Of a stretch of 64,000 bases of DNA, positions 1-64,000 are shown piece by piece. Numbering within the stretch: position 1 is the first letter of the stretch; each line of letters starts with the position of its first letter. The notes beneath the pieces are model-generated. The model saw nothing but the letters and a program-made list of their open reading frames with translations, ran no database searches and had not been told where the DNA came from. The position numbers and the translations under genes are program-made. The stretch lies in the sequence record NC_054929.1, one strand, 5' to 3'. This DNA comes from Escherichia phage PE37.

Positions 1-2
1 TA

Positions 3-454
<452 letters not shown>

Positions 455-455
<1 letters not shown>

Positions 456-652
456 TGGCGTGGCACCATGAAACTTGGTCTATTGTTATTGTAAATAGTG
501 GTTTAGTTGGTACTAGTAATGGGCAATTTTGTGTATTCACTAGTGAAATCAGAGCTTGGGAGGAATGCCTTAAATTAAGAGAAAAGAATCCTGATGTTGA
601 ACTAACAGTAAAGAAAACTAAACTGCCTTTACCATGGAAAACTTATGAATAA
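455..652 (+). CDS. hypothetical small protein (65 aa)
   Basis: ATG overlapping pseT stop (TAATG coupling); early-region small ORF. Confidence 0.5.
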
Positions 653-845
653 CATAGAAAAGATTTATCGTCTTTGTGATAAAATTGAAAAAGAAAAGAA
701 ATATCTATTTTGTTTATGGCCTATTGTTGATGGAAGAGTAGACTTAGATATTCTTGATTATGAAACAGAAGACTATGTAGATGGTTCAACTTTTGATAAT
801 GCGTTGGATGTTATTAATTGGCTTGAAGAAAGTTATATGAGGTGA
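645..845 (+). CDS. hypothetical small acidic protein (66 aa)
   Basis: ATG start, overlaps previous stop; coding-like composition. Confidence 0.5.
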   Translation: MNNIEKIYRLCDKIEKEKKYLFCLWPIVDGRVDLDILDYETEDYVDGSTFDNALDVINWLEESYMR

Positions 846-847
846 AT

Positions 848-1123
848 ATGTTTCCGACTTATTCTAAAATTGTAGAAGTAGTGTTTAGTCAAATTATCGC
901 TAATAATATGTTTGAAAAGCTTGATAACGCAGCCGAGCTTCGAATTCATGCTCAAGTGACTCATGTATTGAACACTTTGCTTCCAGACCAGGTGGATTCT
1001 GTTGCCATTACGCTGTATCCAGGTTCCGCGCATATCATTGTCGTATTCGGTCTTGATGCTGAGTTAGTTATCAAAGGCGATATTCGTTTTGAATCGCAGA
1101 CAGCAGAATTCAAAGCAATTTAA
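848..1123 (+). CDS. hypothetical protein (91 aa)
   Basis: Track start 842 is GTG; in-frame ATG at 848 preceded by GAGG. Confidence 0.5.
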   Translation: MFPTYSKIVEVVFSQIIANNMFEKLDNAAELRIHAQVTHVLNTLLPDQVDSVAITLYPGSAHIIVVFGLDAELVIKGDIRFESQTAEFKAI

Positions 1124-1125
1124 TA

Positions 1126-1164
1126 GTTTACTTTACGGTAGAGTTGTGATATTATAGCTCTACC
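1126..1164 (+). promoter_or_regulatory. early promoter with stem-loop (PeSL-like): GTTTAC-N18-TGaTATTAT, -10 inside 7-bp inverted repeat
   Basis: -35 at 1126-1131, -10 at 1150-1155; IR GGTAGAG (1137-1143) / CTCTACC (1158-1164). Confidence 0.65.
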
Positions 1165-1184
1165 AAACAAATGAGGAAAACAAA

Positions 1185-1424
1185 ATGCTGCTAAGTGAAA
1201 AACCGATTACTGTTAAAGAATTCCAAGAAAAAGTTAAGCTATTTGCACAGGAATTGGTAAATAAGGTTTCTGAACGATTTCCTGAAACATCGGTTCGTGT
1301 TATTACTGAAACTCCTCGTTCAGTATTAGTAATTGTGAATCCAGGTGATGGCGATCAAATATCGCATCTTAAATTAGATTTTGATGGATTAGTTGAAGCA
1401 CAAAGGGTGTATGGCGTACTATGA
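1185..1424 (+). CDS. hypothetical protein (79 aa)
   Basis: ATG after early promoter/stem-loop cassette; AGGA RBS. Confidence 0.55.
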   Translation: MLLSEKPITVKEFQEKVKLFAQELVNKVSERFPETSVRVITETPRSVLVIVNPGDGDQISHLKLDFDGLVEAQRVYGVL

Positions 1425-1759
1425 TGAATTTAACTGATATAATTGATAATTGTCTTGAAAATGATACTGGCGATCATAGAGCGCTTGACTCTGAAACAGC
1501 ACAGTTCATTAGAATAACTTTAATGAATGACACTCTAGTAAATAGTATTCATCCTTCTGTATATGATGCTATTATTGTGACGAAGTATCCAGTTGAGCTT
1601 CACAAAAAGATGGTTGGCGCAATTTTTATTGATAAGAAAAACCGCTTTAAAGATGGGCAGAATATAATTAGTTCTGTTATTAAAAGTATAACTAAACTTC
1701 GTCACGAAATTTATCGTGTTGAAACTGCTAAATCTGCTTATCTGGTGATTATGAAATGA
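1421..1759 (+). CDS. hypothetical protein (112 aa)
   Basis: ATGA overlap with upstream ORF. Confidence 0.55.
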   Translation: MMNLTDIIDNCLENDTGDHRALDSETAQFIRITLMNDTLVNSIHPSVYDAIIVTKYPVELHKKMVGAIFIDKKNRFKDGQNIISSVIKSITKLRHEIYRVETAKSAYLVIMK

Positions 1760-2337
1760 AAGCGAGTACAGTACTTCAAATTGCATATTTAGTATCGCAG
1801 GAATCAAAATGTTGCTCCTGGAAGGTAGGAGCAGTAATTGAAAAGAATGGACGTATTATTTCTACCGGATATAATGGTTCACCTGCTGGTGGGGTGAACT
1901 GTTGTGATTATGCTGCTGAGCAAGGTTGGTTGCTGAATAAGCCTAAACATACTATCATCCAAGGTCATAAGCCCGAATGTGTATCATTTGGTTCAACTGA
2001 TCGTTTTGTCTTGGCAAAAGAACACCGGAGCGCTCACTCTGAATGGTCGTCTAAAAATGAAATTCATGCTGAACTAAATGCGATTTTGTTTGCTGCGCGA
2101 AATGGTTCTTCAATTGAAGGTGCTACTATGTATGTAACACTTTCTCCTTGCCCAGATTGTGCAAAAGCGATAGCTCAATCTGGAATTAAAAAGCTGGTTT
2201 ATTGCGAAACATATGATAAAAATAAACCTGGCTGGGATGATATTCTGCGAAATGCAGGTATTGAAGTGTTTAATGTTCCTAAGAAAAACTTGAATAAGTT
2301 AAACTGGGAAAATATCAACGAATTCTGTGGTGAATAA
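1756..2337 (+). CDS. cd: dCMP deaminase
   Basis: 193 aa; zinc-binding HAE and PCxxC motifs (HAELNAI, PCPDCAKAI); ATGA overlap. Confidence 0.9.
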   Translation: MKASTVLQIAYLVSQESKCCSWKVGAVIEKNGRIISTGYNGSPAGGVNCCDYAAEQGWLLNKPKHTIIQGHKPECVSFGSTDRFVLAKEHRSAHSEWSSKNEIHAELNAILFAARNGSSIEGATMYVTLSPCPDCAKAIAQSGIKKLVYCETYDKNKPGWDDILRNAGIEVFNVPKKNLNKLNWENINEFCGE

Positions 2338-2573
2338 TGAAATTTCGTTTGGTACAACTCACAGCAATTAGTTCTTATTCCAACGAGAATATTTCATTTG
2401 CTGTAGAGTATAAGAAGTATTTTTTCTCTAAATGGAAGCAGTATTATAAGTCAAACTGGGTTTGTATTGATAGACCGCATAGTTGGAAATCTGATTTAGA
2501 AAAATGCCAAAAATTGCTTTCCACTCTTAAAGAACGTGGAACAACCCATATTAAAACTGTAATAGGTAAATAA
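2337..2573 (+). CDS. hypothetical protein (78 aa)
   Basis: TAATG overlap with cd stop. Confidence 0.5.
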   Translation: MKFRLVQLTAISSYSNENISFAVEYKKYFFSKWKQYYKSNWVCIDRPHSWKSDLEKCQKLLSTLKERGTTHIKTVIGK

Positions 2574-2882
2574 ATGAAACTGACGACTGAACAAAAAGTA
2601 GCAATTCGTGAAATTTTGAAAACTAAATTGTCCATGGGTATTTCAAACGTGGTTTTTGAAAAGTCTGATGGTACTATTCGTACCATGAAAGGTACTCGTG
2701 ATGCAGACTTTATGCCAACCATGCAAACTGGTAAATTGACTGAATCTGCCCGGAAAGAATCTACTGATATGATTCCAGTATTTGATGTTGAGCTTGGCGA
2801 GTGGCGAGGTTTTTCTATTGACAAATTGATTTCCGTTAATGGTATGAAAGTTGAGCATTTACTCCAATTTATTGGTAAATAA
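2574..2882 (+). CDS. hypothetical protein (102 aa)
   Basis: TAAATG junction with previous ORF. Confidence 0.55.
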   Translation: MKLTTEQKVAIREILKTKLSMGISNVVFEKSDGTIRTMKGTRDADFMPTMQTGKLTESARKESTDMIPVFDVELGEWRGFSIDKLISVNGMKVEHLLQFIGK

Positions 2883-2883
2883 A

Positions 2884-2908
2884 TGCTTTAAGAATTATTT
2901 GTTATTAT
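2884..2908 (+). promoter_or_regulatory. MotA-dependent middle promoter candidate (gene 31)
   Basis: MotA box TGCTTTA at 2884-2890, 12-nt spacer, TATTAT at 2903-2908. Confidence 0.55.
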
Positions 2909-2938
2909 TAATTCATCTGTTAACAAAAAGGAAAAACG

Positions 2939-3274
2939 ATGTCTGAAGTACAACAGCTACCAATTCGTGCTGTCGGTGAATATGTTATTTTAGTTTCTGA
3001 ACCCGCACAAGCCGGTGATGAAGAAGTTACAGAATCAGGACTTATTATCGGTAAACGTGTTCAAGGTGAAGTTCCTGAACTGTGTGTAGTTCACTCTGTC
3101 GGTCCTGATGTTCCTGAAGGTTTCTGCGAAGTTGGTGATTTGACTTCTCTTCCAGTTGGTCAAATTCGAAATGTTCCGCATCCTTTTGTAGCTCTGGGTC
3201 TTAAGCAGCCAAAAGAAATTAAACAAAAATTCGTTACTTGTCACTATAAAGCTATTCCGTGTCTTTATAAGTGA
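2939..3274 (+). CDS. 31: GroES-like co-chaperonin for capsid protein folding
   Basis: 111 aa; position after cd; AGGAAAAA RBS; preceded by MotA-type middle promoter. Confidence 0.85.
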
Positions 3275-3282
3275 TATAAATA
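3275..3282 (+). promoter_or_regulatory. late promoter motif TATAAATA
   Basis: exact 8-mer after gene 31 stop, about 140 nt upstream of rIII. Confidence 0.45.
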
Positions 3283-3421
3283 ATAATATGAATTGGGTGT
3301 CGGAATAATAAGTTAACCGAACAATTCTATGTGGTAGTCTACAACTGAGAGATCTGTCGAAAGAAGATGAAATTCAGAAGAACGTGACTACCGAGTTTTA
3401 ATCTCTAACGAGAATTTTTAA

Positions 3422-3670
3422 ATGATTAAACAATTACAACACGCTCTTGAACTGCAACGAAACGCATGGAATAATGGTCACGAAAACTATGGCGCTTCTA
3501 TTGATGTTGAAGCCGAAGCTCTTGAAATCCTGCGTTATTTCAAACATCTGAATCCTGCTCAAACTGCATTAGCTGCTGAGCTTCAGGAAAAAGATGAACT
3601 TAAGTATGCTAAGCCTCTGGCTTCTGCTGCACGAAAAGCAGTTCGTCACTTTGTGGTAACACTGAAGTAA
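3422..3670 (+). CDS. rIII: lysis-inhibition accessory protein rIII
   Basis: 82 aa; position after gene 31 as in T4. Confidence 0.8.
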   Translation: MIKQLQHALELQRNAWNNGHENYGASIDVEAEALEILRYFKHLNPAQTALAAELQEKDELKYAKPLASAARKAVRHFVVTLK

Positions 3671-3731
3671 TTTATTGGAGATTCACTGCCTTAGTGTGAG
3701 CTAAAATCGAGGAGCCATCGAACTGTCTGAT

Positions 3732-3757
3732 TAATGATTTGCGAATCATTATAGTTT
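3732..3757 (+). terminator. AT-rich hairpin after rIII (weak terminator candidate)
   Basis: 8-bp stem TAATGATT/AATCATTA with TGCG loop, then TAGTTTTAA. Confidence 0.3.
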
Positions 3758-3913
3758 TAAGACCCCGGCAGTTTTATGGTGTACCTCTTGAATGTGAATG
3801 ATGACGGGTTTATGGTTATCCTGTCGTTAAATATCCAAAACCTATGTTCCCCTTGAGGGCTTGCGCAGGCAATGCCAATAAGTCCTGCATTTTCATTTAA
3901 AAGAGAATTTATA

Positions 3914-4090
3914 ATGGCAAAACAAGCTAAAGCAAAGAAAGCAGTTGAAAAGAAAGTTGGTGATTCTAAACGCGCTGGCTACAAGCGTGGGTCGAACTCT
4001 CGTATCAATCAAACTGTTGAGAAGATCATGCGCCGAGCACGTGCGGTTCTTCGAGATGATGCTTCTCGTTTTGGTAAGCAGAAAGCATAA
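3914..4090 (+). CDS. hypothetical small basic protein (58 aa)
   Basis: ATG at 3914 has better SD spacing than the upstream ATG at 3872; Lys/Arg-rich; followed by terminator. Confidence 0.45.
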   Translation: MAKQAKAKKAVEKKVGDSKRAGYKRGSNSRINQTVEKIMRRARAVLRDDASRFGKQKA

Positions 4091-4094
4091 GTTA

Positions 4095-4124
4095 AGGACT
4101 CCTTCGGGAGTCCTTTTTTATTTT
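4095..4124 (+). terminator. intrinsic terminator
   Basis: AGGACTCC-TTCG-GGAGTCCT hairpin followed by TTTTTTATTTT. Confidence 0.75.
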
Positions 4125-4143
4125 CCAAAGATTGCATAAAGTT

Positions 4144-4186
4144 GTTTACAGTATGGTTCCTTTGTGATAGTATTATCTTACACAAA
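4144..4186 (+). promoter_or_regulatory. early promoter with stem-loop (PeSL-like)
   Basis: GTTTAC at 4144-4149, -10 TAGTAT at 4168-4173; IR TTTGTG (4161-4166) / CACAAA (4181-4186). Confidence 0.6.
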
Positions 4187-4200
4187 CAAAGGAGAATAAA

Positions 4201-4533
4201 ATGAAAACGATTAATCTGAACGCTGCAGTTAAGACTAAATGCTTCAATGGTAAATATGATGAAACTATGTGGTTCTTAATGGCAGTTGAAGGTGATATTA
4301 TTGAAGTAGAAACAACAGAAGGTATGGGAACAGATTTCACCTTTACAATTCAAGTTCATAATTTCTTTACTGGTTGGATTTATGAATTGAATACAGTAAT
4401 CGTTGGAAAAATTGAACAAAATGAATTAGGCGAATGGTATTATGTTACAGCTCGCCAACGTGCCGAACGTTTGATTGAGAAGATGAAAAAAGTTGGTAAA
4501 CTTGACATGAAGCACTGGAAAGTAGTAAAATAA
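4201..4533 (+). CDS. hypothetical protein (110 aa)
   Basis: follows early promoter cassette and GGAGAATAAA-ATG RBS. Confidence 0.55.
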   Translation: MKTINLNAAVKTKCFNGKYDETMWFLMAVEGDIIEVETTEGMGTDFTFTIQVHNFFTGWIYELNTVIVGKIEQNELGEWYYVTARQRAERLIEKMKKVGKLDMKHWKVVK

Positions 4534-4535
4534 TT

Positions 4536-4575
4536 GTTTACTTTGGTACAGGATATGATATTATATACCTGTACC
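4536..4575 (+). promoter_or_regulatory. early promoter with stem-loop (PeSL-like)
   Basis: GTTTAC at 4536-4541, TGaTATTAT -10 at 4559-4564; IR GGTACAGG (4545-4552) / CCTGTACC (4568-4575). Confidence 0.65.
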
Positions 4576-4601
4576 GCAATTAAACATCTCGGAGAATAAA
4601 A

Positions 4602-4967
4602 ATGAACTACATCAACTTTGAACGTAAATATGTTTCTAATGGTATTGCAGGTTCTATTGATACTATTTGCCTTTGGAAACATCAAAATGGATCAGTATGC
4701 GAAATTGAACAGTATATGACTCCTAACTACGTTTATATGCGATTTGAAAATGGCATCACGGTTTCAATCACAATGGAAGGTTCAAACTTCAAAATCGCTC
4801 TGGATGATGATTTTCGTCAACGCGATTTAGGGACCCATCCTTGCTGGAATGGCGCTAATCGTAAGCTTCTGGTTAAAACTTGGATTCGTCATATTTTGAG
4901 TAACAGAGCTAAACCTGAGCATCTTGAAGCAATCTTTGATGTAGTTCTCAACGAATTTGATATTTAA
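4602..4967 (+). CDS. hypothetical protein (121 aa)
   Basis: follows early promoter cassette and GGAGAATAAAA-ATG RBS. Confidence 0.55.
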   Translation: MNYINFERKYVSNGIAGSIDTICLWKHQNGSVCEIEQYMTPNYVYMRFENGITVSITMEGSNFKIALDDDFRQRDLGTHPCWNGANRKLLVKTWIRHILSNRAKPEHLEAIFDVVLNEFDI

Positions 4968-4976
4968 AAATAAATG

Positions 4977-4992
4977 AGGGGCTTCGGCCCCT
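4977..4992 (+). other. UUCG-tetraloop hairpin directly upstream of RBS (no U tract)
   Basis: AGGGGC-TTCG-GCCCCT, followed by TACTGAGGAAAATACT-ATG. Confidence 0.5.
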
Positions 4993-5008
4993 TACTGAGG
5001 AAAATACT

Positions 5009-5296
5009 ATGTTTATGACTACTTATTTTGATACCCGCAAAAATTTCTGTGAAGTTGTTTTCTCTAAGGCGCCTAAAGACCTTCCTGCTCATTTGCAACC
5101 TACCAGTGAATCGATTAAAAATTATGTTGATGTGGTTTGTCCTTTAGAATTCCGTACAGTAAATGGGCGTGATACTTTAGCTATCGCTAAACTTAATCGT
5201 GAAATTGACATTGACCCTTCAATTGCGCGTGAAATTAATATTTCTGATATTGGCGGCGGTAATGTTAAATCACACGGCTTTCAGATGAGGTTCTGA
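5009..5296 (+). CDS. hypothetical protein (95 aa)
   Basis: ATG after UUCG hairpin and GAGGAAAA RBS. Confidence 0.5.
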   Translation: MFMTTYFDTRKNFCEVVFSKAPKDLPAHLQPTSESIKNYVDVVCPLEFRTVNGRDTLAIAKLNREIDIDPSIAREINISDIGGGNVKSHGFQMRF

Positions 5297-5493
5297 TGAA
5301 ATTCTTTTTAGGTCAAACCGTTGAATTAAAGGGAGTTGGTATACCTGGATTAATTTCTAAGGTTCTACCTCCATTTAAATGGAGTGGTGTTCAAATAAAA
5401 GAGGCTTATATTGTTTCCTGGGTAGATGGAAATGAAGACCTTCGTATGGGTGATGAATTATCTCCTATTTACGGATTAAAGGAATTAGTATGA
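5296..5493 (+). CDS. hypothetical protein (65 aa)
   Basis: ATGA overlap. Confidence 0.45.
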   Translation: MKFFLGQTVELKGVGIPGLISKVLPPFKWSGVQIKEAYIVSWVDGNEDLRMGDELSPIYGLKELV

Positions 5494-5696
5494 ATATAAT
5501 TAATAAGATTTTTGGAATTCAGTACATTAAGGTCACATATAAAGTAACAGATAAAAATCCATATACTGATGAACATGAAGAACCACAAGTTAAGTCTATT
5601 ATATTAGAAAAGGACCCTAACTGGCCAGTTGAATTTCGTCTTCCTTGCTATGGTCATTGGGCTGATGTTGAAATTATAAGCATTGAAAATGCCTGA
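5490..5696 (+). CDS. hypothetical protein (68 aa)
   Basis: ATGA overlap. Confidence 0.45.
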   Translation: MNIINKIFGIQYIKVTYKVTDKNPYTDEHEEPQVKSIILEKDPNWPVEFRLPCYGHWADVEIISIENA

Positions 5697-6147
5697 GTTA
5701 GAGATTAGAAGCAATTTTAGATGGCCATCATGTGCATTAAGTAATTTCGCCCAATGGCCTTTCGTTATGGATGGCATTCAATTTGGAGGTCTCGAAGGAT
5801 TCCTCCAAGGGTGTAAGGTGAAAAATGTTGAACAACAACGTCGTATATTTGGGTTATCCGGGCTTGCCGCCCAACAAGCTGGAAGGTCTTATGCTAGAGC
5901 TCAGGACCATGGGACCCTCTTTTGGCTCGGAGTTCCATTTTCAAGATACTCTCCAGCGTGGAAAGAATTATACACAAATGCATATTTTGAAGCAGCGATT
6001 CAAAACAAGGGCTTTCGTGATGCATTACAAGCCTCGAAAGGAAAAGTTTTGAAGCACAGCATGGCTAGTGGTCTAACAAAAGATGATACAATACTAACCG
6101 AAGCTGAATTTATTGATGTGTTAAACCTATTAAGAGACTCTCTATGA
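5689..6147 (+). CDS. NADAR (YbiA-like) domain protein candidate
   Basis: Track start 5683 is TTG; ATG at 5689. N-terminal SNFAQWP...DG...E..LQ resembles the YbiA/NADAR motif as I recall it from E. coli YbiA. Confidence 0.5.
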   Translation: MPELEIRSNFRWPSCALSNFAQWPFVMDGIQFGGLEGFLQGCKVKNVEQQRRIFGLSGLAAQQAGRSYARAQDHGTLFWLGVPFSRYSPAWKELYTNAYFEAAIQNKGFRDALQASKGKVLKHSMASGLTKDDTILTEAEFIDVLNLLRDSL

Positions 6148-6986
6148 AGCCTACTATTTTAACTGATATTGATGGAGTATGTTTAAGCTGGCAATCAGGC
6201 CTTCCTTATTTTGCTCAGAAATATAATCTTCCGTTGGAACATATTTTAAAAATGATCCAAGATGAAAAATTTATTTCTCCTGGTAAACTTTTTAATTGTG
6301 ATGAAGAACTTGGCGTTAAGCTAATTGAAAAATACAATCGTTCAGATTTTATTCGTTACTTGTCTCCATATAAAGATGCCCTGTGTGTAATTAACAAATT
6401 AAAAGAAGATTATAATTTTGTAGCTGTTACAGCGCTGGGTGATTCTATTGACGCTCTGTTGAATCGTCAATTTAATTTGAATGCTCTTTTTCCTGGTGCC
6501 TTCTCAGAAGTAATGATGTGTGGTCATGATTCTTCAAAAGAAGAGTTGTTCAAAAAGGCAAAAGAGAAATATAACGTAATTTGTTATATTGACGATCTCG
6601 CTCACCACTGCGATCATGCGAGTGAAATATTAAATGTTCCAGTTTATTGGATGGCTCGAGGAGAGCGTGACAGTATTCCAAAAACTGCACAGCGAGTTTA
6701 TACATGGAATGATGTAGAGAATAAGCTTTTTCCATCGAAGGAAAATAAAGAAAGTTTTGATAGTGAAAAAGCTATAAAAGATGTAATTGAAAAGATGATT
6801 AAAAACGATTCTTTTCGTTGGAATACTACCTGGAGAACTCCTGGATTAAATCCATACCATCCATATTATACACATCCATATCATGTGCATCCATTTCATA
6901 CATGGAACTATATTAAACCTGGTGGCATAGAGTATTTGTATAATAGACCTACTAGTGGTGATAATATTTTCCAAGGAGCATTCTAA
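6144..6986 (+). CDS. HAD-superfamily hydrolase-like protein with His/Tyr/Pro-rich C-terminal segment
   Basis: N-terminal DIDGV motif (HAD motif I-like); 280 aa; ATGA overlap. Confidence 0.55.
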   Translation: MKPTILTDIDGVCLSWQSGLPYFAQKYNLPLEHILKMIQDEKFISPGKLFNCDEELGVKLIEKYNRSDFIRYLSPYKDALCVINKLKEDYNFVAVTALGDSIDALLNRQFNLNALFPGAFSEVMMCGHDSSKEELFKKAKEKYNVICYIDDLAHHCDHASEILNVPVYWMARGERDSIPKTAQRVYTWNDVENKLFPSKENKESFDSEKAIKDVIEKMIKNDSFRWNTTWRTPGLNPYHPYYTHPYHVHPFHTWNYIKPGGIEYLYNRPTSGDNIFQGAF

Positions 6987-7255
6987 TGTTTGTCGTTCAC
7001 ACTATTTATGAAAATGAAGGTAATACTACACGTGATTACGGTCACGTAAATCAATTTTTTAGATGCAATCCAGAATTTCGAGCTCAAAAAGACGAACGAA
7101 TTTTTAAAAAATGTGTAGAGCAAGGTTTCATTTACGTCAAGCACTGGATGCAAGGAAATAAAGTTAGAACAACGTACCACAGGTCTTTGACTGAGCTTAA
7201 TGATGAATTGATTTATAATAGAGCTGTAAACCAAACTCTAAAGGATGAACAATGA
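6986..7255 (+). CDS. hypothetical protein (89 aa)
   Basis: TAATG overlap. Confidence 0.5.
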   Translation: MFVVHTIYENEGNTTRDYGHVNQFFRCNPEFRAQKDERIFKKCVEQGFIYVKHWMQGNKVRTTYHRSLTELNDELIYNRAVNQTLKDEQ

Positions 7256-8718
7256 TTCTTAAAATTCTGAACGAAATAGCATCTATTGGTTCAACTAAGC
7301 AGAAGCAAGCAATTCTTGAAAAGAACAAAGATAATGAATTGCTTAAACGAGTATATCGTCTGACTTATTCTCGTGGGTTACAGTATTATATCAAGAAATG
7401 GCCTAAACCTGGTATTGCTACCCAGAGTTTTGGAATGCTGACCATTACCGATATGCTTGACTTCATTGAATTCACGTTAGCTACTCGGAAATTAACTGGC
7501 AATGCAGCAATTGAGGAATTAACTGGATATATCACCGATGGTAAAAAGGATGATGTTGAAGTTTTGCGTCGAGTTATGATGCGAGACCTTGAATGCGGTG
7601 CTTCAGTATCTATTGCAAACAAAGTTTGGCCAGGTTTAATTCCTGAACAACCTCAAATGCTGGCAAGTTCTTATGATGAAAAGGGCATTAGTAAGAATAT
7701 CAAATTTCCAGCCTTTGCACAGTTAAAAGCAGATGGAGCCCGGTGTTTTGCTGAAGTCCGAGGTGATGAATTAGATGATGTTCGTCTTTTATCACGAGCT
7801 GGTAATGAATATCTAGGATTAAACCTTCTCAAAGAAGAGTTAATCAAAATGACCGCTGAAGCTCGCCAGATTCATCCAGAAGGTGTGTTAATTGATGGCG
7901 AATTGGTAGTATACCATGAGCAAGTTGAAAAGGAGCCAGAAGGTCTAGATTTTCTTTTTGATGCTTATCCTGAAATTAGTAAAGCTAAAGAATTCGCTGA
8001 AGTAGCTGAATCACGTACTACTTCTAATGGAATAGCTAATAAATCTTTAAAGGGAACCATTTCTGAAAAAGAAGCACAATGCATGAAGTTTCAGGTCTGG
8101 GATTATGTTCCATTAGTAGAAATATACGGTCTTCCAGCATTTCGTTTGAAATATGATGTACGTTTTTCTAAACTAGAACAAATGACATCGGGATATGATA
8201 AAGTAATTTTAATTGAAAACCAGGTAGTAAATAACCTAGATGAAGCTAAGGTAATTTACAAAAAGTATATTGACCAAGGTCTTGAAGGTATTATTCTCAA
8301 AAATATCGATGGATTATGGGAAAATGCTCGTTCAAAAAATCTTTATAAATTTAAAGAAGTAATTGATGTTGATTTAAAAATTGTAGGAATTTATCCTCAC
8401 CGTAAAGACCCTACTAAAGCGGGTGGATTTATTCTTGAGTCAGAGTGTGGAAAAATTAAAGTAAATGCTGGTTCAGGCTTAAAAGATAAAGCCGGTGTAA
8501 AATCGCATGAACTTGACCGTACTCGCATTATGGAAAACCAAAATTATTATATTGGAAAAATTCTAGAGTGCGAATGCAACGGTTGGTTAAAATCTGATGG
8601 CCGCACTGATTACGTTAAATTATTTCTTCCAATTGCGATTCGTTTACGTGAAGATAAAACTAAAGCTAATACGTTCGAAGATGTATTTGGCGATTTTCAT
8701 GAGGTAACTGGTTTATGA
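7252..8718 (+). CDS. 30: ATP-dependent DNA ligase
   Basis: 488 aa; KADGAR adenylation motif; sequence matches my recollection of T4 DNA ligase. Confidence 0.95.
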   Translation: MILKILNEIASIGSTKQKQAILEKNKDNELLKRVYRLTYSRGLQYYIKKWPKPGIATQSFGMLTITDMLDFIEFTLATRKLTGNAAIEELTGYITDGKKDDVEVLRRVMMRDLECGASVSIANKVWPGLIPEQPQMLASSYDEKGISKNIKFPAFAQLKADGARCFAEVRGDELDDVRLLSRAGNEYLGLNLLKEELIKMTAEARQIHPEGVLIDGELVVYHEQVEKEPEGLDFLFDAYPEISKAKEFAEVAESRTTSNGIANKSLKGTISEKEAQCMKFQVWDYVPLVEIYGLPAFRLKYDVRFSKLEQMTSGYDKVILIENQVVNNLDEAKVIYKKYIDQGLEGIILKNIDGLWENARSKNLYKFKEVIDVDLKIVGIYPHRKDPTKAGGFILESECGKIKVNAGSGLKDKAGVKSHELDRTRIMENQNYYIGKILECECNGWLKSDGRTDYVKLFLPIAIRLREDKTKANTFEDVFGDFHEVTGL

Positions 8719-8903
8719 AAGCTTACTTAGAAACAATTGTCGTGGCTCAAAAAGAAGGTGGAGATGTTTCTACTTCTGTATCACAAATCATGATTGAATT
8801 TATAGATGCATATGCTTATAATAAATTCACAGAAACTTTTGATGCTTATGAAAAAGGTCCAAAGTTTGAAATATATCGTACTCTCTTACAAATAGATTAT
8901 TAA
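8715..8903 (+). CDS. hypothetical protein (62 aa)
   Basis: ATGA overlap with ligase; followed by terminator hairpin. Confidence 0.45.
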   Translation: MKAYLETIVVAQKEGGDVSTSVSQIMIEFIDAYAYNKFTETFDAYEKGPKFEIYRTLLQIDY

Positions 8904-8928
8904 AGGCCTTCGGGCCTTTAATTTTATA
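8903..8928 (+). terminator. intrinsic terminator
   Basis: AAGGCC-TTCG-GGCCTT hairpin followed by TAATTTTA. Confidence 0.65.
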
Positions 8929-8932
8929 AATA
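8925..8932 (+). promoter_or_regulatory. late promoter TATAAATA (alt)
   Basis: exact 8-mer 24 nt upstream of alt ATG, just after a terminator. Confidence 0.7.
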
Positions 8933-8955
8933 GAATAAACACTAGAGAGGATATG

Positions 8956-11049
8956 ATGGAACTCATTACAGAATTATTTGACGAAGATACTACTCTTCCG
9001 ATTACAAACTTAAATCCAAAGAAGAAAATACCACAAATTTTTTCAGTTCACGTTGATGATGCAATTGAACAACCAGGCTTTCGTTTATGTACCTATACAT
9101 CTGGAGGTGATACTAATCGCGATTTAAAGATGGGAGATAAAATGATGCATATTGTTCCTTTTACATTAACTGCTAAAGGTTCAATTGCTAAATTAAAAGG
9201 TCTGGGTCCAAGCCCGATTAATTATATCAATTCAGTTTTTACTGTTGCAATGCAAACAATGCGTCAATATAAAATTGATGCCTGTATGCTTCGTATTCTT
9301 AAGTCTAAAACTGCTGGCCAAGCTCGACAAATTCAAGTTATTGCTGATAGACTTATCCGTAGTCGTTCAGGTGGTAGATACGTCCTTCTTAAGGAACTCT
9401 GGGATTACGATAAAAAGTATGCATATATTCTTATACATCGCAAAAATGTATCACTAGAAGACATTCCAGGAGTTCCGGAAATTAGTACCGAGCTCTTTAC
9501 TAAAGTTGAATCGAAGGTCGGTGATGTTTATATCAATAAAGATACTGGAGCTCAAGTAACTAAAAATGAGGCAATTGCAGCATCTATTGCGCAAGAAAAT
9601 GATAAACGTTCTGACCAAGCTGTAATCGTTAAAGTTAAAATTTCACGTAGAGCAATTGCGCAAAGTCAATCATTGGAATCTTCTAGATTTGAAAGTGAAT
9701 TATTCCAGAAGTATGAATCTACCGCAGCTAATTTCAATAAACCTGCTACCGCTCCTTTAATTCCCGAAGCAGAAGAAATGAAGCTTGGAATTAATTCGTT
9801 AGCTTCTAAAACTAAGGCAGCAAAAATTATTGCTGAAGGAACTGCGAATGAACTTCACTATGACTATAAATTCTTTTCAAAAAGTGAGGTTGATGAAGTT
9901 TCAGAAAAAATTAAAGATGTAATTTTTAACGCAATCAAAAATGAACCAACTACTTCAATAAAATGTTTAGAGAAATACGCAGCAGCTGTTAATAAATTCT
10001 TTGAAGAATATAAAGATAATTGGCTTGATAAACATAATAAAACTCGTAAAGGGCAACCAGATGAAGTCTGGGGAGAAATAACTAAAAATGCATGGAATAC
10101 AGCAAAAACTAAATTCCTCAAACGAATGATTTATAGCTTTTCTGGAATTGGTGCTGGTCCAATGATTGATATTACTATTGCCCGTGATGGTTCTAAATAT
10201 ACTCCATCACAAAAGCGAGGTATTAGAGAATATTGTGGTTCAGGATATACAGACATTAATAATCTTCTTTTAGGTCGTTACAATCCAGAACGATATGATG
10301 TAATGAGTGAAAAAGAAATTGAATCTGCTATAAATAACTTAGATTCAGCTTTTGAAAATGGTGACCGTATACCAGAAGGCATTACAGTTTATCGTGCTCA
10401 AAGTATGACTGCTCCTATATATGAAGCGTTAGTTAAAAATAAAGTGTTCTATTTCAGAAATTTTGTATCTACTTCTTTAACTCCTATTATTTTTGGACGT
10501 TTTGGAATCACACATGCTGGTATTGGTCTTTTAGAACCAGAAGCTCGCAATGAATTAACAGTTGATAAAAATGAAGAAGGAATAACTATTAATCCAAACG
10601 AAATAAGAGCGTATAAAGAAAATCCTGAATACGTTAAAGTTCAAATAGGATGGGCAATTGATGGAGCTCATAAAGTTAATGTTGTATATCCAGGAAGTCT
10701 TGGAATAGCAACAGAAGCTGAAGTTATTCTACCGCGTGGATTGATGGTCAAAGTTAATAAAATAACTGATGCTTCTAATAATGACGGAACAACATCTAAT
10801 AATACAAAACTCATTCAAGCTGAAGTTATGACCACGGAAGAGCTCACCGAATCGGTAATCTATGATGGAGACCATTTAATGGAAACTGGTGAATTGGTTG
10901 CAATGACAGGTGATACTGAAATAGAAGACAGAGTTGACTTTGCATCATTTGTTTCATCAAATGTTAAACAGAAAGTCGAATCATCTCTTGGAATTATTGC
11001 GTCTTGCATAGATATTACAAACATGCCTTACAAGTTCGTTCAAGGATAA
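8956..11049 (+). CDS. alt: Alt ADP-ribosyltransferase (virion-packaged)
   Basis: N-terminus MELITELFD; R (YRAQ), STS and EAE motifs of the R-S-E ADP-ribosyltransferase fold; late promoter TATAAATA upstream. Confidence 0.9.
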   Translation: MELITELFDEDTTLPITNLNPKKKIPQIFSVHVDDAIEQPGFRLCTYTSGGDTNRDLKMGDKMMHIVPFTLTAKGSIAKLKGLGPSPINYINSVFTVAMQTMRQYKIDACMLRILKSKTAGQARQIQVIADRLIRSRSGGRYVLLKELWDYDKKYAYILIHRKNVSLEDIPGVPEISTELFTKVESKVGDVYINKDTGAQVTKNEAIAASIAQENDKRSDQAVIVKVKISRRAIAQSQSLESSRFESELFQKYESTAANFNKPATAPLIPEAEEMKLGINSLASKTKAAKIIAEGTANELHYDYKFFSKSEVDEVSEKIKDVIFNAIKNEPTTSIKCLEKYAAAVNKFFEEYKDNWLDKHNKTRKGQPDEVWGEITKNAWNTAKTKFLKRMIYSFSGIGAGPMIDITIARDGSKYTPSQKRGIREYCGSGYTDINNLLLGRYNPERYDVMSEKEIESAINNLDSAFENGDRIPEGITVYRAQSMTAPIYEALVKNKVFYFRNFVSTSLTPIIFGRFGITHAGIGLLEPEARNELTVDKNEEGITINPNEIRAYKENPEYVKVQIGWAIDGAHKVNVVYPGSLGIATEAEVILPRGLMVKVNKITDASNNDGTTSNNTKLIQAEVMTTEELTESVIYDGDHLMETGELVAMTGDTEIEDRVDFASFVSSNVKQKVESSLGIIASCIDITNMPYKFVQG

Positions 11050-11052
11050 ATC

Positions 11053-13110
11053 ATGGAACTTATTACAGAATTATTTGACGGCGCTTCGGCGCCGGTTGTT
11101 AACTTAAATCCTAAGCATAAAATACCACAAATTTTTGCTATTCAAGCCGGCGAAGAAAGCGTGCTTCCTGGATTTAGATTTTGTACATACACCTCTGGTG
11201 GTGATACGAATAAAAACGTTAAGCCAGGCGATAAAATGATGCATATCGTAATGATAGGTGTTAATGAGAAATTATCGTTAGTTAAGCTTAAAAACTTGGG
11301 TGGAAATCCAATTGGTGTCATTAATGCGGTTTTTGATACTGCTCTTCAAACAATGAAACAGTATAAAATTGATGCATGTTTATTCCGCGTACTAAAAAGT
11401 AAAACAAATGGCGCAGCTCGTCAAATGCAAGTTATTGCTGACCGTTTAGTACGTACTAAAGGAGCAGGTCGATATGTTCTTTTAAAGGAAATCTGGGATT
11501 ATGATAAAAAGTATGCATATATTATGGTTTACCGTAAAAATGCCAATTTAGAAGACATTCCAGGTGTACCTCCTATTTCAACTGAGTTATTCACAAAAGT
11601 TGAATCAAAGGTTGGTGATGTTTATGTAGACGTTAAAACAGGTAATGCTGTTCCTAAAGCTGTTGCTGTTGCCGCTTCTATTGCTTTAGAAAATGATAAG
11701 CGCACGGATCAAGCTGTTATTCAGAAAACTAAAATTAGTCGTCGATTAGCAGCACAAGCTCAATATTCTACTGTCGATGCTTCACTTCAGGGTGATAGCT
11801 TCGCCGCTAAGAAATATCAAGAGTTTGAATCTAAAGTTCCGGTATATAAAGCAGAAGGACCAATGAACTCTGGCGTTATTCAGATTGGTTCAAACTTCAG
11901 CAAAGGAGCTATCGGTGGTATGAGAAGTGCTTCTCGTTTTAAATCTAATGATTATGAACTAGAAAGTTTCCGAAATCATATTGCATTAGCCCATGCACGT
12001 TTACGCGATCCATCTATCAAGCTGCAGAGCGATACATCATATCAAGGTTCCCAGGAATATTTAAAGAATAAAGACTTCTTTAATTACAAAACTGATAAAA
12101 TTTTAAGCGATCTTGCTGATATTAATATTTCTAATAGTTTTGATGTTATTAAGAAAATTATCAATGATTTAGTTAAAGGTTCTAAAGCTACACCAGATGA
12201 AAAGACAGCTATTATTCAATTTGTAATGAATGGAATTTATAAATTAATTGATGAATCCGCTGCTCAGGCGTATGAATATGCAAGCACTGAAGTAACTCCA
12301 AAAGGATTAACTCAGGCTGAGTCCGATGTAATTGAAGATTATTGTGCAGATTCATATGTTGAAATGAACTCGTTCCTCTTGGGTAAACCAGATTCTACCC
12401 GTGAAGAATACATGGAACGAGCTATTAAACACATCGAGACAATGGATTCTGCCTTTGCCAAAGGATCAGTTCTTCCTCCAGGAACTACGCTTTATCGTGG
12501 ACAAGAAGTTACCTTTAAAACTTTACGTCATAATATTGAAAATAAAATGTTCTACTTCAAGAACTTCGTATCCACATCGCTTAAACCAAATATCTTCGGT
12601 GAGCATGGTAAAAACTATATGGCTCTAGATGATTCCGGTGCAGTATTTTCTGGTGAAGGAGAAGGTTCCGTTGATGCTGAAGATTTAATGCATATGGGTA
12701 GTCATTCTGCTTATGCGAATGAAGATGCTGAAACTAGCGTGGGTATGGTAATAAAAGGAGCTGAGCGAATTAAAGTTATCGTTCCAGGTCATTTATCAGG
12801 ATTTCCATCAGAAGCTGAAGTTATTCTACCGCGTGGAATTTTGCTGAAGATTAATAAAGTGAGTACTTACTTTATGAAAGAAACTGCTTATAACAAGTAT
12901 CTAATCGAAGGTACAATCGTTCCTCCTTCTGAACAATTAGAAGAATCAGTATATGATGGCGACCATCTAATGGAAACTGGTGAAGTTCGTCCAATGGCTG
13001 GATTTAATCAATTCCTTGTAGAAGAATCAAAAGAAGAGGAAAACGAAGTTTCTCAAATCTTAGCTTCTTTGGTTAACATCAACGGAATGTCTAAAAAGTT
13101 CAAGATGTAG
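11053..13110 (+). CDS. Alt-like ADP-ribosyltransferase paralog
   Basis: 685 aa; same MELITELFD N-terminus, conserved YRGQ/STS/EAEVILPRG motifs, divergent middle. Confidence 0.85.
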   Translation: MELITELFDGASAPVVNLNPKHKIPQIFAIQAGEESVLPGFRFCTYTSGGDTNKNVKPGDKMMHIVMIGVNEKLSLVKLKNLGGNPIGVINAVFDTALQTMKQYKIDACLFRVLKSKTNGAARQMQVIADRLVRTKGAGRYVLLKEIWDYDKKYAYIMVYRKNANLEDIPGVPPISTELFTKVESKVGDVYVDVKTGNAVPKAVAVAASIALENDKRTDQAVIQKTKISRRLAAQAQYSTVDASLQGDSFAAKKYQEFESKVPVYKAEGPMNSGVIQIGSNFSKGAIGGMRSASRFKSNDYELESFRNHIALAHARLRDPSIKLQSDTSYQGSQEYLKNKDFFNYKTDKILSDLADINISNSFDVIKKIINDLVKGSKATPDEKTAIIQFVMNGIYKLIDESAAQAYEYASTEVTPKGLTQAESDVIEDYCADSYVEMNSFLLGKPDSTREEYMERAIKHIETMDSAFAKGSVLPPGTTLYRGQEVTFKTLRHNIENKMFYFKNFVSTSLKPNIFGEHGKNYMALDDSGAVFSGEGEGSVDAEDLMHMGSHSAYANEDAETSVGMVIKGAERIKVIVPGHLSGFPSEAEVILPRGILLKINKVSTYFMKETAYNKYLIEGTIVPPSEQLEESVYDGDHLMETGEVRPMAGFNQFLVEESKEEENEVSQILASLVNINGMSKKFKM

Positions 13111-13162
13111 TTTACAAGGCCCTCATGTTGTGTTATAGTAGTCTTACTGACACAACATGAGG
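13110..13162 (+). promoter_or_regulatory. early promoter with stem-loop (PeSL-like), 12-bp perfect inverted repeat
   Basis: GTTTAC at 13110-13115, TGtTATAGT -10 at 13134-13139; IR CCTCATGTTGTG (13121-13132) / CACAACATGAGG (13151-13162). Confidence 0.65.
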
Positions 13163-13170
13163 AACACAAA

Positions 13171-13461
13171 ATGAAATCTTCTTTGCGCTTTTTAGGTCAA
13201 GAACTCGTCGTTGAAGGCGTTATTCCCGCTGATAACGCTTTCAATGAAGCAGTTTACGATGAATTTATCAAAATTTTTGGAACAGATAAAAAGTTCGGAA
13301 TTTTTCCTTCTGAAAATTTTTCAAAGCCAGAACAGACTGAAAGTATTTTTCAGGGTGTAGTAACAGGTAAATTTGAGTCAGAAGCTCCGGTAAAAATTGA
13401 AGTTTATATTGAAGAAACCTCTGTTGCTTCAGTTGCTGCTTTTATTTCATTCCGTAAATAA
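13171..13461 (+). CDS. hypothetical protein (96 aa)
   Basis: ATG after early promoter/stem-loop cassette; followed by bidirectional terminator. Confidence 0.5.
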   Translation: MKSSLRFLGQELVVEGVIPADNAFNEAVYDEFIKIFGTDKKFGIFPSENFSKPEQTESIFQGVVTGKFESEAPVKIEVYIEETSVASVAAFISFRK

Positions 13462-13467
13462 AAATAT

Positions 13468-13485
13468 GGGGACCGAAAGGTCCCC
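13468..13485. terminator. bidirectional terminator between convergent genes
   Basis: GGGGACC-GAAA-GGTCCCC; T-rich on both sides. Confidence 0.65.
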
Positions 13486-13489
13486 ATTG

Positions 13490-14455
13490 TTATATTGCTC
13501 CTAATATTTTACTTTGCGAATTGACAATTCCTGTCATAGTATTAATATTTGAAATGCTTCCTGCAGTTCCCCCTAATCTACTAAGTCGTGAAAGCGAATT
13601 AGATAGTCCAGTAACACCTCCACTATTTCCGAGAACGCTTTGAATACCATTTATAGTAGCAGATTCAAGCCATTCAAGGGCAGCTTGTCTATCAACTGCT
13701 CCAGCCTGCATGACTCTATAAGCGAAAGTAACATCAAATGTAGTTATTTGGTTATCTCCATCATATGATAACTCAGGAGCACTCACAGATATTGGAATAC
13801 AGCCAGTGAACATCACCGCAGTATGTGGTAATCCATTGCGAGAATGAAGATTGACCTGAATATCTGCCTCGACATCTTGCGGTAAAGCACGCAATCCAGT
13901 TACTGGGTCTTGAACAGCGTTAACCCAGTCTTGCATTGCACGATAGTTACAAGCTTCGGAATCCATTCTAAATGAAATAACCAAAGGGTCTAATTCTCTT
14001 CCAGTTATACGAATATTAGGAGAATTATAGTTCCAGTCAGTTTCATAGGATAATCTATTCTCTGGCATTTTTACAGAATATATCATCAATCCAGATGAGT
14101 TATATGCCATGTTAAAGAAGTCAATTAAATATGTACCAACTGTAAATGAGCCTAATAAACTTTGAACTGTACGTTGACTCATGGCACCAATAAGATATTT
14201 ACTAACCCCTGATTTTCTTATCAGTTTTTGTGTGCCAGCGGTAATTAGCGTGGTAATTCCCTGATTAATATCACCTTGAGTTAATCCCAACCAATCTGAA
14301 TTTAGACCCAAGTTATTATAAGCAAAGTTACTAATTGAGCTTATTAACGATGAGCTTTTAGTTGATGGAGTTGTAGCAAAAACACAGCTGAACATATTAT
14401 TACGTTGGAAGTCTGCGTTTATTGCTTGATTATTAAATTCCTCTAAAGAATACAT
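13490..14455 (-). CDS. 54: baseplate tail-tube initiator
   Basis: 321 aa; position and length as T4 gp54. Confidence 0.85.
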   Translation of the reverse strand: MYSLEEFNNQAINADFQRNNMFSCVFATTPSTKSSSLISSISNFAYNNLGLNSDWLGLTQGDINQGITTLITAGTQKLIRKSGVSKYLIGAMSQRTVQSLLGSFTVGTYLIDFFNMAYNSSGLMIYSVKMPENRLSYETDWNYNSPNIRITGRELDPLVISFRMDSEACNYRAMQDWVNAVQDPVTGLRALPQDVEADIQVNLHSRNGLPHTAVMFTGCIPISVSAPELSYDGDNQITTFDVTFAYRVMQAGAVDRQAALEWLESATINGIQSVLGNSGGVTGLSNSLSRLSRLGGTAGSISNINTMTGIVNSQSKILGAI

Positions 14456-15549
14456 TAGAAAGTCCCCGTATATAAAGAAGCACGGTTTAACGTAATAATC
14501 TCTCTCATAGTAATCTCGAGTGTAAAAGAACTTGGAAGGTTAGGAGCAATAGCTAATCCATTAAAGTTACCATTTGGTGTTTTATCAAATCTAATACTCT
14601 GTATTTGGCATGGACCGAATACTTCAGTCTTTCCATCAAATTTAGAAGTTGCACCAAAGTTTTTCACCATCCAAATTGTCGGGTTTGAAACTACAAGAAC
14701 GTTCGTTAAACTCGATGTCATTTTTTCAAATAACGTCTTGTTTTTAATCGCGTCTTCTGGCGTTAATGGTTCAATAAATGTAGAACGATACCACTCATCT
14801 AAATATCCTTTTATTTCAGCAGCATATTGAGATTTACCAGTTTCACCGTAAGAAAAATAGTTAAAATACTGATAGATATTAATAATAGCCATTAAATCTT
14901 CTGTTGAGCGTGGAGTCAAATCCCAGGTGAACACTTTTGTTCTATTTTCAGCACCGCCATACATACTTCTAGCTGTTGTATAGATCTGTTCATTATTATC
15001 AGCCATTATTCCTTGTGTTATACTTTCAAGCGCGCCAAATACTGCAGTTGAAGCCATATTACTTAATACGCCCGTAGCAGTTCCTCCGCCTTTTGTAATA
15101 AGACTATCTTGAACATCATTAAATCTATGTGATGACGTATCGACGTCAGATTTAGATCTAGGTAAAAGAATATTTGCAACAGGAACTTTACTTATTGTTC
15201 CTGAATTATTATCTGATATTAGTCCATTTGATAGTTTTGATACTGTATTACTGATAGTGTTTCTGGCTGTACGTAAAATACTCGAAGATGAAGAAGAGTA
15301 GTTAGATCTCATCGTTCTAAGACTTCCAGAATCCCTAGATGACATATTGTATGCAGTAAATAATAATCCATTCTTATATAGATCTGTTACCTGGAAGTCC
15401 CCTGTAGTGTCATTACCACTAGCACGCCCAGTTGGAAACTGGGCTGTGTATGTTTTAGTTCCTACTTCTGATTTAGTACTCTGTCCGGCTGAAATTGTTT
15501 CACCGGACTTTTTAATTAAATCAGCAGTTATTTCTTTAACAATTGCCAT
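14455..15549 (-). CDS. 48: baseplate tail-tube cap
   Basis: 364 aa; synteny; stop overlaps gp54 start. Confidence 0.85.
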   Translation of the reverse strand: MAIVKEITADLIKKSGETISAGQSTKSEVGTKTYTAQFPTGRASGNDTTGDFQVTDLYKNGLLFTAYNMSSRDSGSLRTMRSNYSSSSSSILRTARNTISNTVSKLSNGLISDNNSGTISKVPVANILLPRSKSDVDTSSHRFNDVQDSLITKGGGTATGVLSNMASTAVFGALESITQGIMADNNEQIYTTARSMYGGAENRTKVFTWDLTPRSTEDLMAIINIYQYFNYFSYGETGKSQYAAEIKGYLDEWYRSTFIEPLTPEDAIKNKTLFEKMTSSLTNVLVVSNPTIWMVKNFGATSKFDGKTEVFGPCQIQSIRFDKTPNGNFNGLAIAPNLPSSFTLEITMREIITLNRASLYTGTF

Positions 15550-15557
15550 ATTATTCC

Positions 15558-17330
15558 TTAATTAACTCCCGTCGCGCCAAATACACCAGGAGCAGTTGTG
15601 CTTGTGACAGGTGTCATATTATGAACGACAGTATTTTTCTTAATAACATTATTAGTATTATTGATTGAAGGAGATGCTTGTTGAACAGGAGCTTGTTGTG
15701 CTTTGTTCTTTTCAATCACCTGGACCTGTTTTGCTTCTGGCGATTTAGCAGAAGTTTCAGGTTTTGCTTCAGGTTGATTTTTCTTGAGCTCTTGATAAGT
15801 GGCATCAATTTTAGCAAATCTAGAAGCAAGTTCTTTTTTAACTGCTGGTGAATTATTTAAATCCGGATCATTCATTCGTTTTTTAAGGTCTTCATGAGCA
15901 GCTTCAATTGATTTAACTGTCGAGTCTTTGCTCATATCAGCTGAATCAGCGTATTTTTCAAAACGAATCATCGCAGCACGAGCTTCATTAGCTTTCATTA
16001 AAGCATTTTTTCTTTCTTCCGGTGAAAGTTGTTTTAATTTTTCTTCTTCTGCTGCACGTTCTTCGTCAGTAGTCAATGCTTCTTTATTATCTACACCACG
16101 AATCCAGTTAGATGCACGAGTTTTCCAATTCGCAATTTTGTCTAATCCTTTTGCTAATGGGCCAAGATCATCATTCATTCGTTTATCTTGATAATTTGCT
16201 ACTTTTTCTTGGTCTTCTTTATTAAGAGATGCTCCAGTAGAATTTTGAAAATTTTCTAATGCTCTTCCTTCTACTTCATCAGCAGTATCCTTCATGCCAG
16301 GAATAACTCGAAGAATTGCTGCAGATAATTTAGCCATACCTAATTGAATAAGCTCTCCTAAATTATAAAGAACACTTCCAAGCCCTTCAACAATAGCTAC
16401 TGTTAATCCGCCCCAATCTCCAGCTTCCCAGAACTTTTTAATTTCATCAATAGATTCAAAGATGCTTTGTAATAAAGGACCCCAAGTTCCTGTTTCGCTT
16501 GAGAAAGTTTTAAAATCAGTGCTAAATAAATCCCAGGCTTTTGAAAATTTATCTGACCAGTATTTAAAATGAACCATCAGCAGGTCTATTCCAATAACAA
16601 CAGCCATTATCAATGCAACCATTTTAGCAGCTTCAATAGCAGCACTGACGGTATACTTAAATAGCATGCTAGATATTTTATCAGTAATTGAAATAGATTT
16701 CTTAAATCCGAAATCAACTGTCTTTGTTAATTTATCTAAAGCTTGAGATAATTTTAAGTTAAATGCGTCTCTTTTTTGCTTCTCTTCTGGAGACTCTTGT
16801 TTTGGTTCAATTGGCTGAGGAGTAGGGAAAAAATCAGCATCAGGATCATTATTAACCGCTTCAGGAGCCGGTAATAAAGGACCCACAGATTCAGCTGTAT
16901 CATCCTCGACGACTTTAACAGGAATAGCATTTTCGACTACTGCTAAACTCGTTCCAGTTTGCTGAATTCCAGCTGTCTGAATTTTTTGTTCCAGTAAACT
17001 TGTTAATTTATCTAATTTGCTTCCGAGCGATTCACCGATTTCTTTATTAATATTGTTTCCAATTTCAACAGTTTCAGCAATTAACTCAGAACCAGCAGTA
17101 GTATCACTCACTGCGCTTTCTACATTGTCAATTGCTCCAATTATTTCATTCGATTTTTCTTCAACAGTTTGAGCAATTAATTCAGACGCAGCTTGAGCAT
17201 CATCCAATTTCGTAGATATATCGTTAAGTCCAGATAAAGTGTTAGAAGCGGATTTAGCCGCTTCCTGTGTTGGTTTATTATCTGAAATAACTTTTCTACG
17301 CATCGTTTGCATTTCTTGTGGCTTTTTCAT
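15558..17330 (-). CDS. 29: tail tape-measure / baseplate hub protein
   Basis: 590 aa; coiled-coil-rich; synteny. Confidence 0.85.
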   Translation of the reverse strand: MKKPQEMQTMRRKVISDNKPTQEAAKSASNTLSGLNDISTKLDDAQAASELIAQTVEEKSNEIIGAIDNVESAVSDTTAGSELIAETVEIGNNINKEIGESLGSKLDKLTSLLEQKIQTAGIQQTGTSLAVVENAIPVKVVEDDTAESVGPLLPAPEAVNNDPDADFFPTPQPIEPKQESPEEKQKRDAFNLKLSQALDKLTKTVDFGFKKSISITDKISSMLFKYTVSAAIEAAKMVALIMAVVIGIDLLMVHFKYWSDKFSKAWDLFSTDFKTFSSETGTWGPLLQSIFESIDEIKKFWEAGDWGGLTVAIVEGLGSVLYNLGELIQLGMAKLSAAILRVIPGMKDTADEVEGRALENFQNSTGASLNKEDQEKVANYQDKRMNDDLGPLAKGLDKIANWKTRASNWIRGVDNKEALTTDEERAAEEEKLKQLSPEERKNALMKANEARAAMIRFEKYADSADMSKDSTVKSIEAAHEDLKKRMNDPDLNNSPAVKKELASRFAKIDATYQELKKNQPEAKPETSAKSPEAKQVQVIEKNKAQQAPVQQASPSINNTNNVIKKNTVVHNMTPVTSTTAPGVFGATGVN

Positions 17331-17860
17331 TCAAATAATCCAATAATATTGCCAATTCCGGTTATTGGACCATTAGGGCCAGGAATTGCTAAAGTTGTAG
17401 AAATATCATTTGCCCATTTTAAAACAAATGCTGGCATCTCAAGAAAATTAATTTCTTTAACTTCATCGTTGACCTTAAGCAAGCATTTAGATAACATATC
17501 GCTCACCGTTAAAAATTGTTCAAATTTTCCAGGAGGTCTAAAATAAAATGTATTTCCTTGGTATTGAAATTCTAATCTTTGGCACACATAAACATCATTA
17601 ATGTCATAAGTATAACCATCTATTTCTTTACGAGATTTAATCTTTCCATTAAATTCCAATAAATGAATAGAAACGAAATCAACTTCTGCCGGTGATAAAT
17701 TCGGACAAATAGAATCAATAAGAAGTTTTAAATTTTCATCAGGACCTTTAACATCTTTTAAAATGTTATAATGTTTAAGACCCATTTTAGGAATAGAAAC
17801 TTCTTTATTGCTTATTGGAAGAACTACTTTCTTCAGTGGTAGTATCAGATTTAAATTCAT
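17327..17860 (-). CDS. 28: baseplate hub distal subunit
   Basis: 177 aa; synteny; N-terminus overlaps gp27 3' end. Confidence 0.8.
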
Positions 17861-18980
17861 TTTTAACCTTAACTGGGTCTATTGTTTCCAGTTTCGTTGC
17901 ATTAGTGAACATATATAGATGTGTTACTGAATTATTATTGGATAATTCATGGATAACTTCATCAACGTAAAATTCTGTTTTAAATTGGTTTTTACTATCA
18001 TTAAAAATAATTTTAACGCCAGGAGTCAAGTTAAAATTACCGACAGTAGAACATTTAGCATAGCCATCATATTGTGCCATAGTTTGAAGACGAATAGCTT
18101 CTTCATATCCATTTCTATAAGTCATTTCAGAATAAGCACCTGACCTTGACACTACAATAGAGTTTTCACCCTTTCCTGTAGTAATCATTGGCAATGAAGA
18201 ATCCAAAAACGAATGCGCATAGATAGTAGCGTTTTTCATTGGGTCACGTTTGTGAGGATTCGATTTAGTCAACCAAACGAAATCATATGCCAATGGATAT
18301 TTTAATTCTTGGATGAATTGACCTATTAAAGATGGCTCACCGACAATCATTGGATATGGTTCTTGATTTATCATCATATCATAGTCCATCATGTTAACTC
18401 CCATGATGTCTTGCCACACAAATACAAATTTGTCACTTCCTACAGCTAGAGCAACTTCTCTAACATATGACAAATAGTTTTCAAATGTACTAGTCCACGG
18501 AATATCAGGAACATAAGCATTTATAGCATTTATTGCTGGAGTTAATAACGTGCGATCCTGATAAATGACACCAAGCATTTCCTTTATAGATTCACCTGCA
18601 TCAGAGAAAAACGGTCTGCCAAATTTAAGATTTTCTATAGAATGAATAGTTCCCAATTCAATAGCAATGATGTTATCACCCTTTGAATCTACTGACACGG
18701 AAAAATGCTTACATCCATAAATTCGTGTTTTAACATTATTAATATCGTTTGCATTAGCTACAGAAATCTGAATTATTTCATTTCCATCCATTTTTGTATG
18801 AATGTTTTTAGAATCATAAAATTGTAGCATTCCTTCATTTCGACCATAAAGAGAGTCACGCATAGTTAATGTGGTAATAGTAGCAGCTAATTCAACAAAT
18901 CTATTATTACTCCAAGCGTCATAACTCTCAAATAATTTAACGCTGAGATTTGGATATCCAGGACGTTGTAACATACTCAT
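17805..18980 (-). CDS. 27: baseplate hub subunit
   Basis: 391 aa; synteny. Confidence 0.85.
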
Positions 18981-19729
18981 TGATGCTTATCCTTCTCAAT
19001 CAGTTTTAATACGAATCCGCGCTCGGCAGGAATCATTTTCATTATTGAATTTAAGCTATAATTACTTTTTACAAGCGTGTGATTAATTTGATAAAAAGTA
19101 AATATCTCATCTGGATTAACTAATAGCTTAAACACATCTACTATATCAGTGTATTTTTTAATGTACTTATCACAACACGACATGTGCAATGTTAAATTAA
19201 TAGGATTCATTGCATCGAGAATTTTTTCTAATGTTTCTATCTCGATGGCGTCAACAAGTTCTATTTGACTTGATTCACTAATTTCCTTCCAATCATACCA
19301 CATTTCATCTACTTGGACAGAATGAATATTTTCAGTAATCATCTTTGCTTTATTTTCATAAAACTCAGAAGGAAAATTTAATTTAATTTTAACATTAGCT
19401 ACATCAAAAATAGGTTCCTTTAATTCTTTTTGATATATTTCAAATGGAACTGTCTTTTCTTTTTTACATTTTGGACATATGAATGTGACTGGTACTTTAG
19501 TTTTACCTATTGACCCTACAAATACCTGCAAAAATATAAATGGTTGCCAAGTCTTTGGATAGTCTCCAAAATAATCAGCAATTAAATCAGCAATTACTTC
19601 TTTTTGTTCTTGTGGTGACCGATGTTCTATATCGTTTCGAACTAACAAAAAATCTCGATAATCTTCTACCGTAAATGGTTTAAAACGATGAACACCATCT
19701 GGTAATTTACAACGAATAATGTTTGCCAT
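18977..19729 (-). CDS. 51: baseplate hub assembly catalyst
   Basis: 250 aa; late promoter on minus strand at 19747-19754. Confidence 0.8.
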
Positions 19730-19746
19730 AGATGCTCCTTTTATTC

Positions 19747-19754
19747 TATTTATA
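19747..19754 (-). promoter_or_regulatory. late promoter TATAAATA (gene 51)
   Basis: exact 8-mer on minus strand 18 nt upstream of gene 51 ATG. Confidence 0.7.
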
Positions 19755-19758
19755 AATA
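19751..19758 (+). promoter_or_regulatory. late promoter TATAAATA (gene 26)
   Basis: exact 8-mer 22 nt upstream of gene 26 ATG; overlaps the divergent gene 51 promoter. Confidence 0.7.
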
Positions 19759-19779
19759 TGATAAATAAAGGAGCTAAAT

Positions 19780-20406
19780 ATGTATGAATACAAATTTGAT
19801 GTGAGAGTTGGTTCTAAAATAATCAACTGTCGCGCATTTACTCTTAAAGAATATCTAGAACTTATTACTGCTAAAAAGAATGGTTCAGTAGAAGAGATTG
19901 TTAAAAAGCTAATCAAAGACTGTACAAATGCAAAAGATTTAAACCGCCAAGAATCAGAACTATTACTGATTCATTTATGGGCGCATTCTCTTGGAGAAGT
20001 TAATCATGAAAACTCCTGGAAGTGCACCTGTGGAACTGAAATACCAACCCATATAAATCTATTACATACACAAATAGATGCACCAGAAGACCTCTGGTAT
20101 ACACTGGGTGACATTAAAATTAAATTCCATTACCCTAAAATTTTTGATGATAAAAATATAGCCCACATGATAGTATCATGTATAGAAACGATTCATGCTA
20201 ACGGTGAAAGCATTCCAGTTGAAGACTTAAATGAAAAAGAATTGGAAGATTTATATTCTATCATCACAGAGTCAGATATTGTAGCTATAAAAGATATGCT
20301 TTTAAAGCCTACTGTTTATTTGGCTGTTCCAATTAAGTGTCCAGAGTGTGGAAAAACTCACGCTCATGTAATAAGAGGACTCAAAGAATTCTTTGAGTTA
20401 CTATAA
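19780..20406 (+). CDS. 26: baseplate hub subunit
   Basis: 208 aa; divergent from gene 51; late promoter at 19751-19758. Confidence 0.8.
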
Positions 20407-20804
20407 TGGCAAATATTAATAAGCTTTATTCTGATATTGACCCAGAGATGAAAATGGATTGGAACAAAGACGTTTCAAGATCACTTGGATTAAGGTCAAT
20501 TAAAAATAGTCTTTTAGGAATTATTACAACAAGAAAAGGTTCAAGACCGTTTGACCCTGAATTTGGATGCGATTTATCTGACCAACTTTTTGAGAATATG
20601 ACTCCTCTTACTGCTGACACAGTTGAGCGTAATATCGAAAGCGCAGTAAGAAACTATGAGCCACGTATTGATAAATTAGCAGTTAATGTAATACCGGTTT
20701 ATGATGATTATACTCTGATAGTAGAAATACGCTTTTCGGTCATCGATAACCCTGATGATATTGAGCAGATAAAACTACAACTGGCTTCCAGTAATAGAGT
20801 ATAA
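20406..20804 (+). CDS. 25: baseplate wedge subunit (gpW/gp25 lysozyme-like fold)
   Basis: 132 aa; TAATG overlap with gene 26. Confidence 0.85.
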   Translation: MANINKLYSDIDPEMKMDWNKDVSRSLGLRSIKNSLLGIITTRKGSRPFDPEFGCDLSDQLFENMTPLTADTVERNIESAVRNYEPRIDKLAVNVIPVYDDYTLIVEIRFSVIDNPDDIEQIKLQLASSNRV

Positions 20805-20830
20805 TGCTTCACGTATAAACGTGGTATAAT
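20805..20830 (+). promoter_or_regulatory. MotA-dependent middle promoter candidate (uvsY)
   Basis: MotA box TGCTTCA at 20805-20811, 13-nt spacer, TATAAT at 20825-20830. Confidence 0.55.
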
Positions 20831-20870
20831 GAATCTAAGTCCATCCAATAACAATTGAATAGAGAACAAT

Positions 20871-21284
20871 ATGAGATTAGAAGATCTTCAAGAAGAATTG
20901 AAGAAAGATGTGTTTATAGATTCGACTAAATTACAGTATGAAGCAGCTAATAATGTGATGTTATATAGTAAATGGCTTAATAAGCATTCAAGTATTAAAA
21001 AGGAAATGCTTAGAATTGAAGCACAGAAAAAAGTTGCTCTTAAAGCTAAATTAGACTACTACTCGGGACGAGGAGATGGTGATGAATTTAGTATGGATCG
21101 TTACGAGAAATCAGAAATGAAAACAGTTCTATCGGCTGATAAGGATGTTTTAAAGGTTGATACCTCGTTACAGTATTGGGGGATTTTATTAGATTTCTGT
21201 AGCGGAGCTCTTGATGCTATCAAATCACGAGGATTTGCTATTAAGCATATTCAAGACATGCGGGCATTTGAGGCTGGAAAATAA
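20871..21284 (+). CDS. uvsY: recombination mediator UvsY
   Basis: 137 aa; MotA-box middle promoter upstream. Confidence 0.85.
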   Translation: MRLEDLQEELKKDVFIDSTKLQYEAANNVMLYSKWLNKHSSIKKEMLRIEAQKKVALKAKLDYYSGRGDGDEFSMDRYEKSEMKTVLSADKDVLKVDTSLQYWGILLDFCSGALDAIKSRGFAIKHIQDMRAFEAGK

Positions 21285-21508
21285 TGAGATATAACATTGA
21301 TGACGCTTTTAATTATGAAGAAGAATTTGAAACGGAAATTCAATTCTTAATGAAAAAGCATAATCTTAAGCGTCAGGATATTCGTATCCTGGCCGACCAC
21401 CCGTGTGGTGAAGATGTCCTTTATATTAAAGGAAAATTTGCCGGATATCTTGATGAATATTTTTATTCTAAAGATATGGGCATTGATATGCATATGAGAG
21501 TTGTATAA
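21284..21508 (+). CDS. hypothetical protein (74 aa)
   Basis: TAATG overlap with uvsY. Confidence 0.5.
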   Translation: MRYNIDDAFNYEEEFETEIQFLMKKHNLKRQDIRILADHPCGEDVLYIKGKFAGYLDEYFYSKDMGIDMHMRVV

Positions 21509-21511
21509 ATA
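21504..21511 (+). promoter_or_regulatory. late promoter TATAAATA (55-aa ORF)
   Basis: exact 8-mer 26 nt upstream of ATG at 21537. Confidence 0.6.
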
Positions 21512-21536
21512 GATATATAATTCAGAGGAGACAATC

Positions 21537-21704
21537 ATGTCAGATAAGATTTGTGTTGTCTGTAAAACTCCAATCGATTCTGCATTGGTTGTTGAAACAG
21601 ACAAAGGTCCTGTACATCCTGGGCCTTGCTATAATTACATTAAAGAACTACCAGTTTCAGAAAGTTCGGAAGAACAATTAAATGAAACACAACTTTTGCT
21701 ATAG
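21537..21704 (+). CDS. hypothetical small Cys-containing protein (55 aa)
   Basis: Not in ORF track (<60 aa); ATG with GAGGAG RBS, late promoter upstream, terminator downstream. Confidence 0.45.
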   Translation: MSDKICVVCKTPIDSALVVETDKGPVHPGPCYNYIKELPVSESSEEQLNETQLLL

Positions 21705-21727
21705 TGTGACCTTTAGTCTATAGTTTT

Positions 21728-21756
21728 GGCCCTTCCTTTTTGGTTGGGCCTTTTTT
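21728..21756 (+). terminator. intrinsic terminator candidate
   Basis: GGCCC...GGGCC stem followed by TTTTTT. Confidence 0.5.
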
Positions 21757-21759
21757 AAT

Positions 21760-21990
21760 TTAAAAGCTTTCTTCTACTTCATCGTCTGAATCTTCTAATT
21801 CAGCTCTTTTTCCTGCCAAAGCATCTCTCACAGAGATGTCATCAGTATCTTTTAATTCAGTTTCTTTAACTCTTTTCTTATAATAAGCTTCAAGTTCTTC
21901 TAGACCTTCTAATGTTTGACATGATGCAATTTTACCCATAAATTCATCAATAGAAGCTTCATAAAGAAATTGTTTAAATTCTAGTAACAT
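21760..21990 (-). CDS. uvsW.1: UvsW.1 small acidic protein
   Basis: Track start 22002 is TTG; ATG at 21990 with GGAG RBS gives 76 aa. Confidence 0.7.
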   Translation of the reverse strand: MLLEFKQFLYEASIDEFMGKIASCQTLEGLEELEAYYKKRVKETELKDTDDISVRDALAGKRAELEDSDDEVEESF

Positions 21991-22002
21991 CTTTTTCTCC
22001 AA

Positions 22003-22016
22003 AGGGCCGAAGCCCT
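22003..22016 (-). other. intercistronic GNRA-type hairpin between uvsW stop and uvsW.1 RBS
   Basis: AGGGC-CGAA-GCCCT abutting uvsW stop, followed on minus strand by GGAGAAAAAG-ATG. Confidence 0.45.
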
Positions 22017-23527
22017 TATAAATTAACTGTTTTCATTACGTAATTAAATTTTTCATCTGCGTAGCGCTGAATACGATCAATGCCGTGTTTTAAAAGATAG
22101 TTCAAATGAACGTATTTCTTTTTCGTATTAGCAGATTTTGGCTTGACGCCCGCGTCATCTATGAGGTCCCAGACTGTTGCGATTGTTTTAGAACCATGCT
22201 TACGTAATACACGACCGATTGTTTGTAATACAATGATTTTTGATTTAACACCGTGCGCTAAAACAACGTGATGCAGATTTTTAACTGAAATACCAGTAGA
22301 AAATACACCATAACTAGCTACTATAATTATTCCTTTACCGTTTTCAGCTAGGGTTTTCATTACGTTGCGTGTTTCGGTATCAACTTCCCCTGATACGTAA
22401 TAAACTTTATCGTATTCATTTTTAATTAAATCGAAAATAGCTTTACCGTGCGATACGTGTTTAAACATGACAAAAGCGTTTTCATCTTTTTGTGCAAGTT
22501 TAATAGCTAATTTAGCGATCCACTTATTTCTTTTACTGAGCCCAGTAATAATTTTTATTTCTTCTTGGTAAGTTTTTCCCTTTAATTTAGTAGTGAACTC
22601 ATCAGGATAGCGAAGAAAAATACTATTAATTTTTAACTCAGTTACTTGTCCATCTTCCATTAATTTAGAAGTCGTTACTGGCTTAAATATTTCACCAAAC
22701 ATTCCAACATACTGCATGATATTAGCTTTGCCATCGCGCAATGAACCGGACAAACCAAATTTAAACATACAGTTATTTAAACCTGATATGATAGATGAAA
22801 TACTTTTTCCTGTAGCAAGATGGCATTCATCATTCATCATCATTCCAAACTGTGAGAACCATTCTTTCGGTTGTTTTACTACAGTTTGCCATGTACCAAC
22901 AACGACTGGTGCATCATTTTTATATTTATCATCTTTTGATGCTCCACCACCGATTTTCTTTATCATTGCATGACTGAATAAACGATAGTCAACAAAGTCA
23001 TCAGCCATCTGAGTTGTCAGAGCAGTTGTTGGAACAATGATAAGAATTTTACCTTCATAATTTTCCAAATAATACCGCGCAAGCAAAGCTTGAATTAAAG
23101 ATTTACCAGCGGATGTTGGAAGATTAAGAATTCTACGACGATTAACTAATCCTTCGAACACTGCATCTTTTTGATACCAGTGTGGTTCAATTCTTTTATT
23201 TCCTGAATAGATTTCTAATTTAGAAAGCCATTCATCAAAATCTTTTCTTGATAATTCTTCTTTTTCGTTAATTTGTGGGTCAATCCAGGCTTTATAGCCA
23301 AAGTTATCACAGAACTTTTTAATTTGCCCGACTAAGCCGAATGGAAGAAGACGATTATAATCTAAAAGACGGATTCGTCCATCCCAGTTGCCATATCTGA
23401 AGCGAGGATTAAAACGATACCCATCAGCTTCAAAGCTAAAGAAATCACGGAGTTCATGAAATGTACTTTCTTCACAATCAATTCTCACGTGACTAAAATC
23501 ATAAAAATGTACTTTAATGTCAGTCAT
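22016..23527 (-). CDS. uvsW: UvsW SF2 DNA/RNA helicase
   Basis: 503 aa; Walker A PTSAGKS and DECH box; late promoter at 23557-23564. Confidence 0.9.
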   Translation of the reverse strand: MTDIKVHFYDFSHVRIDCEESTFHELRDFFSFEADGYRFNPRFRYGNWDGRIRLLDYNRLLPFGLVGQIKKFCDNFGYKAWIDPQINEKEELSRKDFDEWLSKLEIYSGNKRIEPHWYQKDAVFEGLVNRRRILNLPTSAGKSLIQALLARYYLENYEGKILIIVPTTALTTQMADDFVDYRLFSHAMIKKIGGGASKDDKYKNDAPVVVGTWQTVVKQPKEWFSQFGMMMNDECHLATGKSISSIISGLNNCMFKFGLSGSLRDGKANIMQYVGMFGEIFKPVTTSKLMEDGQVTELKINSIFLRYPDEFTTKLKGKTYQEEIKIITGLSKRNKWIAKLAIKLAQKDENAFVMFKHVSHGKAIFDLIKNEYDKVYYVSGEVDTETRNVMKTLAENGKGIIIVASYGVFSTGISVKNLHHVVLAHGVKSKIIVLQTIGRVLRKHGSKTIATVWDLIDDAGVKPKSANTKKKYVHLNYLLKHGIDRIQRYADEKFNYVMKTVNL

Positions 23528-23556
23528 GTCTAAATACCATGTAATAAATATATCTA

Positions 23557-23564
23557 TATTTATA
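23557..23564 (-). promoter_or_regulatory. late promoter TATAAATA (uvsW)
   Basis: exact 8-mer on minus strand 30 nt upstream of uvsW ATG. Confidence 0.65.
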
Positions 23565-23577
23565 CTGAGGAAATATT

Positions 23578-24258
23578 ATGATAGATAAAGATTATATTGC
23601 AGAGCTGAAGGCTCTTGATGATAACAAAGAAGCTAAAGCTAAATTAGCTGAATATGCTGAACAGTTTGGTATAAAGGTCAAAAAGAATAAATCTTTTGAT
23701 AATATCGTTGTTGATATTGAAGAAGCCCTCCAGAAGCTCGCTAGTGAACCTATGCCAGAGACTGATGGGTTATCTATTAAAGACTTAATTGATGCTGCTG
23801 ATGCCGCAGACGGATTAAAATATGACGATGAAGAAGTCAATCCAGAGGCAGCACTTCTGATTGATTCTCCGGTTAAATCTGACATTAAAATTGAAGTAGT
23901 AGAAACGGATAAAATTCCTGAAAATACCGATGTTTTGATTGAAGATACTCCTTTTGTTGAAGAAAAATTCGAGCAAGCTGTAGCTGAGATTATTGAATCT
24001 GAAAAGCCGTCTGTATTTACTCTTCCGGAAAACTTTAGTCCGAATCTTCAGCTGATTGGAAAAAATCCAGGATTCTGTACTGTTCCTTGGTGGATTTATC
24101 AGTGGATTGCTGAAACTCCGGATTGGAAATCTCACCCAACTAGTTTTGAACACGCGTCGGCACACCAAACTTTATTTAGCTTAATTTATTACATTAATCG
24201 CGACGGATCAGTTCTAATTCGTGAAACACGTAATTCTTCTTTCGTAACATTAAAATAA
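23578..24258 (+). CDS. inh: inhibitor of prohead protease
   Basis: 226 aa; position between uvsW and hoc. Confidence 0.75.
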   Translation: MIDKDYIAELKALDDNKEAKAKLAEYAEQFGIKVKKNKSFDNIVVDIEEALQKLASEPMPETDGLSIKDLIDAADAADGLKYDDEEVNPEAALLIDSPVKSDIKIEVVETDKIPENTDVLIEDTPFVEEKFEQAVAEIIESEKPSVFTLPENFSPNLQLIGKNPGFCTVPWWIYQWIAETPDWKSHPTSFEHASAHQTLFSLIYYINRDGSVLIRETRNSSFVTLK

Positions 24259-24267
24259 GGATAACTT

Positions 24268-25398
24268 ATGGCTTTTACAGTTGATATAACTCCTAAAACA
24301 CCTACTGGAGTTATAGATGAGACTAAGCAGTTTACTGCTACGCCCAGTGGTCAAACTGGAGATGGACCTATTACCTATGCTTGGACTGTTGATGATGCAC
24401 CGCAGGAAGAAACGTCTGCAACTTTTAGTTATGTACTAAAAGGTCCTGCTGGACAAAAGACTATTAAGGTAGTTGCAACAAATCCAGTTCCTGATTCTGA
24501 AGCTGAAACAGCTGAAATTAGTACAACTATCACAGTTCAAAATAAGACACAAACAACTACTTTAGCTGTAACTCCTGGTAGCCCTGATGCTGGAGTAATT
24601 GGAACCCCAGTTCAATTTACTGCTGCCTTAGCTTCTCAACCCGCTGGAGCGTCTGCTACGTATCAGTGGTATGTAGATGATTCACAAGTTGGTGGAGAAA
24701 CTAACTCTACATTTAGCTATACTCCAACTACAAGTGGAGTAAAAAGAATTAAATGCGTAGCTCAAGTAACAGCGACAGATTACGATACAAAAGAAGTTAC
24801 TTCTAATGAAGTATCATTAACAGTTAATAAGAAGACAATGAATCCACAGGTTACATTGACTCCTCCTTCTATTAACGTTCAGCAAGATGCTTCGGCTACA
24901 TTTACAGCTAATGTCACTGATGCTCCAGAAGAAGCGCAAATTGCGTATTCATGGAAGAAAGATTCTTCTCCTGTAGAAGGGTCAACTAATGTATATACCG
25001 TTGATACCTCATCTATTGGAAGTCAAACTATTGAAGTTACGGCAATTGTTACTGCTACTGACTATGATAGTAAAACTATTACAGCAGAAGGTCAAGTTCA
25101 AGTGACTGATAAAGTTGCTCCAGAGCCAGAAGGTGAATTGCCTTATGTTCATCCTCTTCCACATCGTACTTCAGCTTACATCTGGTGCGGTTGGTGGGTT
25201 ATGGATGAAATTCAAAAAATGACTGAAGAAGGTAAAGATTGGAAAACTGAAGATCCAGATAGTAAATACTACCTGCATCGTTACACTCTTCAGAAAATGA
25301 TGAAAGATTATCCAGAAGTTGATGTCCAAGAATCGCGTAATGGATACATCATTCATAAAACTGCTTTAGAAACTGGTATCATCTATACCTATCCATAA
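24268..25398 (+). CDS. hoc: Hoc outer capsid decoration protein (Ig-like repeats)
   Basis: 376 aa; repeated ~90-aa Thr/Val-rich modules; terminator downstream. Confidence 0.8.
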   Translation: MAFTVDITPKTPTGVIDETKQFTATPSGQTGDGPITYAWTVDDAPQEETSATFSYVLKGPAGQKTIKVVATNPVPDSEAETAEISTTITVQNKTQTTTLAVTPGSPDAGVIGTPVQFTAALASQPAGASATYQWYVDDSQVGGETNSTFSYTPTTSGVKRIKCVAQVTATDYDTKEVTSNEVSLTVNKKTMNPQVTLTPPSINVQQDASATFTANVTDAPEEAQIAYSWKKDSSPVEGSTNVYTVDTSSIGSQTIEVTAIVTATDYDSKTITAEGQVQVTDKVAPEPEGELPYVHPLPHRTSAYIWCGWWVMDEIQKMTEEGKDWKTEDPDSKYYLHRYTLQKMMKDYPEVDVQESRNGYIIHKTALETGIIYTYP

Positions 25399-25403
25399 TC
25401 ATA

Positions 25404-25430
25404 AGGGGCTTCGGCCCCTTTCTTCATTTT
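25404..25430 (+). terminator. intrinsic terminator after hoc
   Basis: AGGGGC-TTCG-GCCCCT followed by TTCTTCATTTT. Confidence 0.7.
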
Positions 25431-25487
25431 GAAAGCACACAAAACACACTCAGAAAATGATGTATATAATGGCACCAACTCGATAAC

Positions 25488-25703
25488 ATGAGATTGATTA
25501 TGAGAACTGAGGTTGTGGTGTTTACTCTTCATGAGTCTGGAAAGTCATTCATTGAAATTGCTCGTGAATTAAACTTACAGGCAAAAGAAGTGGCTGTATT
25601 ATGGGCTCGAGCTATGACTGCTAAGAATAAATTTGAAACTCGAGAAAAAGTTGTCTATAGAAAAAGACATATTAATAAAAAGGTGAAAAATGGAACAGTA
25701 TGA
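25488..25703 (+). CDS. hypothetical small protein with possible helix-turn-helix
   Basis: 71 aa; segment SGKSFIEIARELNLQAKEV looks HTH-like by eye; basic C-terminus. Confidence 0.45.
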   Translation: MRLIMRTEVVVFTLHESGKSFIEIARELNLQAKEVAVLWARAMTAKNKFETREKVVYRKRHINKKVKNGTV

Positions 25704-25968
25704 TCTTTATGAAAATGAATCTTTTGCTAATCAATTACGTGAAAAAGCACTTAAAAGTAAACAGTTTAAGCTAGAGTGTTTTATTAAAGATTTTTCGGAA
25801 CTTGCTAATAAAGCAGCTGAACAAGGTAAAACATATTTTAGTTATTATTGTACTGCTCGCGATAAATTGATTACTGAAGAAATTGGTGATTGGCTGAGAA
25901 AAGAAGGATTTAGCTTTAAAGTCAATAGTGATCAGCGTGATGGTGATTGGTTAGAAATTACATTTTGA
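25690..25968 (+). CDS. hypothetical protein (92 aa)
   Basis: ATG with AAGGTGA RBS. Confidence 0.5.
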   Translation: MEQYDLYENESFANQLREKALKSKQFKLECFIKDFSELANKAAEQGKTYFSYYCTARDKLITEEIGDWLRKEGFSFKVNSDQRDGDWLEITF

Positions 25969-25977
25969 GGATTAATT

Positions 25978-26982
25978 ATGTTTAAAAAGTATAGCAGTCT
26001 TGAAAATCATTACAATTCTAAATTCATTGAAAAACTTTACAGTTTAGGATTGACTGGTGGCGAATGGGTAGCTCGTGAAAAGATTCATGGCACAAATTTC
26101 TCGCTGATTATTGAGCGTGATAAAGTAACTTGTGCTAAACGCACTGGTCCTATTCTTCCTGCTGAAGATTTCTTTGGGTATGAAATTATTTTGAAGAATT
26201 ACGCTGATTCTATTAAAGCAGTACAAGATATTATGGAAACTTCGGCAGTTGTATCTTATCAAGTTTTCGGTGAATTCGCTGGACCTGGCATTCAGAAGAA
26301 TGTCGATTATGGTGATAAAGATTTTTATGTATTTGACATTATTGTTACTACCGAAAGTGGTGATGTAACTTATGTCGATGATTATATGATGGAATCATTT
26401 TGTAATACATTTAAATTTAAAATGGCTCCACTTTTGGGTCGTGGTAAATTTGAAGAACTTATTAAATTGCCAAATGATTTAGATTCTGTCGTCCAAGATT
26501 ATAATTTTACAGTAGACCATGCTGGATTAGTTGATGCAAATAAATGCGTTTGGAATGCTGAAGCAAAAGGCGAAGTATTTACCGCTGAAGGATATGTATT
26601 GAAACCTTGTTATCCTTCTTGGCTTCATAATGGAAATCGTGTAGCCATCAAATGCAAGAATTCCAAATTTAGTGAAAAGAAAAAGTCTGATAAGCCTATT
26701 AAAGCTAAAGTTGAACTATCAGAAGCTGATAACAAATTGGTGGGAATTTTAGCTTGCTACGTTACACTGAACCGAGTAAATAACGTTATTTCTAAAATTG
26801 GTGAAATTGGTCCGAAGGATTTTGGAAAGGTGATGGGACTAACTGTTCAAGATATTTTGGAAGAAACTTCTCGTGAAGGTATTACTTTAGCTCAAGCGGA
26901 TAATCCTTCTTTGATTAAGAAGGAATTAGTTAAAATGGTACAAGATGTACTTCGTCCGGCTTGGATTGAATTGGTAAGTTAA
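25978..26982 (+). CDS. rnlB: RNA ligase 2
   Basis: 334 aa; nucleotidyltransferase motif I KIHGTN. Confidence 0.85.
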
Positions 26983-26988
26983 ATAAAA

Positions 26989-27006
26989 AGGGACCTTTCG
27001 GTCCCT
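26989..27006. terminator. bidirectional terminator between rnlB and gene 24
   Basis: AGGGACC-TTTC-GGTCCCT; T-runs on both strands. Confidence 0.7.
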
Positions 27007-27011
27007 TTGTT

Positions 27012-28295
27012 TTATTCATCAACGATAATTTTTGGTAATTTAACACCTAATAAAACAGACAAATCTGAACGACCAGCCATTTTATCCATGTCTCCACCAT
27101 CAATTATTCTTGCTTCTTTTTCATCTTTTGCTACAGTGTAAGGATTTGCAGATAAAGCATATCTAACCAATAAACCGATAGATGGTTGTAAGCTTTCTGG
27201 ATCAACTACAACTTTAAATGCACCTACATGTTCAGGGTCATCTAAGTCAAGACCTTCTGTATACGGAGCATAGAAAATTGATCCAACAATTTCTTTTTCA
27301 CCGATATTTTCTACTACACCAACGATTACATAATCTAATGGACTGTTAGTATCGCAATAAAGCGGTAAACCATTAGCTAAGAACCCGTAGGCATTTTGTG
27401 AAAGATATTTGTCATCTTCTGGTTTATGTTTTAACCAACCTGATGCAGCAAGAATCGCAGCGGCACGAGCTGAAGCAACACAGAACGTTGCAGTATAAGT
27501 TGATTCTTTTTGGATATGCGAAACCATTTCACACACCATTCGGTATAATGAACGACCAGCTTCAGGTGCAGATGCATAACTCAAATCAATGAATCCGGTA
27601 TCAGTAATTCCTGTAACTTTATAGCGTTTTGATACTGTAATCAAAGACTGTAGAATATCTTTATTAATTTCATCTGCCATTTCAGTTGCAAGCAAATCTT
27701 CCAAGAAATTAGGAGCATCGAATCCATTTGCTTCTAAATCTTGTGCTAATTCAACTGTGATACCAGTTTTAAGTTTACGAGATTTAACCGCGGTTTGCCA
27801 TTTATTAATCTGGAATCTAGCATCAGCAATTTCGCTATCAGAGCTTTCAAATTTGCTCGTTGACGCTGCGTCAGAAAATAGACGAACCTTTAAAAGAACA
27901 ATTGCAATCTGAAGAGCTAATTCTAAATCGCTTTCTTCAATATCAGCAAATGGTGTATCTTCTAATACTTTATAAACGATATTATTATATTTGAATAAAT
28001 CGCCTTTATTGAGAGTTAATTTAGACTCTTCTGTTAATTCTGTGATTTGTTCTCGGTCTACATACCCAGCTTCGCCAGCGTAAGTAGCACCAGTTTTAAA
28101 CGTAAATTCATTATCTGGGTTAAGGTATTTGATACCATAAAAAGCAGCAACAGGTTGATTAGTTCTTTGCGTTGCTACAATGTCAGAATATATTAATTTA
28201 GTGGTAGCGCGAGTCAAAGCAACGAGATTTGGGCGACCGATTGAGTTGCTATTCGTTGTGGTTGATTCGCGCAGAAGTTCGTTGATTTTAGCCAT
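27012..28295 (-). CDS. 24: capsid vertex protein
   Basis: 427 aa; gp23 paralog; late promoter at 28323-28330. Confidence 0.9.
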   Translation of the reverse strand: MAKINELLRESTTTNSNSIGRPNLVALTRATTKLIYSDIVATQRTNQPVAAFYGIKYLNPDNEFTFKTGATYAGEAGYVDREQITELTEESKLTLNKGDLFKYNNIVYKVLEDTPFADIEESDLELALQIAIVLLKVRLFSDAASTSKFESSDSEIADARFQINKWQTAVKSRKLKTGITVELAQDLEANGFDAPNFLEDLLATEMADEINKDILQSLITVSKRYKVTGITDTGFIDLSYASAPEAGRSLYRMVCEMVSHIQKESTYTATFCVASARAAAILAASGWLKHKPEDDKYLSQNAYGFLANGLPLYCDTNSPLDYVIVGVVENIGEKEIVGSIFYAPYTEGLDLDDPEHVGAFKVVVDPESLQPSIGLLVRYALSANPYTVAKDEKEARIIDGGDMDKMAGRSDLSVLLGVKLPKIIVDE

Positions 28296-28322
28296 TGCGC
28301 TTTCCTTTTGGTTTATATGATT

Positions 28323-28330
28323 TATTTATA
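28323..28330 (-). promoter_or_regulatory. late promoter TATAAATA (gene 24)
   Basis: exact 8-mer on minus strand between gene 23 terminator and gene 24 ATG. Confidence 0.7.
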
Positions 28331-28346
28331 CCATAAAAACAACTAA

Positions 28347-28364
28347 AGGGACCCGAAGGTCCCT
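28347..28364 (-). terminator. terminator after gene 23
   Basis: AGGGACC-CGAA-GGTCCCT; T-rich tract on minus strand, then gene 24 late promoter. Confidence 0.7.
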
Positions 28365-28378
28365 TAAATCGTCAAAGA

Positions 28379-29944
28379 TTAGATACCTTTAACATATACA
28401 CGTCTAAAGTAAGCGTTTTTACCAAGGCTATTCAGAATAGAAGGCATACCGCTCTGGATGCGAGAAGCCGGAGCCTGAGCAGCGGATTCTGCAAATGGGT
28501 TGATACCGATACCGTAACGAGTTTTGAATCCCATTACCGGTTGGAAGTTCTTCGGATCGGAACCACGCAGCGGAGTCAGAGCTACATATGGAGCGTAGTA
28601 AATACCAGCATCCATTTCGTTCGGACCTTTATAACCTACAGTGAAATAATCCTGTTTAGCATACTGGTCGATATATACACGGTATTTACCACCCAGAACA
28701 CCAGCAAATACTGACTTGGTAGTATCAGTGTTAAAGCCGGTAGCCAGACCCTGTGCAGCATAAGAAATGCCGGTATCAACTGAAGCCAGAACGTTAACTA
28801 CGTTACGGGAAGCGATAATGAAGTTACCTTCACCACGACCGGTCTGACGAGCAATTTCAACTGCTTCTTTGTCAATCTGGAACAACAGAGCTTTAAAGGA
28901 TTCACCCGCCCAGCGAGCACCACGAATATCAATCGGATCCTGGAAGTCAAATACACCAGCTTTAGAACCCGGAGTCAGGGTCATACCAGATTTACCAACC
29001 TGAGCTGAGTAGTTAATCCAATCAACAACTTCACGGTTGATTTCCAGCATGATTTCGGTAGCCAGAATACCAGACAGTTCAGCATCAGCATCCATACCGT
29101 GAACAGCGCGGAGGTCTTGTGCTAATTCGATAGAGTAAGCAGCTTTCAGCTGACGAGATTTAGCTTCGATAACTTGTTTATCGATACGGAAGCCCATTTC
29201 ATTCCACGGGTTATCGGTAGAACCGTTAAAACCTTCCTGAAGTTCAGCGATAGAAGTAGCCATACCTTCAGCGATTTCTACCAGTACACCTGCTTCCATT
29301 TGTTTCTTAATTTCAGCATCTAATTTATCTGCATCAGTTGCGCTTGCACTAATTGTTACTTGAGCAGAAGCTTGCAGATACACAGTACCAGTGTCCTGGA
29401 AGAAGTGAGTATAGATATCACCTACTGTGGTTTGTGTGCTAGCAGCCAGAGCTGGGAATTTCTTAGCAGCACCCTGACCAGAGAACATTGCATCTGGACC
29501 ATACATTGGGTGGAATGCTTCTTTAGCGCCGGAAGCGATTGGATCTTTACCATATACTGCGCGCAGCGCGAATACCTGGCCAGTCGGGCTGTTCATCGGC
29601 TGAACACCGCAAATATCGAAAGCAATCAGGTTAGGAATAGCACGACGTACCATACCCATAACAGCTGGGCCAATCTGAGTTACTGCGCCAGAAGTCTGAC
29701 CCGCAGCGATGTTGGTAGCATTGTAACCGTGGTCACCACCGATTTCAGCTTCTGTTAAGAAAGAACCGAATGCCTGAGCAATTTTTTCGTCTTTATATTC
29801 CGGAGCTGTCTGGAAATCTTTTTCCTGGTTTTCAAAGATTTTAGCGATAATCGCTTGTTTGCTATTAGCAATTTCTGGTAAACCTTCACCTTCCAGTAAT
29901 GGCTTCCATTTGTTCAAAAGTTCAGCTTTAGTTTTGATAGTCAT
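28379..29944 (-). CDS. 23: major capsid protein
   Basis: 521 aa; sequence matches my recollection of T4 gp23 (MTIKTKAELLNKWKPLLEGEG...). Confidence 0.97.
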   Translation of the reverse strand: MTIKTKAELLNKWKPLLEGEGLPEIANSKQAIIAKIFENQEKDFQTAPEYKDEKIAQAFGSFLTEAEIGGDHGYNATNIAAGQTSGAVTQIGPAVMGMVRRAIPNLIAFDICGVQPMNSPTGQVFALRAVYGKDPIASGAKEAFHPMYGPDAMFSGQGAAKKFPALAASTQTTVGDIYTHFFQDTGTVYLQASAQVTISASATDADKLDAEIKKQMEAGVLVEIAEGMATSIAELQEGFNGSTDNPWNEMGFRIDKQVIEAKSRQLKAAYSIELAQDLRAVHGMDADAELSGILATEIMLEINREVVDWINYSAQVGKSGMTLTPGSKAGVFDFQDPIDIRGARWAGESFKALLFQIDKEAVEIARQTGRGEGNFIIASRNVVNVLASVDTGISYAAQGLATGFNTDTTKSVFAGVLGGKYRVYIDQYAKQDYFTVGYKGPNEMDAGIYYAPYVALTPLRGSDPKNFQPVMGFKTRYGIGINPFAESAAQAPASRIQSGMPSILNSLGKNAYFRRVYVKGI

Positions 29945-29962
29945 TTGTGTTAACCTTTAAAA

Positions 29963-30772
29963 TTAGAAACGAGATGCGACTTTCGCATATACACTTACAA
30001 TATCTTCTGCACCTTGCGCAGATTTATCTTCTACAGCTTCAGTGACGAAATTCAGTCCGGCTGCTTCAGTATCAGGAGTATTTATATTCTCAGTAATAGT
30101 GCTTTCATCTTTATTAGATTTCTTCACCATTTCTACGATAGCACTCAATTTGCTTGAGAATGCATCTGAATAATCAATACCTTCGACCAGAGCAGAGACT
30201 TTTTCTTTTTGAGACTCAGTCAGATCTTTAGTACTTTCGCTCAATGCCACTTCACGCTGCACATAATTGATATATGCGTCACGCTTATTGAGTTCTTCGA
30301 ACAGACGAGCTGATTCTTCTTTATGTTCTTGCAGTTCTTCTTCCATTTCAGCTACAACATCAACTGATTCTTCTGGAACAACAACGTTGTGTTCAACGAA
30401 GAGCTCTTTCAATCCACCAAGCATGGATTCAAACAGTTCGGCTTTGATACCTTTATCTACTGCTAATTTATTTTCAGTGAGCCATTCTTTTGCAAGATGG
30501 TCAAGGAATTTAGAAGCTTGCTCAGCGATTTTCTTCTCAGCTTTTTCTTCTGCTTCTTCTTTATTTTTTTCTACTTCTTCTTCTGCTTTTTCAGCAATTT
30601 TAGCGATATGAGATTCAGCTAATTTAACGGCGTGCTGCTTGACGGTAGCTTCGAATACAGTGCCGAAAGTTTCTTTTGCTTCCGGAGAAATATTAACTGA
30701 TTCGAAAATACTATCAAGAGCAACGGAAGCATCAATTTTCTGCGCTTCGGCAATCAGTTGTTCTTTAAGCAT
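29963..30772 (-). CDS. 22: prohead core scaffold protein
   Basis: 269 aa; Glu/Lys-rich coiled coil; late promoter at 30800-30807. Confidence 0.85.
   Translation of the reverse strand: MLKEQLIAEAQKIDASVALDSIFESVNISPEAKETFGTVFEATVKQHAVKLAESHIAKIAEKAEEEVEKNKEEAEEKAEKKIAEQASKFLDHLAKEWLTENKLAVDKGIKAELFESMLGGLKELFVEHNVVVPEESVDVVAEMEEELQEHKEESARLFEELNKRDAYINYVQREVALSESTKDLTESQKEKVSALVEGIDYSDAFSSKLSAIVEMVKKSNKDESTITENINTPDTEAAGLNFVTEAVEDKSAQGAEDIVSVYAKVASRF
30079..30086 (-). promoter_or_regulatory. late promoter candidate TATAAATA inside gene 22 3' region (gene 23)
   Basis: exact 8-mer on minus strand about 135 nt upstream of gene 23 ATG. Confidence 0.45.
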
Positions 30773-30799
30773 TTTGTAGTCCTGTTGTTTAGATAATAA

Positions 30800-30807
30800 T
30801 ATTTATA
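30800..30807 (-). promoter_or_regulatory. late promoter TATAAATA (gene 22)
   Basis: exact 8-mer on minus strand 28 nt upstream of gene 22 ATG, overlapping gene 21 stop. Confidence 0.7.
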
Positions 30808-31441
30808 ACGCTTTTTTCATGGCCTCTGCGAGAGCCATATAGGCGTCATCGGCACTTGTATCGGCTTCAGCCGTCTGTGATTCTGTAATTTCCTTAGGAG
30901 TTACCCATGCATCTGGAGCACTTGGACCCCATACTGCATCAACACCTACAGTTAATTTGAATCCTTCGTTTACGATACGATAACCTTTATTTGTGTCAGT
31001 CAATGAACCTAATCCACGAGAAGAAACTCCTGGAATCCATCCGGCACGAATATTAGCTGCTAATTTATCTCCAGGACCATGGTCACCTTCAATAACACGA
31101 GCTCGTCCGTATACGTCATTTCCTTTCCACCACATATCTTCTATAATGATAGCGGCTTGCATCGGGTCAACATTAGCGCGTGGAGGATGATTTAATTCTC
31201 CGAGAGCTTGTTTAGTTAAAACTTGCTCATTAATATAGTCTTTTACCGCTTTTTCTAATATACGTTTTGGATAAAGACGTTTATTTCTATTGACGACTTC
31301 TGCTTGCATGAATATTCCTTCGATGTATAAACCAGGTTTTAAACCTAAGTCTTTCCCATCATGGGATTCAAGCATTGGCACACCATCAATAATTTCGCCA
31401 GGTTGACCCCAAGTTTCAATTAGCAATTGGGGTTCATTCAT
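30803..31441 (-). CDS. 21: prohead core protein / prohead protease
   Basis: 212 aa; synteny between genes 22 and 68. Confidence 0.9.
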   Translation of the reverse strand: MNEPQLLIETWGQPGEIIDGVPMLESHDGKDLGLKPGLYIEGIFMQAEVVNRNKRLYPKRILEKAVKDYINEQVLTKQALGELNHPPRANVDPMQAAIIIEDMWWKGNDVYGRARVIEGDHGPGDKLAANIRAGWIPGVSSRGLGSLTDTNKGYRIVNEGFKLTVGVDAVWGPSAPDAWVTPKEITESQTAEADTSADDAYMALAEAMKKAL

Positions 31442-31866
31442 TAGCTTAATCCTAATGCTTTACGGCGTTTAAGAGCTTTTTTACGCTTACGCTGAGCACG
31501 AGATTGACCTGCTGGATTGGCAATCTTCGTTTTGGTAGCTTTACGAGCAATTTGTCTACGTTTTGCTTTAGACAACCCGGTAGTTTGAAATGCATTACGT
31601 TCGCGGGTTTTGCGATCTTTAGTGCGAGTAATTTCACCACGGGCAGAAACATGTTTAACAATAAATTCATTTAACGGCATATTTTCATTAATAGAAGCTA
31701 ATGCAACCGCTAAATCAGTTTCATCATCAAGCATATTCTCGATAATTTTATTTATATCGTCTTTATTTAAAGCAGAAGACAACTCGTCAAAGCGACCCTG
31801 TGCTTCAGGAATAAGTGCTTCGACATTCTCGAGAACTAATTCATGAGTTTCAGGGATTAGAATCAT
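31441..31866 (-). CDS. 68: prohead core protein
   Basis: 141 aa; synteny. Confidence 0.75.
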
Positions 31867-32100
31867 TATTCATCATCCTCGTCTTCGTCAGAGTCTTTGT
31901 CTTTTTGTCGTCTTTATCATCATCGCTATCTTCGTCGTCATCCTCGTCATCAGGTTCTTCACCCTCGATTAAGAAATTACGAGCGATAGTGATTTTTTCT
32001 TCTTTGATTAAATCAGTCGTTCTTGCAGCCATGGCTTCAGCAAATAATTTACGAGCGGCTACGAGGTCGTTTGATTTAATAGCTTCAATTAAACCTTCCA

Positions 32101-32101
<1 letters not shown>
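31850..32101 (-). CDS. 67: prohead core protein gp67 (3' end shows a frame anomaly)
   Basis: N-terminal 67 aa typical, then the acidic tract leaves the reading frame at an A5 run; see findings. Confidence 0.7.
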
Positions 32102-33726
<1,625 letters not shown>

Positions 33727-33735
33727 TTAAGCAGG

Positions 33736-33753
33736 ATGGGGATTTCTCCCCAT
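33736..33753 (-). terminator. hairpin after gene 19
   Basis: ATGGGGA-TTTC-TCCCCAT between gene 19 stop and gene 20 late promoter. Confidence 0.5.
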
Positions 33754-33758
33754 TCATT

Positions 33759-34250
33759 TTATTCCCAATAATCGAGAGCAAGAGTTACTTCAAATGTTTG
33801 GATTTCATTGTTTGAATCCCAATCTAATTGAAGTTCACCCACGTTAGTAGGCCACAGACCTTTAATTTCAATTTCTTTTGTTACTGTTTTAGCGTCACGA
33901 GCATATTGACGAACGATAGCGCTCTTTTTATACTCTGCAGGTTTTCCACCAGTAATTTCGTTTCCTTGTCCTGCAGCAATGCTTTGCCAATCAACAAACT
34001 TCTGGCGAGCATCATGAGCTTCATCGTTCATTACTGTAACAGTCCAGTCATCGAATGTACGATCACCTGCTACGTTAATTTTACGGTTCATAAATCCGAC
34101 TGGAATTTTTTCTACAATACCAGCTGGTAAAGCAGTGGCTTTACATTGAAACGTAAAATTTTGTCCAAGATAAGAAATTTCTACTTGGAATAAGTTAGGT
34201 CGCGCAAAATCACCAGATTCAAACGCTCGTGTTACATCATCTACAAACAT
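33759..34250 (-). CDS. 19: tail tube protein
   Basis: 163 aa; late promoter at 34265-34272. Confidence 0.9.
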   Translation of the reverse strand: MFVDDVTRAFESGDFARPNLFQVEISYLGQNFTFQCKATALPAGIVEKIPVGFMNRKINVAGDRTFDDWTVTVMNDEAHDARQKFVDWQSIAAGQGNEITGGKPAEYKKSAIVRQYARDAKTVTKEIEIKGLWPTNVGELQLDWDSNNEIQTFEVTLALDYWE

Positions 34251-34264
34251 ATTAGCCTCTGTAG

Positions 34265-34272
34265 TATTTATA
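34265..34272 (-). promoter_or_regulatory. late promoter TATAAATA (gene 19)
   Basis: exact 8-mer on minus strand 15 nt upstream of gene 19 ATG with GAGG RBS. Confidence 0.7.
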
Positions 34273-34323
34273 TCCCTATGTTTAACCTAGGGCATATAGA
34301 ATTAAAGAATTAAGGATATAGTG

Positions 34324-34331
34324 TATTTATA
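34324..34331 (-). promoter_or_regulatory. second late promoter motif after gene 18 hairpin
   Basis: exact 8-mer on minus strand immediately after hairpin 34333-34350. Confidence 0.5.
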
Positions 34332-34332
34332 T

Positions 34333-34350
34333 GGCCTGCCGAAACAGGCC
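34333..34350 (-). terminator. hairpin after gene 18
   Basis: GGCCTG-CCGAAA-CAGGCC between gene 18 stop and late promoter motifs. Confidence 0.5.
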
Positions 34351-34366
34351 TTTAGAATGCACCGTA

Positions 34367-36346
34367 TTAACCTGCAAGACCAGTTAACTCATCGAAATCT
34401 GCACCGGTAGCAGTTGCTACGAAGTTTAAGGTAATGTAGTTAATGCTTCTAGCCGGTTGGATGTAGAATGTTGCAACAAACTCATTTCTATCAATTACTG
34501 ACGGAGTGTTATTTGTTGTATCGCAAACTACACGATATTCATAAATTCCACCGAGAGCTTTAATTCCCTGTAAGTACTGGGCAGTTTCTGTGCGGAATGA
34601 TGAACGAGTAAACGCATTGTTTAATTCGAACAAACGATATTTTGAACTACGTCCGATATTCGTTTTCAACATATTAAACAGACGACGAACGTTAATACGA
34701 TCAAACGGAGAAGGAACAGAAGTAGCTGTTTTATCACCATACAATACGTAACCATCACCACCTGTACCAGTTACCGGGTTGATAGCTTCTTGGTATAAAC
34801 GGTCGCGCTGAGCCTGGCGAGTTTCAATAGCAAGTTTAATAACGTTAAGAATCTGGCCACGATTATAACCAGCTGGAGACATCCAAGTCTGAGAAACGTT
34901 ATCGGTTCTCGCGCATAAACCAGCAATATCAGCTGCTAATGGAACCCAACGATTCACATCATTATATTTGTCATACTGATATTTGTAGTTGCCATCGATT
35001 GCTGCATAGGTTGAACTGATATTAAAGTTATTATCAGTGTATGAACCTGCTGCAGTTCTCCAATTGACTAAGTTATCAACAGCACGAGTTACAGGAATTC
35101 CAACTACAGTTTCACGTGGTGGTGAGCACAATACTAAGCAATCTTGACGAGCATCCCCAATTGAAACGACGTGTTTTTGGACAGTAGATGCTGTTTCTAA
35201 AGATTCACCGGCACAAGAACCCGCAATAAACAGTTGAACGTCAACAGATTCGCGGTCAGCAAAGAAGTCCCAAGCTTCCATCAAATCTCCTGCTGTTACT
35301 TCAGCATTTGATGATAATCCACCAGACAGAGTTAAAATTCCAGAGAAGCCTTCTGGCCAGTTTTGTGCAGTTGCAAAAATATATTCTGAACCACCTTTTG
35401 CGAAAAAGTCATCGATATAGATGTTACTATCGTAAATATCTTTTTCACCACGCTTAGTTGAAAGAACAACGCTTTGAACAATAGCATCATTACGACGAAC
35501 TATAATAGCGTACTGTGAATCAGTTTGTGGTCCATATCCAAACACTGCTTTAGCAGTAGATGCACGAGTACCACCACCTGGATAAATTGGGAGTAATGCA
35601 GAAGCTCCTTTTGCATAGTCAGCTTTAGATACGATTTCAATTTCAATTTTATCGCCTAATTCGCCTGGATAAAGAGCTACTACTCCTGGAATTCCGTATT
35701 TTTCGAGATTTGCTTGAAAGTCAACCGCTGTCATAGCAGCTTCAGCATTTTCAATTTCAGCTAATAAAATACCAGAATCAGTAATAATTTTTCCGAGAGT
35801 TATTACTGCAGCTAAACCAGAGGAAGATGAAGAAATTTCCGCAGTCCAGTTAGAACCTAGTGTTGGATATTCACCGACTTCTTTCGCTTTAGCGATAATT
35901 TTTGCAGTAGGAATATTAATTTTCTTGATTTTTCCATCTGCGTCTACTTCAGTAATTTTACCTTCAGTTTCAATATCATCTGAAACATATTTGACCGTGA
36001 TTTTATCTCCAACTGCATAGTTACTACCTGGGGTAGAAATTGTGTATTCAATATTACCAGCAATCGGAGATGAGTTTTTAGCGGTATCTCTATCAACAGC
36101 ACGAACTACTCGTAAGTCATTTCCGTACTGCAAGAAATTCATCGCAGACATAAAATAGTCAGCAGTTTCAGCTGTTGGTTGACCAAAAGTATTAACTAAA
36201 TCTACTTCATTTGTAACCTGTTTAATCTGAAAAGCAGGACCCCACTGGAATTTACCGGCCAAAGCTGCTGTACCAGTAGAGTTATTAACCACGGTGCTTT
36301 GAACCGTAGTTTCTTTGAGCTCAATGCCCGGAGATAATAAAGTCAT
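34367..36346 (-). CDS. 18: tail sheath protein
   Basis: 659 aa; late promoter at 36375-36382. Confidence 0.9.
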   Translation of the reverse strand: MTLLSPGIELKETTVQSTVVNNSTGTAALAGKFQWGPAFQIKQVTNEVDLVNTFGQPTAETADYFMSAMNFLQYGNDLRVVRAVDRDTAKNSSPIAGNIEYTISTPGSNYAVGDKITVKYVSDDIETEGKITEVDADGKIKKINIPTAKIIAKAKEVGEYPTLGSNWTAEISSSSSGLAAVITLGKIITDSGILLAEIENAEAAMTAVDFQANLEKYGIPGVVALYPGELGDKIEIEIVSKADYAKGASALLPIYPGGGTRASTAKAVFGYGPQTDSQYAIIVRRNDAIVQSVVLSTKRGEKDIYDSNIYIDDFFAKGGSEYIFATAQNWPEGFSGILTLSGGLSSNAEVTAGDLMEAWDFFADRESVDVQLFIAGSCAGESLETASTVQKHVVSIGDARQDCLVLCSPPRETVVGIPVTRAVDNLVNWRTAAGSYTDNNFNISSTYAAIDGNYKYQYDKYNDVNRWVPLAADIAGLCARTDNVSQTWMSPAGYNRGQILNVIKLAIETRQAQRDRLYQEAINPVTGTGGDGYVLYGDKTATSVPSPFDRINVRRLFNMLKTNIGRSSKYRLFELNNAFTRSSFRTETAQYLQGIKALGGIYEYRVVCDTTNNTPSVIDRNEFVATFYIQPARSINYITLNFVATATGADFDELTGLAG

Positions 36347-36374
36347 TTTTAATCCTCTTTAATATGCTTTAATA

Positions 36375-39515
<3,141 letters not shown>

Positions 39516-39556
39516 GATTTCTCCTAATCTGGGCTTTAATTAGTTTATAATATTTA

Positions 39557-41258
<1,702 letters not shown>

Positions 41259-41271
41259 TTAAAATCCTTTA

Positions 41272-41285
41272 GGGCCTTGCGGCCC
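41272..41285 (-). terminator. hairpin after wac
   Basis: GGGCC-TTGC-GGCCC immediately after wac stop. Confidence 0.5.
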
Positions 41286-41289
41286 CATG

Positions 41290-42747
41290 TTATGCTGGTG
41301 ATAAAAAGGTAGAAAGCAATACCCATTCGCCGTCTTTACGAACGTAAGCTTGACCATCTTTTGGAGCTTCAGGAATATAACCAGCTTCTTGTAAAGTCTG
41401 GACATCCCTCTGCAATGAGGACACATTACCTTTAATACTACGAATCTCTTGATTAATTGAAGAAATGTTAGTCTCATTAGCTTTTATTGAATTAGTCAAT
41501 CCGCGTTCTTCGACAGTTGAACCATTCGGATTTGTTCCATTTACTAATTTATTTAGTGTTACAACTTGCCCTTTAATTCCGGAATTGTTATTACCAATTT
41601 CAACCTGTAAGTTTTGAACATCATTGTTAAGTCTATTAACAGAGGTTTCAACAGTTGAAACTCTATTTAAAAGAGACCCCGGAGGAGAAGGTTGACCTCC
41701 GTTAGAATCAGTTCCAACTATCTGATTTAGCCATGAAACGTTAGCTCTTAAACCGGACGAGGTGTTTTCACCTACAATTCCATTTAAAGATTCAATAGAA
41801 GTGGTATTATCTTTAATTTGACCTTTAATACTAGAAGGAATATCATCTGAACCAATCGATGTTTCAATGACAGTTAATCGCTGTTTAACGCCGCCACTTT
41901 TATTTAGTTCATCATTTAAAGCTGAAATTTCTTGACTATTGACATTGACATCTGTGATTATTGAAGTATTTCCTGGATATCCAATAGAAGTTTTGATAGA
42001 TTTAATTTCGGAACTAAGATTAATCTGCGATTGATCTAAATTATGCACACGTGAATATATGCTTTCACTAAATGAAGATGGTCTTTGTCCTAATTCCTGT
42101 CTAAGATTTCCTACTTCGATTGTAAGCGAACCTACATCAGATTCAATAAATTTTTCTTCCAAATCACTTAGACGTATTCCTTGGGAAGTTATAGCATCCG
42201 TATTATTAATGATACGATGCTTCATTCCTGTGCTGCTATTTCCTACAACAGGAAGACCATTAATATCTTGTCCAGCATATTGCCCTAATTCTCTTTTAAT
42301 CCATAACAAATCATTTCGAACTGTTCTATAAACTGAATTTGCGTGTTCATTAAATGGTCCTATATCAGAAAGAATGCGGTCAACAGTGGCATTTGTACCA
42401 TTTAATATATCAGTGTGTTCATTCGTAAGCGTCTTTAAATTTGATATGTCATTTTTATTAACGCTAATCTGTGATAGTGCTTCGATATCTCCAGATACAT
42501 CCAAAATGCCTTGAATTGTTTTAATATCTTCCTGTGATGTTTCAACGGCAGTTTTAAGAATTCCTATATTTTCATCAAGAACCTCAACATTTTTAAATAC
42601 GGACACAATTGGTCTATTCATTGATCCATCGTTTCCATACTTAGTACTAGCTCCTAGTATTTCTTCACCATTTTTAATCCATGAAATACGTTCCTGACCT
42701 TCGCCAGGAACGCTATCAACAAAAGGTAAATCTTTTAATTCAATCAT
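41290..42747 (-). CDS. wac: fibritin (whisker/collar)
   Basis: 485 aa; long heptad-repeat segments; synteny. Confidence 0.8.
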
Positions 42748-42756
42748 TTGTAATCC

Positions 42757-44307
42757 TTAGTAATGAATTTTAATAATATAGTTTAATGATATATTCCATG
42801 GTCTAGTTTCATAACCAATTAATCCTTCACGATTAAGTGTACCAAGGGCATCTCTCGGTCCACCTAATTCAAATCCATCATTAGTGAAGTATGAAGCATT
42901 ATCCCAGTCGGCATATTTTCTAGTTCCAAGATATCCTTGATAAACGGACGCGCCAAATGGAGCTTCATGTCTTTGGTATTCTCCCCAACCGCCAGCATGT
43001 TTATGGTATGACATCTGTTGTGCTTGAACACCGCCAACATGCATTCCGTCACATCCTACACCAAGTCTATCCTTCCCGTAACCATCTTGCCCTCGTTGAT
43101 TTAAAATATGACCACCAGTACCAGCTCCTCTGACGAAAAGACCTCGCATATCAGGAATGCCAGGATTATTCCAATCGCCACCAAATCTCGTTCCAACTGT
43201 GTTTCTATAATCAGGATATTGATCTCCTGACACAGTTCCACCATGGCACATAATCCAACCAGGAGGAGCTGAATCTCCAGCAAACATCATAATAGTTCCA
43301 ACTGGAACCCTTTCGGACGCATATCTTTCAGTGGCAACAGGTTGATCACCATTTTTCCACATACCGCCGCGCGACCAAATTCCATTTGCTGTAAGATGGT
43401 CTAAATTTAAAGAACCATTAATAGTTTGTCCACCGCGAGTATTAATTACATCTGCGTTCCATGCTAATGCTCCAGAGCTATCACCTTCAGGGGCAATACC
43501 GGCTTGCGTCGTTAATTTTACTACCCCACGCATAGAACCGGTAGCTCCTCGACCATTTAGTGTTTCACCTGTTACAGCAACATCTCCCAAATTACTGTTA
43601 ATTTCCGATTGCGTTCCTAAACGTATAACACCCTTATATTCTTGTGTTGCAACAGAATTCATAAAGGTATACGGGGAAATTGCATATCCTTCGCGAAGAG
43701 TTCCTTGACGAGTTTGAGCGACAGTTGATAACTGAACTACGCCTCTAACAGATTCTGATGCTGTGTCTTCTGAAGGAGCTATTTGCGAAATTAATTTTAT
43801 TGCAAGTTTTTGTGTTTTTAGCGGAGTCATTGCCGTAGTATCATCTACTCCAGCTAAAGCTGCAGGTGTAGATGATATTTTAATAACCCCGTTTGATGAC
43901 TCAGACGAATATCTATTTTGGAACACATCGTCAGTATGGTATTTCAGTTTTTGCGGCGTTATTGATGAATTATTATCTGAGCCTTCTAATGTTTCTTCAT
44001 TTGTTGAATAGCGCGTTAAACCATACTTAGTTTCAGTAGCATTTGGATACAATAATCTTGTTGCTAATGTAGCCGGTGTAACGATTTTAGAATTATTAGT
44101 TCCATCTAAAACCTCTTGCTCTGACGCAATCATTGCTATTCCTTTAACTTCCATAGTTGCATCAGGAATACCATTTACGCCGATATTACTTATTTTTGAT
44201 AATGCAGACTGCACTGTCGTGACAGTGTCAGGAAAATTCGATCCTGCAGGATCGAATTTAACGTATTTTGATTCATTTGATACGTGCTGATATGTATTGT
44301 TACTCAT
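42757..44307 (-). CDS. 12: short tail fibre protein
   Basis: 516 aa; synteny. Confidence 0.8.
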
Positions 44308-44963
44308 GCTATTCTCTCAAAATAATAAAATACCGTAGGTTGTGTGTGACTATCTAGCGTGACAGTTTGCGCACCTAATAATTGCCAAGTTCCGTATCCA
44401 GGTTTAGAAGGAGAAATTATTTCTTGTTTGAAAGTAATTCCTTTATCAGAGTATTGTTCTAAGATATGTTCTTGGTTATCTAAATACTTAACTTGTATTT
44501 TATTTCCTACGGTAGGATGGTCTTCAAATGAATCAATTGCAATAAATTTTGCAACCATTTCCTGCAGAGCTGTTCTAACGGCACTCGTGAATTCGATTGA
44601 AGTCATTCCGTTAGTAGCTTTAACTGGAATACCAAACATGTTAACAATAACTGGGTCACCTGGTTTGGCTGAAGTATCAGTAACAGTTCCTTCAAATGAC
44701 CAGTAGTCTGTTTGCTGCACGCCAGTAGGAGATACGCCACTTATATTAACTAATACAGCTCCAACCTGTTGCTCTGCCATATTTCTAACATCATTAATAG
44801 CAGATTCTACATTTGGGTCATAAAAACCTTTTGCTATTTGTGAAATTGTTACAGCGCCTACTGGCTGATTATTCATAACCGAAATATCATTTTTCTTAGT
44901 TCTAAAACCAAGAAAATCTGCTAAGCGGGAAATAACTCCCGCTTTATTATTAAGTAAACTCAT
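44304..44963 (-). CDS. 11: baseplate wedge / short-fibre attachment protein
   Basis: Track start 44981 is TTG; ATG at 44963 gives 219 aa and a TAATG junction with gene 10 stop. Confidence 0.8.
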
Positions 44964-46768
44964 TATGCAATCCTTATCCAACGGTATACAGTAATAGACG
45001 GTTGAATATTACTAATATTAGCAGGAGGAGTATGTGAAGAGTTTGTTGTTGCGTAGTCTTCACGATATTTTGTATATATAGGACCAGTTTCGTCTGGGTC
45101 ATATTGACAACCTCCAATAATAACTGATCCGTTTTCATCTTCAATTAAAACTTTTTCATCAGTTTTAGTCGCAGGAAGATTTGCGTTCTCAAGTGTCACT
45201 GATGTTGTTCCAACTGTTCCACCAGCAGTATGTGAAGGATTTCCGCTAGAATCTAAATCATTGTTGTTTAATGCAAAGTTTGGATCCGTAACATCATCAT
45301 TCCATCCTACTAAAACTTGTCCTTTACCAAATAATTTCCATGAACCAAATCCCATATAAGTTACTGGATTATTTGGGTTTATAGCATTTTCATAAATTGA
45401 ACCAATGGGATAAATGCTATCGAAAATAGATGATATTGAATTATACGTTCTAGTATAAGAATCAACTTTTTCAACATTTGGCCAACCGATTTTATCAAAA
45501 TCAGTTAAGGCTACATCACCAGTAACTTCAGTAGATGATCCTTTGCTAACATAGCGTTCATCAGTTAATTCAATAATGTCATCTTTTTCCAAAAGAGTTC
45601 CTAAATCATTATTGAACCACGTTATAACGATTATATCGCCTGATTCAAATTTTCTATCAAATAAAAGACTGATCGGTTTTCCATCTTCATATTCTATAGA
45701 ATAATCTGTGTTTGATTCTTTCCATTCACCGCCAAGAGATATACATCCTTCTTGCGTATCTGAATTAGCACCTTCACACAAAAACAGAGGATATCCGGCT
45801 GTTCCAGCTTGTTGTTGTAAAATTCCATTAAAACGAACTTCAAGAGAATTAGGATTAATAGGTTCTCCAGGAATTAATCCAAATGCAGAGAATGGAATTG
45901 ATTTCATTGTTGATAAATCAGTAACGTAAATACTTCCTTCTAAAGAAGTTTTTGACGTTAATTTTGAATCTAATACTTTTATTTGGCGTCTTGTATATGA
46001 ACTTCTCCATTGTGATACACCATCCATAAATGTTTCAATTTGAACAGTGTCACCAATATTACAAGGCTGTCTTAACCTAATATTAAATCCATCAAGAGGA
46101 ATCAATTCTCCTTCATTTTCCCCAGGAGAGCCAAAGTCACTGTTTTCACTAAATACATCGCCATAATATAATTCATTACCGCGGTGTTTTACTCGGATGT
46201 TATTAACATTATAGCTAGTTCCACGGAAAACATCTAAAAAGTCTGTTTGTCCTTGAACTTCGACTAAAAATTCTTTACGTGCTACATTACTAATATCTGA
46301 ACTAATAATTTTGTCAATTTGTTTGTTTTTGACATATTCCCAACGTCCTGGAGCACAATAAACTAATTCTAAATCGCTAAATTGAACATTAATTTCAACT
46401 GATGACGATGATCCTTTAATAGTATCACCAGAAGCGGCTACTAGAGTAACTGGATTAACATTCCATGTTGCAAATACATCCCTAGCTCTAATTACTTTAT
46501 TATAATCATTAACAGTTCCTTTAGGAAGTTGCAGTGTTACTCTTCCAGACGAAGTATTAATAGCGTATGATTTTCCCCATTCAGCTTTTAATGTTTGCCC
46601 AGATGAAGCATTATAAGTTTTCCAAGCACCGGCTGAATATGGAACATTACCATCACCAAGTTCATAATAAAGCTCATCAAAGTTTTCATTTATTTTTATA
46701 CCACCTTTACGCAGGTAGTCACCGGTACCATCATCTACAACATTACCGATATTAATATTTTGTTTCAT
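44963..46768 (-). CDS. 10: baseplate wedge subunit and tail pin
   Basis: 601 aa; synteny. Confidence 0.8.
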
Positions 46769-47634
46769 TATTGAGCCACCCCGATTTTCTGCGTAGCGAT
46801 AACTTTAACTGCTGCTCTCATACCGACAGTTGAAGAACTTATAGTCGCCGTTACGTAATTTTCTTTAATACTAAATGCAATATTAGCGATTTCGTCTTCT
46901 TCGGTTTCATTCCCAACTCGCATGACAGCATATTCAGAAGAAATGACCTCTGAATTAACAGTATCCACAAGAATATTTATTTCTGCTGTTTTAATTTTTC
47001 TTCCATCTACTGATTGGCACGTAACTAGCAATTTAGCCATATTGTATTCAGTGCGATGAAATAGTGGAATGTCAACTGATTCAGATGTAGAAATATTCCA
47101 TGTACCTTCAGCTGGTGATTCCTTTTGCCCAAACATACTTTCAATAGAATAATTCCAAACCGACGTAGAATTATCAGATGAAATACAACGTAAAGTAACT
47201 TTACTATATGGACTAGTTACTACTAAATTACCTGAAACGCCTTTAATTGAATCAATAGCTTGAATCGTTAAAGGATTAGTAACTGATATTGATCCATTCG
47301 AGTTAATAAATTCAACACAGTCGCCAAGTTCGCCTCTTTCAATGATAACTTTAACACCTACGGTAGAAGTATCAATATCATGTCTAGTGCCAACTTTTAC
47401 TGGAGTTGCGTACTCCGCGATAGAGTGTTTTTGATAATATCCAGTAGCATGGATAATTTGACCATCAGCTCCAGTGCCATTTGCTACTGCCATTTTACGT
47501 TGATCGCCAAACGCGTTATAAATTGCGTTAAAATCACTATTAATTTTATTACCACCGTCGAATAAGATATCACCAGTAGAAGCGTTACCAATTTCGCCGG
47601 TATCAATCAATTTCTTTGGTTCTTGAATGAACAT
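46768..47634 (-). CDS. 9: baseplate wedge / long-fibre socket protein
   Basis: 288 aa; late promoter at 47659-47666. Confidence 0.8.
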   Translation of the reverse strand: MFIQEPKKLIDTGEIGNASTGDILFDGGNKINSDFNAIYNAFGDQRKMAVANGTGADGQIIHATGYYQKHSIAEYATPVKVGTRHDIDTSTVGVKVIIERGELGDCVEFINSNGSISVTNPLTIQAIDSIKGVSGNLVVTSPYSKVTLRCISSDNSTSVWNYSIESMFGQKESPAEGTWNISTSESVDIPLFHRTEYNMAKLLVTCQSVDGRKIKTAEINILVDTVNSEVISSEYAVMRVGNETEEDEIANIAFSIKENYVTATISSSTVGMRAAVKVIATQKIGVAQ

Positions 47635-47658
47635 AGCGGTTTCCTTATGAGTTTATAG

Positions 47659-47666
47659 TATTTATA
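47659..47666 (-). promoter_or_regulatory. late promoter TATAAATA (gene 9)
   Basis: exact 8-mer on minus strand 25 nt upstream of gene 9 ATG. Confidence 0.7.
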
Positions 47667-47674
47667 AAGAAAAA

Positions 47675-47692
47675 GGGAGCCCATGGGCTCCC
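47675..47692. terminator. palindromic hairpin after gene 8
   Basis: GGGAGCCC-AT-GGGCTCCC; T-rich on minus side before gene 9 late promoter. Confidence 0.6.
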
Positions 47693-47697
47693 TTAAT

Positions 47698-48702
47698 TTA
47701 AAATGTAAACAGAATATTGATTTCTTCTGTCTGATCCATTGCCATAATAATAGGTGGCCTATTTTCCATATAAATCATTTCACCCGAATGCCTCATTAAA
47801 TCTTCAGGATCATAATAATCCTTTTCAGCTTTAACGTTTGGATCATTTGGATGAACTTTAGCTTCAAGAGGATTTGTAATTATCGATATTTGTCTAAATC
47901 CTTTATTTCCCGGCAATGCAGCTTCAGGAAAATAAACTGAATCTAAATATGCTTTAAAACGAATTGTATTAGCTTTAACACGATAAATTAACCCAAAATC
48001 ATCTTGCTGCCAAGTGAGATTATCTTCATACCCCCATCTAGTCGGGTCTTCTTTTAATTCCTCAGGCCAAGGAACTACAATATACTCATTCGTGCATCTA
48101 TTTATAGATACATCAGGCGGAATCTCAAAAAGATATTCCCATACATATCCATCGCCGGGTTCAATTGTTCCTTCAGCATCTCCTCGGCCTTCAGGAGGAG
48201 TCATTGACCTAGCAGAAGGAGTCCATTTTCCACCTAATTTAAGGCATTCATCCTTATCAGTTAAAGATGCTATTGAGCACATTCCAGTATCAGGAACATC
48301 TAAACAGCGATACACTAACCATCCCGCGCCTGATTCAGTAGCGTTGTAAGGAGCTGAGTTGCACACTACAATATCGTTAATTCTAAATGTGTATGGATCT
48401 GGATATCTAGTATCTCCCCAATCTCGACGAGGAATAACTGCATCAAGCATAGATGGAAGAACTTTTACTGTTCCCATCATATGAGTCCACATGTCAGTTA
48501 CACCTAATACAGAATCGGTAGGATAAGGTGGGGCAAAGCCCACCTCATTTTCATTTGATGACCACGGTTCTGATCTTCCAAATGTGATAAAGATAGTGTT
48601 TTTATCCGGACCACTTCCAATTGAATTATAAAAATTCAACATTTTTTCTGTTCTAAATTTTGAAGTAACTATCGCACGATAGATAACACTTGAATCATTC
48701 AT
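47698..48702 (-). CDS. 8: baseplate wedge subunit
   Basis: 334 aa; synteny. Confidence 0.8.
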   Translation of the reverse strand: MNDSSVIYRAIVTSKFRTEKMLNFYNSIGSGPDKNTIFITFGRSEPWSSNENEVGFAPPYPTDSVLGVTDMWTHMMGTVKVLPSMLDAVIPRRDWGDTRYPDPYTFRINDIVVCNSAPYNATESGAGWLVYRCLDVPDTGMCSIASLTDKDECLKLGGKWTPSARSMTPPEGRGDAEGTIEPGDGYVWEYLFEIPPDVSINRCTNEYIVVPWPEELKEDPTRWGYEDNLTWQQDDFGLIYRVKANTIRFKAYLDSVYFPEAALPGNKGFRQISIITNPLEAKVHPNDPNVKAEKDYYDPEDLMRHSGEMIYMENRPPIIMAMDQTEEINILFTF

Positions 48703-51700
48703 CTATTTTAACCTGTGTTGGATTTTCAGGGTCTCTTGGATTTCCTATATTATCTTTTAGACGTTTATTAACTAAATCTCTAAATTGTGCAAATGTTGTT
48801 CCAGATGCATCAAATAAAGGACTCATTAATTTACGTCGTTCAGACGGCAATTGACCTTGAAATATTGAATTGTTATTTTCAGCATTATAGTCATCAGGAA
48901 GAGGATATTCTACACCAGCCATTGGGCCAGGCTCATAAATTGCTTCGCCTGTTACCGAATCATGCTCAATTTCACCAGTTGGAGTCAATTTAGCTACTCT
49001 ATCAGCATATTCAGTAGGCAATCCAGAATCCCATTTATAGTTTTTGTATTTATTAATTATAGTCTCTGTGTGTTTAAGAGTTAAACCAACATTAATAAAC
49101 ATCGTTAAAAGTGTAATTGCTATAAATCCAAATCCTACTGGATGAACAAAACGAATAACGTCAGATTTCCAACGAGAAGAAGGTAAATTGGATTTAATTT
49201 TCATTACATAATATGATCGACTTCTATTAATATAGTCTATATTATTTTGAAGCAAATCCTTTCCTTTAACCCCACGAATAATTTCGCCTTCAAAACCTGG
49301 AAGTCTTTCTGCTTTAACTTCTTGTCCTGCTATTAAACGCCCCAAAAGATTATGTATAGTCACGGTCCATTGCAATTTACCATTAGAATAGCTTCTTTCT
49401 ATATAAGTAACATTACATCTTCCTGTAGCTGTATAAATCGTTTGTCCTACTAAATCTTCTGTAAGAGAATCAGATTGAATGATTACATCATATTCAGTAC
49501 CTGCTCCCGATTCAATTTCAATTTCAACTTCTTCATTATAAAGAACTTTAAAAAGAAATTTATATGATGCTTCAATTCCTTTAGTAGAATAAAAATCATA
49601 GCTACGTGATTCAAAAAATCTTGCAACAGCATCACGTTTGTCAGCATTTAAATAAATGTTTCTTTTATATATTTCTGACCATAAATATTCCCACGCATGC
49701 TCTTCTCGCGGATATTGGTTACGAATTAAATTTCGTAAATTGTTATACTGAGTTCCATATCCGTCAGAAAGATATTGAATATATGCTTCACAAAATGCCT
49801 CAAAATTAGAATCTTGTAACAAATAAGAATCAGGCATCATTGTGCCAATCAATGGTCTTAAATCAGGGTCAGCTAATCCATGTTCTTCTTCTGGTGACCA
49901 AGGAGTTTCGCGCTCTTGGTTTTGTAAAAATGCTTTTAAAAATACTTCAGTTGGCTTCCAAATAATTTCTACTGTATCTCTCACACGATAGTTAAAATCA
50001 TAATAAGAAATTATTTCGCCAGAAGATTTGTAGAAAAGCATCCCAGATGCATATTTTTTAAATCCGGTGAATTTAACATTTGGCATTACTATAGTGCAAT
50101 CGCCATCATCCCAGTATTCATGAACTAATCTATCTGGTGATGTTTCCGGAATATTTTCTATAACTTTAGTGTATTTTAAATCAGCATAAACTACTACAGC
50201 TTTATCAGAGTTGTTTATCCAACAACGAGTGTTAGATTTTTTAGACCAATTAAAGAACGGTTCTGCATAGTATTTCATCGGTTGAGGAGTAAAAGTCTCC
50301 CAATCAGATTTTTCATCCGCTATAAACGCCATCATATGATAATGTTTATCAGCTAACCATTCGCGAGGAAATTCATATTTAACAGCACCGATTAACTGGT
50401 ATTTTACAGCAGTTTTAGGGTCATTAACAACGTTATCACTTAAAAATTTAAAATTACTCGAAGACAGAGAAACTAATTTACCATCAGTTGACATGTTTGC
50501 GTATCCAGGTTGAATACGTCTTCTTTCTTCTTCGGTATTACCGAAAACTCTTTTCCATGTTTTCGTGTCTTGATTTAAAACATATATTCCTTTATCAGCG
50601 GAATCAATTATTTTTGATGTTCTAGGATTAGCATTTAATGTTTCAACTTCACCAATAATAAGAGCAAAAACTTTATCACCGATAGAATCCATTTTATAGC
50701 ATACAGCTTTAGGATTTCCAGTTATAGTCATTGTATCAGGTTCAAAAAGTCTTTCCGAGTATGTTGGTGATAACGGGTCAGAATCTATAGGTGCATTACT
50801 CGTTTTTATATATCTAACTTTATCTCTGGCAACAACATAGATATAATCATCCGTACAAGTAATGGCTTCAGCTATACGATATACATTCGCTGGTAAAGTC
50901 GCATAAGTAGCGAAGATTTCAACATCGAATCCTAAATGAAGTTGGTCTCCTAATTTAGCAAATGTTATATCCTGCGAACTGAATCTGACATCATCTGCTG
51001 ACCATCTAACATCAGTAGATTTGCGACCATAGAAAATCTTGTCGTATCCTAGAACGTATGTTGTGTTTGCAGATTGGTAATATACAGTCTTAGATAAAGG
51101 ATATCCTACACGGTCATTGAAGAGCTTTACAGCTTTCCAAGTTTGTCCTTTATCATTTGATACTTTAACTACGGGTTGATAGCGCTCAAAAAGATATAGA
51201 ATCCCTTCTGATTCCATCAAATAAACTCGGTTAATATCCTTACATACTTGCTGAATAGAACCTTGTATTTCATGATACTCGTTTTCACCAATAATAAAAT
51301 TACTGATTGATGAGACATCAGCATACGATGGGCTGAACTGAAATGATTCATTCATTAACGCAGCCATTATTGTGTCATTATTGAAATTGACATAATTAGA
51401 ATTATTAAGAGTGAACTTTTCCTGAATGAATTTATTAGCTAATTGCATTTCAATCATATTTTGAAATGTGTAAGCATTCGTAGCAAAAGTTTCAAACTCT
51501 TCGGTATAAATCCAATCAGACTGCTCAAAATCTTGCGCAGCCGTAGATACTCTAATAACATATGATGTCAGTGGATCAGCATCATCAAAAAAGAAACTAT
51601 TATTTGCTGTATATCCTAAATTAATCCAACGATATTGATTACTCGGGAGATTTTCCCCCGAGTTTGTTTTTGTCTCAGCGATTTCTACAAAATAGTAGAA

Positions 51701-51793
51701 ATTAGCACCAACGTCATCCCAGCGTACTTGCACCTGATTTGCGGATAACTTGGAAATTCTGAGACTAGTGACTGAAGGTGCTTTTACTGTCAT
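48695..51793 (-). CDS. 7: baseplate wedge initiator
   Basis: 1032 aa; synteny. Confidence 0.85.
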   Translation of the reverse strand: MTVKAPSVTSLRISKLSANQVQVRWDDVGANFYYFVEIAETKTNSGENLPSNQYRWINLGYTANNSFFFDDADPLTSYVIRVSTAAQDFEQSDWIYTEEFETFATNAYTFQNMIEMQLANKFIQEKFTLNNSNYVNFNNDTIMAALMNESFQFSPSYADVSSISNFIIGENEYHEIQGSIQQVCKDINRVYLMESEGILYLFERYQPVVKVSNDKGQTWKAVKLFNDRVGYPLSKTVYYQSANTTYVLGYDKIFYGRKSTDVRWSADDVRFSSQDITFAKLGDQLHLGFDVEIFATYATLPANVYRIAEAITCTDDYIYVVARDKVRYIKTSNAPIDSDPLSPTYSERLFEPDTMTITGNPKAVCYKMDSIGDKVFALIIGEVETLNANPRTSKIIDSADKGIYVLNQDTKTWKRVFGNTEEERRRIQPGYANMSTDGKLVSLSSSNFKFLSDNVVNDPKTAVKYQLIGAVKYEFPREWLADKHYHMMAFIADEKSDWETFTPQPMKYYAEPFFNWSKKSNTRCWINNSDKAVVVYADLKYTKVIENIPETSPDRLVHEYWDDGDCTIVMPNVKFTGFKKYASGMLFYKSSGEIISYYDFNYRVRDTVEIIWKPTEVFLKAFLQNQERETPWSPEEEHGLADPDLRPLIGTMMPDSYLLQDSNFEAFCEAYIQYLSDGYGTQYNNLRNLIRNQYPREEHAWEYLWSEIYKRNIYLNADKRDAVARFFESRSYDFYSTKGIEASYKFLFKVLYNEEVEIEIESGAGTEYDVIIQSDSLTEDLVGQTIYTATGRCNVTYIERSYSNGKLQWTVTIHNLLGRLIAGQEVKAERLPGFEGEIIRGVKGKDLLQNNIDYINRSRSYYVMKIKSNLPSSRWKSDVIRFVHPVGFGFIAITLLTMFINVGLTLKHTETIINKYKNYKWDSGLPTEYADRVAKLTPTGEIEHDSVTGEAIYEPGPMAGVEYPLPDDYNAENNNSIFQGQLPSERRKLMSPLFDASGTTFAQFRDLVNKRLKDNIGNPRDPENPTQVKIDE

Positions 51794-53772
51794 TGTGATA
51801 TAGGCTCCAAATCGATAGTTAAGTATTGTGGACGTAAGTCATTTTCAAATACAATCAGTGAACCATCGCGAGTAAAGATAACATCATCGGTTGGGTCAGA
51901 ATATAATTCAATAGTCTGAACTTCAAATTTTTCAGATGTTAAATTAATTTTAGCGATATTCCAATAAATCATGTCAGCTGGATAATTTATTTCACCGATA
52001 ACATAGTATTTGTCGCGTCCATCAGAATTTGCTAATTTGTTAAAATCGTTGCCTGTATACGGCTGAATGTTTTCATTTTCTGTAACATCGCCAGAAGCAA
52101 ATGGACCAATAATAACTTTACCAATTCCTTTAGAATCTCGGTCTGTTGATACTATACGAACGTCATATAATACATCTTCTTCTAAACCAGTATCAGGATT
52201 TACAACCTTTCGTCCAGAATTAAATGAAAACGTATTAGATTCCATAGAACGGTCTTTTATTTGATTATTGTATTTAATACCTGCTTCAGGAGTTTTATAG
52301 AAGTTTTGTACTTCACGAACAATTTGAATTGTCGCTGATGAACCAATGATAGAATGATCTGCATCATCTACATATGTCAACATCTTAGACTTGGCAAAAG
52401 ACGAGTTAAAAATTTCTACATCTTCGGTATAATAACGATCAATTTTATCAATTATTTGACCTTCGAGCCACTGTTCGGATTCTTGCAGCTTATTTAAAGC
52501 ATATGTGACTTTTAAATTAGTCTTAATAAAAAGATAATTAGGAGAAATAATTGATGGCGTAATAGGAGCTAAATTATAGTCTTTGAGATAATTTTTAATA
52601 TCTTCACGTTGTACAGTAGTTAAATACAATCCTGATTTAGGTTTAGCAGCAATAAATGCATAACCAGGTTTAGTAGAATCAGTGAAAGTCTGAACGGCTT
52701 GAATAATAGAACCAAATCTTTCTGAGACAAATGTATCATAATCTGTCGCAGTTACACATCGCTGCTGAGTTTCACGCTTAATAGTACCCAATTCACGAAT
52801 ACGTTCAATATCTTCTGGATCACCGCCGCCATCTGCTCCGACAAAATCTGGGTCGTCGTTTGGATTTTCATTAATATTGATGACAGTTATATTTGTTAAT
52901 GTATCTGCATATGAAAATCCGACTGCGCCATTCGCATCTGCACCGTTAGTACTGATGTACTCAATAACAATCGTAGAGTTCTGGGTAGGTTTAAGACCTC
53001 CGATATAATTAGCGGTCAAAGCTCCTTCAGAAGCATTAACAGAAATTTCACCTTCGCCAAAATAAAATTCAGTATTTCCATCAATAGTTTCACGCATGTA
53101 GTAAATTGTTGATGTAGAACCAGCATGAACCATTGACTTTCTTGTCCAGTTAATCCATTCTGCTCCATCAACATACAGCTTAACTTGGTTTCTATCAATA
53201 TTTTTATCATAAATGATAATAGGTGTTAATTTATCATAAATGATTTCAGTTCTTACTATACGTCCCTGGGCCAATTTTAAACGTGGAAAATATTGGTTAT
53301 TTTTATCACGAATAGCAATAACGTCTTCGGTAGAAACGAAGTTATATGGATTAACAGAAGTATCTTTTGCATATGCTAAAAAGCGAGTTCCGCGAGGAAT
53401 AGTAATGTAATTCCTATTCAATGCGTCGGTGCATGTTAACATAATTTCGGTCTGCGCAGCGGATTTTGAAGTAGGTAAATATCCGTTATCTTGTGCAGCT
53501 TGAACAACTGAACTTCGTAAGTTAGCAGTACGCATAAAGCTTTCATACACAGCAGCATTACCAAACTGCTGAATGTACAATGTATTATAAGCCAAAAGGT
53601 CACACAGAACGTTTAATCTTGAGCCTTCAAAATCATAATCCAAAAATTCATTTTGGCCATTAAGCCATTCAATGAGGTTTTGTTTTATTTCAGCAAACGT
53701 ACCCCCGACGAATATCTCGGGAATAGCATTTGCTGTTCTTGTTAATTGATAATTTACAGGGGTATTTGCCAT
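51790..53772 (-). CDS. 6: baseplate wedge subunit
   Basis: 660 aa; ATGA overlap with gene 7. Confidence 0.85.
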   Translation of the reverse strand: MANTPVNYQLTRTANAIPEIFVGGTFAEIKQNLIEWLNGQNEFLDYDFEGSRLNVLCDLLAYNTLYIQQFGNAAVYESFMRTANLRSSVVQAAQDNGYLPTSKSAAQTEIMLTCTDALNRNYITIPRGTRFLAYAKDTSVNPYNFVSTEDVIAIRDKNNQYFPRLKLAQGRIVRTEIIYDKLTPIIIYDKNIDRNQVKLYVDGAEWINWTRKSMVHAGSTSTIYYMRETIDGNTEFYFGEGEISVNASEGALTANYIGGLKPTQNSTIVIEYISTNGADANGAVGFSYADTLTNITVININENPNDDPDFVGADGGGDPEDIERIRELGTIKRETQQRCVTATDYDTFVSERFGSIIQAVQTFTDSTKPGYAFIAAKPKSGLYLTTVQREDIKNYLKDYNLAPITPSIISPNYLFIKTNLKVTYALNKLQESEQWLEGQIIDKIDRYYTEDVEIFNSSFAKSKMLTYVDDADHSIIGSSATIQIVREVQNFYKTPEAGIKYNNQIKDRSMESNTFSFNSGRKVVNPDTGLEEDVLYDVRIVSTDRDSKGIGKVIIGPFASGDVTENENIQPYTGNDFNKLANSDGRDKYYVIGEINYPADMIYWNIAKINLTSEKFEVQTIELYSDPTDDVIFTRDGSLIVFENDLRPQYLTIDLEPISQ

Positions 53773-53780
53773 TTTAAATC

Positions 53781-54074
53781 CTATTTAATGAATACTTTAG
53801 ATGATGCCTGAGCCACAGTATCACCGCATGATATTGGATCAGCCATTTGAACAGCTTTCTTTCCAGTGACATATACCTTAGAAGTTCTAGGTTGTGTCAC
53901 TCCGCCATGTGTTTCATATGGCTTTTTAATTTCTGTATGTTCTGTAATTGGATCGCCTGCTACTAGAACAGCAATTCCTCCAGTGAATACTTTACTTTGT
54001 GTAGCATTCACAACTGTTGGAGGCCACGCTTCATGGCCAGCAGTAACACACTTATCATAACTTAATCCTGACAT
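53781..54074 (-). CDS. 5.4: PAAR-repeat spike-tip protein
   Basis: 97 aa; Gly/Val-rich repeats; position downstream of gene 5. Confidence 0.8.
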
Positions 54075-54629
54075 TTATGGCCTCTCATACACGTAGCTTC
54101 TCAGTTTATTAGCCCAACGACTCCAATTTCCAACTATAGTTTTAGTATAATTTTTAACGAGAGTTTTTCTTACTGGAGCAGGAGGATCTGTTGGTTCAGT
54201 AGTATCAGAAGATGACCTAGAATTACTGCCAGAACCCCCAGATTCACTTTGTTCTTGGTAGTCATATATTAATGTTACTTCATAAGTGAATGTCTTCTGG
54301 AGATTTTGAGGAGCTTTCCACAAATACAACTGAGTATCAGAATCAGTAGGAAGTTCTTCCCATGAAGCAGCAGTTTTAAATTCATCGCCTAAACGATATT
54401 TCAACGCGTCATTTCCGAAACCAAATACAGATTCATATGTTCCATATAAACGATTTTCTTCTACTAAAACCCCAGGAGTTTCTTCGTAACTAGTTATATT
54501 TATAGATACTAACGTTTCACCCGTTTCTAATTGAGCGGTAAAGGTGACGTCGATAGAAGAACCTTCCATGGATTCTCCTAAATCAGCGCTCATTGGAAGT
54601 ATATTAGCCAATGTCAATCCTCGATCCAT
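54075..54629 (-). CDS. hypothetical protein (gp5.1-like by position)
   Basis: Track start 54632 is TTG; ATG at 54629; overlaps gene 5 3' end. Confidence 0.6.
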
Positions 54630-56331
54630 CAATTGTGTATTGACCAGATGAAATAGAACTCATGGATGCCATTTTTTCTGTCCAATCACCACCGACATCC
54701 CAATCAACTGTCCCGGCAACTTTCCAAGAAAGATTTCCATTTACTGTGTTAGTTTGATTTCCTTCAACTAAAGTGGTAGCATCTCCTTTAACTGTAATGT
54801 CAGCATTGCCTTCAACTACAATAGTAACATTACCTTTGACTAGGATAGTTCCATTACCTTCAACCGTCTTAGTTTCATCGCCACGTACAAATATTGTATT
54901 GCTTCCATCTATTTGGTGAAGACGATTATCCATGTTGTAATAAATTTCTGATCCACCGACGTTAGTCTTTTTATCACCGGCTACCAAAAAATTACCATCA
55001 GCGTTGGTTATATCATACAAATTATCAACAGTTTTTCTTGTTCTTCTCCCTGACGGTGATACTTCTTCATAAGTTCCAGTTGGATGAACTAATCTATATC
55101 GTTCTTGCCCAGGGGTATCATCAAATTCCTGAATATGTCCACTTTCAGTTTCCATTGTATGCACATAAGGATATTCGCCTTTATATGAAGAAACAGGTTC
55201 TTTAAATAAAATTCTTGAATCATTCGGAATAGGAGGGTCAGCAGGGTCAGAAGATTTAGCTACAGTCGCAGCCATTGCCGATAAAGACCTAGCTGGAGTT
55301 TTCACTTCAACACCATATGATTCTAAATTCCCTGTAAGAATAATCATGGTAACACGGGATGCACGACCTTTTGTTTGTTGATACCACAATGAATCACGAC
55401 CGGCTTTATATGCTTTTTCCCAATCTCCTGCTAACATAGCAGTTAACATTGTGTTAAATTTAGCTACACCACCAACACCCATCTGAAATGCCATATTTTC
55501 TAATGCCATTTGACGAGAACGGTTGACAGCTTGCCAGACTGGTCCTACTTTAGAATGTGATTTAATGTCCCGTTGCATATCAGCCAAATCACGCTCAAAT
55601 AAAGTCGTCGCTTCTTCCATTGTAATAGAACCTGGGTTTCCAGTAATTTCACGACCAACTTGTTTTGATAAAACTTTATTAATTTGAGCCATATCACGAA
55701 CTGGCTGCTTCATGATAAGATGACCAATACCAATTGTCGGATATCCTTCGGTATCCCAATAAACTTTTAATCTTAATCCTTCATCACGGCGAAGCATTTC
55801 AGCCATTGACATATTTGGATTATCATCGGTTGGAATCTCTGATAGTGGTCTATCATCGGGATTTATTGCGGTGTCTAAGTTACTATCTTGAATAACGTTG
55901 GAAGAGGAATCATATCCTACTTCTCCACCTTGGTTTAGTACGTTAGTATCATTTCCTAAACGTCTAGGATACTGCCCAGTTGGGTCAGAAAATCCTTCAA
56001 GTCTATTCGGTTTTTCGCGAACTATTCCACCATACGTGCCAAGGACAATTCCGTTAGTTTTCCATTTGTCTAAAAAATGACCATAAACTCTAGTTCCTTC
56101 TACCGGTCCAGTAACAGAACCTCCAATTCCTGACATTGCTGCAGAAGTTATAGGTTGAATAACTGACATCCATGGTAATTTTTCAGTTGGAATACCCATT
56201 ACATCACCTTGTGCTCTTTGCGGTGGATGCAGGCCAACAACACGAACACGAACACGACCTAATTTTAATGGGTCCATTCTATCTTCAACAACACCAACAA
56301 ACCAATTAAGGTTATTACTTATCATTTCCAT
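54604..56331 (-). CDS. 5: baseplate central spike with tail lysozyme domain
   Basis: 575 aa; T4-lysozyme-like segment EGLRLKVYWDTEGYPTIGIGH; C-terminal beta-helix repeats. Confidence 0.92.
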   Translation of the reverse strand: MEMISNNLNWFVGVVEDRMDPLKLGRVRVRVVGLHPPQRAQGDVMGIPTEKLPWMSVIQPITSAAMSGIGGSVTGPVEGTRVYGHFLDKWKTNGIVLGTYGGIVREKPNRLEGFSDPTGQYPRRLGNDTNVLNQGGEVGYDSSSNVIQDSNLDTAINPDDRPLSEIPTDDNPNMSMAEMLRRDEGLRLKVYWDTEGYPTIGIGHLIMKQPVRDMAQINKVLSKQVGREITGNPGSITMEEATTLFERDLADMQRDIKSHSKVGPVWQAVNRSRQMALENMAFQMGVGGVAKFNTMLTAMLAGDWEKAYKAGRDSLWYQQTKGRASRVTMIILTGNLESYGVEVKTPARSLSAMAATVAKSSDPADPPIPNDSRILFKEPVSSYKGEYPYVHTMETESGHIQEFDDTPGQERYRLVHPTGTYEEVSPSGRRTRKTVDNLYDITNADGNFLVAGDKKTNVGGSEIYYNMDNRLHQIDGSNTIFVRGDETKTVEGNGTILVKGNVTIVVEGNADITVKGDATTLVEGNQTNTVNGNLSWKVAGTVDWDVGGDWTEKMASMSSISSGQYTIDGSRIDIG

Positions 56332-56905
56332 AAGATTTCTCCATTATACGTATAAGGTCGTTCATAAATGAATTGATGTCTGATTTTGCTATTATTTTTA
56401 TTTGACGAAGTTTTTCATTTTCAAGAACAGCAGCTTCATACGTATCGACCGCAGCAAGTGCTCCTTCATATTGAGGATATTTTCTAGCTTTATCGCCTTT
56501 ATCATACCAAACATATGGATTATCATCGTATGATACTAAATTATAAAATTTTTCACCGTTTTCATTCACATGATATACTATTTGGTCTCCACCTACGTTT
56601 TTGTATTTTTGTATAGATGCTTGATAAGCAGCTTCTTGCGAAGTAATCCATCCATAATATGGGTCATAACTATCATTACACATCAATAAAACCCAATACA
56701 ACTGTGGATTTCCATATATAGTATTTGCTAATTCTTCCGGGCGTGGTGAACCTTTAATATAATAAGTACGTAAGCGGTATCCCGCAAGAGCACGTTTGAA
56801 ATAGTCTTTATAGTTTCTAAAAATATCTGTCATAGGAATAGTCGGCGCGTTTTTATTCACCGTTTTGGCCGCATATTCAATCGGATCAAAAAATGTAAAG
56901 AGCAT
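56315..56905 (-). CDS. 53: baseplate wedge subunit
   Basis: 196 aa; late promoter at 56934-56941. Confidence 0.8.
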   Translation of the reverse strand: MLFTFFDPIEYAAKTVNKNAPTIPMTDIFRNYKDYFKRALAGYRLRTYYIKGSPRPEELANTIYGNPQLYWVLLMCNDSYDPYYGWITSQEAAYQASIQKYKNVGGDQIVYHVNENGEKFYNLVSYDDNPYVWYDKGDKARKYPQYEGALAAVDTYEAAVLENEKLRQIKIIAKSDINSFMNDLIRIMEKSYGNDK

Positions 56906-56918
56906 GGGCCCTCCTGTT

Positions 56919-56926
56919 TATAAATA
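56919..56926 (+). promoter_or_regulatory. late promoter TATAAATA (gene 4)
   Basis: exact 8-mer 27 nt upstream of gene 4 ATG. Confidence 0.7.
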
Positions 56927-56933
56927 TATTATC

Positions 56934-56941
56934 TATTTATA
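56934..56941 (-). promoter_or_regulatory. late promoter TATAAATA (gene 53)
   Basis: exact 8-mer on minus strand 29 nt upstream of gene 53 ATG; crosses the gene 4 promoter. Confidence 0.7.
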
Positions 56942-56952
56942 AGGAGAATCCA

Positions 56953-57405
56953 ATGGCATATTCTGGAAAATGGGTTCCTAAAAATATATCAAAGTATAGA
57001 GGTGACCCTAAAAAAATTACGTATAGATCAAATTGGGAAAAATTCTTTTTTGAATGGTTAGATAAAAATCCAGAAATTATTGCATGGGGTAGTGAAACAG
57101 CAGTAATTCCTTATTTTTGTAATGCAGAAGGGAAAAAACGTAGATACTTCATGGATATTTGGATGAAAGATTCTTCTGGACAAGAATTTTTTATTGAAAT
57201 AAAACCTAAAAAAGAAACACAACCACCAGTTAAACCAGCACATCTAACAACCGCAGCGAAGAAAAGATTTATGAATGAAATTTATACCTGGTCTGTGAAC
57301 ACTGATAAATGGAAAGCAGCACAATCTTTAGCTGAAAAGCGTGGAATAAAATTTAGAATTCTAACAGAAGATGGATTACGAGCTCTTGGCTTTAAGGGGG
57401 CATAA
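56953..57405 (+). CDS. 4: head completion protein
   Basis: 150 aa; AAGGAG RBS; late promoter at 56919-56926. Confidence 0.8.
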
Positions 57406-58229
57406 TGGCTATTTTTCAAATAATTAATGAAAGCACTCCCCAAGTTCCAAAGGTTAAGCAATCATTAAACGAAAAGAAATGGATTCAAATAGGTCTTGAA
57501 TATAAAAAGGCCAAAGCAAAAGGAATGACAGGAAAGCAATTTGCTGAAGAAAGAGGAATTAAATATTCTACGTTTACTTCGGCAATGTCAAAATATGCTT
57601 CAGGAATTAAAACGGCTGAAAAGATTCAAAAGCTTGAATCAAAACCAATGAATAAACTCAATAAGCAAGAAAGACAACTGCTTATGATAAATTCATTCAG
57701 GCAAACATTGCGTGATAAAATTCGTAATGAAGGTGCAGCAATTAATAATAAAACCAGAAAGTGGTTTGCTGAAACTATTAAGCAGGTAAAAGGACATAAA
57801 GTTGTTCGCCCGCAGCCGGGACGAATATATGCTTTTGCTTACGATGCTAAACACAAGGAAACTCTTCCTTACTGGGATAAATTTCCTTTGATAATTTACC
57901 TTGGTTTAGGTAAGCATAATTTAATGTACGGATTAAACTTGCACTATATTCCACCTAAAGCTCGTCAGCAATTTCTAGAAGAGCTTTTAAAGCAATATGC
58001 AAATACACCTACTATTACTAATAAAACGAAATTAAAAATTGATTGGAGTCAAGTGAAAGGATTTAGGGGTGCAGACCAAATGATTAAGGCATATATACCT
58101 GGTAATATTATGGGTAGCCTTGTTGAAATCGCCCCGAAAGACTGGGCGAACGTTGTGTTAATGCCACTTCAGCAGTTCGTTTCAAAAGGAAAACGTTTCT
58201 CTGCAAACAAAGTCTGGTCAAATATCTAA
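57405..58229 (+). CDS. 2: DNA end-protector protein
   Basis: 274 aa; TAATG overlap with gene 4. Confidence 0.8.
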
Positions 58230-58335
58230 TTCTATTATCTTCCATTCTTTTCTATTGTTTGTTCTAATTGGAATTGAATGGAAGGGACTTAGACCCATTA
58301 TACCACCAACATTTATGAAGCATTATGAGGAATAT

Positions 58336-58866
58336 ATGTCGCAAGCACTACAACAAATTTTTAACCAAGCAAATACAACTAACTTTGTAGTATCAATACC
58401 GCATAGTAATACTACATCTGCTTTTACTTTAAATGCTCAGTCAGTTCCTATTCCGGGAATTAGGATACCTGTTACTGATACCGTGACTGGGCCGTTTGGA
58501 CTAGGCCGAGCACAACGTCCAGGTGTTACATTTGAGTATGATCCACTCATTGTGAGATTTATAGTTGATGAAGAACTTAAGTCGTGGATAGGAATGTATG
58601 AATGGATGCTAGGAACTAGCAACTATCTTACAGGTGAAAATACTGCCCAAAAAACAGGTCCTGAGTACATTACGCTTTACATCTTAGATAATAGCAAAAC
58701 TGAAATCGTGATGTCAATAAATTTTTATAAGCCTTGGGTTTCTGACCTATCTGAAGTAGAATTTAGCTATACGGAAGATTCAGACCCGGCTTTAGTATGT
58801 ACTGCAACGATTCCTTACACCTATTTTCAAGTAGAAAAAGATGGAAAAATTATAGCAGAAGTTTAA
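58336..58866 (+). CDS. 3: tail completion / sheath stabiliser protein
   Basis: Track start 58255 is TTG; ATG at 58336 with GAGG RBS gives 176 aa. Confidence 0.8.
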   Translation: MSQALQQIFNQANTTNFVVSIPHSNTTSAFTLNAQSVPIPGIRIPVTDTVTGPFGLGRAQRPGVTFEYDPLIVRFIVDEELKSWIGMYEWMLGTSNYLTGENTAQKTGPEYITLYILDNSKTEIVMSINFYKPWVSDLSEVEFSYTEDSDPALVCTATIPYTYFQVEKDGKIIAEV

Positions 58867-58890
58867 TGCTTCAGTTTTGTGTGTTATAAT
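58867..58890 (+). promoter_or_regulatory. MotA-dependent middle promoter candidate (gene 1)
   Basis: MotA box TGCTTCA at 58867-58873, 11-nt spacer, TATAAT at 58885-58890. Confidence 0.5.
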
Positions 58891-58915
58891 CTTAATTAAA
58901 TTTGAGGAGAAACAC

Positions 58916-59640
58916 ATGAAACTAATCTTTTTAAGCGGTGTAAAGCGTAGTGGAAAAGATACTACTGCTGATTTTATCATGAGCAATTATTCTGCAGTTA
59001 AATACCAACTTGCTGGTCCTATTAAGGATGCATTGGCTTATGCATGGGGAGTATTTGCAGCAAACACTGACTATCCTTGCTTAACTCGTAAAGAGTTTGA
59101 AGGAATTGACTATGATCGTGAGACTAATTTAAATCTGACTAAATTAGAAGTAATCACGATTATGGAACAAGCATTTTGCTATCTTAATGGTAAAAGCCCA
59201 ATTAAGGGTGTGTTTGTTTTTGATGACGAAGGACAAGAATCAGTTAATTCCGTAGCATTTAACAAGATTATTGACGTTATAAATAATATTGAAGATCAAT
59301 GGTCAGTCCGTCGTCTGATGCAAGCCCTAGGTACGGATTTGATTGTTAATAACTTCGACCGCATGTACTGGGTAAAATTATTTGCTTTAGATTATCTTGA
59401 TAAATTTAACTCAGGTTATGATTATTATATCGTTCCTGATACTCGTCAAGATCATGAAATGGATGCGGCTAGGGCGATGGGTGCTACAGTAATTCATGTA
59501 GTTCGTCCTGGTCAAAAATCCAATGATACACATATTACAGAAGCTGGATTGCCAATTCGTGATGGCGATTTAGTAATTACAAACGATGGTTCTCTTGAAG
59601 AACTTTTTTCTAAAATTAAAAATACACTAAAGGTACTATA

Positions 59641-59641
<1 letters not shown>
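58916..59641 (+). CDS. 1: deoxynucleoside monophosphate kinase
   Basis: Track start 58877 is TTG; ATG at 58916 with GAGGAG RBS gives 241 aa; P-loop GVKRSGKDT. Confidence 0.85.
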
Positions 59642-60338
<697 letters not shown>

Positions 60339-60350
60339 TTTCATAAAGTT

Positions 60351-60389
60351 GTTTACATACTGATGAGGTAGTGATACTATTACCTCATC
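60351..60389 (+). promoter_or_regulatory. early promoter with stem-loop (PeSL-like)
   Basis: GTTTAC at 60351-60356, TGaTACTAT -10 at 60375-60380; IR GATGAGGTA (60362-60370) / TACCTCATC (60381-60389). Confidence 0.65.
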
Positions 60390-60410
60390 AAAATTAATTA
60401 GGAAAATAAA

Positions 60411-60695
60411 ATGAAAACTTATCAAGAATTCACTTCAACGACTAACGCTTCTACTTTGACTGAAGCGACCCTTACTTCTGAAGTTATTAAAGCAAACAAA
60501 GGACGTGAAGGTAAACCGATGATTAGCCTGGTTGATGGCGAAGAAATCAAAGGTACTGTTTACCTAGGTGATGGGTGGTCTGCTAAAAAGGATGGTGCTA
60601 CAATCGTTATCTCTCCTGCTGAAGAAACTGCTTTGTTTAAAGCCAAGCATATTTCAGTAGCTCAGCTTAAAATTATTGCTAAAAATCTTTTGTAA
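60411..60695 (+). CDS. internal-protein candidate with capsid targeting signal
   Basis: N-terminus MKTYQEF...LTE-A matches CTS and prohead-protease L-x-E site pattern of T4 internal proteins. Confidence 0.6.
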   Translation: MKTYQEFTSTTNASTLTEATLTSEVIKANKGREGKPMISLVDGEEIKGTVYLGDGWSAKKDGATIVISPAEETALFKAKHISVAQLKIIAKNLL

Positions 60696-60713
60696 TAAAT
60701 TTTTCACAAAGTT

Positions 60714-60751
60714 GTTTACATAGGGTTTTAGTTGTGATACTATTACCCTAT
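60714..60751 (+). promoter_or_regulatory. early promoter with stem-loop (PeSL-like)
   Basis: GTTTAC at 60714-60719, TGaTACTAT -10 at 60738-60743; IR ATAGGGT (60720-60726) / ACCCTAT (60745-60751). Confidence 0.65.
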
Positions 60752-60771
60752 CAACTACTGAGGAGAATAAA

Positions 60772-60957
60772 ATGAAACGCTGTGAATTAATTCGAAATGT
60801 TGCTATTGCAATTTCTGCTTCCGCTTTTAGTTTTTCAATGTTTGTTGGATTTATATGCGGATTATTGACTACAGCAGAAAATGTTTTTTCACTTGTAGTA
60901 GCATTTTTAATTAGTTTAATTGCTATCGTTATGGATAAAATTTCTAAAGGTGAATAG
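60772..60957 (+). CDS. small two-helix membrane protein (61 aa)
   Basis: two hydrophobic stretches of about 20 aa; follows early promoter cassette. Confidence 0.5.
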   Translation: MKRCELIRNVAIAISASAFSFSMFVGFICGLLTTAENVFSLVVAFLISLIAIVMDKISKGE

Positions 60958-60958
60958 A

Positions 60959-61339
60959 ATGTATAAAGTGTACGCGGATTATCAGGCTAATCCATCTGAA
61001 AAGCCAGATTGCCAAATTGGATGGGCTCATGATACCCTGCTTGAAGCAGTAGATGCTGCTCAAAAATTAGGATATAAATATGTAGAGATTGTTCAACCGA
61101 CAGGAAAAGTTATTACTCTTGAAGAGTTCAATAATATTAAACCGAACTTTTTACTTTTTGCAGGTGATAATTATTATCCTCGCGGTGGATATGCTGATTT
61201 AATCGCGAAAGCCGCTACCGAAGATGAACTCCGTGACATTATCAAAGAAAATGAGAACAAACCAATGTATGGTTCTAATCGCTTTGATTGGTGGCAAATC
61301 GTAAATGCCCACACTCATACTATTGTTGATGAAGGCTGA
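60959..61339 (+). CDS. hypothetical protein (126 aa)
   Basis: ATG at 60959 immediately after previous stop; track start 60920 overlaps upstream gene. Confidence 0.5.
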   Translation: MYKVYADYQANPSEKPDCQIGWAHDTLLEAVDAAQKLGYKYVEIVQPTGKVITLEEFNNIKPNFLLFAGDNYYPRGGYADLIAKAATEDELRDIIKENENKPMYGSNRFDWWQIVNAHTHTIVDEG

Positions 61340-61341
61340 TA

Positions 61342-61629
61342 ATGATTCTTTATGCGAAAGTATCGTCCATTGAAAATGGATATAAATATGATCAAGACGC
61401 GGCTAAAGCCTTGATTGATGATTATGGCGTTTTAACATGTTTTGAAGTTGAAAAGGTTTACATTGACCGTTCATCTTCTCAAGTTAAATTAGTAAAGGAA
61501 GACCGTAAATTTAATACAGTAAATTTTGATTTCTTTATTGAAACGGAAAAAGGTCCTCTTGAATATGATATTTTCAAGAATCCTTTGGGTCTTGAATGCA
61601 TCGTAAATATGTATTATCATAAATGGTAA
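61342..61629 (+). CDS. hypothetical protein (95 aa)
   Basis: ATG 3 nt after previous stop. Confidence 0.5.
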   Translation: MILYAKVSSIENGYKYDQDAAKALIDDYGVLTCFEVEKVYIDRSSSQVKLVKEDRKFNTVNFDFFIETEKGPLEYDIFKNPLGLECIVNMYYHKW

Positions 61630-61632
61630 ATA

Positions 61633-61657
61633 TGCTTTAAGAATTATTTGTTATTAT
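61633..61657 (+). promoter_or_regulatory. MotA-dependent middle promoter candidate (tRNA cluster)
   Basis: MotA box TGCTTTA at 61633-61639, 12-nt spacer, TATTAT at 61652-61657; 29 nt identical to the gene 31 promoter copy. Confidence 0.55.
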
Positions 61658-61726
61658 TAACTCATATCGCATTGATTAATACCCTCTATCATCAAGGGTT
61701 CTTTCCTGAGAGCCTTTGTTAATAAT

Positions 61727-61799
61727 TGGGAATTAGCCAAGTTGGTAAGGCACTGGATTTTGATTCCAGGATGCAAAGGTTCGAGTCCTTTATTCCCAG
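61727..61799 (+). tRNA. tRNA-Gln (anticodon UUG)
   Basis: cloverleaf by eye: acceptor TGGGAAT/ATTCCCA, anticodon stem CTGGA/TCCAG, loop TTTTGAT, T-loop TTCGAGT. Confidence 0.85.
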
Positions 61800-61800
61800 C

Positions 61801-61887
61801 GCGAGAATGGTCAAATTGGTAAAGGCACAGCACTTAAAATGCTGCGGAATGATTTCCTTGTGGGTTCGAGTCCCACTTCTCGCACCA
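61801..61887 (+). tRNA. tRNA-Leu (anticodon UAA), type II with long variable arm
   Basis: acceptor GCGAGAA/TTCTCGC, anticodon loop CTTAAAA, T-loop TTCGAGT, encoded CCA. Confidence 0.85.
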
Positions 61888-61892
61888 AATTT

Positions 61893-61966
<74 letters not shown>

Positions 61967-61976
61967 ATTTAATTTA

Positions 61977-62050
61977 CTCCGTGTAGCTCAGTTTGGTAGA
62001 GCGCCTGATTTGGGATCAGGAGGTCCAAGGTTCAAATCCTTGTATGGAGA
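61977..62050 (+). tRNA. tRNA-Pro (anticodon UGG)
   Basis: anticodon stem CCTGA/TCAGG, loop TTTGGGA, T-loop TTCAAAT; acceptor has G-U pairs; no encoded CCA. Confidence 0.8.
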
Positions 62051-62052
62051 CT

Positions 62053-62142
62053 GGAGGCGTGGCAGAGTGGTTTAATGCACCGGTCTTGAAAACCGGCAGT
62101 CGCTCCGGCGACTCATAGGTTCAAATCCTATCGCCTCCGCCA
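62053..62142 (+). tRNA. tRNA-Ser (anticodon UGA), type II
   Basis: acceptor GGAGGCG/CGCCTCC, anticodon stem CCGGT/ACCGG, loop CTTGAAA, long variable arm, encoded CCA. Confidence 0.85.
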
Positions 62143-62147
62143 GTTTT

Positions 62148-62223
62148 GCTGATTTAGCTCAGTAGGTAGAGCAACTCACTTGTAATGAGAAGGTCGGCGG
62201 TTCGATTCCGTCAATCAGCACCA
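62148..62223 (+). tRNA. tRNA-Thr (anticodon UGU)
   Basis: acceptor GCTGATT/AATCAGC, anticodon loop CTTGTAA, T-loop TTCGATT, encoded CCA. Confidence 0.85.
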
Positions 62224-62224
62224 A

Positions 62225-62299
62225 GGCCCTGTAGCTGGAAGGTTCAAGCAAGCGACTCATAATCGCCAGATGGTGGTTCAATTCCACCCAGGGCCACCA
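62225..62299 (+). tRNA. tRNA with CAU anticodon (Met or lysidine-type Ile)
   Basis: acceptor GGCCCTG/CAGGGCC, anticodon loop CTCATAA, T-loop TTCAATT, encoded CCA. Confidence 0.8.
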
Positions 62300-62308
62300 A
62301 ATTAATTT

Positions 62309-62395
62309 GGGGAGTTATCCCGTAGAGGTAGCGGTGTGGACTGTAAATCCATTGTCATTGCGACTCGGGTGGTTCGACTCCATCACTCCCCACCA
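62309..62395 (+). tRNA. tRNA-Tyr (anticodon GUA), type II
   Basis: acceptor GGGGAGT/ACTCCCC, anticodon loop CTGTAAA, variable-arm hairpin, T-loop TTCGACT, encoded CCA; D-arm atypical. Confidence 0.75.
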
Positions 62396-62399
62396 ATTT

Positions 62400-62474
62400 G
62401 GATGTGTAGCTCAATGGCAGAGCGATCGCCTGTTAAGCGATTGGTTATAGGTTCGAATCCTATCACGTCCGCCA
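62400..62474 (+). tRNA. tRNA-Asn (anticodon GUU)
   Basis: acceptor GGATGTG/CACGTCC, D-stem GCTC/GAGC, anticodon stem ATCGC/GCGAT, loop CTGTTAA, T-loop TTCGAAT, encoded CCA. Confidence 0.88.
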
Positions 62475-62478
62475 AATC

Positions 62479-62554
62479 CGAGGCATAGCTCAGAAGGAAG
62501 AGCAAGGACCTTCTAAGTCCTAGGTCGTAGGTTCGATCCCTACTGCCTCGACCA
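62479..62554 (+). tRNA. tRNA-Arg (anticodon UCU)
   Basis: acceptor CGAGGCA/TGCCTCG, D-stem GCTC/GAGC, anticodon stem AGGAC/GTCCT, loop CTTCTAA, T-loop TTCGATC, encoded CCA. Confidence 0.88.
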
Positions 62555-62570
62555 ATTAAGTGAGGAAAAT

Positions 62571-62921
62571 ATGAAAGGTAATGTTTATTTAGTAGTTCAT
62601 GATTTAACATTTTATTTTAATCACAATGACACGGTTATTTCTGAACGTGTAATTAATTTGCTTTATCAACACGCGGATTATGTTTATGTCGAAAACGAAT
62701 ATGGTCATTGGCAATTTCTCAAAAATCGTTCATTTGGCTTAGATGGTTACGAATACTTTGAACGTAAAGACCTTTTAGATAAAATTTCGTTATCTACACA
62801 ATATCAAAATCATAAGTCTTTACATAAATGTCGGCTAATTCGAAATGCTGAATCTGCTTATGAAGCAATTGATTTATGGCGTTTACGCCGTGAACAAATT
62901 GATGCTTTAAAAGAATATTAA
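62571..62921 (+). CDS. hypothetical protein (116 aa) inside the tRNA transcription unit
   Basis: ATG 17 nt after tRNA-Arg 3' end with GAGGAAAA RBS. Confidence 0.5.
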   Translation: MKGNVYLVVHDLTFYFNHNDTVISERVINLLYQHADYVYVENEYGHWQFLKNRSFGLDGYEYFERKDLLDKISLSTQYQNHKSLHKCRLIRNAESAYEAIDLWRLRREQIDALKEY

Positions 62922-63089
62922 GAAACCGGGTCGCTACCGGTAAGTCGTCGGACTGATGTTCCCTGTTTAAGGACTGGCATTAATAAATCTTTATGTTTTG
63001 TTAATGTCCTCTTATATCACAGCAGAAACGGCGCACCGAATTATCGATTCGAGGAAATATCTTTGCCGTAAGCCGAGTAGCGTTTTTGA

Positions 63090-63184
63090 CGGAACGTTCG
63101 GATATGGTCGAGATATGGCCTTTTAAAAATATTGAGTAGCGTCAACTGCTTAATAACCGGGTTCGAATCCCGGCGTTTCGTACA
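63090..63184 (+). ncRNA. tRNA-like stable RNA candidate
   Basis: 7-bp acceptor-like helix (63090-63096 with 63174-63180) closing a canonical T-arm (CCGGG-TTCGAAT-CCCGG, 63157-63173); no clean D or anticodon arm; terminator at 63236-63260. Confidence 0.35.
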
Positions 63185-63235
63185 AACACTTGCCTTAGCA
63201 GGTGGAACCCCGACAAGGTTGCCGCAAGGCTTAGA

Positions 63236-63260
63236 CCCGACCGAAAGGTTGGGGCTTTTT
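63236..63260 (+). terminator. intrinsic terminator closing the tRNA/stable-RNA unit
   Basis: CCCGACC-GAAA-GGTTGGG followed by GCTTTTT. Confidence 0.7.
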
Positions 63261-63262
63261 GG

Positions 63263-63270
63263 TATAAATA
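63263..63270 (+). promoter_or_regulatory. late promoter TATAAATA (CTS protein at 63311)
   Basis: exact 8-mer directly after terminator, 41 nt upstream of ATG. Confidence 0.6.
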
Positions 63271-63310
63271 TAGTAGTATATTAAATCCACGAATTAAAAC
63301 AGGAAATAAG

Positions 63311-63784
63311 ATGAAATCATATACTCAATTTTTAAATGAAGCGGTGTTAAATGAAGCATCTAGCACCGAAATTCAAGCTGTCGCAAAAGCAGCCATTGCA
63401 GCGGGTAAATATTCTTACAAAGATGCTTCTGATGAATCGCGATTCCAGTTTGCACGCGACATGAAAGCGGAAGGATTTACGGGAAATGCAGTTAGTATGG
63501 CCTGGAAAAGTTTAGTTGCTACTGGCGCTGCTTTTGCAAAGGCTTCGGGTAAACCTGCTCCTAAAGCAGATCCTAAAGTCGCACAAGAGAAAAATATTGT
63601 TAAAGGAATTATCTCCAAATATGAAGCTATCCTTAAAGAGCTTTTAGTAATCAAAACTGAAGGCCAAAAACTAGCTCGTGCTTATAGTTTCAAAGATAAC
63701 CCACATGCTCACTCTCTTGAGTATGTTGAAGACATCCAAAAAATTATTAAAGACCGCATTTGGTCTGCTAAACAAATCAAATAA
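63311..63784 (+). CDS. internal-protein candidate with capsid targeting signal
   Basis: N-terminus MKSYTQFLNEAVLNEA (CTS-like with L-x-E sites); late promoter at 63263-63270; terminator downstream. Confidence 0.55.
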   Translation: MKSYTQFLNEAVLNEASSTEIQAVAKAAIAAGKYSYKDASDESRFQFARDMKAEGFTGNAVSMAWKSLVATGAAFAKASGKPAPKADPKVAQEKNIVKGIISKYEAILKELLVIKTEGQKLARAYSFKDNPHAHSLEYVEDIQKIIKDRIWSAKQIK

Positions 63785-63792
63785 CATTCTTA

Positions 63793-63819
63793 GCCCCGAC
63801 CAAAAGGTTGGGGCTTTTT
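63793..63819 (+). terminator. intrinsic terminator (near-duplicate of the 63236 terminator)
   Basis: GCCCCGACC-AAAA-GGTTGGGGC followed by TTTTT. Confidence 0.7.
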
Positions 63820-63953
63820 GGTATCTAGGCCTTTCCAGGCCTCTCTAGACATCATTTAGTTTCTACCCTTTATAATATATTATCCTATCCTTTGATTTCC
63901 CCTCCCTGCCCTAGAATTCCCCAAAACTTTTTAAAAATTTTTTTCACAAAACG

Positions 63954-63983
63954 GTTTACATCCTTGTCCTTCCATGGTACTAT
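63954..63983 (+). promoter_or_regulatory. early promoter (same consensus; stem-loop not resolvable, window ends)
   Basis: GTTTAC at 63954-63959, TGgTACTAT -10 at 63978-63983; same upstream TTTCACAAA and downstream ATCAACTACTG as the 60714 copy. Confidence 0.55.
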
Positions 63984-64000
63984 ACAACTATCAACTACTG

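Follow-up and report, generated by a model that had tools for sequence, protein, structure and literature searches.

Early-promoter/stem-loop cassettes bracketing ipI in Escherichia phage PE37 belong to the described regulatory cassettes of the T-even internal-protein locus

The internal-protein (IP) genes of T-even IP loci are reportedly flanked by conserved regulatory sequences of about 70 bp, a description said to go back to Repoila, Tetart, Bouet and Krisch in 1994 (EMBO J 13:4181). We analysed a window of 64,000 nucleotides of Escherichia phage PE37 (NC_054929.1), and in its end region (60351-64000) two copies of a repeated element, cassettes 1 and 2, proved to be the already described early-promoter/stem-loop cassettes of T4-like phages, here bracketing ipI, an injected anti-restriction gene. 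As later papers summarise the 1994 study, PeSL-like sequences were seen at T-even IP loci, each IP ORF being flanked on either side by an early promoter plus a putative stem-loop and having a conserved N-terminal leader (PMC2839356, PMC4122927). PeSLs carry a stem-loop "between the -35 and -10 or overlapping the -10" and a Shine-Dalgarno (SD) sequence and start codon at the 3' end (Arbiol 2010, PMC2839356; Comeau 2014, PMC4122927), and the T-even stem-loops were called "weaker, more AT-rich" (Arbiol 2010, PMC2839356). The window cassettes belong to the system of Repoila et al. 1994, later called PeSL-like (Arbiol 2010; Comeau 2014): locus (57B-trna.4), phage group and elements are the same, nothing essential differs as far as those summaries relate that study, and its GenBank entry Z35082 (RB15 Ip5-Ip9-Ip7-Ip8) aligns to the window cassettes at 82-91%. 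The repeat finding is therefore real but ordinary and already known, and cassettes 1 and 2 very probably count among the PeSL-like regulatory cassettes of the T-even IP locus.

The window is evidently a Tequatrovirus (T4-like) genome segment, as indicated by T4-like synteny and by the Pfam matches of 57B to Acb1 and of ipI to PF11634 IPI_T4 (1-76/76 covered, E 5e-52). Gene 57B, the conserved left anchor of the IP slot, is 100% identical to T4 57B in amino acids, and ipI, which also matches phrog_4363 (internal virion protein) and has the N-terminal capsid-targeting leader MKTYQEF...LTE/A, encodes a product 92% identical to T4 IPI and is a true ipI homologue. IPI is injected and inhibits the type IV restriction enzyme GmrSD (PMC3012670, PMC12373910). 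The ipI-bearing part is collinear with T4 (57B-ipI-trna.4-trna.3-trna.2). An earlier note had described the locus as built from repeated cassettes that flank unrelated small ORFs; only ipI lies between two cassettes in this genome, which is thus a minimal one-gene version of the IP array, and behind cassette 2 the ORFs at 60772, 60959 and 61342 lie tightly packed in a single operon and correspond to T4 genes trna.4, trna.3 and trna.2, none of which matched Pfam, NCBIfam or PDB. Cassette 2 provides the early promoter for the trna.4-trna.3-trna.2-tRNA transcription unit, and T4 carries this promoter too, at 73572.

Table 1. Features of the internal-protein/tRNA interval of the window
Feature	Position	Strand	Basis or detail
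Gene 57B	59880..60338	+	Acb1 anti-CBASS phosphodiesterase family; Pfam PF23474 Acb1, E 2.7e-60
Cassette 1	60339..60410	+	early promoter, hairpin and RBS
Cassette 1 AT-rich upstream element			TTTCATAAAGTT
Cassette 1 -35	60351-60357		GTTTACA
Cassette 1 extended -10	60372-60380		TGATACTAT
Cassette 1 hairpin	60361-60373/60378-60390		-10 at apex
Cassette 1 predicted +1	60387		
Cassette 1 RBS	60400-60403		AGGA
ipI	60411..60695	+	internal protein I; Pfam PF11634 IPI_T4
Cassette 2	60696..60771	+	early promoter, hairpin and RBS
Cassette 2 upstream element			TTTCACAAAGTT
Cassette 2 -35	60714-60720		GTTTACA
Cassette 2 -10	60735-60743		TGATACTAT
Cassette 2 hairpin	60720-60726/60745-60751		plus inner 4 bp
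Cassette 2 predicted +1	60750		first base of ATCAACTACTG
Cassette 2 RBS	60760-60765		GAGGAG
trna.4	60772-60957	+	predicted membrane protein; phrog_1692; 98% identity to T4
trna.3	60959-61339	+	phrog_1411; 57% identity to T4
trna.2	61342-61629	+	phrog_2023; 95% identity to T4
Ten tRNA genes	61727..62554	+	Gln, Leu, Gly, Pro, Ser, Thr, Ile2(CAT), Tyr, Asn, Arg; ARAGORN, Rfam
ORF116	62571..62921	+	phrog_3355
rnaD homologue	62921-63037	+	T4 small stable RNA; blastn vs T4 features, 88%
rnaC homologue	63044-63182	+	T4 small stable RNA; blastn vs T4 features, 98.6%
Intrinsic terminator copy 1	63230..63265	+	stem 63236-63253 plus T-run; terminator scan
Late-promoter motif	63263..63270	+	TATAAATA; 40 nt upstream of ORF157 start codon
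ORF157	63311..63784	+	phrog_2280
Intrinsic terminator copy 2	63789..63824	+	stem 63792-63815; dG -19.5, z -4.3
Copy 3	63942..64000	+	conserved early promoter of gene e.8, cut by window end
Copy 3 -35	63954-63960		GTTTACA
Copy 3 -10	63975-63983		TGGTACTAT
Copy 3 predicted +1	63990		

The early promoters claimed at 60351, 60714 and 63954 are present, with the -35 starting at each position and a TG(A/G)TACTAT extended -10 at 17-nt spacing in all three, and they lie in one 53-nt repeat family (copies at 60339, 60702 and 63942). Their recurrence is far above chance: the 20-mer TTTCAYAAAGTTGTTTACAT has 4 window matches at no more than 3 mismatches (0.03 expected), and the 30-nt promoter pattern has 5 (0.07 expected). 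However, the copies are not equivalent. Copy 2 is 81% identical to copy 1, and copy 3 is 60% identical to it. The upstream motif said to be shared reads TTTCACAAAACGGTTTACA in copy 3, which lacks GTTGTTTACA (3 mismatches), and the leader ATCAACTACTGAGGAG exists but lies at 60750-60765, not 60744-60759. Its supposed second copy at 63990-64000 has 12 nt in common (14 with the preceding CT) and no more, the window ending after ATCAACTACTG; in 11 of the 11 relatives showing that promoter the sequence continues ATACAG..., not AGGAG, and relatives read on as ...ATCAACTACTGATACAG...GGAGAATGAAATG MDNYGELF, which is e.8. The stem-loop is likewise found in copies 1 and 2 only, folding having detected none in copy 3 (z +0.45). 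The "shared leader" of copy 3 is only ATCAACTACTGA, the +1 to +12 sequence common to many T4 early promoters, and copy 3 is a near-exact member of the family at T4 27080, 55384, 70696, 146875, 163673 and 167086. We rejected it as a hairpin-cassette member; it is an ordinary T4 early promoter of the generic family.

The T4 early-promoter consensus is reportedly that of Liebig and Ruger (1989, J Mol Biol 208:517; cited in PMC9391042). It fits all three copies as well as window positions 1126 and 4144 and has no hairpin, whereas copies 1 and 2 add one; a fourth related unit of promoter, hairpin and RBS lies at 4132-4200, outside the region under study. The upstream motif and leader are not locus-specific either, since a near-identical family (ttttcacaaaacNGTTTACA..TGGTACTATacaactatcaactact) occurs at at least 7 early promoters across the T4 genome, and this part of the repeat is T4 early-promoter consensus, which makes up much of the repeat and is found genome-wide in T4.

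The cassette 1 hairpin has a 13-bp stem at 60361-60390 (dG -17.4, z -4.05), and that of cassette 2 has 7+4 bp at 60720-60751 (z -3.2, and -4.7 in a second computation). Such a hairpin occurs in almost all IP-locus cassettes of 14 genomes; there are at least five sequence classes, with dG from -11 to -18 and z from -3 to -7. In these loci the e.8 promoter has none, nor do most e.6 promoters. Hairpins over the -10 are nevertheless not IP-specific: about 9-11 of the 33 T4 early promoters carry one, as do 38 of the 81 non-IP promoter-like sites examined in IMG/VR loci. Among 11 same-register cassettes 91.6% of cells are paired, against 32-70% when slid, 3 pairs are changed on both sides, and the covariation score was reached by 1 of 500 shuffles, a statistic that overstates independence as the compared sequences are related. 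For 23 of the 26 unique hairpins, folding is better on the sense strand than on the antisense (G.U pairs 38 vs 9), which favours an RNA structure. It is very improbable that the inverted repeat acts as DNA, by a cruciform or an operator-like site over the -10 box, so that promoter activity would be held back, or cleavage by a structure-specific nuclease (T4 endonuclease VII) would create a recombination hot spot. In favour of that reading, the centre of the repeat coincides exactly with the -10 box and the cassette's own transcript, on the inferred +1 (offset from T4 feature "Pe133295" against site 133331), cannot contain the hairpin, and the G.U excess is partly forced by the GTGATACTAT consensus, so the G.U argument is not decisive; but the folding asymmetry speaks for RNA, single-sided changes give G.U pairs on one strand and A.C mismatches on the other, and the arm sequences differ between classes, so that a sequence-specific protein site is unlikely.

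Each cassette is an intergenic unit of roughly 72-76 bp that combines an AT-rich upstream element, an early promoter of T4 type (GTTTACA, 17-nt spacer, TG-extended TACTAT) that host sigma-70 RNA polymerase would read right after infection, an inverted repeat with the -10 box as its loop, and, as the fourth part, SD plus start codon. We propose that cassette 1 drives ipI and that cassette 2 drives trna.4-trna.3-trna.2 and the tRNA genes. As the cassette's own transcript probably starts inside the 3' arm, the hairpin would form only in RNA reading through from upstream, where it may act most likely as an attenuator or as a 3'-end barrier insulating neighbouring units. True intrinsic termination, each IP gene being a closed monocistronic unit as reported for RB49 PeSLs, seems unlikely. 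RB49 PeSL stem-loops do reach about the termination efficiency of rrnB T1 in a reporter (PMC2839356) and the window hairpins lie 23-25 nt past the upstream stop codon, but neither has a U-run after it (AAAATTAATT and CAACTACTGAGG), the stems are AT-rich with G.U pairs, and a scan of this strand in the region calls neither, finding only the two G+C-rich terminators at 63236 and 63792. Any terminator activity of the two hairpins is therefore putative.

The suggestion that the 57B-to-tRNA interval is plastic cargo among T-even phages was borne out by a synteny comparison with 13 annotated relatives, whose 57B-trna.4 slot holds one to five different IP genes: IPI alone, Ip5, Ip9, Ip5 with another IP, IpI+Ip7, Ip5-Ip9-Ip7-Ip8, IPI-Ip9-Ip7-Ip8, or a duplicated Ip5-IPI block plus Ip8. 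The interval is thus not one that is collinear and conserved in gene content across T-even phages; 60339-61726 is covered at 80% or more in one piece by only 187 of 683 matching phage records, and the last 4-kb bin has the lowest T4 syntenic coverage in the window (0.65 vs 0.73-1.00 elsewhere). The last 4 kb are indeed the most T4-divergent, but the differences (60962-61156, 62245-62920, 63266-63789) are not bounded by promoter cassettes: their edges mark the start of a gene, lie within a gene or in tRNA genes, or fall on a duplicated terminator, and none is at a cassette. Compared with T4, segB is missing, tRNA-Tyr and tRNA-Asn are extra, trna.3 has its N-terminal half swapped (60962-61156), and ORF116 and the IP-like ORF157 are present.

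In Tequatrovirus each IP gene of the slot has a cassette in front, and homology breakpoints between relatives and the window fall inside cassettes or conserved leader codons: at the left edge 60430/60444 (end of leader codons), at the right edge 60702/60709 (cassette start) or 60731/60734 (cassette -10). That they lie between unrelated genes is partly unavoidable. Moreover, hairpin classes combine freely with three leader classes and different upstream flanks, and the T4 frd.2 promoter hairpin is that of the KIT06 trna.4 cassette. Such bracketing cassettes mark sites of anti-restriction gene swaps between T4-like phages. The cassettes, together with the first 20-34 nt of every IP gene (capsid-targeting leader codons), form near-identical direct repeats, in which, we infer, homologous recombination at co-infection would insert, delete or replace whole IP genes, each bringing its own expression signals; with only one gene bracketed here, same as in T4, exchange is not demonstrable for this window.

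It is quite unlikely that the repeats are independent instances of the long T4 early-promoter consensus with no special shuffling role, the locus owing its plasticity to homing endonucleases (segB, HNH) and to ordinary recombination, whether homologous or illegitimate, in conserved flanks. Upstream motif and +1 region do recur at at least 7 unlinked T4 promoters, every window-T4 difference lies away from cassettes, the T4-only segments are four T4 seg genes, tRNA-cluster variants carry segB or HNH genes, and the CM8 duplication junction is in mid-57B, not cassette-to-cassette. In addition, IP genes of more distant T4-like genera directly adjoin 57B or one another, lacking an intergenic cassette, and still vary, so cassettes are not required for IP diversification. 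Against this, within Tequatrovirus every IP replacement has both edges in a cassette or leader codons, the varied combinations of cassette sub-parts require crossovers within cassettes, the match of cassettes 1 and 2 over the 53 nt includes non-consensus positions, and PeSL-mediated mini-circles were shown by experiment in RB49/phi1 (PMC2839356).

Downstream, T4 has eight tRNA genes and carries segB between those for Ile and Arg; the window lacks segB and has Tyr and Asn in addition. ORF116 follows tRNA-Arg with an RBS only, without a promoter cassette of its own; it is missing in T4 (no T4 homology was found over 62245-62920) and found in many relatives, with no PDB or NCBIfam match. No Rfam family matched the rnaD/rnaC region (62921-63182). 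The two terminators are left and right copies of a 36-nt direct repeat (94% identity) that bounds the ORF157 module, with indel edges 63265|63789 coinciding with the repeat, and TATAAATA, the T4 late-promoter motif, follows the terminator only in genomes with ORF157. ORF157 has no counterpart in T4, and the 510 phage records in which it occurs all label it "hypothetical"; it has an IP-type leader (MKSYTQFLNE/A) and an all-alpha predicted structure (pLDDT 74) for which no fold match was found. We regard it, in part for the specificity of the leader motif, as a candidate internal protein that may mark a third internal-protein slot.

Compared with known systems, the cassettes resemble PeSLs in their composite of AT-rich region, -35/-10, stem-loop between or over the boxes, SD and ATG, and PeSLs likewise lie in hyperplastic regions next to indels and were proposed as homologous-exchange sites (PMC2839356, PMC4122927); the PST/T4 consensus TTTACW-N17-TAYWAT fits the window copies. 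To the same authors, the IP elements of T-even phages are "analogs, not homologs" of RB49 PeSLs (PMC2839356, PMC4122927), the former being based on T4 early promoters and having weaker AT-rich stems without polyG/polyC, unlike the latter; the demonstrations of terminator activity and mini-circle formation concern RB49/phi1, not the T-even elements. Integron gene cassettes offer an analogy only, as arrays of small unrelated adaptive genes with short structured repeats between them as exchange sites: the IP locus, not a member, lacks both an integrase and attC/attI sites, its genes are each equipped with a promoter, and exchange presumably proceeds, unlike in integrons, via general homologous recombination.

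Nucleotides 59800-64000 gave hundreds of matches in phage records at 94-96% identity, and the window is a Tequatrovirus (T4-like) segment. The ORF at the ipI position possesses an N-terminal capsid-targeting leader (MKTYQEF...TLTE|A, with the (L/I)xE cleavage site) and is 92% identical to T4 IPI; domain and leader alike identify it as the internal protein (IP) IPI (PF11634, GmrSD inhibitor). Sequence searches of Pfam, PHROGs, NCBIfam and PDB with trna.4, trna.3, trna.2, ORF116 and ORF157 returned 'unknown function' phage families or no match, and an Rfam scan found the tRNAs alone, with no family for rnaC or rnaD. One record's note links ORF116 to trna.2, but the two proved unrelated. The tRNA cluster holds ten genes versus eight in T4, tRNA-Tyr(GTA) and tRNA-Asn(GTT) being added between tRNA-Ile2(CAT) and tRNA-Arg, and an extra tRNA-His in some relatives has its joint within similar T-arm sequences (62444-62477). 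Between trna.2 and tRNA-Gln, a MotA-box-like TATGCTTTA (61631-61639) is followed after 12 nt by TATTAT (61652-61657), and 61631-61657 resembles a middle-mode promoter that would serve the tRNA cluster.

Layout of the internal-protein and tRNA region, with the segments present in the window but not in T4 (window coordinates)
Feature	Coordinates	Strand	Remarks
Gene 1, then 57A, then 57B		+	left part of the locus
57B	59880-60338	+	Acb1 family, PF23474, E 3e-60
Cassette 1 (copy 1)	60339-60410	+	between 57B and ipI
Hairpin of copy 1	60361-60390		13 bp, dG -17.4, z -4.05
ipI	60411-60695	+	94 aa; full-length PF11634 match 1-76/76, E 5e-52
Cassette 2 (copy 2)	60696-60771	+	between ipI and trna.4
Hairpin of copy 2	60720-60751		7+4 bp, z -3.2
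trna.4, trna.3, trna.2	starts 60772, 60959, 61342	+	tightly packed; T4 genes
Window-only segment	60962-61156		replaced N-terminal half of trna.3
Ten tRNA genes	61727-62554	+
Window-only segment	62245-62920		tRNA-Tyr, tRNA-Asn, tRNA-Arg and ORF116 in place of the 3' part of T4 tRNA-Ile, segB, tRNA-Arg and the rnaD start
ORF116	62571-62921	+
rnaD and rnaC homologues	62921-63182	+	T4 stable RNAs
Terminator, ORF157, second terminator copy	63311-63784 (ORF157)	+
Window-only segment	63266-63789		ORF157 module; exact bounds are a 36-nt direct repeat of the rnaC terminator
Third promoter (copy 3)	63942-64000	+	cut by the window end

The earlier note had read 60351-64000 as a plastic cargo locus built from three repeated promoter, stem-loop and RBS cassettes; overall its observation was partly confirmed and its interpretation partly supported. 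The -35 positions that it gave (60351, 60714 and 63954) were exact, each with GTTTACA, a 17-nt spacer and a TG-extended TACTAT, and TTTACA-17-TACTAT with the TG extension lies at 60352, 60715 and 63955 in all three copies, with AT-rich TTTCAYAAAGTT upstream. A 20-mer pattern matched the window 4 times (0.03 expected) and the 30-nt promoter pattern 5 times (0.07 expected), and the repeat search grouped the three copies as one 53-nt family (81% for copy 2 and 60% for copy 3 versus copy 1). The repeats clearly exceed chance expectation. Copy 3 reads AACGGTTTACA rather than GTTGTTTACA. The leader of copy 2 exists, but at 60750-60765 and not at 60744-60759, and 11 nt of it are visible in copy 3, where ATCAACTACTGATACAG... 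follows in every relative showing the promoter, so that GAGGAG is not common to both. Cassettes 1 and 2 end in an SD and start codon (AGGAAAATAAAATG, 60400-60413; GAGGAGAATAAAATG, 60760-60774) and both contain the stem-loop; copy 3 lacks it (z +0.45), and for this reason copy 3 is outside the family of T-even IP-locus cassettes and PeSL (promoter-early stem-loop)-like units. The tRNA-Arg 3' end with the ORF116 leader weakly resembles the 3' part of cassette 1 (72% over 32 nt), a likeness judged indistinguishable from chance. A fourth promoter, hairpin and RBS unit was present at 4132-4200, before the 30.8 homologue; it follows a terminator, its 9-bp hairpin extends from the -10 region into the leader, and its GGAGAATAAAATGAAA RBS context is the same as that of cassette 2. 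A further T4-type early promoter of the window (1126-1155) is the counterpart of T4 Pe133295 (cd.3), whose -10 hairpin in T4 is strong.

When the T4 genome was scanned with the early-promoter pattern, 33 minus-strand sites were obtained. The extended early-promoter consensus of T4 (about -45 to +12) was matched by all three copies, and copy 3 falls in a near-identical T4 family, ttttcacaaaacNGTTTACA...TGGTACTATacaactatcaactact, located at 27080, 53943, 55384, 70696 (e.8), 146875, 163673 (motA) and 167086. Pe133295, the T4 record's name for one pattern site, places +1 36 nt beyond the G of GTTTAC, and by this offset the first base of the 'leader' ATCAACTACTG is precisely the +1 of cassette 2 (60750) and of cassette 3 (63990). 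Given this near-identical family across T4 and the leader start at +1, the upstream motif and shared leader are the general early-promoter consensus and do not show that copy 3 duplicates copy 2; it is the hairpin that sets copies 1 and 2 apart. Hairpins that span the -10 (z < -3) were found at roughly 9-11 of these 33 sites in T4 (motB, dexA, ipII, e.7, trna.4, ipI, 30.7, cd.3, frd.2); they are enriched in accessory regions and not confined to IP genes. Specificity of the hairpins for IP genes was thus rejected by the T4-wide scan, as it was by the IMG/VR loci.

Among the 57B-trna.4 cassettes of the window and 13 annotated relatives, almost all fold into a hairpin that places the -10 in its loop or close by (dG -11 to -18, z -3 to -7); the e.8 promoter in the same loci forms none, nor do most e.6 promoters. 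There are at least five arm sequences, every one self-complementary (GATGAGGTA/TACCTCATC; GATGGAGA/TCTCCATC; ATAGGGT/ACCCTAT; GATAGGGTA/TACCCTATC; Mosigvirus GGATGATGG/CTATCATCC; and an additional shifted pair, GGGTAGTAG/CTATTACCC). Because the 5' arm occurs in three or more registers, no single consensus structure is possible for all cassettes, and the pair count was therefore restricted to 11 same-register cassettes, in which 91.6% of cells were paired versus 32-70% with the partner slid, 3 pairs were changed on both sides, and the covariation score was reached by 1 of 500 shuffles. The stem-loop of copies 1 and 2 is thus conserved with compensatory changes, and the pairing statistics are supportive but not proof, since the sequences are related. 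Of 26 unique hairpins, 23 folded better as the sense than as the antisense strand (mean difference 3.7 kcal/mol; 38 versus 9 G.U pairs), and independent single-sided changes (TACCTC>TATCTC, GATAGGG>GATGGGG) yielded G.U pairs, which favours a sense-strand RNA structure over a symmetric cruciform, although the GTGATACTAT consensus itself dictates two of the G.U pairs, which weakens the argument. The cassette's own transcript would start within the 3' arm, so that the hairpin would be possible solely in read-through RNA from upstream, where it may serve as an attenuator or a 3'-end barrier. No U-run was found after the cassette hairpins, and they were rejected as canonical intrinsic terminators, as the terminator scan called the hairpin of neither cassette 1 nor cassette 2.

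The plasticity expected by the earlier note was borne out for the IP slot, the 57B-trna.4 interval, by a synteny comparison in which the gene maps of relatives differed widely. IPI alone is present in the window, T4, Kha5h and G157lw, Ip5 in Sf24, Ip9 in BYEP01, and Ip5 with a 77-aa IP in T6, U115 and UGKSEcP1; two Mosigviruses have IpI with Ip7 or a 108-aa IP with IpI, KIT06 has IPI-Ip9-Ip7-Ip8, RB15 has Ip5-Ip9-Ip7-Ip8, and CM8 has a duplicated Ip5-IPI block and Ip8. Within Tequatrovirus, a cassette precedes every IP gene. On the left, homology to the window always covers 57B and cassette 1 and breaks off 20-34 nt inside the IP gene, where the conserved leader codons end (60430 or 60444); on the right, it returns either where cassette 2 begins (60702/60709) or at the -10 box of that cassette (60731/60734). 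The cassettes themselves are mosaic. The ATAGGGT...ACCCTAT hairpin is combined with different leaders: leader B (CTACTGAGGAG) in front of trna.4 in the window and of Ip9 in both RB15 and KIT06, leader A (AAAATTAATTAGGAAA) in front of IPI in CM8, and leader C in front of the second T6 IP. Such patterns require crossovers inside cassettes. By gene maps, breakpoints and mosaic cassettes together, the element flanks genes gained, lost or replaced among related phages and contains the junctions. The final codons of Ip5 repeat those of 57B. The T4 frd.2 promoter (NC_000866 ~146143) and the KIT06 trna.4 cassette (L009 4649) have the same hairpin core, GGGTAGTAGTGTGATACTATTACCCTATCAA, and this common hairpin at unlinked loci of different phages suggests that cassette sequences may move between distant accessory regions.

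Two arrays had unusual structures. Shigella phage CM8 (L006 2769-4360) contains the tandem duplication Ip5-IPI-[C-terminal 46% of 57B]-Ip5-IPI, the junction of which runs from a cassette leader (ATCAAAACAAACACTCA) to mid-57B and not from cassette to cassette, and may be an assembly artefact. In KIT06 (L009 4422-4550), the Ip8 homologue is split into a 42-aa ORF and a remainder matching 58% of Ip8, likely a frameshift or pseudogene in the IP array.

The last 4 kb, where divergence from T4 had been expected, have the lowest T4 coverage (0.65) of a window that is 94.6% syntenic with T4, and the cassette-flanked part has the same gene content as T4. The segment 60962-61156 of trna.3 had no nucleotide homology to T4, T6, U115 or KIT06 (57% aa overall to T4) and was 97-98% identical in Kha5h, G157lw, CM8 and Sf24, and we read this as a within-gene mosaic joint without a cassette. 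None of the three window-only segments has a promoter cassette at its edges. Other differences among relatives (a 171-aa ORF after trna.2, the tRNA-His gene, segB/HNH genes) were likewise located away from any promoter cassette. All four T4 homing-endonuclease genes of the span (segE, segD, segC, segB) are missing from the window (sites 23521-23541, 28307-28368, 54073-54078, 62244-62921) and account for the main segments that T4 alone possesses; a part of the alt region (9763-13090) has likewise been replaced. Around 57B in 36 IMG/VR loci, IP-like ORFs follow 57B almost everywhere. In more distant T4-like genera (L019, L024, L028, L030, L033, L035, L038, L040-L045) the first IP-like ORF often starts at or overlaps the 57B stop codon and the IP genes abut, with no intergenic cassettes; the promoter pattern applied to these loci was T4-specific, and abutting genes have no space for a cassette. 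Therefore, judging from these gene arrangements, cassettes would aid IP diversification but are not needed for it, and the conserved leader codons alone may be an exchange site.

The N-terminus of ORF157, MKSYTQFLNEA, fits the IP-class leader MK(T/S)(Y/F)x(E/Q/K)F(I/L)xE. The strict motif was found in IPI and ORF157 only among 566 window ORFs, and in IPI, IPII, IPIII and gp61.1 only among 1580 T4 ORFs; the 54-aa gp61.1 (gene 61.1, NC_000866 18966-19130), which begins MKTFKEFIKED, is the sole T4 match beyond IPI, IPII and IPIII, the known IPs. The T4 late-promoter motif TATAAATA immediately follows the rnaC terminator, 40 nt upstream of ORF157, and was confined to genomes with ORF157. It lends indirect support to a putative packaging of ORF157 in the capsid, with processing by the gp21 protease and injection together with the DNA. 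The module of TATAAATA, ORF157 and terminator (63230-63824), bounded by the 36-nt direct repeat, is missing from T4, T6, KIT06, BYEP01 and Sf24 and present in 510 phage records, all sampled copies being labelled 'hypothetical'. In the rnaC-e.8 interval of UGKSEcP1 (L005 8560-9123) and U115 (L013 8040-8603), ORF157 is followed by a second IP-like gene, ORF187 (MKTYAEFLTEA). A gene of this type was also seen in that interval of IMG/VR loci L018, L021 and L049, a further terminator copy precedes ORF187 in U115, and RB69 has ORF187-like fragments there. In other genera, relatives of 153-205 aa with the same leader recur at a distance of 3-4 kb downstream from 57B, in no case with an early promoter. 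The homologue search gave only 13 clusters, all unnamed and from T4-like phages; the AlphaFold model was all-alpha (pLDDT 74, pTM 0.41), and Foldseek searches of PDB and BFVD returned nothing significant outside its own family and no functional hint. We tentatively propose that the rnaC-e.8 interval could be a third, so far unrecognised internal-protein slot, empty or with 1-2 IP-like genes in terminator-recombined late-promoter modules, and that ORF157 could be an injected anti-defence protein. Modules of late promoter, gene and terminator would then be mobilised via rnaC terminator copies, not early-promoter cassettes, and the slot would elsewhere hold ORF157, ORF187 or the 153-205-aa relatives of other genera. 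IP genes have been described in two loci only (PMC2839356, PMC12373910), and the ORF157 module is the only item here that possibly adds knowledge.

For the rest, the finding in the window is ordinary and already explained. IPs have a capsid-targeting leader and are injected along with the DNA, and the GmrSD type IV restriction enzymes that Ip1, Ip2 and Ip3 disable differ from one IP to the next (PMC12373910). That the IP locus is an arms-race hot spot is well recognised, and host range is influenced by which IPs a phage carries. Each IP gene would receive its own expression signals from its cassette, and the cassettes would act as exchange sites. Together with the highly specific N-terminal leader they offer an inexpensive criterion by which new injected anti-defence proteins can be sought, and they supply natural 'landing pads' when T4-like phages are engineered for therapy.

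The cassettes were already known, and the window is the simplest (T4-like) version of the IP array. A T-even IP-locus cassette system was reportedly described by Repoila et al. in 1994, and GenBank Z35082 (RB15 Ip5-Ip9-Ip7-Ip8), an entry from that study, aligns with the window cassettes. Cassettes 1 and 2 are known PeSL-like early-promoter/hairpin units and fit the PeSL, which consists of an AT-rich region, -35 and -10 boxes, a stem-loop that lies between these boxes or overlaps them and, at the 3' end, an SD and ATG (PMC2839356). For the T4/PST pair the promoter is given as TTTACW-N17-TAYWAT (Comeau et al. 2014, PMC4122927). Mini-circles from recombination of tandem PeSL elements are reported, by inverse PCR, for RB49/phi1 only (PMC2839356), and the T-even IP elements are described as derivatives of T4 early promoters whose stem-loops are weaker and AT-rich (Arbiol et al. 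2010, PMC2839356).

Follow-up and report, generated by a model that had tools for sequence, protein, structure and literature searches.

The three small open reading frames (ORFs) located between the internal protein gene ipI and the tRNA genes of Escherichia phage PE37 are the T4 early genes trna.4, trna.3, and trna.2, and as such form a known and ordinary Tequatrovirus locus. They represent catalogued T4 ORFs, shared by sequenced phages in their hundreds, and the locus holds nothing surprising for this genus. The internal duplication of Trna.3, the mobility of trna.3 alleles, and the linkage of Trna.2 to tRNA nonetheless provide testable handles on this part of the T4 'dark matter'. All coordinates given below refer to the window, that is, the whole 64,000-nucleotide stretch of record NC_054929.1 that was analyzed. 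The region belongs to a Tequatrovirus (T4-like) genome.

Organization and regulation of the locus

According to the initial annotation, three tightly spaced ORFs lie between a CTS protein and the tRNA promoter. This layout was recovered in full, with plus-strand ORFs of 61, 126, and 95 amino acids at exactly the same coordinates and stop-to-start gaps of 1 nt (ORF1/ORF2) and 2 nt (ORF2/ORF3). Every start is preceded by a Shine-Dalgarno-like motif (GAGGAG, AGGTGA, and GAAGG). The CTS protein just upstream belongs to the IPI type of internal proteins (Pfam IPI_T4, E 5e-52) and is the last of a series of plus-strand genes that also comprises gene 3, gene 1 (dNMP kinase), 57A, and 57B. The latter encodes Acb1 (Pfam E 2.7e-60) with a protein sequence 100 % identical to that of T4. 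Within the 64-kb window, no further paralogues of the ORF1, ORF2, or ORF3 families were found. The features of the locus are as follows:

60702..60754, plus strand: PeSL-type composite early promoter and stem-loop, heading the three-ORF unit directly after ipI
60772..60957, plus strand: ORF1, trna.4 orthologue (Y07D, PF26870), 61 aa, predicted membrane hairpin formed by a pair of hydrophobic helices
60959..61339, plus strand: ORF2, trna.3 orthologue, 126 aa counted from the ATG
60959..61138, plus strand: ORF2 N-terminal domain, residues 1-60, the hypervariable one of the two domain copies, exchanged horizontally
61139..61339, plus strand: ORF2 C-terminal domain, residues 61-126, conserved copy (FLLFAGDNYYPRGGY...WWQIVN), PF26894 (Y07C)
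61342..61629, plus strand: ORF3, trna.2 orthologue (Y07B, PF27001), 95 aa, acidic
61633..61657, plus strand: putative middle-promoter-like site in the gap between ORF3 and tRNA-Gln, with MotA box TGCTTTA, 12-nt spacer, and TATTAT
61727..62554, plus strand: array of 10 tRNA genes (ARAGORN, Rfam), directly downstream of ORF3

The element heading the unit contains a promoter-like match with a -35 hexamer TTTACA at 60715, a 17-nt spacer, and a -10 hexamer TACTAT ending at 60743, overlapped by a hairpin of -19.3 kcal/mol (z -3.3). It recurs as a direct repeat ahead of ipI (60339-60391, 81 % identical), and annotations of related phages mark the equivalent site as an early promoter. The PeSL consensus of T4 and PST reads TTTACW-N17-TAYWAT (Comeau et al. 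2014, PMC4122927). By these sequence features, the site at 60715-60743 qualifies as a PeSL: a consensus promoter overlapping a stem-loop and repeated in the genome. Variable genes flanked by PeSLs in the hyperplastic regions of T4-type phages (Arbiol et al. 2010, PMC2839356; PMC4122927) likewise start with a consensus-matching cassette, and the likeness extends to a second cassette copy, which here brackets ipI. Unlike such genes, however, the trio does not vary in presence or absence, variation being limited to ipI and to the allele of trna.3, and the trna.3 exchange described below has its left breakpoint at the start codon rather than at a PeSL.

As to the tRNA promoter of the initial annotation, a middle-promoter-like sequence is indeed present at 61633-61657, albeit as a putative site read from the sequence; the corresponding consensus TGCTT ... 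TATTAT is quoted in PMC4122927. No terminator-like sites were found across 59800-62700. Since no such site thus separates ORF1 from the end of the tRNA array, read-through into the tRNA genes appears likely. The PeSL-type early promoter would accordingly drive three translationally coupled genes that are probably co-transcribed with the downstream tRNA array. Older T4 work by Broida and Abelson from 1985 reportedly bears on this co-transcription of ORFs and tRNAs.

Orthology, distribution, and dispensability

The T4 counterparts of ORF1, ORF2, and ORF3 are AAD42682, AAD42681, and AAD42680 (UniProt P13322, P13323, and P13324, i. e., Y07D, Y07C, and Y07B, respectively). On the protein level, ORF1 is 98 % identical to T4 (60/61 residues) and 82 % to RB69, and ORF3 reaches 95 % and 79 %, as compared to 56 % and 40 % for ORF2. 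The T4 locus resembles that of the window in position (ipI, three ORFs, tRNA-Gln), gene lengths, spacing, and PHROGs, and an orthologous trio is also carried by RB69. The trna.3 genes of T4 and the window, in contrast, are different, anciently diverged alleles. All three proteins have full-length PHROG matches (ORF1, phrog_1692, E 6.7e-34; ORF2, phrog_1411, E 9e-56; ORF3, phrog_2023, E 1e-47), and all three PHROGs are labelled 'unknown function'. The Pfam families of trna.4, trna.3, and trna.2 are PF26870 (Phage_T4_Y07D), PF26894 (Phage_T4_Y07C), and PF27001 (Phage_T4_Y07B), assigned via precomputed annotations on homologues and named after a newer Pfam release; PF26894 is precomputed on all full-length ORF2 homologues and PF27001 on all ORF3 homologues.

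The initial annotation regarded the trio as uncharacterized cargo, of which the first word holds and the second does not. Searches with the three proteins against Pfam-A, PHROGs, NCBIfam, and PADLOC returned only sub-threshold noise or 'unknown function', and the PDB was equally uninformative. In a full-text search of the literature for trna.2/3/4 or Y07B/C/D, no main-text discussion was found, the mentions being confined to supplementary tables. Orthology to T4 is clear, but the T4 proteins concerned are themselves uncharacterized. As regards cargo, the set is orthologous to that of T4 and RB69 and occupies the same place in roughly 760-800 T4-like records per gene. In tblastn searches, 789 (ORF1), 763 (ORF2), and 802 (ORF3) phage records were matched, next to 1413 for the T4-like marker gene 1, which places the trio in about 790 of about 1413 T4-like records. 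About 500 records match at Tequatrovirus-level identity for gene 1 and ORF1 alike, and the trio is present in essentially every one of these. With region 60339-61726 as megablast query, 683 phage records were matched, 187 of them with at least 80 % query coverage (best 97.3 % identical). In all T4-like loci examined, Y07D comes first, followed in some by an additional Y07C-domain gene, then by the Y07C gene with two domains, Y07B, and the tRNAs, and this fixed synteny rules out mobile cargo. A locus search with the Y07C alignment covered 16 loci, 5 of which are not T4-like. A conserved pairing of Y07D with stand-alone Y07C outside the T4-like phages was also considered and rejected, since it is absent from L022, L025, L026, L030, and L031.

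ORF1, ORF2, and ORF3 are genuine genes under purifying selection. The dN/dS values of ORF1 and ORF3 are 0.09 and 0.19 relative to T4 and 0.12-0.15 relative to RB69, and ORF2 has a value of 0.075 relative to SA20RB. Together with proteomics of the T4 orthologues, these values rule out chance ORFs. Time-resolved omics placed T4 trna.2 and trna.3 in the early class at both the RNA and the protein level, whereas trna.4 was early at the RNA level and undetected as protein (PMC9697503, supplement). In a CRISPRi-ART screen of T4, all three genes were scored 'Not Fit' and their function was listed as unknown (PMC11879866, supplement). In the HIDEN-SEQ transposon screen of T4, they are likewise non-essential, with 23/25, 39/40, and 16/17 TA sites hit (10.1101/2025.11.20.689424). 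In the text of the same study on conditionally essential and anti-defence genes (clinical isolates, cloned defence systems), the trio is absent, and the one comparison table consulted for its genes gives q = 1.0 (10.1101/2025.11.20.689424). All three genes are dispensable in T4.

The membrane protein Trna.4

The two hydrophobic helices initially noticed in the 61-aa ORF1 are clearly discernible, with 19-residue Kyte-Doolittle maxima of 2.03 (residues 10-28) and 2.33 (36-54). The hydrophobic stretches span residues ~10-31 and ~36-54 and are separated by TTAEN, the first of them containing a GxxxG motif (G26-G30), and the overall GRAVY is 1.22. The T4 record annotates trna.4 as 'predicted membrane protein'. 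Judging from the basic N-terminus (MKRCELIR), the protein probably adopts a hairpin topology with both termini in the cytoplasm.

Such an architecture invites comparison with the exclusion and lysis systems of T4. Superinfection exclusion in this phage depends on Imm and Sp and lysis timing on T, RI, and RIII, and Imm itself is a two-helix membrane protein made early in infection. ORF1 resembles Imm in its small size, early expression, inner-membrane nature, and pair of hydrophobic helices, and Trna.4 is, moreover, highly conserved. An exclusion phenotype would also escape pooled lytic-growth screens such as CRISPRi-ART and HIDEN-SEQ. Nevertheless, the role in superinfection exclusion or lysis timing that the initial annotation had raised, with Trna.4 acting like Imm, Sp, RI, or a holin, appears very unlikely. 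There is no detectable sequence similarity between ORF1 and Imm, and no exclusion phenotype is known for Trna.4. Neither Pfam nor PHROGs gave a match to Imm, Sp, or any other named membrane family, nor to T, RI, RIII, or other holin families, and lysis genes are not adjacent. The only Pfam hits are the sub-threshold DUF7554 (E 0.07) and DUF2721 (E 0.31), and PADLOC returned a 2TM effector at E 0.053 only. By sequence, Trna.4 is thus unrelated to all named families. Furthermore, Imm and Sp already explain T4 exclusion, T, RI, and RIII explain lysis timing, and the early promoter and the early T4 transcript class speak against a holin-type role.

Domain duplication in Trna.3

A profile search with ORF2 among 1.84 billion representative proteins gave 542 matches at E < 1e-3, nearly all of which are stand-alone proteins of 55-110 aa that align to the C-terminal half alone. 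These share the motif [FY]LLFAGdxYYPxGGxxDL ... WWQIVDxxTxxIV, and the corresponding FLLFAGDxYYPxGG...WWQIV motif of the ORF2 C-domain is invariant in 20 homologues. Compared against this stand-alone family, the N-terminal half of ORF2 aligned over 56 columns spanning the whole domain (hhalign 92.8 %, E 4e-7), and the A3 HMM reports two domains in ORF2. Given this homology of the N-half to the stand-alone C-domain family, profile comparison shows that Trna.3 consists of two tandem copies of one ~60-aa domain, duplicated within the gene. Stand-alone Y07C-domain proteins whose context was examined are few and all reside in phages, and some T4-like phages possess a third, stand-alone copy just upstream of the two-domain gene. 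The AF2 model of ORF2, which supports the C-domain, has a pLDDT of 87. A Foldseek search of this model against the PDB gave a best E of 0.35 and none below 0.001, the BFVD yielded uncharacterized phage proteins only, and a PDB sequence search with the Y07C-domain profile returned no match.

The real duplication of the locus therefore sits inside ORF2, and not, as the initial annotation had proposed, between ORF2 and ORF3. The strings on which this proposal was based, DAAQKLGY in ORF2 and DAAKALIDDYG in ORF3, do exist, and both proteins open with a hydrophobic strand that leads into a Gly-Tyr loop, with an Asp and a helix behind it. When the deep Y07B profile is aligned to the Y07C domain by hhalign, the top match keeps exactly this strand/loop/Asp/helix register. 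However, the similarity lacks statistical support. BLASTP of ORF2 against ORF3 gave E 4.2, and the hhalign probabilities were 0.26 %, 0.24 %, 0.7 %, and 0.15 %, while the two halves of ORF2 reach 92.8 % by the same method. The last two values stem from the deeper ORF3 profile, compared with the ORF2 domain family (0.7 %, E 0.077) and with full-length ORF2 (0.15 %). On these figures paralogy was rejected, and descent of ORF2 and ORF3 from one ancestral gene is to be considered extremely improbable.

Exchange of trna.3 alleles between phage genera

Along the trio, nucleotide identity between the window and T4 changes abruptly: it amounts to 97-98 % in ORF1, drops to 42-48 % from 60956, where the break coincides with the start of ORF2, recovers to 78-88 % in the C-domain, and is at least 93 % in ORF3. 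The dS of ORF2 relative to T4 is accordingly 1.2, as compared to ~0.1 for the flanking genes, and its dN/dS is 0.55 in the N-domain versus 0.10 in the C-domain. On the amino-acid level, the N-domain is 27 % identical to T4 and 90 % to a phage of another genus. ORF2 of the window and of locus L018 are 92 % identical (N-domain 90 %), whereas ORF1 and ORF3 of the same pair share 66 % and 48 %. Another Tequatrovirus locus (L023) carries a different ORF2 allele, common at 91-95 % identity to L019, L020, and L027, whose genus looks Dhakavirus-like as judged by tblastn matches. The T4 allele is 54-63 % identical to the window-, L018-, and L023-type alleles. Overall, cross-genus ORF2 alleles are 91-95 % identical as against 66-70 % for the flanking ORF1 and 48 % for ORF3.

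The disagreement between allele and flank phylogenies shows, at the level of sequence comparison, that phages of different genera have traded trna.3 alleles irrespective of the adjoining genes. Such movement of alleles, especially of the N-domain, recalls adhesins and internal proteins. A host-dependent determinant would be expected to behave in this way, and the pattern marks trna.3 as a candidate for host specificity or counter-defence. As an alternative to selection, the exchange could also reflect hitch-hiking with PeSL-mediated shuffling.

Trna.2 and phage tRNAs

A profile search with ORF3 retrieved 87 homologues, some of them outside the T4-like phages, and their genomic context provides a lead: Y07B recurs at tRNA loci or next to tRNA enzymes in two unrelated phage subfamilies. 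In the T4-like loci examined, the gene lies directly upstream of the tRNA array. In the Cronus-like relatives of T4, it is found inside an expanded tRNA array, with tRNA-Asp on one side and tRNA-Lys or tRNA-Ile on the other. It thus stays with the tRNAs in phages in which the other two families are apart from it, since they lack the Y07D gene and have the Y07C gene ~3 kb away. The stop codon of Y07B even overlaps tRNA-Lys in L057. In the Vequintavirinae, all nine loci (9/9) have the Y07B gene 10-800 nt upstream of a gene for a PolyA_pol/HD tRNA nucleotidyltransferase, that is, a CCA-adding enzyme (mutual identity 64-100 %). Finally, one unrelated contig encodes an Rnl2 RNA ligase 1.4 kb downstream of Y07B. 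A Y07B scan of viral contigs gave T4-like and V5-like loci only.

Conceivably, Trna.2, and perhaps the whole unit, could serve the tRNA economy of the phage through maturation, 3'-end (CCA) repair, or protection of tRNAs or by blocking host tRNA nucleases. All of the above contexts would agree with such a function, yet we regard it as rather unlikely. The linkage was observed post hoc, and no more than two or three independent lineages show it. Three Y07B contigs (L010, L013, and L056) have no tRNA gene or RNA enzyme nearby; of these, L013 and L056 are related and carry HTH, MazG, and replication genes, with an SSB also in L013. Trna.2 itself has no RNA-binding or nucleotidyl-transfer motif, its acidic nature (pI 4.9) is unusual for an RNA binder, and the T4 screens found no fitness effect for trna.2. 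The AF2 model of ORF3 is unreliable (pLDDT 53), and a PDB sequence search with the Y07B-family profile returned nothing, with no known family or solved structure matching.

Possible roles at the phage-host interface

In our view, it is an evenly balanced proposition that the trio comprises early, dispensable, non-enzymatic binding proteins for host takeover or counter-defence. These small proteins, dispensable on laboratory E. coli, would act early in infection at the interface between phage and host. As an inner-membrane hairpin, Trna.4 would either target the membrane or be anchored there. Trna.3 may be a pseudo-dimer of the duplicated ~60-aa alpha/beta domain, with the C-domain retaining the core function of the family and the N-domain presumably conferring specificity by following a partner that varies among hosts. 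Trna.2 is envisaged as a small, beta-rich protein of a family whose genes stay close to those for tRNAs or tRNA enzymes. That these proteins bind rather than catalyze is suggested by the family alignments, in which G, F, W, V, L, I, N, and S make up most of the invariant positions and, among charged residues, a single Asp of the Y07C domain is invariant. In proteins this small, missing conserved catalytic residues are a weak argument against an enzyme. No reported phenotype of trna.4, trna.3, or trna.2 was found in the literature.

A more specific version would have the trio form a functional module, in which Trna.3 is a polymorphic, pseudo-dimeric inhibitor or ligand-binder with alleles traded among T4-like genera and Trna.2 a tRNA-directed factor. 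The N-domain alleles of Trna.3 would then match variable host defence or target proteins, and Trna.2 would either partner CCA-adding and repair enzymes or block tRNA-cleaving immunity. A tRNA-directed role of Trna.2 would explain the linkage to tRNA genes in the Tevenvirinae and to the nucleotidyltransferase in the Vequintavirinae. Taken as a whole, this module appears decidedly unlikely. Should either lead prove true, a new small-protein family would be added to the phage repertoire for counter-defence or tRNA maintenance.

The neighbouring genes also fit the broader proposal of early, non-enzymatic host-interaction proteins, in that Acb1 (57B) and IPI are proven counter-defence genes according to the HIDEN-SEQ text (10.1101/2025.11.20.689424). 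Guilt by association is weak in this case, since genes of varied function lie together in the T4 early regions. Moreover, Acb1 acts as a phosphodiesterase, and IPI is an inhibitor that bears a capsid-targeting sequence and is packaged and injected. Neither is homologous to the trio, which by inspection is devoid of an IPI-like N-terminal capsid-targeting sequence and for which no defence system is known as target. What the trio does share with T4 Acb1 (gp57B) and IPI* is an early/accessory neighbourhood, small size, and dispensability on K-12.

Direct repeats and divergence of ipI

The internal protein gene ipI, upstream of ORF1, is flanked on both sides by direct repeats of about 75 nt that are 81-84 % identical to each other:
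60339-60416, repeat on one side of ipI
60702-60777, repeat on the other side of ipI
Judged from sequence, each copy carries a putative early promoter, a hairpin, a ribosome-binding site and ATGAAA, and the hairpin stems of the two copies differ in sequence while pairing is kept in both. This repeat pair is the promoter-early stem-loop (PeSL) arrangement, a proposed mediator of cassette shuffling, and is consistent with ipI being the variable gene of the locus. Compared with T4, the 5' part of ipI (60419-60475), which corresponds to the capsid-targeting/propeptide region, shows only 72 % nucleotide identity, as against at least 87 % in the remainder of the gene; the dS of ipI (0.41) exceeds that of the flanks.

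Homologues of the Y07C and Y07B families

In some T4-like phages (Marfa-like; the L016 and L029 contigs), trna.4 and trna.3 are separated by an additional gene that encodes a Y07C domain on its own. One unrelated 48-kb phage contig contains two stand-alone Y07C genes in tandem. The Y07C family seems prone to tandem duplication. Coordinates of these stand-alone genes:
L005, 2688-2873
L016, 3595-3831
L029, 3384-3593
L031, 3623-3793
L031, 3992-4189

GmrSD is inhibited by IPI, encoded close to Y07B in T4, and it is therefore noteworthy that genes with a GmrSD_N domain (PF03235/DUF262) occur near Y07B homologues in two non-T4 phages, one gene upstream in L012 (5176-5724) and 3 kb downstream in L010 (9371-9913).

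Naming of trna.2, trna.3 and trna.4

The T4 omics paper (PMC9697503, main text, section 3.3) describes an earlier microarray study as having 'only focused on tRNA 2, 3, and 4', a wording in which trna.2, trna.3 and trna.4, which are protein-coding ORFs, have probably been mistaken for tRNA genes.

ORF3 end and tRNA array

A short direct repeat (82 %) spans the stop codon of ORF3, with a MotA-box-like TGCTTTA inside its second copy:
61600-61616, ATCGTAAATATGTATTA
61623-61639, ATGGTAAATATGCTTTA

Further downstream lie:
61727-62554, tRNA array of 10 genes (Gln, Leu, Gly, Pro, Ser, Thr, Met/CAT, Tyr, Asn, Arg)
62571-62921, uncharacterised ORF of 116 aa, phrog_3355 (unknown function), 3' of the array
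63311-63784, uncharacterised ORF of 157 aa, 3' of the array
The homing endonuclease gene segB is absent from this 10-tRNA array, whereas the T4 array comprises 8 tRNAs with segB inserted before tRNA-Arg. The position of the 116-aa and 157-aa ORFs is that of rnaC and rnaD in T4.

What the first reader, a model, noticed from the sequence alone, without database searches (positions are those of the whole stretch)
62571..62921. Protein-coding ORF embedded between the tRNAs and the stable-RNA region
A 116-aa ORF starts 17 nt after the tRNA-Arg CCA with its own GAGGAAAA RBS and no promoter of its own, so it would be translated from the tRNA precursor transcript or its processing products. A small protein co-expressed with tRNAs could act in tRNA processing, modification or repair.
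Basis: inference. Interest (0 to 1): 0.35.

Follow-up and report, generated by a model that had tools for sequence, protein, structure and literature searches.

The report
Conserved small gene inside T-even tRNA operon
The 116-codon reading frame right after the last tRNA is a real, selected gene found in hundreds of T4-like phages and first noted in 2008, but its protein matches nothing of known function and nothing shows that it acts on tRNAs.

Summary
It is a real gene. dN/dS against relatives is 0.07-0.28, length differences are whole codons, and it is full length in 422 phage records. It is the "T2L trna.2 ORF" of Brok-Volchanskaya et al. 2008, also known as RB69ORF150c and PHROG 3355, and is annotated "hypothetical" everywhere.

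Homologues down to about 30% identity sit in or at the 3' edge of the tRNA cluster in eight Tevenvirinae genera. T4 and its closest relatives (64 records) lack the gene: there tRNA-Arg abuts rnaD directly.

I found no promoter motif between a T4-PM2-like MotA middle promoter (61633-61657) and the ORF. The only terminator lies after rnaC (63236-63253). The ORF is therefore most likely translated from the tRNA/stable-RNA precursor, as T4 segB is. Its stop codon lies inside the rnaD homologue.

The parts
60352..60380 (+). T4-early-type promoter-like site (TTTACA-17-TACTAT with TG) upstream of the Ip-like gene; a possible read-through source
60715..60743 (+). second early-type promoter-like site, upstream of trna.4/trna.3/trna.2
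61633..61657 (+). MotA-box (TGCTTTA), 12 nt, then TATTAT: a middle-promoter candidate at the position where T4 record X03016 annotates promoter PM2, about 70 nt before tRNA-Gln
61727..62554 (+). cluster of ten tRNA genes: Gln, Leu, Gly, Pro, Ser, Thr, Met(CAT), Tyr, Asn, Arg
62479..62554 (+). tRNA-Arg(UCU) with encoded CCA; the last tRNA, directly upstream of the ORF
62555..62570 (+). 16-nt leader ATTAAGTGAGGAAAAT with Shine-Dalgarno GAGG at 62562-62565. It is nearly identical in Tequatrovirus and Mosigvirus relatives, and no stable occluding structure is predicted
62571..62921 (+). 116-aa protein gene (T2L 'trna.2 ORF' / RB69ORF150c / PHROG 3355)
62918..63037 (+). homologue of T4 rnaD (species 2 RNA). 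Its T4-mapped 5' end aligns to the last base of codon 116, so the stop codon lies inside it
63044..63182 (+). homologue of T4 rnaC (species 1 RNA)
63236..63262 (+). intrinsic terminator (stem 63236-63253 plus T run) that ends the tRNA/ORF/stable-RNA unit

Best explanation
The interval is a genuine, dispensable accessory gene of T-even phages that rides inside the tRNA/stable-RNA operon.

Shown: it is under purifying selection, it is conserved from Tequatrovirus to at least seven other Tevenvirinae genera, and it always lies in or at the 3' edge of the tRNA cluster.

Inferred from anatomy and from T4 literature: it has no promoter of its own. It is transcribed from the MotA-dependent middle promoter upstream of tRNA-Gln, plus read-through from early promoters, on the same precursor as the ten tRNAs and rnaD/rnaC. 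It is translated from that precursor or from the fragment released between tRNA-Arg 3' maturation and rnaD 5' maturation, using an unstructured GAGG site.

The position equivalent to the T4 rnaD 5' end falls in the last sense codon. RNA maturation and completed translation of one molecule therefore probably compete, which would limit protein yield. The same argument was made for T4 segB.

Product: a 116-aa, near-neutral, aromatic-rich alpha/beta protein with a long C-terminal helix and no recognisable catalytic or nucleic-acid-binding domain.

My committed guess is that it acts by binding a partner rather than by catalysis, as an early/middle host-interaction or counter-defence factor (about 45%). 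It is not a factor needed for tRNA maturation. An RNA-linked role (tRNA-Arg, rnaD/rnaC, or protection of phage tRNAs) gets about 20-25%.
For: - Coding: dN/dS is 0.07-0.28 over pairs with dS from 0.16 to above 1. Length differences (114, 115, 116 aa) are whole codons.
- Conservation: full length in 422 of 422 matching records.
- Family: PHROG 3355, E=2e-52, full length. All 13 diverse members match it.
- Identity with the T2L trna.2 ORF: primers #24 and #25 of PMC2330249 each match window 62573-62601 and 62889-62913 with one mismatch.
- Synteny: 16-18 nt after tRNA-Arg in Tequatrovirus and Mosigvirus. About 31 nt after tRNA-Arg in Gelderlandvirus. After the last tRNA or tRNA-like element in Winklervirus. 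Within the cluster in Mosugukvirus, Karamvirus, Moonvirus and Kagamiyamavirus.
- Transcription unit: promoter and terminator patterns, the PM2 annotation in X03016, and the description of the T4 precursor in PMC2330249.
- Translation start: the fold of the initiation region is no more stable than shuffled sequence (z=-0.19).
- Dispensability: T4 lacks the gene, and 64 records show the direct T4-type junction.
Against: There is no direct evidence of transcription, translation or protein for this gene in any phage. The 5' end of rnaD is known only for T4 and was transferred by alignment. The promoter scans are simple consensus matches, and a weak or atypical promoter inside tRNA-Arg or tRNA-Asn cannot be excluded. 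The functional category (binder, host-interaction or counter-defence) rests only on priors for small T-even accessory genes and on negative searches. The AF2 model is of moderate confidence (pLDDT 73.5 and 71.0), so the absence of fold matches is weak evidence.
Confidence: 0.8

Rival explanations
1. One reading: the protein works on the co-expressed RNAs, for example in processing, modification, repair or protection of phage tRNAs (notably tRNA-Arg UCU), or as a partner of the stable RNAs rnaD/rnaC, whose roles are unknown.
For: The position in or next to the tRNA cluster is kept in eight genera even though the flanking ORF content varies. The gene lies directly after tRNA-Arg in three genera that carry different tRNA-Arg lineages. 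In all Tequatrovirus and Mosigvirus loci examined, the stop codon abuts the rnaD 5' hairpin, even where the C-terminus differs. The protein is aromatic-rich (about 15%) with invariant His, Lys, Arg, Asn and Asp residues. The roles of rnaC/rnaD are unknown (PMC3014915).
Against: No match to any RNA-binding or RNA-modifying family or fold. pI is about 6-7, not basic. T4 and 63 other records lack the gene yet keep tRNAs and rnaD/rnaC. In PM2, Moon, EcS1 and Karamvirus the gene is followed by other ORFs, not by an rnaD-like RNA. The whole locus is syntenic in these phages, so adjacency can simply be inherited.
Confidence: 0.22
2. The reading frame is a chance ORF or an annotation artefact in a spacer between stable-RNA genes, and is not expressed as protein.
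For: There is no experimental evidence of the protein. Every database entry reads 'hypothetical'.
Against: dN/dS is 0.07-0.28, indels are in frame, and homologues at 30-40% identity keep the same length and motifs (NxxGHWxFxKxR, EYFxxKDLL) across genera.
Confidence: 0.02
3. The ORF is a remnant or part of a mobile homing-endonuclease cassette, like segB and the HNH genes that invade T-even tRNA clusters.
For: tRNA clusters of T-even phages are invaded by segB and HNH genes (PMC2330249, PMC13096335). Two records label the homologue as an endonuclease: 'endonuclease' and 'recombinational endonuclease subunit D13'. The gene is present or absent among close relatives.
Against: No similarity to SegB (BLASTP E=1.6). 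No GIY-YIG or HNH Pfam match. At 116 aa it is too small for a nuclease plus a DNA-binding domain. It is ancient and syntenic across eight genera rather than sporadically inserted. In T4 x T2L crosses it is a marker excluded by SegB, not a homing element.
Confidence: 0.03
4. The act of translating the frame, rather than the protein, is what matters: ribosomes running up to the rnaD 5' hairpin modulate folding, processing or stability of rnaD/rnaC or of tRNA-Arg.
For: The stop codon lies within the rnaD homologue, with zero spacing kept across divergent alleles. In T4, RNAC and RNAD are classed as late RNAs while the tRNAs are classed as early (PMC9697503).
Against: Strong purifying selection on the amino-acid sequence. 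Distant homologues keep the protein but not the downstream RNA. T4 makes rnaD/rnaC without the ORF.
Confidence: 0.04

Closest known systems
T2L 'trna.2 ORF' (Brok-Volchanskaya et al. 2008, PMC2330249) = T2_136 / RB69ORF150c / PHROG 3355
   Same: It is the same gene. It is 96.6% identical to the T2 protein. The paper's probe primers match the window ORF. The position between tRNA-Arg and the species II/I RNA genes is the same.
   Different: Nothing substantive differs. The window allele is identical to the protein of Escherichia phage PE37. The name clashes with the unrelated T4 gene trna.2, which lies upstream of tRNA-Gln.
T4 segB (GIY-YIG homing endonuclease inside the T4 tRNA cluster)
   Same: It is a protein-coding ORF embedded between stable-RNA genes of the same operon, without a promoter of its own. 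It must be translated from the tRNA precursor, and its stop codon sits at an RNA-processing site (PMC2330249).
   Different: No sequence similarity. segB is 221 aa, is a nuclease, is recently acquired and mobile, and its ribosome-binding site is predicted to be sequestered in a stable hairpin. The window ORF shows no such structure and is ancient and syntenic.
T4 proteins that act on tRNAs (Cef; PseT polynucleotide kinase; RNA ligases 1 and 2)
   Same: They are a precedent, from my own knowledge of T4 biology, that T-even phages encode proteins for tRNA maturation and repair.
   Different: Those genes lie at other loci and belong to recognised enzyme families (apart from Cef). The window protein matched no such family. 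Direct comparison with Cef was not done.
T4 rnaD / rnaC (species 2 and species 1 stable RNAs)
   Same: They are the immediate downstream neighbours, nearly identical to T4 over rnaC and most of rnaD, and belong to the same transcription unit.
   Different: They are non-coding RNAs of unknown role (PMC3014915). In T4 they follow tRNA-Arg directly, with no ORF in between.

Membership tests
PHROG 3355 / RB69ORF150c family (T2L trna.2 ORF) | Full-length profile match | tested here: met
   E=2e-52, residues 1-115 on profile positions 1-116 of 117. All 13 diverse members match.
PHROG 3355 / RB69ORF150c family (T2L trna.2 ORF) | Conserved core motifs N-x3-H-W-x-F-x-K-x-R and (E)YF-x2-(K)DLL-x2-I | tested here: met
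   Invariant columns N42, H46, W47, F49, K51, R53, Y62, F63, D67, L68, L69 and I72 in alignment A4. The same motifs appear in the Karamvirus homologue (hhalign probability 97%).
PHROG 3355 / RB69ORF150c family (T2L trna.2 ORF) | Location in or at the 3' edge of the tRNA gene cluster, same strand | tested here: met
T-even tRNA / stable-RNA operon (one precursor transcript) | Middle promoter (T4 PM2 type) just upstream of tRNA-Gln | tested here: met
   TGCTTTA, 12 nt, then TATTAT at 61633-61657. PM2 is annotated at the equivalent place in X03016. This is a pattern match only; activity was not tested.
T-even tRNA / stable-RNA operon (one precursor transcript) | Terminator only after species 1 RNA, with none between the tRNAs and the ORF | tested here: met
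   On the + strand the only terminator-like sites are at 63236-63253 and 63792-63815.
T-even tRNA / stable-RNA operon (one precursor transcript) | No internal promoter in front of the ORF | tested here: inconclusive
   No sigma-70, MotA-box or late-promoter pattern in 61658-62570. Consensus scans cannot exclude weak promoters, and no transcript mapping is available.
GIY-YIG / HNH homing endonucleases of T-even tRNA clusters | Nuclease motif and domain | tested here: not met
   No Pfam hit at E up to 10. BLASTP against T4 SegB gives E=1.6.
Pfam DUF2654 | Score at or above the gathering threshold (25 bits) | tested here: not met
   Best score is 18.2 bits over 25 residues in 5 of 13 members, and none in the window protein.
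tRNA processing, modification or repair proteins | Homology to a known RNA enzyme or RNA-binding fold | tested here: not met
tRNA processing, modification or repair proteins | Effect on tRNA maturation or integrity in vivo | not testable with these tools
   Needs a deletion mutant plus tRNA northern blots or tRNA-seq.
Known anti-defence / defence proteins | Match to a catalogued family | tested here: not met
   PADLOC gives 0 families. That library holds defence proteins, not anti-defence proteins, so this is weak evidence.

The most novel reading that the evidence does not exclude
The protein is functionally tied to the RNAs it is co-transcribed with. It could be a factor that stabilises or shields phage tRNA-Arg(UCU) and other phage tRNAs against host tRNA-targeting defence nucleases. 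It could instead be the missing protein partner of the enigmatic stable RNAs rnaD/rnaC. Either would explain why the gene has stayed glued to the tRNA cluster across eight Tevenvirinae genera.
Probability: 0.2. Interest if true: 0.55.

Novelty: already known. Interest (0 to 1): 0.2.

Why it matters
If the protein turned out to act on phage tRNAs or on rnaC/rnaD, it would give a handle on two old loose ends of T-even biology: what the species 1 and 2 RNAs do, and how phage tRNA sets are protected or tuned during infection. That is topical because tRNA-cleaving defence systems are countered by phage tRNAs (PMC13096335).

As things stand it is one more conserved 'hypothetical' accessory gene. The practical value of this check is threefold:
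- It ties the ORF to the 2008 T2L description.
- It shows that T4 is the exception in lacking the gene.
- It documents that the family spans at least eight genera, always inside the tRNA operon.

Tried and rejected
- **Profile and sequence searches.** Pfam, NCBIfam and PADLOC scans of the window protein and of distant members gave nothing above threshold. The only hit was a sub-threshold 25-residue match to DUF2654. A profile search against PDB sequences gave a best E of 0.015 to a cGMP-kinase fragment, judged chance.
- **Exhaustive phmmer over 1.84 billion representatives.** Seven hits, six of them the same family or its fragments. The seventh, a 960-aa FG-GAP-like repeat protein, was rejected as motif chance.
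- **Homing-endonuclease relic.** Rejected.
- **Internal MotA-like promoter at 62659-62684 that could drive rnaD/rnaC.** The motif is kept only in T2-type alleles and is lost in all other alleles, so it is probably chance.
- **Hairpin occluding the ribosome-binding site, as in segB.** Not found.
- **Rfam.** No family for rnaD/rnaC or for anything in the ORF.
- **Literature.** Searches for RB69ORF150c-type names and for PHROG 3355 found nothing.

Full report
**Observation**

The window is a T-even phage (Tequatrovirus). The 1.7 kb around the finding is 97-98% identical to ime09, EcNP1 and many other records. The exact protein sequence is that of Escherichia phage PE37.

The ORF scan lists 62571-62921 (+), 116 aa. 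ARAGORN finds ten tRNA genes at 61727-62554, ending with tRNA-Arg(TCT) at 62479-62554. Rfam confirms nine as tRNA and matches the tenth (Tyr) only below threshold, as tRNA-Sec.

The sequence shows a 16-nt spacer, ATTAAGTGAGGAAAAT, between the encoded CCA and the ATG. GAGG lies five nt before the ATG. The stop codon TAA (62919-62921) is followed directly by GAAACCGGGTCGCTACCGG.

**What the surroundings are**

T4 lacks this ORF. In its annotation tRNA-Arg is followed after one nucleotide by rnaD (species 2 RNA) and then rnaC (species 1 RNA).

Aligning T4 with the window gives nearly identical rnaD/rnaC homologues at 62918-63037 and 63044-63182. It also shows that the whole ORF, together with a different tRNA-Arg lineage, is the difference between the two phages.

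The T4-annotated 5' end of rnaD (AUGAGAAACC...) aligns to window 62918, the last base of codon 116. The stop codon therefore lies inside the rnaD homologue. This zero-spacing junction (TAA followed by GAA(A/G)CCGGG) is kept in the Tequatrovirus and Mosigvirus loci I examined, even where the C-terminal residues differ; one Mosigvirus locus, L009, has two extra nt.

**It is a real gene**

Against 12 relatives, Nei-Gojobori dN/dS is 0.07-0.28. dS ranges from 0.16 to above 1 and is saturated against Winklervirus. Length differences (114, 115, 116 aa) are whole codons. tblastn finds it in 422 phage records, all at 80% coverage or more. A chance ORF is excluded.

**It is already described**

The probe primers #24 and #25 used by Brok-Volchanskaya et al. 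(2008) for the "T2L trna.2 ORF" each match window 62573-62601 and 62889-62913 with one mismatch.

That paper calls it one of "two ORFs of unknown function" in the T2L tRNA region. It shows that T4 SegB homing excludes the ~1250-bp T2L region that contains the ORF; the ORF was inherited by 0.4% of progeny.

GenBank notes call the family RB69ORF150c. It is PHROG 3355, "unknown function" (E=2e-52). Every named cluster member is "hypothetical protein".

**Distribution and synteny**

| Genus | Position of the homologue |
|---|---|
| Tequatrovirus, Mosigvirus | starts 16-18 nt after tRNA-Arg; Mosigvirus keeps only tRNA-Met(CAT), tRNA-Arg, the ORF and the stable RNAs |
| Gelderlandvirus (Melville) | 31 nt after a T4-type tRNA-Arg |
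| Winklervirus | after the last tRNA, or after a degenerate tRNA-like element ending in CCA, again about 18-20 nt away with a TGAGGAAAT site |
| Mosugukvirus PM2, Moonvirus | one small ORF intervenes |
| Karamvirus | directly after tRNA-Met; homology confirmed by hhalign at 97% |
| Kagamiyamavirus EcS1 | inside the cluster |

The exhaustive HMMER search of 1.84 billion representatives found no credible homologue beyond this family.

A direct T4-type tRNA-Arg/rnaD junction occurs in 64 records. The window-type tRNA-Arg/ORF junction occurs in at least 295. The ORF-bearing layout is therefore the common and probably ancestral one, and T4 is the exception.

**Expression (inferred)**

- A MotA-box plus -10 pattern (TGCTTTA, 12 nt, TATTAT) lies at 61633-61657. 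This is the place where the original T4 record annotates middle promoter PM2.
- Early-type promoter-like sites lie further upstream, at 60352 and 60715.
- Between 61658 and the ATG there is no sigma-70-like, MotA-type or late (TATAAATA) promoter pattern.
- The first + strand terminator is at 63236-63253, after rnaC.

For T4, the literature describes one precursor of about 1.75 kb. It runs from the middle promoter through all tRNAs, segB and the species II/I RNAs, and terminates after species I. The same paper notes that tRNA-Arg maturation cuts between the last codon and the stop codon of segB (PMC2330249).

The same logic applies here. The ORF can only be read from the precursor or from the fragment left between tRNA-Arg 3' maturation and rnaD 5' maturation. 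If the rnaD end is where it is in T4, the second cut would remove the stop codon.

Unlike segB, the initiation region is not predicted to be sequestered: minimum free energy -10.1 kcal/mol, z=-0.19 against shuffles. An internal MotA-like match at 62659-62684 is lost in every allele that is not T2-type, so it is probably chance.

**The protein**

- It has 116 aa, pI about 6.3, about 15% aromatic residues, and is hydrophilic.
- Invariant residues across 13 diverse members include T13, N42, H46, W47, F49, K51, R53, Y62, F63, D67, L68, L69, W103 and R107.
- Two AF2 runs (pLDDT 73.5 and 71.0) agree on the topology: beta-hairpin, helix, beta-hairpin, a low-confidence but conserved middle segment, a short strand, and a 23-residue C-terminal helix.
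- BFVD returns only uncharacterised proteins of other T4-like phages.
- There is no similarity to SegB.

**Function**

Nothing found here assigns a function. The gene is dispensable, since T4 lacks it yet expresses its tRNAs and RNAC/RNAD (PMC9697503).

The one argument for an RNA link is its persistent place in the tRNA operon and, in three genera, directly behind tRNA-Arg(UCU) of different lineages. But the whole locus is syntenic in Tevenvirinae, so inheritance explains this as well.

I commit to a small binding-type accessory protein made at low to moderate level, early or middle in infection, from the tRNA precursor. My estimates for its role are:
- host-interaction or counter-defence: about 45%
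- RNA-linked role: about 20-25%
- cis effect of translation on rnaD: about 4%
- mobile-element relic: about 3%
- not a gene: about 2%

**Verdict**

The expression inference is reasonable and has a precedent in segB. The functional suggestion is unsupported but not excluded. The feature is an already annotated and previously published ORF of unknown function, so interest is low (0.2). The most novel reading not excluded is a partner or protector of phage tRNAs or of rnaC/rnaD, at about 0.2 probability.

Noticed in passing
window 2874-2913 and 61624-61661: A near-identical cassette of about 38 nt, GGTAAAT(AA)ATGCTTTAAGAATTATTTGTTATTATTAA, carries a MotA-box middle promoter. It occurs both upstream of the gene 31-like ORF (2939-3274) and upstream of tRNA-Gln. 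It could be a shared regulatory module or a recombination substrate.
   Followed up: partly
window 63230-63266 and 63789-63825: The intrinsic terminator after rnaC is duplicated almost exactly after the 157-aa ORF (63311-63784), which has its own TATAAATA late promoter at 63263. The promoter-ORF-terminator cassette is thus bracketed by direct repeats and looks like a moron-type insertion. T4 has no such ORF here.
   Followed up: partly
window 62918-63182; L009 3015-3108: The rnaD/rnaC (species 2 and 1 RNA) homologues are almost identical to T4 but have no Rfam family. In a Mosigvirus-type relative ARAGORN calls the rnaC-equivalent region a 'tRNA-Stop(tta)', which suggests a tRNA-like 3' domain (T-arm CCGGGTTCGAATCCCGG) in species 1 RNA.
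   Followed up: no
L005 (Serratia phage CHI14) 2868-2941: A degenerate tRNA-like element of about 74 nt ending in CCA lies between tRNA-Leu and the ORF homologue. The leader AATT(A/C)TGAGG appears on both sides of it. In Virsaitis27 the ORF follows tRNA-Leu directly, and Kc304 carries the same element after an extra tRNA-Thr. The annotated CHI14 start is probably 18 nt too far downstream.
   Followed up: partly
window 62479-62554 compared with L002 (T4), L004, L005, L020: At least two deep lineages of tRNA-Arg(UCU) circulate in T-even phages: the window/RB69/CHI14 type (GAGGCATAGCTCA...) and the T4/Melville type (G..C..T.GTGTAATGGATAGCA.ACGAT...). The ORF follows either type.
   Followed up: partly
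window 62659-62684: A MotA-box/-10 pattern lies inside the ORF, pointing towards rnaD/rnaC. It is present only in T2-type alleles and lost in the others, so it is probably chance.
   Followed up: yes
L003 (T2) 2852-2920 and L008: In T2-type loci the first ~43 nt after the stop codon match rnaD. The sequence then diverges completely from the T4/window rnaD, so T2 may carry a different or truncated species 2 RNA.
   Followed up: no

What the first reader, a model, noticed from the sequence alone, without database searches (positions are those of the whole stretch)
62922..63260. tRNA-like stable-RNA candidate downstream of the tRNAs
The 340-nt non-coding stretch between the 116-aa ORF and the terminator contains a canonical T-arm (CCGGG-TTCGAAT-CCCGG, 63157-63173) closed by a 7-bp acceptor-like helix (CGGAACG 63090-63096 pairing CGTTTCG 63174-63180). 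I could not draw standard D or anticodon arms, and the 3' end is followed by ACA, not CCA. This resembles the tRNA-associated small stable RNAs known from T4 (function unknown), or a degenerate or intron-containing tRNA.
Basis: seen in the sequence. Interest (0 to 1): 0.45.

Follow-up and report, generated by a model that had tools for sequence, protein, structure and literature searches.

The report
T4 species 1/2 stable RNA genes
The flagged stretch holds this T2/T4-type phage's copies of two small stable RNAs known since the 1970s (rnaD and the tRNA-like rnaC), so the gene is not new, although comparing relatives shows a conserved fold, with two hairpin loops pairing with each other, that I did not find described.

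Summary
The interval 62922-63260 is the rnaD-rnaC (species 2 / species 1 RNA) locus of T-even phages plus its terminator. It is 96-99% identical to hundreds of Tequatrovirus genomes, and RB9, T4, RB3 and T2L annotate it as rnaD/rnaC.

The acceptor helix it drew (63090-96 with 63174-80) is not the conserved one. A partner that good turns up in 42% of shuffles, and other genera carry A.C mismatches there. The conserved acceptor uses the 5' end of the RNA (63045-51), matching the annotated T4 5' end at 63044. RNase P should therefore cut at 63044/45, not 63090.

Thirty-three distinct homologs from eight T4-like genera, all inside tRNA clusters, support this fold:
- a 7-bp acceptor plus T-arm;
- a long arm (P2) and a 10-bp arm (P3) in place of the D and anticodon arms;
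- hexaloops UUGACG and CGUCAA that are complementary in every sequence, with two independent compensatory changes.

Function is still unknown. My inference is a non-decoding tRNA mimic cut out by the tRNA-processing enzymes. Verdict: already known gene, modest new structural detail.

The parts
62918..63037 (+). rnaD (species 2 RNA) homolog. It has a 5' hairpin (62925-62941: 5-bp stem, 7-nt loop GUCGCUA), a terminal stem joining 62944-50 to about 63029-36, and a long arm whose tip is hypervariable between phages. Its first bases overlap the stop codon of the 116-aa ORF.
   Evidence: RB9 rnaD and T4 rnaD map here. Seventeen distinct Tequatrovirus versions have near-invariant ends and a variable centre. 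The RNAalifold structure shows some covariation. No homolog was found outside the T4-type loci.
63044..63182 (+). rnaC (species 1 RNA) homolog, the tRNA-like stable RNA. Ends are as annotated in T4 and RB9. Position 63044 (U) is more likely the -1 nucleotide of the RNase P site, so the ends are uncertain by 1-2 nt.
   Evidence: 98-100% identical to annotated rnaC of T4, RB3, RB10 and RB68. Model R1 scores 168.7 bits. Fold supported by covariation.
63045..63051 (+). 5' strand of the acceptor stem (CGAUUCG). It pairs with 63174-63180 and contains two U.U mismatches.
   Evidence: pair 3 is A-U in 12 sequences and G-C in 21. Both U.U positions become U-A and C-G in Tegunavirus.
63052..63121 (+). 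Long arm P2, which takes the place of the D arm. Base AGG/CCU 63052-54 x 63119-21; P2a 63058-76 x 63098-115; 3-nt bulge GUA 63077-79; P2b 63080-85 x 63092-97.
   Evidence: 15 of 16 P2a pairs and 5 of 6 P2b pairs show changes on both sides. Coordinates.
63086..63091 (+). Hexaloop L2 (UUGACG), one half of the loop-loop (kissing) helix.
   Evidence: Complementary to L3 in all 33 distinct sequences. It becomes UUGAUG in Tegunavirus and UUGGCG in Marfavirus-type sequences, each matched by a change in L3.
63122..63129 (+). A-rich single-stranded linker (UUUAAAAA) between P2 and P3, partly conserved.
63130..63155 (+). Arm P3: a 10-bp stem (63130-39 x 63146-55) with hexaloop L3 (CGUCAA, 63140-45), the other half of the kissing helix.
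   Evidence: 8 of 10 stem pairs show changes on both sides. L3 becomes CAUCAA or CGCCAA in step with L2.
63157..63173 (+). T-arm: CCGGG / UUCGAAU / CCCGG.
   Evidence: 100% paired, with 2 of 5 pairs compensatory. The T-loop motif is enriched in the window. In Kanagawavirus the loop is replaced by UGCAUGC.
63174..63184 (+). 3' strand of the acceptor stem (CGUUUCG, 63174-80), discriminator U 63181, then ACA where a tRNA has CCA.
   Evidence: The tail is N-C-A in all homologs: ACA in most, UCA in Tegunavirus, and a true CCA in Marfavirus-type sequences.
63187..63204 (+). Hairpin in the 3' trailer (CACUUGC-CUUA-GCAGGUG).
   Evidence: MFE fold. The trailer is conserved in T4 and even in Mosigvirus AV115, which has lost rnaC.
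63236..63260 (+). Intrinsic terminator that ends the tRNA/rnaD/rnaC transcription unit.
   Evidence: Terminator scan. It is part of a 36-nt direct repeat with 63789-63824. PMC2330249 states that transcription of the cluster is presumed to terminate after the species I RNA gene.

Best explanation
The interval is the rnaD-rnaC stable-RNA locus of a T2-type Tequatrovirus. The steps below are marked as shown or inferred.

1. Shown by homology and annotation: 62918-63037 is rnaD (species 2 RNA) and 63044-63182 is rnaC (species 1 RNA). Both are co-transcribed with the ten upstream tRNA genes and end at the terminator 63236-63260.
2. Shown by covariation in 33 distinct homologs from eight genera: rnaC folds into a tRNA-like top half (a 7-bp acceptor stem joining its own 5' and 3' ends, stacked on a canonical 5-bp/7-nt T-arm). 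The D and anticodon arms are replaced by a roughly 25-bp arm P2 and a 10-bp arm P3.
3. Shown by covariation: the hexaloops of P2 and P3 (UUGACG and CGUCAA) are complementary to each other, implying a 6-bp kissing helix.
4. Inferred from the fold, from its position a few nucleotides from flanking tRNAs in every genus, and from established tRNA processing: the RNA is excised by the tRNA machinery. RNase P would cut between U63044 and C63045, and the 3' end would be trimmed by exonucleases back to the N-C-A tail.
5. Inferred, low confidence (about 0.25): the mature RNA does not decode. It acts in trans as a tRNA mimic, presenting only the acceptor/T-arm face to a host or phage protein that recognises that face (a processing or modification enzyme, or a toxin that targets tRNA ends). 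The kissing-locked body would give it a rigid tRNA-sized shape.

No experiment has yet assigned a function.
For: Identity:
- 805 phage records match the interval, 677 of them over at least 80% of its length.
- RB9 annotates rnaD and rnaC at the aligned positions, and T4 does the same.
- The same layout, including the ORF between tRNA-Arg and species II RNA, is described for T2L in PMC2330249.

Expression:
- In T4, RNAC and RNAD are late RNAs validated by northern blot (PMC9697503).

Fold:
- RNAalifold on 8 genera finds 24 of 46 pairs with compensatory change.
- On 33 distinct sequences, 93% of cells are paired and 33 of 53 pairs change on both sides. No shuffle out of 500 reaches this, and slid controls give 37-47% pairing.
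- Frequent G.U pairs fix the + strand as the RNA strand.

Kissing helix:
- It is 100% Watson-Crick in all 33 sequences. A-U becomes G-C in 5 Marfavirus-type sequences and C-G becomes U-A in 2 Tegunavirus sequences.
- Of 10,585 possible 6x6 antiparallel column windows, it is one of only two that are at least 97% paired.

Processing context:
- In Karam-, Kanagawa-, Moon-, Gelderland-, Kagamiyama-, Teguna- and Marfavirus the homolog lies within tRNA clusters. In six of these genera it begins 5-6 nt after a tRNA's 3' end (Tegunavirus follows an ORF; the Marfavirus type follows a ~65-nt spacer), and in five a tRNA begins within ~10 nt of its 3' tail; Kanagawa- and Marfavirus are followed by ORFs.
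- The base before the acceptor is U in most sequences and the tail is N-C-A.

Selection and distribution:
- Conservation with compensatory change from Tequatrovirus to Marfavirus argues for a function of the folded RNA.
- The pattern scan found no bacterial or archaeal copy.
Against: - No function is known. Papers from 2010, 2022 and 2025 all say so.
- The tRNA region is not essential for phage development (PMC2330249).
- Mosigvirus AV115 keeps only a degenerate relic without P2 (21.9 bits), so the RNA is dispensable in at least some hosts and lineages.
- The acceptor stem has two U.U mismatches and no CCA in this phage. Kanagawavirus has lost the canonical T-loop sequence. Both weaken any model that needs strict tRNA-like recognition.
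- Covariation cannot tell an intramolecular kiss from an intermolecular one.
- The annotated T4 5' end (U63044) is one base upstream of the RNase P site I predict.
- The mature ends were not measured here.
- The decoy idea rests on shape alone.
Confidence: 0.8

Rival explanations
1. One reading: a 93-nt tRNA-like RNA whose acceptor stem is 63090-96 x 63174-80, released by RNase P cutting at 63090.
For: The helix can be drawn with 7 pairs. It appears in the MFE fold when only 63090-63182 is folded. Rfam's weak tRNA-Sec alignment uses the same register (16.6 bits, E = 1.5). It is 85% paired across homologs.
Against: - There is no compensatory change, and 19 of 33 sequences have an A.C or other mismatch at pair 3.
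- Such a partner arises by chance in 42% of shuffles.
- Its bases belong to L2 and P2b, which do covary.
- The full-length MFE fold does not use it.
- The annotated T4 and RB9 5' end is 46 nt upstream.
Confidence: 0.03
2. A degenerate, or intron-containing but functional, decoding tRNA.
For: It lies in a tRNA cluster and has a canonical T-arm and a 7-bp acceptor. A few GenBank records label the region tRNA-OTHER or tRNA-Lys (H89 and H117).
Against: - ARAGORN, which detects introns, calls nothing here, and no Rfam tRNA match reaches threshold.
- There is no 7-nt anticodon loop. Both candidate loops are hexaloops occupied by pairing with each other.
- The non-tRNA arms are under purifying selection with compensatory changes, which a decaying pseudogene would not show.
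Confidence: 0.02
3. No function in trans. rnaC (and rnaD) would be structured spacers or stable by-products whose only role is in cis: directing or ordering RNase P, RNase E and exonuclease processing, or protecting the 3' end of the tRNA operon transcript.
For: - It is always embedded in tRNA operons.
- In Tequatrovirus it is the last gene before the terminator.
- It is dispensable and lost in Mosigvirus.
- rnaD has a hypervariable centre.
Against: - A spacer does not need an invariant pair of complementary hexaloops, an invariant junction (CGAGGA...GGCCU) and a 140-nt fold maintained by compensatory change over eight genera.
- In other genera it is internal to the cluster, not a 3' cap.
- It accumulates as a discrete late RNA.
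Confidence: 0.12
4. The L2-L3 complementarity acts between molecules. rnaC would form head-to-tail homodimers or larger assemblies, a scaffold rather than a monomeric tRNA mimic. This is compatible with the same gene identity and secondary structure.
For: - Covariation is blind to whether pairing is within or between molecules.
- P2 (about 25 bp) and P3 (10 bp) are unequal, so an intramolecular kiss needs P2 to fold back at the GUA bulge and its internal loops (geometry is inference).
Against: P3 + kiss + P2b is about 22 stacked pairs and P2base + P2a is about 19-22 layers. The two paths match in length, as closing a ring within one molecule would require (inference). There are no data on oligomeric state.
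Confidence: 0.15
5. The stretch encodes small proteins (ORFs 62998-63126 of 42 aa and 63132-63284 of 50 aa), as some GenBank records imply with 'hypothetical protein' calls.
For: Mechanical ORFs exist. Some records annotate CDSs over the region.
Against: Both ORFs start with TTG. One- and two-base indels between homologs break the frames, while base pairing is preserved.
Confidence: 0.01

Closest known systems
Bacteriophage T4 rnaC (species 1 RNA; T4s001) and its annotated orthologs in RB3, RB9, RB10, RB68 and T2L
   Same: Orthologous sequence (98-100% identity), same length, same place after rnaD and before the terminator, same strand as the tRNAs. Function unknown in all.
   Different: Nothing substantive. 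The window has the T2L-type layout, with ten tRNAs and a 116-aa ORF between tRNA-Arg and rnaD, rather than the T4 layout with segB.
Bacteriophage T4 rnaD (species 2 RNA; T4s002)
   Same: Orthologous conserved 5' and 3' parts, and the same position immediately upstream of rnaC.
   Different: In T4 and RB9 rnaD starts 1-2 nt after the CCA of tRNA-Arg. Here an ORF intervenes and its stop codon overlaps the rnaD 5' end. The central hairpin differs, and the base after ...GCGCACC is G rather than A.
Canonical tRNA (Rfam RF00005)
   Same: 7-bp acceptor stem directly continuous with a 5-bp T stem and a 7-nt UUCGAAU loop, a single discriminator base, N-C-A at the CCA position, and a location in a tRNA operon.
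   Different: No D arm and no anticodon arm or anticodon. About 140 nt long. Two U.U mismatches in the acceptor. No encoded CCA in this phage. Not detected by ARAGORN or Rfam.
tRNA-like domain of tmRNA (from my own knowledge of the family)
   Same: An acceptor/T-arm module without an anticodon arm, joined to a larger structured body, and processed by RNase P.
   Different: No G3.U70 alanine identity pair, no encoded CCA here, no tag reading frame and no pseudoknot ring. ARAGORN finds no tmRNA.
Other phage small RNAs matured by RNase P (phi80 M3 RNA, P1/P7 C4 antisense RNA), listed as RNase P substrates in PMC11143913
   Same: Phage-encoded small RNAs that borrow the host tRNA 5'-processing enzyme.
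   Different: No sequence relationship was tested or expected. C4 works by antisense pairing, whereas the conserved loops of rnaC pair with each other rather than being free for a target.
Loop-loop (kissing) organised RNAs such as the purine riboswitch L2-L3 or hexaloop kissing complexes of the TAR-TAR* type (from my own knowledge)
   Same: Two hairpins from one junction joined by Watson-Crick pairing between their loops. Here both loops are hexaloops that pair over all six bases.
   Different: No homology. The arms are of unequal length, and no ligand or partner is known.

Membership tests
T4 rnaC / species 1 RNA | Sequence orthology to the annotated T4 rnaC gene | tested here: met
   141-nt query: 98.6% identical to T4 and 100% to RB3 and RB10 records annotated rnaC. 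Alignment with T4. Model R1 scores 168.7 bits for the window and 170.3 for T4.
T4 rnaC / species 1 RNA | Position: same strand as the tRNA cluster, downstream of it and of rnaD, followed by the operon terminator | tested here: met
   tRNAs 61727-62554, rnaD 62918-63037, rnaC 63044-63182, terminator 63236-63260.
T4 rnaC / species 1 RNA | Accumulates as a discrete stable RNA of about 140 nt in infected cells | not testable with these tools
   Shown for T4 by northern blot (PMC9697503). Not measured for this phage.
T4 rnaD / species 2 RNA | Sequence orthology to annotated rnaD, immediately 5' of rnaC | tested here: met
   Alignment to RB9 rnaD and to T4. Seventeen distinct versions share the 5' 45 nt and the 3' 25 nt.
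Canonical tRNA | Cloverleaf with D arm, anticodon arm with a 7-nt loop, and T arm; detectable by tRNA finders | tested here: not met
   ARAGORN tRNAs but none here. No Rfam tRNA hit at gathering threshold; the best is tRNA-Sec at 16.6 bits against a threshold of 47. The conserved fold has no anticodon arm.
Canonical tRNA | 7-bp acceptor stem stacked on a 5-bp T stem with a T-loop | tested here: met
   63045-51 x 63174-80 and 63157-73, both supported by covariation. The acceptor carries two U.U mismatches in 31 of 33 sequences.
Canonical tRNA | 3'-terminal CCA, encoded or added, and aminoacylation | tested here: inconclusive
   The encoded tail is U-ACA here, U-UCA in Tegunavirus and U-CCA in Marfavirus-type sequences. 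Whether CCA is added or the RNA is charged cannot be tested here.
tmRNA | tRNA-like domain plus a tag-peptide reading frame and pseudoknots | tested here: not met
   ARAGORN reports no tmRNA in the window, and Rfam has no tmRNA hit.
Any curated Rfam family (including Y-RNA-like YrlA and other tRNA-like RNAs) | Covariance-model match at or near the gathering score | tested here: not met
   No match at gathering threshold in the interval. In E-value mode all six hits are more than 30 bits below threshold.

The most novel reading that the evidence does not exclude
rnaC is a purpose-built tRNA decoy. The rigid body, locked by the kissing loops, would present only the acceptor/T-arm face with a non-chargeable N-C-A end. 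The phage would use it late in infection to occupy or misdirect a protein that recognises tRNA ends, for example a host immunity toxin that modifies or cleaves tRNA acceptor ends, or a host processing or CCA-repair enzyme. rnaD, with its hypervariable tip, could be a second host-specific RNA of the same kind. The one experimental hint is the convergent SNP in rnaD in all T4-like phage lines evolved on the semi-permissive host ECOR34 (PMC12685909). Nothing here excludes this reading and nothing tests it.
Probability: 0.15. Interest if true: 0.7.

Novelty: already known. Interest (0 to 1): 0.3.

Why it matters
As a gene it does not matter much. It is a textbook T-even feature found again in a T2-type genome, and many modern phage annotations simply omit it or cover it with spurious 'hypothetical protein' or 'tRNA-OTHER' calls.

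It matters slightly more as an open question. Species 1 and 2 RNAs have had no function for about 50 years, and Rfam has no model for them.

The comparative model built here gives three things:
- a way to annotate the family: 33 distinct sequences, eight genera, always in tRNA clusters, none found in bacterial genomes;
- a corrected acceptor stem and predicted RNase P site;
- concrete mutants, namely L2, L3 and the compensating double mutant, for structure-function tests.

Tried and rejected
- Rfam at gathering threshold and in E-value mode found nothing beyond noise in the interval.
- ARAGORN made no call in the interval.
- First IMG/VR pattern scan: 11 of the 30 loci were chance matches that the covariance model did not confirm, L036 duplicated L009's RNA, and L020 was cut at its 3' end.
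- A second apparent copy in phage Moon (28 bits) is two adjacent tRNAs matched by the model, not a paralog.
- Genome-contig scan: zero hits.
- rnaD-rnaC intermolecular duplex prediction was not better than shuffles (18 of 300) and is uninformative.
- A single-column search for further tertiary contacts gave many clade-driven false positives. I therefore relied only on helix-level evidence.
- The Mosigvirus 'tRNA-Asn' that shares 25 nt with rnaC is a degenerate relic without P2, not a compact homolog.
- The primary 1970s-2003 literature (McClain 1972, Miller 2003) is not held in the library. Statements about the original RNA sequencing are therefore from memory and are marked as such.
- Literature searches found no functional study and no description of the kissing loop.

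Full report
**What is there.** The window carries ten tRNA genes on the + strand at 61727-62554 (Gln, Leu, Gly, Pro, Ser, Thr, Met, Tyr, Asn, Arg). They are followed by a 116-aa ORF (62571-62921), the flagged non-coding stretch, and an intrinsic terminator at 63236-63260.

**Identity.**
- A distant-mode BLAST of 62900-63290 against 50,697 phage records finds 805 records, nearly all T4-like phages of enterobacteria, and 677 cover at least 80% of the query.
- RB9 annotates the aligned sequence as ncRNA rnaD ('species II RNA') and rnaC. The alignment puts these at window 62918-63038 and 63044-63182.
- T4 itself annotates rnaD and rnaC ('small, stable RNA; species 2 / species 1 RNA') in the same order after tRNA-Arg. 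RB3, T2L, RB10, RB68 and others do the same.
- The window has the T2L arrangement described by Brok-Volchanskaya et al. [quoted passage not shown]
- In T4 both RNAs are late transcripts confirmed by northern blot (PMC9697503). Their function is stated to be unknown in 2010, 2022 and 2025.

**Checking the drawn structure.**
- The T-arm is real. The motif GGTTCGAATCC (at most one mismatch) occurs eight times in the window against 0.71 expected, all on the + strand in the tRNAs plus this site.
- The proposed acceptor helix 63090-96 x 63174-80 is not beyond chance. A 7/7 partner (G.U allowed) for CGTTTCG appears in 42% of dinucleotide shuffles of the upstream 235 nt.
Folding the full annotated RNA gives a different fold at -50.2 kcal/mol, z = -4.6. 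There the 3' strand pairs with the RNA's own 5' end, and 63090-96 lies inside a long hairpin.

**Comparative evidence.**
- I collected homologs from GenBank phages of other genera: Kanagawa-, Karam-, Moon-, Teguna-, Gelderland-, Kagamiyama- and Marfavirus. I added IMG/VR and metagenome contigs found by pattern scans.
- I built covariance model R1 and aligned all 44 confirmed hits, which give 33 distinct sequences.
- The consensus fold has 53 pairs. 93% of cells are paired, 33 pairs change on both sides, no shuffle out of 500 reaches any measure, and slid controls give 37-47% pairing. Abundant G.U pairs show the + strand is the RNA.
- The acceptor stem is 63045-51 x 63174-80. Pair 3 is A-U in 12 sequences and G-C in 21. 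The two U.U positions become U-A and C-G in the Tegunavirus sequences.
- This agrees with the annotated T4 5' end at the position equivalent to 63044. The base before the stem is U in most sequences, the usual -1 base of RNase P substrates (established knowledge). I therefore predict cleavage at 63044/45. The annotated end may be off by one.

**Architecture (window coordinates).**
- Acceptor stem 63045-51 / 63174-80.
- P2 follows with no linker: base 63052-54 / 63119-21, P2a 63058-76 / 63098-115, bulge GUA 63077-79, P2b 63080-85 / 63092-97, hexaloop L2 63086-91 (UUGACG).
- A-rich linker 63122-29.
- P3 63130-39 / 63146-55, with hexaloop L3 63140-45 (CGUCAA).
- One base (63156), then the T-arm 63157-73.
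- Discriminator U63181, then ACA.
- The tail is N-C-A in every homolog: ACA in most, UCA in Tegunavirus, and a genuine CCA in Marfavirus-type sequences.

**The kissing loops.**
- L2 and L3 are exact reverse complements. All six pairs are Watson-Crick in all 33 sequences. Two independent clades changed both sides: UUGAUG/CAUCAA in Tegunavirus and UUGGCG/CGCCAA in Marfavirus-type sequences.
- Isolated column pairs give many clade-driven false positives, so I tested at helix level. Of 10,585 possible antiparallel 6x6 column windows, only two are at least 97% paired in all sequences: the P2b stem and this loop-loop helix.
- I did not find this interaction described in the searchable literature. 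The 1970s papers are not held, so I cannot exclude an earlier description.
- Whether the kiss forms within one molecule or between two cannot be decided from sequence. The stack P3 + kiss + P2b (about 22 pairs) matches P2base + P2a (about 19-22 layers). That fits ring closure within one molecule, but this is inference.

**Context and distribution.**
- In every other genus the homolog lies within a tRNA cluster, in most cases a few nucleotides from a tRNA on one or both sides. In Karam- and Gelderlandvirus it lies between tRNA-Trp and tRNA-Gly, and in Moonvirus between tRNA-Met and tRNA-Gly. In Kanagawavirus it follows tRNA-Met, and in Tegunavirus it precedes tRNA-Trp. That is what a molecule excised by the tRNA-processing enzymes would look like.
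- A pattern scan of 185,579 bacterial and archaeal genomes found nothing.
- Mosigvirus AV115 retains only the last 25 nt or so, the trailer and the terminator, fused to a poorly folding 'tRNA-Asn'. This is a relic without P2 (21.9 bits).
- The region is described as non-essential.
- Kanagawavirus sequences replace the T-loop with UGCAUGC.

**rnaD.**
- Only the T4-type loci have it.
- Its 5' 45 nt and 3' 25 nt are nearly invariant, while the tip of its long arm is hypervariable.
- It has a 5-bp/7-nt hairpin at the 5' end with one covarying pair. A terminal stem leaves ...CACC(N) at the 3' end.
- It is not tRNA-like in the usual sense.
- In T4 and RB9 it abuts tRNA-Arg. Here the ORF intervenes, so its 5' end must be made differently.
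- The only functional hint in the literature is a convergent SNP in rnaD in a T4-like phage evolved on ECOR34 (PMC12685909).

**Mechanism.**
- Shown: identity, transcription-unit layout, fold, loop-loop complementarity, and the association with tRNA clusters.
- Inferred from established tRNA biology: 5' maturation by RNase P at 63044/45 and 3' trimming to the N-C-A tail.
- Inferred with low confidence: a non-decoding tRNA mimic that offers the acceptor/T-arm face to a tRNA-binding protein.
They are listed with their tests. The last three are effectively excluded.

**Verdict.** Novelty is 'already known'. The added value is a corrected, covariation-backed secondary structure with a loop-loop tertiary contact, and a family definition that Rfam lacks. 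Interest 0.3.

Noticed in passing
window 62571-62921: A 116-aa ORF (PHROG 3355, unknown function) lies between tRNA-Arg and rnaD, where T4 and RB9 have only 1-2 nt. It is the T2L 'trna.2 ORF' (primer matches in PMC2330249). Its stop codon (62919-21) overlaps the position of the T4 rnaD 5' end, so the rnaD 5' end cannot be made here by trimming from tRNA-Arg.
   Followed up: partly
window 63230-63265 and 63789-63824; ORF 63311-63784: A 36-nt direct repeat (94% identical) containing the terminator flanks a 157-aa ORF (PHROG 2280, unknown function), which is preceded by a late-promoter-like TATAAATA at 63263. RB9 has a single terminator copy and no such ORF at this spot. It looks like a cassette inserted or lost by recombination between terminator copies.
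   Followed up: partly
window about 62965-63015 (centre of rnaD); loci L018, L022, L002: The tip of the rnaD long arm is replaced by unrelated sequences in different Tequatroviruses, while the flanks stay nearly invariant. This pattern would fit either weak constraint or host-specific diversification.
   Followed up: partly
L061 (Mosigvirus AV115) 1145-1300: An annotated 'tRNA-Asn' is a chimera. Its last 25 nt or so, the trailer hairpin and the terminator match rnaC and its downstream region. Its acceptor does not pair and it folds no better than shuffles (z = +0.7). It is probably a deletion relic of rnaC mis-annotated as a tRNA.
   Followed up: partly
L039 1434-1500, L046 12334-12400 and L044, L050, L059 (Marfavirus-type): A conserved element of about 65 nt lies between tRNA-Met and rnaC, closed by a 7-bp G-rich stem (GGGGUGG...CCCACCC). 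It may be another small processed RNA. The fold z-score is only about -1.7.
   Followed up: partly
L003, L014, L037, L041, L058 (Kanagawavirus-type), alignment A4 columns 128-134: The T-loop UUCGAAU of rnaC is replaced by UGCAUGC while the T stem and the rest of the fold are kept. The canonical T-loop sequence is therefore not required in that clade.
   Followed up: no
window 62311-62390: The tRNA-Tyr gene scores only 30.2 bits against Rfam tRNA (threshold 29), far below its nine neighbours (59-74 bits).
   Followed up: no
GenBank records MK373779 (H89), MK327945 (H117), MG746602 (L039) and others: Public annotations of the rnaC region are inconsistent: 'tRNA-OTHER', 'tRNA-Lys', 'hypothetical protein', or nothing. 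Only a minority of records name rnaC or rnaD.
   Followed up: no

Follow-up and report, generated by a model that had tools for sequence, protein, structure and literature searches.

The open reading frame (ORF) at 63311-63784 (+) of the window (the whole 64,000-nucleotide stretch of Escherichia phage PE37 DNA that was analysed) probably encodes a further internal protein (Ip) of the T4 type, carried on a small cassette, here termed cassette A, between the stable RNA gene rnaC and gene e.8. Judged from its sequence, the ORF behaves like an Ip in its leader, its composition and its context, and falls outside every named Ip sequence family. Cassette A is an indel with a copy of the rnaC-distal terminator at each end, and the locus occurs in four states among related phages; the rnaC-e.8 gap is therefore best read as a third polymorphic ip locus, undescribed in the literature searched, that is mobilised through terminator-mediated recombination.

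The ORF (157 aa, starting MKSYTQFLNEAVLNEA; PHROG family phrog_2280) has a product identical to RB68_138 and to the RB51 counterpart, and region 62900-64000 as a whole is 98.6% identical to RB51 and RB68, the window phage being a Tequatrovirus. A T4-type late promoter, an exact TATAAATA at 63263-63270 (+), stands 40 nt 5' of the ATG and directly after a terminator, and a Shine-Dalgarno sequence, AGGAAA, can be read directly at 63301-63306 (+), 4 nt 5' of the ATG. The terminator upstream, a hairpin at 63236-63253 with a T-run to 63259, is the intrinsic terminator of the tRNA/rnaD/rnaC unit and is contained in one copy of a 36-nt direct repeat (63230-63265, +); the other copy (63789-63824, +; spacing 559 nt) forms the cassette A terminator, with a perfect 10-bp stem at 63792-63815 and a T-run followed by GGTATCTAGG, the T4-type right flank toward e.8. 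The near-duplicate terminators of the preliminary description are thereby seen to be a single 36-nt sequence present twice, with 34 of 36 positions (94%) matching, and no other direct repeat was found within 62900-64000. The hairpins have folding energies of -14.6 kcal/mol (z = -2.8) for 63236-63253 and -19.5 kcal/mol (z = -4.3) for 63792-63815. The last bases of the upstream copy, GGTAT, overlap into the late promoter, which occurs at that copy only; no sigma-70-like site was found at either copy. With its own TATAAATA, Shine-Dalgarno sequence and terminator, and with a terminator upstream, the ORF has on sequence grounds the makeup of the stand-alone late unit proposed earlier, and the proposed ORF, promoter and terminators were all recovered in place. 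At position 63235, in the upstream terminator, the window has A where RB68, phiD1, JLBYU22, RB14 and T4 have C; the A breaks the outer stem (7 pairs vs 10; -14.6 vs -19.5 kcal/mol) and might perhaps allow more read-through from the tRNA/rnaC transcript into cassette A.

Because the window has 24 copies of TATAAATA, compared with 9.4 ± 3.3 in shuffled sequence, a lone match is only moderately informative. It is placement that gives this one its weight, since it lies directly after a terminator and 40 nt from the ATG with AGGAAA in between, and since the arrangement recurs in Jiaodavirus: Klebsiella phage phiKp_22 has a terminator, an exact TATAAATA and a CTS-bearing ORF (CTS, capsid targeting sequence) in the same layout directly after its tRNA genes. 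In the Mosigvirus PhAPEC2 a terminator is followed by AATAAATA, a 7/8 match to the late promoter, and then by a CTS-bearing ORF. Homologues of the ORF were found by tblastn in 510 phage records, at full length in 468 of them, and dN/dS relative to the Mosigvirus orthologue is 0.08, with synonymous sites saturated. The ORF is a genuine gene under purifying selection; that it might be a chance ORF was rejected on the basis of this ratio and of the mass-spectrometric detection of the product of a 98.7%-identical orthologue.

The first ten codons (63311-63340, +) specify MKSYTQFLNE, a predicted CTS that ends in the motif L-N-E for the prohead protease gp21, with a predicted cut at E10|A11. The gp21 motif is L/I-X-E, and in amber-suppression work on IPIII targeting was assigned to residues 4 and 7 and processing to residues 8 and 10 (PMC9026906); at these mutagenically defined positions the ORF has Y4, F7, L8 and E10, all four kept. 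An in-frame 15-nt tandem duplication (63332-63357, +; TTAAATGAAGC at 63332-42 and again at 63347-57) adds a second L-N-E|A site, L13-N14-E15|A16. The duplication belongs to the Tequatrovirus version, the Mosigvirus and Klebsiella homologues having a single L-x-E site. Among the named Ips of T4, T2, T6 and RB32 the leaders are MKTYQEFIAE (IPII, IPIII, Ip6), MKTYQEFITE (Ip4), MKTYQEFISE (Ip9) and MKTFKEFINE (Ip7), while IPI and Ip5 begin MKTFKEF and have a later TE| site; the ORF leader departs from the classical MKTYQEFIAE at residues 3, 5, 6 and 9.

The likeness was quantified with a position-specific scoring matrix (PSSM) built from the leaders of eight named Ips (IPI-III, Ip4-7, Ip9), the phrog_2280 family being excluded, and applied to the 870 candidate starts that the six frames of the 64-kb window offer for ORFs of 50 aa or more. 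IPI ranked first at 29.9 bits and the start of the ORF second at 7.1 bits, a modest lead over the third-ranked start at 2.3 bits; the mean was -24.6 and the standard deviation 6.5. A leader of the type MK[ST][YF].[EQ]F is present, among window ORFs of at least 40 aa, in IPI and in ORF 63311-63784 only. In homologues the pattern is kept down to ~40% identity, in Mosigvirus, Klebsiella Jiaodavirus, a Yersinia phage and metagenomes, with leaders such as MKTYNEFLNES, MKSYAEFLTEQ, MKFKEFLAEA, MLEYSEFLKE and MLKFNEFLAEG in which F7 and L8 are invariant, and every aligned homologue has an L-x-E motif. The PSSM rank of 2/870, together with the retention of Y4, F7, L8 and E10 in homologues of three genera, upholds the earlier designation of the product as a CTS-bearing protein. 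The predicted tryptic peptide within leader residues 1-15 is SYTQFLNEAVLNEASSTEIQAVAK, and the trimmed forms are predicted to begin AVLNEASSTEIQAVAK from A11 and ASSTEIQAVAK from A16.

Cleavage at E15 would leave a mature protein of 142 aa and ~15.5 kDa with pI 9.6, net charge +8 and 14% Lys. The eight named Ips used for comparison have pI 9.0-9.7 in seven cases (Ip6 = 6.5) and 12-16% Lys in all. An AlphaFold2 model built on a 10-sequence alignment (pLDDT 77.5) is all-helical, with a low-confidence leader, a three-helix N-domain at residues 18-71, a low-confidence linker and a long helical hairpin at 88-154. These parts correspond to blocks of sequence: the conserved N-domain (residues 17-75, AGKYSYKD..ESRFQFARDM..GF; 63359-63535, +) is ~66% identical to Mosigvirus and Klebsiella homologues, the Lys/Pro/Ala-rich linker (residues 76-87; 63536-63571, +) has low predicted order (block mean pLDDT 57 for residues 81-90), and the C-terminal helical hairpin occupies residues 88-157 (63572-63781, +), residues 76-157 being 91% identical to the Mosigvirus version. 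Foldseek returned no match at E < 1 from the PDB, and from BFVD only members of the same family; the fold therefore gives no function. Scans of the ORF against Pfam, NCBIfam and PADLOC yielded nothing usable, the sole hit, Shikimate_dh_N, being rejected as sub-threshold (E 0.12). Named Ips are placed in other PHROGs (phrog_4363, 3155, 2667, 7673), which are labelled internal virion or head protein, and IPI_T4 is PF11634. An exhaustive HMMER search also returned the large proteins P0017-19, each with five matched stretches; these are Ig-like repeat proteins in which 'AAGSYSYKAF' was matched through repeat inflation, and the matches were discarded as spurious.

Homologues P0009 and P0010, of Yersinia phage fHe-Yen9-01 and Klebsiella Jiaodavirus phages (L010 2995-3528), have the leader, the N-domain (~66%) and the KP-rich linker in common with the ORF. 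The C-terminal half of the Klebsiella and Yersinia phage homologues is unrelated (~26% identity) and ends ...GDVGRHYKKL, which suggests, at the level of sequence comparison, that the domain behind the linker has been replaced.

Cassette boundaries were examined by comparing junctions in loci anchored on rnaC and e.8, a usable anchor being available in nine loci besides the window. In T4 there is no ORF between rnaC and e.8; a single terminator copy runs directly into GGTATCTAAG / GGTATCTAAGCCTTTCCAG, the latter being the sequence that follows the second terminator copy in the window. The junctions obey a simple grammar in which the terminator, ending ...GGTTGGGGCTTTTT, is followed by GGTATCTAGG (the e.8 flank), by GGTATAAATA, which opens cassette A, or by AGTTTGAATC, which opens a different cassette B. 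Four states result: empty in T4 (from sequence) and in T2, T6 and PST (judged by spacing, the rnaC-e.8 distance equalling that of T4's empty state); A only in the window, RB32, RB68 and phiD1; B only in RB14, Shfl2 and CT01; and A + B in JLBYU22 and the Mosigvirus PhAPEC2. The breakpoints of indels between relatives lie within the terminator or at its end, in the T-run. The preliminary description had inferred cassette exchange and had proposed comparing the terminator copies across related phages; across the nine loci and the window the copies do mark cassette boundaries, coinciding with the edges of the indels that leave the locus empty or occupied by A, B or both. Its statement that the other internal protein genes of T4 lie elsewhere is likewise correct, ipI being upstream of the tRNA genes and ipII and ipIII beyond e, with the rnaC-e.8 gap empty.

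Cassette B carries a 187-aa 'hypothetical protein' starting MKTYAEFLTEAAKLPSE, with leader MKTYAEFLTEA and a mature pI of ~9.5, followed by its own hairpin terminator and then by GGTATCTAGG; its ORF lies at L005 1600-2163 in JLBYU22, L011 1501-2064 in RB14 and L009 3589-4152 in PhAPEC2. The cassette is present in 165 phage records, in the rnaC-e.8 gap, alone or downstream of cassette A. PHROGs places the products of A and B in one family, phrog_2280 (unknown function); pairwise BLASTP sees the leader only, and the match by hhalign is C-terminal and weak (60% probability), so that paralogy of the two cassettes is suggestive only. Region 62900-64000 is matched at the nucleotide level by 770 phage records, of which ~320 cover < 80% of the query; many relatives, T2, T4 and T6 among them, are without the gene, which is therefore dispensable.

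Evidence bearing on packaging comes from Yersinia phage fD1 (= phiD1, HE956711), whose g140 (67942-68415, 157 aa) is 98.7% identical to the ORF. In LC-MS/MS of ultracentrifuge-purified fD1 virions g140 was particle-associated at the strict threshold, as were the named Ips g129 (Ip4) and g146 (IPI); no detection was recorded in that preparation for its neighbours g139 (e.8) and g145 (PMC8309999 Table S3). The dataset, public as PXD026812, is of low specificity, 113-137 of 277 phage proteins (41-49%) being particle-associated, gp57A and an HNH endonuclease included, and the preparation also contained 672 host proteins (PMC8309999). Because the proteome is this unspecific, detection of g140 raises the odds of packaging few-fold only and is no proof. 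Presence in virions and cleavage at the L-x-E site had been named earlier as the points on which the claim would stand or fall; the first is thus partly answered, by detection of a near-identical protein in a dataset of low specificity, and the second stays a prediction.

We infer the following course of events for cassette A. Late in infection, RNA polymerase with the phage late sigma factor would initiate at TATAAATA (63263-70), and transcription would end at the 63792-63819 terminator to yield a monocistronic mRNA of ~0.5 kb. The leader MKSYTQFLNE, through Y4 and F7, would act as CTS and bring the protein into the prohead scaffolding core, where gp21 would cleave after L-N-E, at E10 and/or at the duplicated E15; the basic ~15.5-kDa protein would then remain in the head and be ejected with the DNA at infection. 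Once injected it would, by pure analogy with Ip1-3, disarm host defence at entry; analogy is the ground for this last step because neither the named Ips nor any protein of known function or fold shows detectable homology to the mature part. The four locus states would arise by recombination inside the rnaC-distal terminator or at its end. More tentatively, we raise as a possibility that rnaC-e.8 is a third ip locus of the Tevenvirinae generally, that the phrog_2280 cassettes A and B, found in hundreds of phages and not in T2, T4 or T6, encode injected inhibitors of defences beyond the reach of Ip1-3, for example further GmrSD variants, and that the terminator repeats serve as handles by which cassettes are traded between co-infecting phages.

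The protein might instead be packaged for a structural or physical role (neutralisation of DNA charge, packing, ejection or help in the core), with no effector function against host defence and with its presence or absence nearly neutral. A basic, Lys-rich mature part with a KP-rich linker would suit such a role, the lysines of internal proteins being reported to contact DNA phosphates (review PMC3012670); dispensability in so many relatives and the lack of similarity to any known inhibitor agree with it as well. However, specific inhibition of GmrSD variants was found for all three T4 Ips tested (PMC12373910), and the combination of patchy distribution, dN/dS of 0.08 and a C-terminal domain that is exchanged from one host genus to another is a better fit to a host-specific interaction than to a generic polycation, so that we consider a purely structural protein unlikely.

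Far less probable still is a late cytoplasmic accessory protein without specific packaging, with a CTS likeness that is coincidental or vestigial and a mass-spectrometric signal due to lysate carry-over. Carry-over is in keeping with the many non-structural phage proteins and the host proteins in the fD1 preparation, 4-5 of the 10 leader residues are not those of MKTYQEFIAE, and the 5' regulatory region is unlike that of classical ip genes. Against this, the CTS positions shown to matter experimentally are retained from genus to genus amid variable neighbours, the adjacent and otherwise dissimilar cassette B has the same leader type, the leader ends in a protease motif that is even duplicated, and carry-over would have to account for g140 in a preparation in which its neighbours g139 and g145 went undetected.

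Like the T4-type Ips (IPI-III, and Ip4-Ip9 of T2, T6 and RB phages), the ORF has a leader of the type MK(T/S)(Y/F)x(E/Q)F(I/L)xE that ends in a gp21 L/I-X-E site, and a predicted mature protein that is small, basic and lysine-rich; like them it is non-essential and patchy, forms a single-gene unit in a hyperplastic region beside the tRNA cluster, and has an orthologue that was detected in virions. Unlike the named Ips, with which it shares sequence similarity in the leader only, it belongs to a separate PHROG, phrog_2280, and its packaging and processing are predictions made here. It also differs from the classical Ips in its position, which is rnaC-e.8 rather than 57B-tRNA.4 or e-denV/vs.8, and in the duplication of its predicted cleavage site. 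T4 ipII and ipIII are preceded by an early-type promoter/AAAGGAAACATATG motif and a conserved ribosome-binding site, whereas the 5' region of the ORF consists of a terminator, the consensus late TATAAATA and AGGAAA. A classical locus and this 5' motif are typical of Ips but do not strictly define them.

The predicted mode of delivery (CTS, head, co-injection with DNA) is the same as that of Ip1, Ip2 and Ip3, with which the ORF would also share an evolutionary pattern in which one leader precedes mature domains that are diverse and unrelated; unlike them, it has neither homology nor predicted structural similarity to the proven GmrSD inhibitors. Bair 2007 is reportedly a source for Ip1, Ip2 and Ip3 as injected inhibitors of GmrSD. 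Each of the three inhibits a distinct GmrSD type IV restriction enzyme (Silas 2025, PMC12373910). In its organisation the locus resembles the PeSL (promoter-early stem-loop) cassettes of T4-type phages (Arbiol 2010, PMC2839356; Comeau 2014, PMC4122927), described for RB49 and phi1 in PMC2839356, in which a single accessory ORF with its own promoter and terminator lies between repeated GGGG...CCCC-type stem-loops, is found in some phages and missing from their close relatives, the breakpoints falling in the repeats, and is proposed to move by homologous recombination between short repeats. Unlike the PeSL, the repeated unit here is a plain 36-nt intrinsic terminator that contains no sigma-70 early promoter, the late TATAAATA being associated with the upstream copy only.

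Nearly all database entries call the phrog_2280 ORF hypothetical, and the annotators of RB32, RB51 and RB68 labelled Ip4/5/7/9 but kept this ORF as hypothetical; the homologue in Klebsiella phage KPKp is, in its submitter's wording, an 'Internal head protein'. The RB32 GenBank record describes the ORF as 'flanked by 34 bp imperfect direct repeat', so that the flanking repeat is not a new observation, and novelty is modest because of this record and of the KPKp name. A full-text literature search under the names of the ORF found no paper that discusses it, some older work and supplements lying outside the search. Recent work has established that T4 internal proteins are injected and specifically inhibit type IV restriction enzymes, the targets known so far being those of Ip1-3. 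Should phrog_2280 be a further family with a CTS, several hundred T4-like phages used in therapy or as models would have one or two additional candidates for injected anti-defence proteins, now 'hypothetical', and T2, T4 and T6, naturally without the cassettes, would offer a ready gain-of-function setting. The four-state locus with its clean terminator breakpoints is a compact natural example of effector shuffling. The finding extends a known class rather than introducing a new principle, and its value is mainly as a candidate for anti-defence screens.

At its 3' end the window covers the tRNA region of a T4-like phage and stops just 5' of e.8. The gene order there is that of the RB68 annotation: 57B, an ip gene, tRNA.4-.2, ten tRNAs, a 116-aa ORF, rnaD, rnaC, ORF 63311-63784 and e.8. 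The first CTS protein of the window, an IPI orthologue at 60411-60695 (+) in the normal ipI position (PF11634, E 5e-52), has a leader of 18 residues, MKTYQEFTSTTNASTLTE|A, and at 60352-60380 a promoter of the early type (TTTACA-17-TACTAT). In the ipI position RB68 and RB51 have Ip5 where the window has IPI, although in the rest of this region they are its closest relatives; the window phage is thus mosaic at this locus. The ten tRNA genes at 61727-62554 (+) are Gln, Leu, Gly, Pro, Ser, Thr, Met-CAU, Tyr, Asn and Arg, compared with eight in T4; Tyr and Asn are the extra ones, the CAU-anticodon gene is the counterpart of T4's annotated tRNA-Ile, and no seg homing-endonuclease gene lies inside the cluster. 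Between tRNA-Arg and rnaD, and touching the annotated rnaD start, lies the 116-aa ORF (62571-62921, +; phrog_3355, unknown function; RB51ORF141/RB69ORF150c-like); T4 has no ORF at this position, its segB being at another place in the tRNA cluster. The stable RNAs rnaD and rnaC (62918-63181, +, positioned from the RB68 annotation) are strongly conserved among these phages and matched no Rfam family, even at E <= 0.01. An early-type promoter for e.8, TTTACA-17-TACTAT with an extended TG, is found at 63955-63983 (+), ~130 nt 3' of cassette A, and is kept in T4; removal of the cassette would therefore not affect e.8 expression.
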